A stretch of DNA of 7,931 nucleotides from contig NW_021828537.1 in the NCBI RefSeq assembly GCF_006345805.1, positions 1-7,931 of the forward strand, in the 5' to 3' direction. A program made the position numbers and the translations under genes. Under the pieces are notes generated by a model. That model was not told where the DNA came from, ran no database searches, and saw only the letters and a list, made by a program, of their open reading frames with translations. Numbering within the stretch: the first letter of the stretch is position 1; each line of letters begins with the position of its first letter. Positions 1 through 7,931 of the stretch are shown here, one piece after another. The DNA comes from Octopus sinensis (lineage: Eukaryota).

Positions 1-110
1 TGTGCGTTCGTGACTATTGTTTAAATCAATAATAATAAAATTGATACTATCAAAATTAATTCGATTTAAAATTCATTCAATTTTAAAATGTAGCCACTCT
101 TCAGGTCTAC
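1..110 (-). ncRNA. Partial type I hammerhead-like motif with about 74-nt loop II insertion, cut by the window edge
   Basis: Minus strand: CUGAAGA core (104-98). Stem II is GUGGCUA (97-91) / UAGUCAC (16-10), 7 bp with one G-U, followed directly by GAAC-GCACA (9-1), which is GAAC rather than GAAA. The cleavage triplet and 3' arm of stem I lie outside the window. Confidence 0.5.
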
Positions 111-264
111 AATAATAAAATAAATGTATGTATCTTAACATATAATAATTAACAAATAGATATAGAAATATACGCATCATAACAATAAATAATCGAATAA
201 AATATAACAATATCAATGAAAAATAAAATCATATCTGGTATTCTTCAAAAAGGTAAAATAAGTA

Positions 265-422
265 TCAACCCTAGGACTTATTCTTTGTATGCCTAGTACT
301 TATTCTATCGGTCTCTTTTACTGAACCACTAAGTTACAGGGGCGTAAACACACCAGCATCGGTTGTCAAGCGTTGTTGGGGGGGGGGACAAACACAGATA
401 CACAAAAATACATACATACATG

Positions 423-455
<33 letters not shown>

Positions 456-596
456 CGACAGGCTTCTTTCAGTTTCCATCTACCAAATCCACTGACAGCC
501 CTAGGCTATAGTAGAAGACACTTGCCCAAGGTGCCACATCGTAGGACTGAATTGGGAATCATGTGGCTGGTAAGTAGGCTACTTACCACACACCCA
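265..596 (-). mobile_element. tRNA-derived SINE with CORE-like motif and internal (TA)n, octopus SINE-like
   Basis: Minus strand starts with A-box-like TGGGTGTGTGG (596-586) and a decayed B-box AATTCAGTCCT (553-543). Then GGCACCTTGGGCAAGTGTCTT (535-515), which resembles the CORE-SINE motif GTGACCTTGGGCAAGTCACTT. Internal microsatellite at about 400-455; tail ends ...AGAATAAGTCCTAGGGTTGA. Family recognised from memory; boundaries approximate. Confidence 0.85.
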
Positions 597-627
597 TATA
601 TATATCTATATGTATGTATGTATGTAT

Positions 628-720
<93 letters not shown>
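597..720. repeat. (TA)n/(TATG)n microsatellite
   Basis: Directly visible; pure (TA)n from about 632 to 713. Confidence 0.97.
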
Positions 721-1011
721 AATATGTATTGCAGTGTAATATTATAATAGGTCTTAATTTCTATGCATTAATTTATACTTTCTTCATTAACGTCAATATG
801 TATTTTATTAATGTTAAGGTTTTTTTTCCTCGAATTTTATAATTTTTATAATTTTTTATATATTATAACATATATTTTGAGCTTTTTTTGTTATTTATCG
901 CTCGAATATTGACCGTTTTTCTAAAGGGCCAATCAAACAAGTCCTTTTTTTTTTTTTTAAAGGTGTAGCGGTTGTAAGAGTCTAGATTGAATTGATATAT
1001 CGGTTCCATTC

Positions 1012-1066
1012 TAGCAAAAACTGTCTGATGACGGCAACGAGAAACTCAGAGTAACAGATTTTGTTG
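1012..1066 (+). ncRNA. Minimal type I hammerhead-like motif with degenerate stem II
   Basis: Stem I is CUGU (1021-1024) / ACAG (1054-1057), extended past an A-A mismatch by UAGCAAAA/UUUUGUUG. Core CUGAUGA 1025-1031; stem II region CG-GCAA-CG-A; GAAA 1041-1044; near-palindromic stem III ACUC-A-GAGU (1044-1052); triplet GUA 1051-1053. Confidence 0.6.
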
Positions 1067-1209
1067 AATTTTCTGCTGCTTAAAATAAAGTATATATATA
1101 TATATATATCTATATATATAATTATTAATAAGGGTGAGAGAATTAGATACTAATTTAATAGTATATCTATTCAACACCAGTGAGCCATATAGTGACCACT
1201 CTCTTATAT

Positions 1210-1214
<5 letters not shown>

Positions 1215-1260
<46 letters not shown>

Positions 1261-1305
1261 ATATATATGTGGTGTGTGGTGTGTGTTTTTGTGTGTTGTG
1301 TGTAC
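1215..1305. repeat. (TA)n followed by degenerate (TG)n
   Basis: Directly visible. Confidence 0.93.
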
Positions 1306-1691
1306 ACATATATGGTCTTAAAATTGGTTATTATGATACATCCTCTCGAAGCAGAAGCAGAGGTAATTTTATAAATCACAAAGATTTATTTTGTATGGTA
1401 TTTGCAAATATGGGCCAATTTTCACTCAGAGTTATTTACGTGTGTATGTGTAGTTTGTGCGCGCGTGTGTTCGTGTGTGTGTGTGTGTGTCTATGTGCGT
1501 GCGTACATGAATACACATGTACACACATGAGTCAGAAACATCGTTAAAAAGGAAAGAGGTAGAATTCCCTTTGTACATATCTCCGTGTACTGCTATTTTA
1601 CTTTATTAAACTGTTGATATTTATGTCTTCTACGTTTCCTTCGATTACATCATTCAGAAACGTTTTCCTTATCATAGCGACATGAACATAC

Positions 1692-1772
1692 CCATCGCCA
1701 AGCTCACTTTCACCACCTTTTGCCGTCTTCATTACAGTTCCTGCCTCACCAAGGTCAACGGAAGGAAAAGGC
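1692..1772 (-). CDS. Candidate 81-nt internal coding exon (phase 2/2) of an unidentified host gene: xPFPSVDLGEAGTVMKTAKGGESELGD(G)
   Basis: Complex, GC-richer island between microsatellites. Minus-strand acceptor ...ctacattgcAG at 1774-1773 and donor GG|GTATGT at 1691-1686. Length is divisible by 3 and only one frame is open. The same frame stays open to TAA at 1600-1598, so a longer terminal exon is an alternative. No protein family recognised. Confidence 0.45.
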
Positions 1773-1889
1773 CTGCAATGTAGATTACGCGTATACATTC
1801 TGTATGTATGCGCACGCATATACATACATGTACAGTAGAAACAAACACATTTGTAGATGGTTTTCAAGGTTGTTTGTACGTTCACGCAA

Positions 1890-1963
1890 TGAATGTGTGT
1901 GCATGAATGTACAAGTGTGTGTGAGACTGTGTATTTGTGTGTGTGTGTATGTGTGGTGGGGCG

Positions 1964-1997
<34 letters not shown>

Positions 1998-2071
1998 ATA
2001 TACAGTTAATATAAAACATATATCAGATAGATAGGTAGATAGACAGATACACGCATACACACATACATAGT

Positions 2072-2107
<36 letters not shown>

Positions 2108-2199
2108 ATATATATATATATATAGATATATATATATCTATATATAGATATATATATATATATATATTATATGATATATATATATATATATACATACAT
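1890..2199. repeat. Compound microsatellite (TG)n, (ATCT)n, (GATA)n, (CA)n, (TA)n
   Basis: Directly visible. Confidence 0.93.
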
Positions 2200-2311
2200 A
2201 GAACTTATATTGCCCTTGTTTATAAGTTTTTATGAATTTAACCTTTAAAGGTATTTTTTAATATGCTGGTCATTGATAGAATTTTTTTCGAAAAATTTTA
2301 TCCTATATTAG

Positions 2312-2347
2312 ATATATATATAGATATACATACATTATATAATATAT

Positions 2348-2421
<74 letters not shown>
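2312..2421. repeat. (TA)n microsatellite
   Basis: Directly visible. Confidence 0.95.
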
Positions 2422-2431
<10 letters not shown>

Positions 2432-2745
2432 TATGTAACGATAAAGTTTATATTAGAGTAATTGTAACGGTTAAAAGTTTTTAATTTTCTGTGGTTACCA
2501 ATTGTAACGGGTAAGATTGATTTGTGAACTATTATTATGAAATGTGCAGGCAGTGGTAACGATAATAATTTGTGGTTATAATTGTTGTTTACTGTAGGAT
2601 GTGAAAGATAGACAATGCATGAAGTTTTAAGGAAATATTTATTTACCGTTTCTTTACAATACCTTGCCTCGACGGGCAAGTTATGATACATGCAAAAGCA
2701 TGCGAAGTAAAGTTTGTGTTTGTGTCCTCTTCATTGTTTAGTAGT

Positions 2746-2749
<4 letters not shown>

Positions 2750-2806
<57 letters not shown>
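2750..2806. repeat. Perfect (GA)n microsatellite
   Basis: Directly visible uninterrupted AG repeat. Confidence 0.98.
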
Positions 2807-2809
<3 letters not shown>

Positions 2810-3234
2810 AATGATGTTGTAAGAGAACAGAATTAGAGTTTGAGAGAATTGTAGGGTGTTGTCTGACAATTGATGGCAGTAAACTTCATTTCTCCCTCTG
2901 ACCAATGTTGGTCAGCCAGACCACGTTGAGTCGTCACCGACTGTGACTAACTCCGTAAGTCGTCACGACTGTGACCAGAAGGATAGATATATTATTGAGA
3001 ACAATAGATTTATTGGTGGTCTTGTTATCTTATTCTAGCTTTTGGTGAAGTAGAAGAGGTTAGAAAGGATCAGTGGTGGAGACATTATTTCGGCCCTAGC
3101 TAAAGGCACCTGGAATGTAAAAAACTGCTGTCAGAGAAAAACCATTGTCCACCATCGTGGGAAAAAGTTCTGTTGCACTGTTAATTTAAATTGGCTGTGG
3201 TGGATCGATTCCACTTCATGCATGCAAGATCACT

Positions 3235-3257
3235 ACACACACCACACCACACACACA

Positions 3258-3311
<54 letters not shown>

Positions 3312-3376
3312 ATACACACACACACACACGCACACAAACACCACACCACACATATATATGTGTGTATATTAATATT

Positions 3377-3443
<67 letters not shown>

Positions 3444-3450
3444 TATATAT
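3235..3450. repeat. (CA)n followed by (TA)n microsatellite
   Basis: Directly visible. Confidence 0.96.
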
Positions 3451-3905
3451 TATTAAACTCTTTAATGTGCATAAAACGGAAGCATAAACATTGTGGGTTA
3501 AATTCAGCTTTGACATAAATATGGAATTACTCTTTTGGGTTTTAAAATTGATTTATTCGCTTACGTGGATGTATAGTATAACTGTATTATAATTGTCTAA
3601 TTTATATACTCATACGCATATAATTTTGTAAGCGCTTGTATATATATGTATATGTATGAATATATATATATTGAACCTTGTATCGTGAATTTTTGATATG
3701 TTAGTAGACATTATTATAATATGTATGTTCTGTTGAAAATTATCGTTAATGCAATAACATTTTTGTTACTGATAAACATAGTAGTGTATATACGTTCTAA
3801 TATATTTACATAAGTATACGACGCATGGTATATCCAATGTAATATATTGTTCAATGGTGTTCATTAATGTATTTTGCGCATGTGAATAGTATGTACACTT
3901 TGCTT

Positions 3906-4087
<182 letters not shown>

Positions 4088-4191
4088 GTGTTATTTTGGA
4101 TATTTGTTTATTATTTATTTGTATATATTAAGTAATACGTGTGCGGCACGTTTAGTATATTAATATTATTATTATATTTTTAAAGTTAATT

Positions 4192-4335
4192 ATAACCTCT
4201 GACGAAGCCTATGGTTCTTTTAACATATAAGTATTATTTTTTTTTAATGCCTACGACCCTAGTATGTTGACATCTATAGGCAATGAAAATTAGATTCACT
4301 TTTGACCATAGGCTGAAACAGCTGTAAGAAGTCAT
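4192..4335 (+). ncRNA. Type I hammerhead-like motif with 10-bp stem II enclosing an about 89-nt insertion
   Basis: Core CUGACGA 4199-4205. Perfect stem II AGCCUAUGGU (4206-4215) / ACCAUAGGCU (4305-4314) abuts both core halves. GAAA 4315-4318; palindromic stem III ACAGCUGU 4318-4325; triplet GUA 4324-4326. Stem I is weak (AUAACCU / AG[AA]GUCAU). Confidence 0.7.
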
Positions 4336-4414
4336 TTCTGGATTTCAATAATTTATAATATGACTTTTAAAAACTGTATTTGTATTATTATCTTATCTAT
4401 TGATTTATATAATA

Positions 4415-4812
4415 CTAGCACTATCGCCGGCGTTGCTCGGGTTTGTAAGGGAAATAACTATATAATCATTTTTAGAGATGTAAAGTATAATAGCCATCTC
4501 AATATGGCTAACCACAAAAAGGAGGGGGGGTGTTACTGTAGCTTTTTACGTTGAGATTTATAATAAATTTTTAGAGAGTTACTCTTCCCTTATTTATGCC
4601 AAAAATGCATTAAAAATGGGAAAAATTGATGGTAATTTTTTTTTTAAATCGTAGACTCATCGTAGACGCGCGCTAATACCCAGAAGGGCTCGATATGTAT
4701 CACGACTATAAGATACCCGGTTTTGGTTAAACTGCACCGCAAAATGTGGGGAGTATTAGGAATCTAAATCGTAGGAGACAGACAGCACACAACCTCACTT
4801 TTATATAAAAGA
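4415..4812 (-). mobile_element. Non-autonomous Helitron, 398 bp, both termini present
   Basis: Minus strand begins A|TCTTTTATATAAAA (TC at 4812-4811) and ends with the GC-rich hairpin CCG(A)GC-AAC-GCCGG (4440-4427), then 8 nt, then CTAG|T (4418-4415). Inserted between A and T without a target duplication, which are the canonical Helitron hallmarks. No RepHel coding sequence. Confidence 0.8.
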
Positions 4813-5159
4813 TTTGTATGCTTTTGATGTTCACATTTGTAAAATGAATAAATAATCTAACATTATAATATCCGTAAGTTGATGAACAAACTAAATTTGT
4901 TTCTCCATTTTCTTATTTGTATTATAAATTTACGGTAAAAATATTTCTTTACCTTCACCCGTTTAATACAATAAATGAATTAATTGCATTGCAATTAATG
5001 TATTAAGAATTTGGGTACTTTACCAACAGTATATTGGATAAATGATATCCCATAGTGGGTTACACCCATAACCCCTATCTTACTTTGTACTTTATATATA
5101 TATATATATATGCATATACACACATACATAGTCATATATATATGTATATGTATATGTAA

Positions 5160-5420
5160 AAAAATACAAACTGGGACAAGAACGCAAAACATTTAGAAGA
5201 CGATACAAAAACACGATACAAAAACACTTCAATCTTCAGTCAAGAACCGGATCACCCTCGCAATTTCGGTTGATTAATCTTGAGATTGCTCCAACCTGGC
5301 CAGCCCCAAAGGAAAATCTAAGCCAAGCGCATTAGATTCCTTGGAAGAAAGCCTCGAATGTATACAAAACAAGGACGGGAAAACGGACGATGTTACACGA
5401 CTAAGAATACGAAAATACGT
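5160..5420. repeat. Probable fragment of an unclassified interspersed repeat, with a 13-bp tandem duplication
   Basis: Complex sequence starting abruptly after a (TA)/(TATG) tract. ACGATACAAAAAC is duplicated at 5200-5212 and 5213-5225. It resembles a high-copy octopus repeat from memory only. Confidence 0.4.
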
Positions 5421-5554
5421 AAAAACAATAATGATAATAATAATGGTAACAGAAAAGAAGAATTTCGATTATCTCCACATGGTGAGTTGTAATGTATATA
5501 AAAAAAAAAAAAGGAAAATACGCACACTTACATAGTTTTAATATATTTTTTAAT

Positions 5555-5589
5555 ATATCGACCGGTTTCGCTATCGCTATTCATGATAT
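5555..5589 (-). ncRNA. 35-nt minimal type I hammerhead-like motif with A3-U8 core variant
   Basis: Minus strand reads AUAUC-AUGAAUA-GC-GAUA-GC-GAAA-CCGGUC-GAUAU. It has a 5-bp stem I, a 2-bp stem II closed by G10.1-C11.1, a palindromic ACCGGU stem III and a GUC triplet. The core differs from CUGANGA only at positions 3 and 8. Confidence 0.65.
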
Positions 5590-5808
5590 TATGTTTTACT
5601 TATTTGAATATATATTTTTTTTTAAGAAGAAATTCTGTCCATGTTGTGTGTGATGAAATTCACGAGTGAATGACTTCACAAGTAGATAAATAAAGGGAGG
5701 TAATTGGTTGTCGTTACTATTGTTATTGTTGTGGGTAAGGGAGATAAGTGTTCAGCTTTCGGTAATGGGAGGGGAATATATATGTGTACAGGCAGAGAAA
5801 AGTTTGAG

Positions 5809-5903
5809 ACATACATACATACATACATACATACATACTACATACATACATACATACATACATACATACATGCATGCATACACACACACACATGCACGCA
5901 CGC
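5809..5903. repeat. (ATAC)n then (CA)n microsatellite
   Basis: Directly visible. Confidence 0.96.
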
Positions 5904-5922
5904 AGTTAAGTATATGACCTGT

Positions 5923-5991
5923 CATTGAGTGACTAATGGTTTCGCATCCATAAAGTGCTTAGCTTTATAGACAACTCATCAGACTCTAATA
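5923..5991 (-). ncRNA. Type I hammerhead ribozyme motif with intact catalytic core
   Basis: Minus strand: stem I UAUU[A]GAGU (5991-5983) / ACUCAAUG (5930-5923); core CUGAUGA 5982-5976. Stem II GUUGUCUAUAAAG / CUUUAUGGAUGC has 12 bp including G-U pairs, one bulge, a 7-nt loop and G10.1-C11.1 closure. GAAA 5943-5940; minimal stem III AC-CAUUA-GU; triplet GUC 5933-5931. Confidence 0.8.
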
Positions 5992-5992
5992 G

Positions 5993-7698
5993 CGGAGGGT
6001 ATGACCAGAGCCATTAATGGCTCGCCTACTGGAAAAACTCCAGGTTTCGATGGCACCCCACCAGAGATCATCAGATGTGCAAGGATAGTTCTATTTAGCC
6101 ACTTGCTGAAGCTACTGTGTCAGTGCTGGGAGGAGGGGTCAGTGCCACAAGACATGAGAGACTGCAACATTGTTACTCTGTATAAGAACAAAGGAGACAA
6201 AGGCAACTGCAATAACTACCGTGGCATCTCGTTGTTAAGCATCGCTGGGAAGGATTTTGACCGCGTGTCCCTAAACAGGCTACAGAAAATCGCTGAGAGG
6301 TATACCCCGAATCTCAGTGCGGTTTCCGATCAAAACCCACCACCATCGACTTGATCTTCTCTCGCCAACAGCTACAGGAGAAGTGCCGAGAGCAAAAAGG
6401 CAACCATTCTTTCATCACTTCATCGATCTCATAAAGGTTTTTGGCATAGTCATCAAAGATGGCCTGTTCAAAATCCTTTTCAAGATGGGCTGCTGCATGG
6501 CACCCCAAGACTCCTTAGGATGTCCATCATTCATTTCACGCGGACATGAAAGGCGTCGTTCAATTTGATGGTTCTTTTCGGAGGCTTTCAACATACGTAG
6601 CGATGTGAAGCAAGGCCATGTGCTTGCCTTGACCATGTTTGGCATCTTCTTTGCAGTCAAGCTAAAACATGTATTTGGAACATCAACTGATGGTGTTCAC
6701 CTCCACACCAGATCAAGAGGCAAAATGTTTAGTCTGTCGAAGCTGAAAACAAAATCCAGGGTTCGCCAGGTAGTCATCAGAGAAACGCTGTTCGCGAACG
6801 ATGCAACACTGACAGCGCACCCTGACGAGCAAATGCAGCTTCCCGTGGAGTAATGGGTCTAAGTGCCAACCCCACTATCACCATCATTATCTATAGGCCG
6901 GAGGTAGTCCATCAATTCACCTATCTCGGTTCTATCATCGCTGATTACCTCTCTCTGGACCCTGAGATCAACAGGCGAATCGGACAAGCATCCTCCACAT
7001 TTGCCAGGCTCACAAAGAGAGTCTGAAAAAACAAAAATCTGGCTGCAAACACCAATATTGATGTATATAGGGCGTGCGTCCTTGTTACGCTACTTTATGG
7101 TAGTGAGACGTGGAGTCTCTACTCCAGACAGGAACGGCGTCTCAACGTCTTTCACTTCGTTAATTTGAGACGCATCTTGGATATCAAGTGGGCTGACCAC
7201 ATTACCGAAGTCCTCAACTGAGCCAAGATACCCAGCATACTCACCCGCTCCCAGCAGCGTCGTTTGCGTTTGGCTTGGTCATGTACGTCTCATGCCAGAC
7301 AGAAGGATCTCAAAAACTCCCGTATGGGGAATTGGCCACCGGACGCCTGAGCAGGAGAACGATCTCATCTTCGTTTCAAGACGTCTGTTAAAGGGATATA
7401 AAATCGCTTGATCTGGTCGTCCCTGAGATGGGTTAAGGTTGCAAATGATTGCCCACACTGAAGACAAATACTGCAAAAGGGGATGAAGAAAGCGGAAGGA
7501 ACTCGCCACCAAAGAAAAACGCACTCGACGGAAGGAAAATTCAGGAGCGCCGGCAGAGAGCTCCTTCAAATGCAACCGGTGTATAAGTCACTGCCACTCC
7601 TGCGTGAGCCTATAACAGATGCTGCACCACCATCAGCAGCTGACACGATTTCTTCGGGCGCAGATCCATGGCCTCTCGAGAACGACTGATGCCTGCCT
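5993..7698 (+). mobile_element. 5'-truncated, decayed RTE-clade LINE (reverse transcriptase pseudogene)
   Basis: RTE-type motifs appear in order across frames: GKTPGFDG, VPQDMRDCNIVTLYKNKGD, NNYRGISLLSIAGK, QCGFR, FIDLIKVF, VKQGHVLA, LFAND (YADD-box), FTYLGS, LLYGSETW, WLGHV and a C-terminal CxxC. There are many frameshifts and stops, an apparent deletion near 6840-6850, and no APE endonuclease. The 3' end runs into (TA)n. The 5' boundary is uncertain by about 25 bp. Confidence 0.95.
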
Positions 7699-7739
7699 AT
7701 ATATATATCTATATATATATAATAGAAATATTAAAATTA

Positions 7740-7931
7740 CTAAGTCTCTCTAAAAGAGAACAACGGCAGCGTTCCCGGAAAAATAATAGTTATCGCCATA
7801 CTAATATGGCATCTTATAAAAATAAGAAAAAGTGACCGCTTATTAGCTCCATGAGGCCATCGCCCCAAGTTAGCTATTTGATACACAAACTGTATCCATA
7901 TAACCTTTGAACAAGGGAGGTCAGTCGCTCC
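7740..7931. repeat. Probable fragment of another interspersed repeat, hairpin-rich, running off the window
   Basis: Short inverted repeats GCCATA-ctaa-TATGGC and GATAC-acaaact-GTATC; no convincing ORF. Repeat status is inferred. Confidence 0.3.

What the first reader, a model, noticed from the sequence alone, without database searches (positions are those of the whole stretch)
4192..4335. Hammerhead with a large structured cargo in loop II
Seen: a perfect 10-bp stem II starts immediately after CUGACGA and ends immediately before GAAAC-AGCU-GUA, enclosing about 89 nt. The insert has its own hairpin, UGCCUA (4248-4253) / UAGGCA (4277-4282), with inner UAG[U]AUGU/ACAUCUA. Standard models expect a short loop II. 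Inference: an expanded-domain HHR class whose insert may bind protein, regulate folding or be a nested insertion. Stem I in this copy looks eroded, so it may be inactive.
Basis: partly seen in the sequence, partly recalled or inferred. Interest (0 to 1): 0.7.

Follow-up and report, generated by a model that had tools for sequence, protein, structure and literature searches.

The report
Long-armed hammerhead of Penelope-like retrotransposons
This is a hammerhead (self-cutting RNA) motif in the end repeat of a Penelope-like jumping gene, whose side arm is an unusually long hairpin shared, with matching base-pair changes, by a whole group of related families rather than being inserted cargo; it likely cuts only weakly, in pairs or with protein help, and cutting is untested.

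Summary
The motif is real: an intact core, a 10-bp closing helix, an 89-nt interior and a palindromic loop III. It lies in a 5'-truncated copy of the terminal repeat (pLTR) of a Hydra-type Penelope-like element; four other copies of the same family still carry RT/endonuclease ORF sequence. The 'cargo' is neither a MITE nor a private insertion: 30 of 30 and 28 of 30 arm matches abut the core halves. Related families forming one protein clade carry 82-112-nt stem II domains predicted to fold as one long interrupted hairpin (17 of 37 pairs show double changes; 81% paired versus 36-40% when slid). Sister families carry 55-60 nt; published Hydra hammerheads 12-26 nt. Stem I is 2-4 bp clade-wide, so it is not eroded in this copy. 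Models put the active monomer 5-13 kcal/mol above the ground state, and insertions show no spike at the cut site, so cleavage is likely weak and dimer- or protein-dependent. I found no paper describing arms this long, but one key paper was unavailable. This scan noted similar long-armed hammerheads before, in this genome and others. Verdict: new variant of a known kind.

The parts
3445..5093 (+). 5'-truncated terminal fragment (3' UTR + pLTR) of a Hydra-type Penelope-like element, family 'A'; no ORF in this copy; interrupted by microsatellite 3905-4086 and a foreign repeat 4414-4813
   Evidence: colinear 85-93% matches to L091, L093-L095, which also carry ORF sequence
4197..4198 (+). stem I 5' strand (2 bp with 4327-4328)
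   Evidence: pairs 9/142 and 10/141 kept in 22 of 23 rows with letters
4199..4205 (+). hammerhead core C3-A9 (CUGACGA)
4206..4215 (+). stem II closing helix, 5' arm (10.1 = A here, G in the family majority)
4216..4304 (+). 89-nt interior of the stem II domain; the family-A version of a clade-wide long interrupted hairpin; 4248-4253/4277-4282 is the conserved third helix, the middle helix is largely degenerate in this family
4305..4314 (+). stem II closing helix, 3' arm (U11.1 at 4314)
4315..4326 (+). core GAAA, 2-bp stem III with AGCU loop (8-nt palindrome 4318-4325), GUA triplet; predicted cut between 4326 and 4327
4327..4328 (+). stem I 3' strand
4414..4813 (+). 400-bp unrelated multicopy repeat inserted into this copy only (Helentron-associated type by recall)
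   Evidence: 1497 candidates, 40 scored, 94-96% over full length
4925..4932 (+). first fixed 3' end of the family (about +210 nt from the cut in uninterrupted copies), followed by (TA)n in many copies
4933..5093 (+). optional 'tail' (about 175-180 nt in uninterrupted copies) ending at the second fixed 3' end, then (TA)n

Best explanation
This is the type I hammerhead motif in the terminal repeat (pLTR) of a Hydra-type Penelope-like retrotransposon, here in a truncated non-coding copy, and its 109-nt stem II domain is a family-wide, vertically inherited arm predicted to fold as one long hairpin that likely acts as a folding scaffold for a ribozyme that would cut only weakly, as a dimer or with protein help. 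Shown: the pLTR context, linkage to an RT/GIY-YIG-type ORF starting about 500 nt downstream of the cut site, conservation of the core across families, paired changes along the arm, and a palindromic loop III. Inferred: in tandem transcripts (pLTR-ORF-pLTR) two motifs pair through the 8-nt palindrome to form stem III; the long arm folds locally and keeps CUGANGA and GAAA together, offsetting stems I and III of only 2-4 bp in very AU-rich RNA; occasional cleavage would trim precursor RNA, while most templates that get inserted are uncleaved at the terminal motif. The window copy has an intact core but no partner or ORF on its contig and is probably a dead insertion.
For: Context: HHR in both pLTRs around a 960-aa open frame with RT motifs, DKT, RWR/RWK and a CxCX5C linker; family A tied to ORF sequence in L091 and L093-L095; two fixed 3' ends, (TA)n flanks and inverted 5' pieces. 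Conservation: across 5 ORF-linked families the core blocks are 80% invariant, against 9-14% in adjacent flanks and 18% in the interior. Structure: in 24 sequences 80.8% of cells pair, against 36-40% with slid partners; 17 of 37 pairs have double changes, 13 of them in interior helices; interior folding z is below -2 in 17 of 24. Position 10.1-11.1 alternates G.U, A-U and G-C. Loop III palindromes change word between families while staying palindromic (the filter required a palindrome). 12 of 14 protein-selected clade loci carry the long-arm motif; the clade is separated from the 55-60-nt families with UFBoot 100. Energetics: the active monomer is 4.9-12.6 kcal/mol above the MFE; a rough dimer estimate closes this to within 3.5 kcal/mol in 20 of 23. 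Family A lost much of the middle helix but has a perfect 10-11-bp outer helix, which fits compensation for stability. Literature: PLE hammerheads are weak and dimer-type (PMC4209133); the PAc hammerhead is protein-assisted and uncleaved RNA is the main template (PMC11167929).
Against: No cleavage, probing or expression data. No spike of 5' ends at the cut: 0 of 30 young-family copies end within 85 nt of it, and 2 of 30 family-A copies end within 2 nt among widely spread ends. In one search two of five measures (pairs with double change 108/500; further pair types 198/500) did not beat shuffles, the structure was hand-drawn from these sequences, and many rows were picked by a core word. A U4C core variant is in 10 of 24 rows, G10.1-C11.1 is absent from most families, and an inactive CUG:CAG register has P>0.5 in 16 of 23 models. 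The scaffold role is not distinguished from protein binding. No outgroup protein from published Hydra elements was in the tree.
Confidence: 0.65

Rival explanations
1. The same ribozyme in the same element, but the long arm is a specific docking site for the element's RT/endonuclease protein (or a host factor) that switches cleavage on or recruits the RNA into the RNP: a natural allosteric hammerhead.
For: Interior helices far from the core keep pairing through double changes; domain length is held at 95-101 nt in most families; most families have a mismatch 4-5 bp above the core; the PAc hammerhead cuts only with protein (PMC11167929, part 2).
Against: Interior sequence is only 18% invariant; family A has a degenerate middle helix yet spread to dozens of copies; the apex was lost at least twice (85-nt forms in L117 and L124); in PAc the required RNA lies downstream, near the RT start sites.
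Confidence: 0.2
2. The core is kept but is catalytically near-silent; the whole unit works as a structured 5' UTR or pLTR element (transcription, export, stability) and cleavage is incidental.
For: No genomic footprint at the cut site; recurrent U4C variant; predicted self-inhibiting fold; hammerhead mutants do not affect PAc insertion in vitro (PMC11167929).
Against: Both core boxes and the cut triplet (GUA/GUC) are far more conserved than any flank, and the 10.1-11.1 pair and palindrome are maintained across families; U4C and U10.1-U11.1 are described as tolerated (PMC3088659 passages).
Confidence: 0.11
3. The arms are terminal inverted repeats of a MITE or another nested insertion that landed between core-like words.
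For: A 10-bp inverted repeat around AT-rich sequence; a true nested repeat exists 90 nt downstream.
Against: 30 of 30 fetched 3'-arm hits (of 49) are followed by the 3' core and 28 of 30 fetched 5'-arm hits (of 46) are preceded by the 5' core; the other two are truncation junctions. Arm sequence differs between families while pairing is kept.
Confidence: 0.02
4. The interior is a spliceosomal intron (GT at 4214, AG at 4310-4311) whose removal yields a compact hammerhead.
For: In family A a GT..AG pair would leave a 4-bp stem II; PLEs carry pLTR introns, and one abuts the hammerhead in D. virilis (PMC4209133).
Against: The GT and AG are not kept in other families and the donor is poor; an intron would not need paired changes.
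Confidence: 0.02

Closest known systems
Hammerheads of Hydra-clade PLEs (Craig et al. 2021, PMC8557442; section 11 and File S2 read)
   Same: Type I, in the pLTR/3' end, short stem III, an extra position on each side of stem II, (TA)n targets, ORF with DKT, RWK/RWR, CxCX5C and no CCHH.
   Different: Published domains between CUGANGA and GAAA are 12-26 nt (26 rows, my count); here 82-112 nt, and 55-60 nt in sister families. Units are 4.6-5.6 kb against <3 kb; tail about 180 nt against 30-40.
Minimal, dimer-type PLE hammerheads, including the D. virilis Penelope variant (Cervera and De la Pena 2014, PMC4209133; parts 1-2 of 4 read)
   Same: Palindromic helix III, short helix I (2 bp in D. virilis), thousands of mostly solo truncated copies.
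   Different: Helix II there is 6-8 bp with G10.1-C11.1; here an interrupted hairpin of about 30 bp, mostly closed by R.U.
PAc (Anolis Poseidon) hammerhead (Frangieh et al. 2024, PMC11167929; parts 1-2 of 4 read)
   Same: Two fixed 3' ends defining a tail; templates uncleaved at the hammerhead.
   Different: The PAc ORF starts inside stem II; here the ATG is 494-513 nt past the cut, so the arm is non-coding.
PLE-X hammerheads of spike mosses (PMC8557442 File S2)
   Same: Enlarged stem II region (about 48-53 nt, my count), flagged as deviating from the canonical structure.
   Different: About half the size, unrelated clade, no covariation reported in the table.
Animal non-LTR retrozymes (PMC7229834 passages; bioRxiv 10.64898/2026.07.22.740005 part 1 of 5)
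   Same: Type I hammerhead related to pLTRs.
   Different: Tandem non-coding units; this element is dispersed and has autonomous ORF-bearing copies.

Membership tests
Type I hammerhead ribozyme | CUGANGA, GAAA and NUH core in type I order | tested here: met
   4199-4205, 4315-4318, 4324-4326; 80% invariant across 5 families
Type I hammerhead ribozyme | Stem II closes directly on the core | tested here: met
   first three pairs kept in 24 of 24
Type I hammerhead ribozyme | Stable stems I and III | tested here: inconclusive
   2-4 bp and 2 bp; monomer probability near 0; plausible only as a dimer or with protein
Type I hammerhead ribozyme | G10.1-C11.1 pair | tested here: not met
   A-U here; G.U 12, A-U 9, G-C 3 of 24. 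Variation at this pair is known (PMC3088659 passage; File S2 of PMC8557442)
Type I hammerhead ribozyme | Loop I / loop II tertiary contact | not tested
   no short loop II exists; a recurrent mismatch 4-5 bp above the core was seen but not tested
Type I hammerhead ribozyme | Site-specific self-cleavage | not testable with these tools
   only assembled contigs of guessed RNA runs were available
Dimer-type PLE hammerhead | Palindromic stem/loop III | tested here: met
   8-nt palindrome 4318-4325; duplex -11.1 kcal/mol
Dimer-type PLE hammerhead | Located in pLTRs flanking an RT-EN ORF | tested here: met
   L116, L117, L118, L121, L125 carry it at both ends; family A in L091, L093-L095
Dimer-type PLE hammerhead | Helix II of 6-8 bp with a short loop | tested here: not met
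   82-112 nt
Hydra-clade PLE | RWK, DKT, CxCX5C linker, CxxC and CxH, no CCHH | tested here: met
   read by eye in P0001 (RWR; RWK in family A) against section 11
Hydra-clade PLE | (TA)n insertion, inverted 5' pieces, optional tail | tested here: met
Hydra-clade PLE | Generally under 3 kb | tested here: not met
   hammerhead-to-hammerhead 4.6-5.6 kb; descriptive rather than defining
Hydra-clade PLE | Phylogenetic placement with published Hydra proteins | not tested
   the tree holds only elements of this genome
MITE | TIR-bounded unit found in unrelated flanks | tested here: not met
Non-LTR retrozyme | Short tandem non-coding units | tested here: not met
   no such array in the window; dispersed copies with ORF-bearing parents

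The most novel reading that the evidence does not exclude
The long stem II arm is a protein-binding module through which the element's own RT/endonuclease switches the hammerhead from a self-inhibited fold (core CUG paired to the loop III palindrome) to the active dimer: a natural allosteric ribozyme that couples RNA processing to RNP assembly, and a sign that PLE hammerheads with long arms are systematically missed by current descriptors.
Probability: 0.15. Interest if true: 0.72.

Novelty: new variant of a known kind. Interest (0 to 1): 0.4.

Why it matters
Standard searches miss it: Rfam gives no hit, and the core-motif search of PMC8557442 allowed a 7-17-nt spacer. PLE hammerheads may therefore be undercounted, and some 'ribozyme-less' or half-core elements may need another look. 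At least about 3,700 exact 3'-core copies lie in this genome. A young family with identical copies and an intact ORF, plus natural 55-, 85-, 100- and 109-nt versions, offers a ready series for testing the open question of what PLE hammerheads do and whether the element's protein activates them.

Tried and rejected
Rfam scan: no hammerhead. RNAalifold on A1 returned only the outer helix plus the inactive CUG:CAG register, so the structure for one search was drawn by hand. Short-loop ('empty' or spliced) version: 0 hits, but the pattern required the minority A at 10.1, so this is weak. RNA evidence: no RNA holder listed; contigs of four guessed-RNA runs gave patchy cover and no GT..AG joint, which is uninformative. 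Presence in other organisms' runs was not established. ADAR-editing signature: no A>G excess in the domain (14 A>G and 16 T>C in family A; 2 and 3 in the young family). Cut-site footprint: none (the young-family rows had a strand slip and were redone). My guess that 3445-3520 encodes the endonuclease end was dropped: the ORF ends kilobases upstream. The tree labels '45' (L132) and '12' (L135) were wrong; their own hammerheads have 55 and 56 nt, so a smooth 12-to-110 ladder is not supported. The loose pattern was not informative. Pfam did not recognise the full ORFs; only a weak GIY-YIG hit on a related fragment (E 0.012). The protein-representative search showed many relatives at 30-45% identity but no names. 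L102 was left out of the tree for low coverage.

Full report
Observation. The window is a whole 7.9-kb contig of a 2.72-Gb animal genome (octopus-like by recall and by the scan's notes, not identified by any search of mine). Rfam finds no hammerhead in the window. The innermost hairpin as drawn would need a 2-nt loop and is predicted only in part.

It is a dispersed repeat. The region has 761 candidates; the 40 scored include this copy and match at 90-96% otherwise. A 17-mer over the 3' core has 1674 exact hits and its G-C variant 2018, with 0 in controls. Family A itself is small: 49 and 46 exact arm hits. In 53 family-A segments position 10.1 is G in 48, both core boxes are intact in 36, and the stem I flanks of the window equal the majority. 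The short stem I is therefore a family trait, and the 'perfect' first pair is a minority allele.

It is the pLTR of a Penelope-like element. Copies have variable 5' ends, inverted 5' pieces and two fixed 3' ends about 180 nt apart, each followed by (TA)n. In L011/L091 the family-A hammerhead and tail run on into an ORF, and L093-L095 carry the same ORF sequence at 84-92%. A protein search gave 151 matches from 150 scored of 2864 candidates. Among 20 fetched long loci, L116 and L117 hold a 960-aa open frame between direct repeats that each contain the long-arm hammerhead. The protein shows RT motifs, RWR (RWK in family A), DKT, a CxCX5C linker, CxxC and CxH, and no CCHH. These are the Hydra-clade features in PMC8557442 section 11. 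Placement against published Hydra proteins was not tested. The ATG lies 494-513 nt past the cut in the 4 of 6 loci where the motif was found.

The 'cargo' is a clade-wide arm. Of 68 3'-core hits in 60 fetched loci, 42 had both core halves, with domains mostly 95-109 nt in about eight subfamilies; the other 26 lacked a recognisable 5' core, mostly through 5' truncation. Of 36 G-C-variant hits, 24 had both halves, with 82-100 nt. A covariance model found the motif in 12 of 14 protein-selected clade loci (four are in the model; L119 and L120 begin downstream of it) and in 0 of 6 outgroup loci at E<0.2. The protein tree separates this clade from the outgroup with UFBoot 100; the outgroup elements have 55-60-nt domains (which correct two tree labels). 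The 85-nt forms lack a 15-nt apical piece, apparently lost at least twice. A MITE is excluded: 30 of 30 and 28 of 30 arm hits abut the core halves.

Structure. On 24 sequences (A1) a hand-drawn hairpin of three helical blocks gives 80.8% paired cells against 36-40% with slid partners, with double changes in 17 of 37 pairs, 13 of them in interior helices. Three of five measures beat all 500 shuffles and two did not (108 and 198 of 500). Relatedness and hand-fitting inflate these figures, and RNAalifold recovered only the outer helix. Interior folding z is below -2 in 17 of 24 sequences; the window copy is -1.3. Across five ORF-linked families the two core blocks are 80% invariant, against 9-14% in adjacent flanks and 18% in the interior (these loci were still labelled by a motif scan).

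Mechanism. Stems I and III are 2-4 bp and 2 bp. The active monomer lies 4.9-12.6 kcal/mol above the MFE, and in 16 of 23 models core CUG pairs with the CAG of the palindrome at P>0.5. A rough dimer estimate closes the gap to within 3.5 kcal/mol in 20 of 23. This matches the weak, dimer-type PLE hammerheads of PMC4209133 and the protein-assisted PAc ribozyme of PMC11167929. Insertions show no footprint of cleavage: all 30 young-family copies run at least 86 nt past the cut, and family-A 5' ends are spread, 2 of 30 within 2 nt (the 30 best of 40 scored, inverted pairs counted separately). I infer that inserted templates are mostly uncleaved at the terminal motif. My best reading of the arm is a folding scaffold: interior sequence is free, pairing is kept, and family A trades a degenerate middle helix for a perfect outer one. 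A specific protein site is the main rival.

Novelty. File S2 of PMC8557442 lists Hydra hammerheads with 12-26-nt domains, and its largest PLE cases have about 48-53 nt (my counts). Seven literature searches and passages of PMC3088659, PMC6765202, PMC7229834 and PMC13282606 showed no natural 80-110-nt stem II in PLEs. Lunse et al. 2017 was not held, and the supplements of PMC4209133 were not seen; either could bear on this. Engineered hammerheads tolerate large stem II inserts (recalled), so the fold itself is not startling. The scan's earlier notes describe similar long-armed PLE hammerheads in this and other genomes; I reached my reading before seeing them and do not count them as support.

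Verdict. A real feature and a new variant of a known kind; interest 0.40.

Noticed in passing
window 1021-1057 (+): A second, compact hammerhead (4-bp stem I, 2-bp stem II with a GCAA loop, stem III like the Hydra rows of File S2); another PLE family.
   Followed up: partly
window 5927-5986 (-): A third hammerhead with a 31-nt, about 13-bp stem II and 4-bp stem I, just upstream of and antisense to the LINE fragment.
   Followed up: partly
window 4414-4813: 400-bp high-copy repeat (1497 candidates, 94-96%) inserted into this copy; Helentron-associated type by recall.
   Followed up: partly
window ~5995-7680 (+): Decayed LINE RT region, RTE-like by recalled motifs in the translations; no family scan was run.
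   Followed up: no
L226-L255 (young 85-nt family): 5' ends or inversion points of 8 of 30 rows (about 6 independent insertions) cluster 574-611 nt upstream of the cut, just downstream of two CCAAT words: a candidate transcription start of the pLTR promoter.
   Followed up: partly
window 4933-5093; L226-L285: The optional tail is about 180 nt in both families examined, against 30-40 bp in print.
   Followed up: partly
L137, L142, L143, L152, L157, L162-L164, L123, L124, L104: A U4C core variant (CCGAAGA) recurs across several subfamilies.
   Followed up: no
L117:2449-5331 (P0001): 960-aa PLE ORF with long Asn-rich insertions and a 3' UTR of about 2 kb; Pfam gives no RT or GIY-YIG hit.
   Followed up: partly
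L090:1289-1399, L066:4003-4109, L019:3093-3197: Other hammerhead families with 70-76-nt stem II and palindromic loop III, not tied to an ORF here.
   Followed up: no
L054:3696-3742, L092:1137-1201: Short-arm hammerheads (12 and 21 nt) with the same AGCU palindrome; their relation to the long-arm clade is unknown.
   Followed up: no
window ~264-729 and ~5160-5480: The first stretch matches many fetched loci at 67-80%; the second looks like another repeat fragment by recall. Neither was examined.
   Followed up: no

What the first reader, a model, noticed from the sequence alone, without database searches (positions are those of the whole stretch)
5555..5589. Natural compensatory A3-U8 variant of the hammerhead core
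Seen: a perfectly spaced 35-nt minimal HHR whose core is AUGAAUA instead of CUGANGA. Established: C3 and G8 form a tertiary Watson-Crick pair in the active fold, and compensatory swaps can restore activity. Both deviations fall on exactly this pair and keep it complementary, which random decay is unlikely to do. Inference: a selected non-canonical core that CUGANGA-based searches cannot find.
Basis: partly seen in the sequence, partly recalled or inferred. Interest (0 to 1): 0.8.

Follow-up and report, generated by a model that had tools for sequence, protein, structure and literature searches.

The report
Retrotransposon hammerhead with flipped core pair
The stretch is a tiny hammerhead-ribozyme motif in the tail of a jumping-gene family with hundreds of copies, all carrying A-U where the catalytic core normally has C-G, while related elements in the same genome carry U-A or G-C, so this pair has been swapped in nature without breaking; it likely still cuts RNA weakly, but cutting was not tested.

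Summary
Observation confirmed, on the minus strand: a 35-nt minimal type I hammerhead with core AUGAAUA (A3 = 5584, U8 = 5579, predicted cut after C 5560). It lies in the 3' end of a 5'-truncated Penelope-like retrotransposon (5440-5805; RT, CX4CxxC linker and GIY-YIG upstream in other copies). A3-U8 is the family state: 870 genomic matches (control 1); 77 of 80 copies picked by their endonuclease are A3-U8, none C3-G8. Stem I covaries between subfamilies. Related families in this genome (about 60% protein identity) carry G3-C8 (sister group on the tree) and U3-A8; mismatched 3/8 combinations are rare scattered copies. The swap therefore likely came from U3-A8, not directly from C3-G8. Cleavage is untested: no cut signal in assembled contigs, folding energy is unremarkable, and this solitary copy is probably inert. 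Natural U3-A8 is published (2011, 2014); I found no natural A3-U8 in the papers I could search, but key ones were unavailable. This scan noted A3:U8 and G3-C8 before on other DNA (single phage or protist motifs). Verdict: new variant of a known kind.

The parts
5555..5589 (-). Minimal type I hammerhead motif with A3-U8 core pair
   Evidence: family counts
5578..5584 (-). Core box positions 3-9 (A3 = 5584, N7 = 5580, U8 = 5579, A9 = 5578)
5570..5577 (-). Stem II (2 bp, G10.1-C11.1 first) with 4-nt loop; the loop varies between subfamilies
5561..5569 (-). G12-A13-A14 and self-complementary 6-nt stem III, predicted to pair between two copies in a dimer
   Evidence: cofold of two copies gives the double-hammerhead fold
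5560..5560 (-). C17; predicted cleavage 3' of this base (between 5560 and 5559)
   Evidence: by analogy with hammerhead numbering; not observed
5585..5589 (-). Stem I 5' strand; pairs with 5559-5555; pairs 2.3-1.3 and 2.5-1.5 covary between subfamilies
5440..5805 (-). 5'-truncated 3' end (3' UTR / pLTR region) of a Neptune-type Penelope-like retrotransposon that carries the motif; ends at simple repeats on both sides
   Evidence: RT and GIY-YIG upstream in other copies

Best explanation
The motif is the terminal hammerhead of a Penelope-like retrotransposon family whose core pair is A3-U8 in nearly all copies, and it likely works as a slow self-cleaving ribozyme that needs a second copy or the element's own protein to fold. 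Shown: the motif sits about 300 nt behind the GIY-YIG stop codon; A3-U8 is the family state; related families keep the same core and stem III but carry G3-C8, U3-A8 or U3-G8; stem I covaries. Inferred: position 8 contributes its 2'-OH to catalysis and its base only has to pair with position 3, so any Watson-Crick pair is tolerated; the clade went from C3-G8 to U3-A8 (transitions through U-G), flipped once to purine-3/pyrimidine-8, and then moved between A3-U8 and G3-C8 (transitions through G-U). Inferred: two motifs in a tandem transcript pair through the ACCGGU palindrome and cut after C17 to trim or release element RNA. The copy in this window is a truncated, solitary fossil and is probably not itself active.
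For: Position behind RT + CX4CxxC + GIY-YIG. Family state: 216 exact matches with 3, 7, 8 free, 95 of the first 100 listed A3-U8, 0 C3-G8; 870 vs control 1; 77 of 80 endonuclease-selected copies. Constraint: 0 of 19 core/stem II/stem III columns have a second allele at 10% or more, against 57 of 236 flank columns (Fisher p = 0.009), while N7 and loop 2 vary. Stem I covariation after the swap: 2.3-1.3 A-U 68 / G-C 9, 2.5-1.5 A-U 55 / G-C 11 of 83; 16 cells changed on both sides vs 4.0 in shuffles, 0/500. U3-A8 family: 1346 matches to a not-A3/not-U8 pattern, control 12, 89 of first 100 listed U3-A8, 59-67% identity in the endonuclease; it differs from the window motif at only positions 3 and 8 among 21 non-loop core/stem II/stem III positions although blastn finds no 3' UTR match. 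G3-C8 family: 107 vs control 15, 60% identity, 7-bp stem I, sister to A3-U8 at 97/93 (alternative rejected p-AU 0.04). Mismatches rare and scattered: A3.A8 38 (control 6), U3.U8 26 (control 18). Lowest-energy cofold of two 35-mers is the double-hammerhead fold. Literature: 2'-OH of G8 as general acid (PMC6155905 passage); a PLE hammerhead is partly rescued by C3G/G8C and needs the element protein (PMC11167929 passage); PLE min-HHRs cut weakly as dimers (PMC4209133).
Against: No cleavage data. Contigs from runs guessed to be RNA run through the predicted cut site and no start/end pile-up is listed (contigs cannot show ends well). Monomer and dimer energies are no better than shuffles (152/200; 228/300), and with 76 nt of flank stem I is displaced by A-U-rich hairpins. 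Stem II is 2 bp and lacks the extra nucleotide and long helix typical of PLE min-HHRs. A related family of at least 1510 copies has C at core position 13, so the clade tolerates non-compensated core change too. Covariation counts are inflated by shared ancestry: only two independent stem I swaps are well supported. The branch joining the U3-A8 family to the purine-3 clade is weak (84/71). No full-length A3-U8 copy with two terminal repeats among 20 long copies.
Confidence: 0.7

Rival explanations
1. The hammerhead fold is kept by selection for a non-cutting job (RNA dimerisation through the palindrome, or a binding or positioning site for the element's RT-endonuclease protein), and cleavage is negligible.
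For: In an Anolis PLE, catalytic mutants did not affect insertion in vitro and no RNA-seq reads ended at the cut site (PMC11167929). Relatives here carry A13C, U3-G8 and A17 beside U3, which may lower activity. No cut signal.
Against: The 3-8 pair forms only in the active conformation (PMC3884650 passage), yet it is what covaries; U4, G5, A6, A9, G12, A14 and the 15.1-16.1 pair are kept across families whose UTRs no longer align.
Confidence: 0.22
2. The motif is a dead relic: two chance substitutions became fixed in a master element that no longer needed the ribozyme and were copied passively.
For: Some related families show no hammerhead within 1.4 kb of the endonuclease (L197-L225 group); PLE clades without canonical hammerheads amplify well (PMC8557442). 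Folding energies are unremarkable.
Against: Stem I compensations arose inside the A3-U8 lineage; core columns stayed fixed while subfamily UTRs diverged to 67-86% identity; three further paired states but no mismatched lineage were found.
Confidence: 0.07
3. Chance resemblance to a hammerhead in AT-rich DNA.
For: No Rfam hammerhead hit.
Against: 0 hits in 500 shuffles; expected place in a PLE tail; canonical C3-G8 homologue with the same stem III in a related metagenome element (L247).
Confidence: 0.01

Closest known systems
Minimal type I hammerheads of Penelope-like elements (Cervera and de la Pena 2014, PMC4209133; read parts 1-2 of 4 of the text and parts 1-2 of 3 of supplement 2)
   Same: Type I topology, short stem I, palindromic short stem III, G10.1-C11.1, place in the terminal repeat region, mostly solitary truncated copies; a U3-A8 family is reported in Schistosoma mansoni.
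   Different: Core pair is A3-U8 (none in the representatives I read in their Fig. S3, which are C3-G8, U3-A8 or U3-G8); stem II only 2 bp, no extra nucleotide after A9; relatives add G3-C8 and A13C.
Natural hammerhead core variants (Perreault et al. 2011, PMC3088659; section 8 read)
   Same: Natural covariation of the 3-8 pair; weak 2-bp stems II are noted there too.
   Different: Only C3-G8 to U3-A8 is reported, which keeps pyrimidine-3/purine-8; here the pair is flipped and fixed in a family of at least 870 copies with a tree around it.
Poseidon PLE hammerhead of Anolis (PMC11167929; passages read)
   Same: PLE terminal hammerhead whose 3-8 pair can be swapped with partial rescue; protein-assisted.
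   Different: The swap there is engineered (C3G/G8C); here it is natural. Different PLE clade.
Neptune-clade Penelope-like elements (description from PMC8557442 passages)
   Same: RT followed by a CX2-5CxxC linker and C-terminal GIY-YIG; insertion beside microsatellites; 5' truncation and inverted partner copies.
   Different: Neptune versus Nematis was not separated by a tree with named references; the label rests on the linker motif and target bias.

Membership tests
Hammerhead ribozyme, type I | Three stems around the core in type I order | tested here: met
   stem I covariation
Hammerhead ribozyme, type I | Core U4 G5 A6, A9, G12 A13 A14, A15.1-U16.1, H17 | tested here: met
Hammerhead ribozyme, type I | Literal C3 and G8 | tested here: not met
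   A3 and U8 in 77 of 80 copies
Hammerhead ribozyme, type I | Watson-Crick pair between positions 3 and 8 | tested here: met
   A-U here; U-A and G-C in related families; mismatches rare
Hammerhead ribozyme, type I | Match to an Rfam hammerhead model | tested here: not met
   the two C3-G8 motifs in the window were missed as well, so the test has little power
Hammerhead ribozyme, type I | Self-cleavage 3' of position 17 | not testable with these tools
   only assembled contigs were available
PLE minimal/dimeric hammerhead | Palindromic short stem III allowing a dimer | tested here: met
   dimer energy not better than shuffles
PLE minimal/dimeric hammerhead | Extra nucleotide between 9 and 10.1 and a long stem II | tested here: not met
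   2-bp stem II directly after A9; the paper lists these as typical, and some of its examples lack the extra base
Penelope-like element (EN+) | RT followed by C-terminal GIY-YIG endonuclease | tested here: met
   in other copies: PF00078 (29.1 bits, just under the 29.6 cut-off) and PF01541; absent from the truncated window copy
Penelope-like element (EN+) | Two terminal repeats, each with the hammerhead, around the ORF | tested here: inconclusive
   seen in the related U3 family (L235, 3979-bp period); not found in 20 long A3-U8 copies
Neptune clade | CX2-5CxxC linker before the endonuclease and microsatellite targeting | tested here: met
   CX4CxxC; (TA)n at 3' ends
Neptune clade | RT phylogeny with named Neptune references | not tested
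   no named references were in hand
Non-LTR retrozyme | Non-coding head-to-tail tandem units each with a hammerhead | tested here: not met
   copies are tails of a coding element; only two held regions show short tandem copies

The most novel reading that the evidence does not exclude
One clade of Penelope-like retrotransposons has run a natural saturation experiment on the hammerhead core: all four Watson-Crick pairs at 3-8 plus U-G, and an A13C variant, each in its own family and each still self-cleaving because the element's protein or a dimer partner props up the fold. Purine-3/pyrimidine-8 hammerheads would then be a common, overlooked class that CUGANGA and UUGANAA searches miss, and PLE clades said to lack hammerheads should be re-searched.
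Probability: 0.4. Interest if true: 0.7.

Novelty: new variant of a known kind. Interest (0 to 1): 0.55.

Why it matters
The 3-8 pair is the hallmark of the active hammerhead conformation. Nature was known to swap it only to U-A. A family-level A-U state beside G-C and U-A relatives gives natural evolutionary evidence that the pair, not the letters, is required, suggests that PLE hammerheads are selected for the catalytic fold (their role is an open question), supplies a ready matched series for kinetics, and shows that standard search patterns miss at least a thousand motifs in this genome alone.

Tried and rejected
Rfam scans of the window and of 5500-5650 found no hammerhead. Single-strand and dimer folding energies do not single the motif out. 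Expression: no RNA holder listed on record; only assembled contigs could be laid, with no start/end pile-up at 5560; two contigs of one run begin at 5559, one base off the predicted cut and near a subfamily difference, so I give them no weight. The pattern was mis-specified (it excluded U3 and A8 instead of A3 and U8); one search is the corrected one. A mixed-family MAFFT alignment was out of register and not used. An apparent two-repeat A3-U8 element (L391) proved to be two separate insertions of different subfamilies. An alternative register with C5585 as C3 plus an insertion was rejected because that C is the 2.1-1.1 pair of stem I. No A3-U8 match in viral contigs. C3-G8 motifs with the same stem III in this genome (96, control 6) belong mostly to a roughly 360-bp tandem repeat with no PLE protein match in 30 loci, so they are not the parent. 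Pfam gave no hit for three fragments of the neighbouring element at 5971-7221. Papers not held: Przybilski and Hammann 2007, Nelson and Uhlenbeck 2008, Martick and Scott 2006, Seehafer 2011, Hammann 2012, Lee and York 2008, Scott 2013, Lunse 2016.

Full report
Observation. On the minus strand, 5589-5555 forms a 35-nt type I hammerhead: 5-bp stem I, core AUGAAUA, 2-bp stem II, GAAA, the palindrome ACCGGU as stem III, C17. A3 is 5584, U8 5579, C17 5560. A descriptor free at 3, 7 and 8 finds only this site in the window and none in 500 dinucleotide shuffles. Rfam does not see it, nor the two canonical C3-G8 motifs elsewhere in the window. Folding energy gives no support: z = +0.73 for the monomer; two copies cofold best into the double-hammerhead shape (-13.3 kcal/mol), but 228 of 300 shuffles dimerise as well, and with 76 nt of context stem I loses to A-U-rich hairpins.

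Context. The window is a small contig of a 2.7-Gb genome; the nearest named proteins are from cephalopods, so the host is likely an octopus (inference). Bases 5440-5805 match many other loci at 87-95%; copies end 3' in (TA)n and are cut at variable 5' points, several with an inverted partner. Longer copies encode an RT, a CX4CxxC linker and a GIY-YIG endonuclease (PF00078 just under cut-off, PF01541 above it), with the motif about 300 nt behind the stop. This is the layout of a Penelope-like element (PLE) of Neptune type (PMC8557442, passages). The window holds only the last 366 bp. Many A3-U8 copies carry stops or frameshifts and none of 20 long ones had two terminal repeats; a related family still has intact 811-923-codon frames in head-to-tail units of 3979 bp.

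A3-U8 is the family state. With 3, 7 and 8 free, the 35-mer has 216 exact matches; of the first 100 listed, 95 are A3-U8, 3 A3.C8, 1 A3.A8, 1 C3.U8, none C3-G8. A looser A3-U8 pattern gives 870 matches against 1 in the control, in subfamilies that differ at N7 and loop 2. To avoid selecting on the motif I took 90 of the 150 best endonuclease matches (top 30 plus 60 picked down the list): 81 cover the motif, one (L324) by a spurious alignment; 77 of the other 80 are A3-U8, none C3-G8. In that set 0 of 19 core, stem II and stem III columns have a second allele at 10% or more, against 57 of 236 flank columns (p = 0.009; N7, loop 2, position 17 and stem I were left out as free); most core deviations are at the CpG that includes G12. 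Subfamily UTRs are 67-86% alike. Stem I covaries inside the lineage: 2.3-1.3 is A-U in 68 and G-C in 9, 2.5-1.5 is A-U in 55 and G-C in 11 of 83; 16 cells change on both sides against 4.0 in shuffles (0/500), and slid controls pair at most 32% against 91%. These are about two independent events, not 16; the 2.3-1.3 change goes with a 16-nt deletion behind C17 that brought a new 3' strand into place. Contigs from four public runs under four organism labels cover the stretch and list no common variant at 5584 or 5579 among the rows shown (19 rows not shown).

Relatives. A pattern excluding A3 and U8 gives 1346 matches (control 12); 89 of the first 100 listed are U3-A8, 3 U3-G8 (my count). They belong to a PLE family 59-67% identical in the endonuclease whose UTR gives no blastn match to ours, yet its representative differs from the window motif only at 3 and 8 among 21 non-loop positions. 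A G3-C8 pattern gives 107 matches (control 15); 40 were fetched and show a further PLE family (60% identity) with a 7-bp stem I and several subfamilies. Mismatched pairs are rare and scattered over families: A3.A8 38 (control 6), U3.U8 26 (control 18). On a 329-column tree of 30 rows (two short G3-C8 rows dropped), G3-C8 is sister to A3-U8 (97/93); holding it with the U3 family is rejected at p-AU 0.04. U3-A8 is found in the branches around them (L229, L232/L233, L226/L240, metagenome L249) and C3-G8 in metagenome L247. The simplest reading (inference) is C-G to U-A, one flip to purine-3/pyrimidine-8, then A-U and G-C. Deeper supports are moderate (84/71, 86/94), the root is a midpoint, and one of three unselected copies of the G3-C8 family is A3-U8 and one selected locus holds a G3-U8 copy, so the order of A-U and G-C is open.

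Mechanism. In the active hammerhead G12 is the base and the 2'-OH of nucleotide 8 the acid (PMC6155905, passage); C3-G8 pairs only in the active fold (PMC3884650, passages). A swap that keeps the pair can therefore keep catalysis. In an Anolis PLE, C3G and G8C each abolish cutting, the double mutant partly restores it, cutting needs the element protein, and it is dispensable for insertion in vitro (PMC11167929, passages). PLE minimal hammerheads cut slowly as dimers (PMC4209133; PMC6765202 section 11 part 2). From recall, not read: Przybilski and Hammann 2007 found any Watson-Crick pair active, with one ribozyme preferring pyrimidine-3/purine-8. I conclude the family motif is likely a slow, dimer- or protein-assisted ribozyme (0.7); a fold kept for a non-cutting role is the main rival (0.22), helped by a family of at least 1510 copies with C13 (99 of first 100 listed) and by the chance that U8 pairs with A13 in the ground state (inference from the G8:A13 pair named in PMC6257768). 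No cut signal could be seen; only contigs were on hand.

Novelty. Natural U3-A8 is in print (PMC3088659 section 8; PMC4209133 text and Fig. S3). Searches for A3-U8 or G3-C8 in several spellings listed no natural example, but the library lacks most subscription papers; Lunse et al. 2016 on PLE hammerhead variants, Hammann 2012 and Seehafer 2011, with their supplements, could not be read and may hold such cases; supplement file 1 and part 3 of file 2 of PMC4209133 were not read. An octopus repeat annotation does not contain the word ribozyme (PMC13282606). Earlier notes of this scan report single A3:U8 or G3-C8 motifs in phages and protist PLE tails; I did not test them. What is added here is family-level fixation, covariation inside the lineage and a tree holding U-A, A-U, G-C and, in an outgroup, C-G. 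Verdict: new variant of a known kind, interest 0.55.

Noticed in passing
L231:2996-3035, L233:4043-4082; genome-wide: A related PLE family with at least 1510 copies has U3-A8 and C at core position 13 (GCAA for GAAA) in 99 of the first 100 listed: a non-compensated core change fixed in a large family.
   Followed up: partly
L345-L384; G3-C8 hammerhead family with A17 and 7-bp stem I in an older, decayed PLE family, sister to the A3-U8 family.
   Followed up: yes
L235:975-1010 and 4954-4989; L169, L239: A young subfamily of the U3 family with intact long ORFs has a U3-G8 wobble and A17.
   Followed up: partly
window 1021-1057 (+): Canonical C3-G8 type I hammerhead-like motif with 4-bp stem I; the same motif occurs in L049 and the region matches L024.
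   Followed up: partly
window 4197-4328 (+): C3-G8 hammerhead-like motif with a very long stem II insert and an 8-nt palindromic stem III; folds better than shuffles (z = -2.8); stem I is short in this copy.
   Followed up: partly
L067-L096; About 90 copies of a canonical C3-G8 hammerhead in a roughly 360-bp tandem or inverted repeat with no PLE protein match: looks like a non-LTR retrozyme family.
   Followed up: partly
L197-L225, L227, L238: A related PLE family whose 3' region is over 1.4 kb of microsatellite-like sequence with no hammerhead found in that span.
   Followed up: partly
window 5971-7700 (+): Broken non-LTR retrotransposon ORF on the opposite strand; RTE-like by recalled motifs, no Pfam hit for three fragments.
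   Followed up: no
L133:4654-5743, L134:3766-4193: Short head-to-tail tandem copies (544-545 and 427 bp) of the A3-U8 tail, where dimers could form in one transcript.
   Followed up: no
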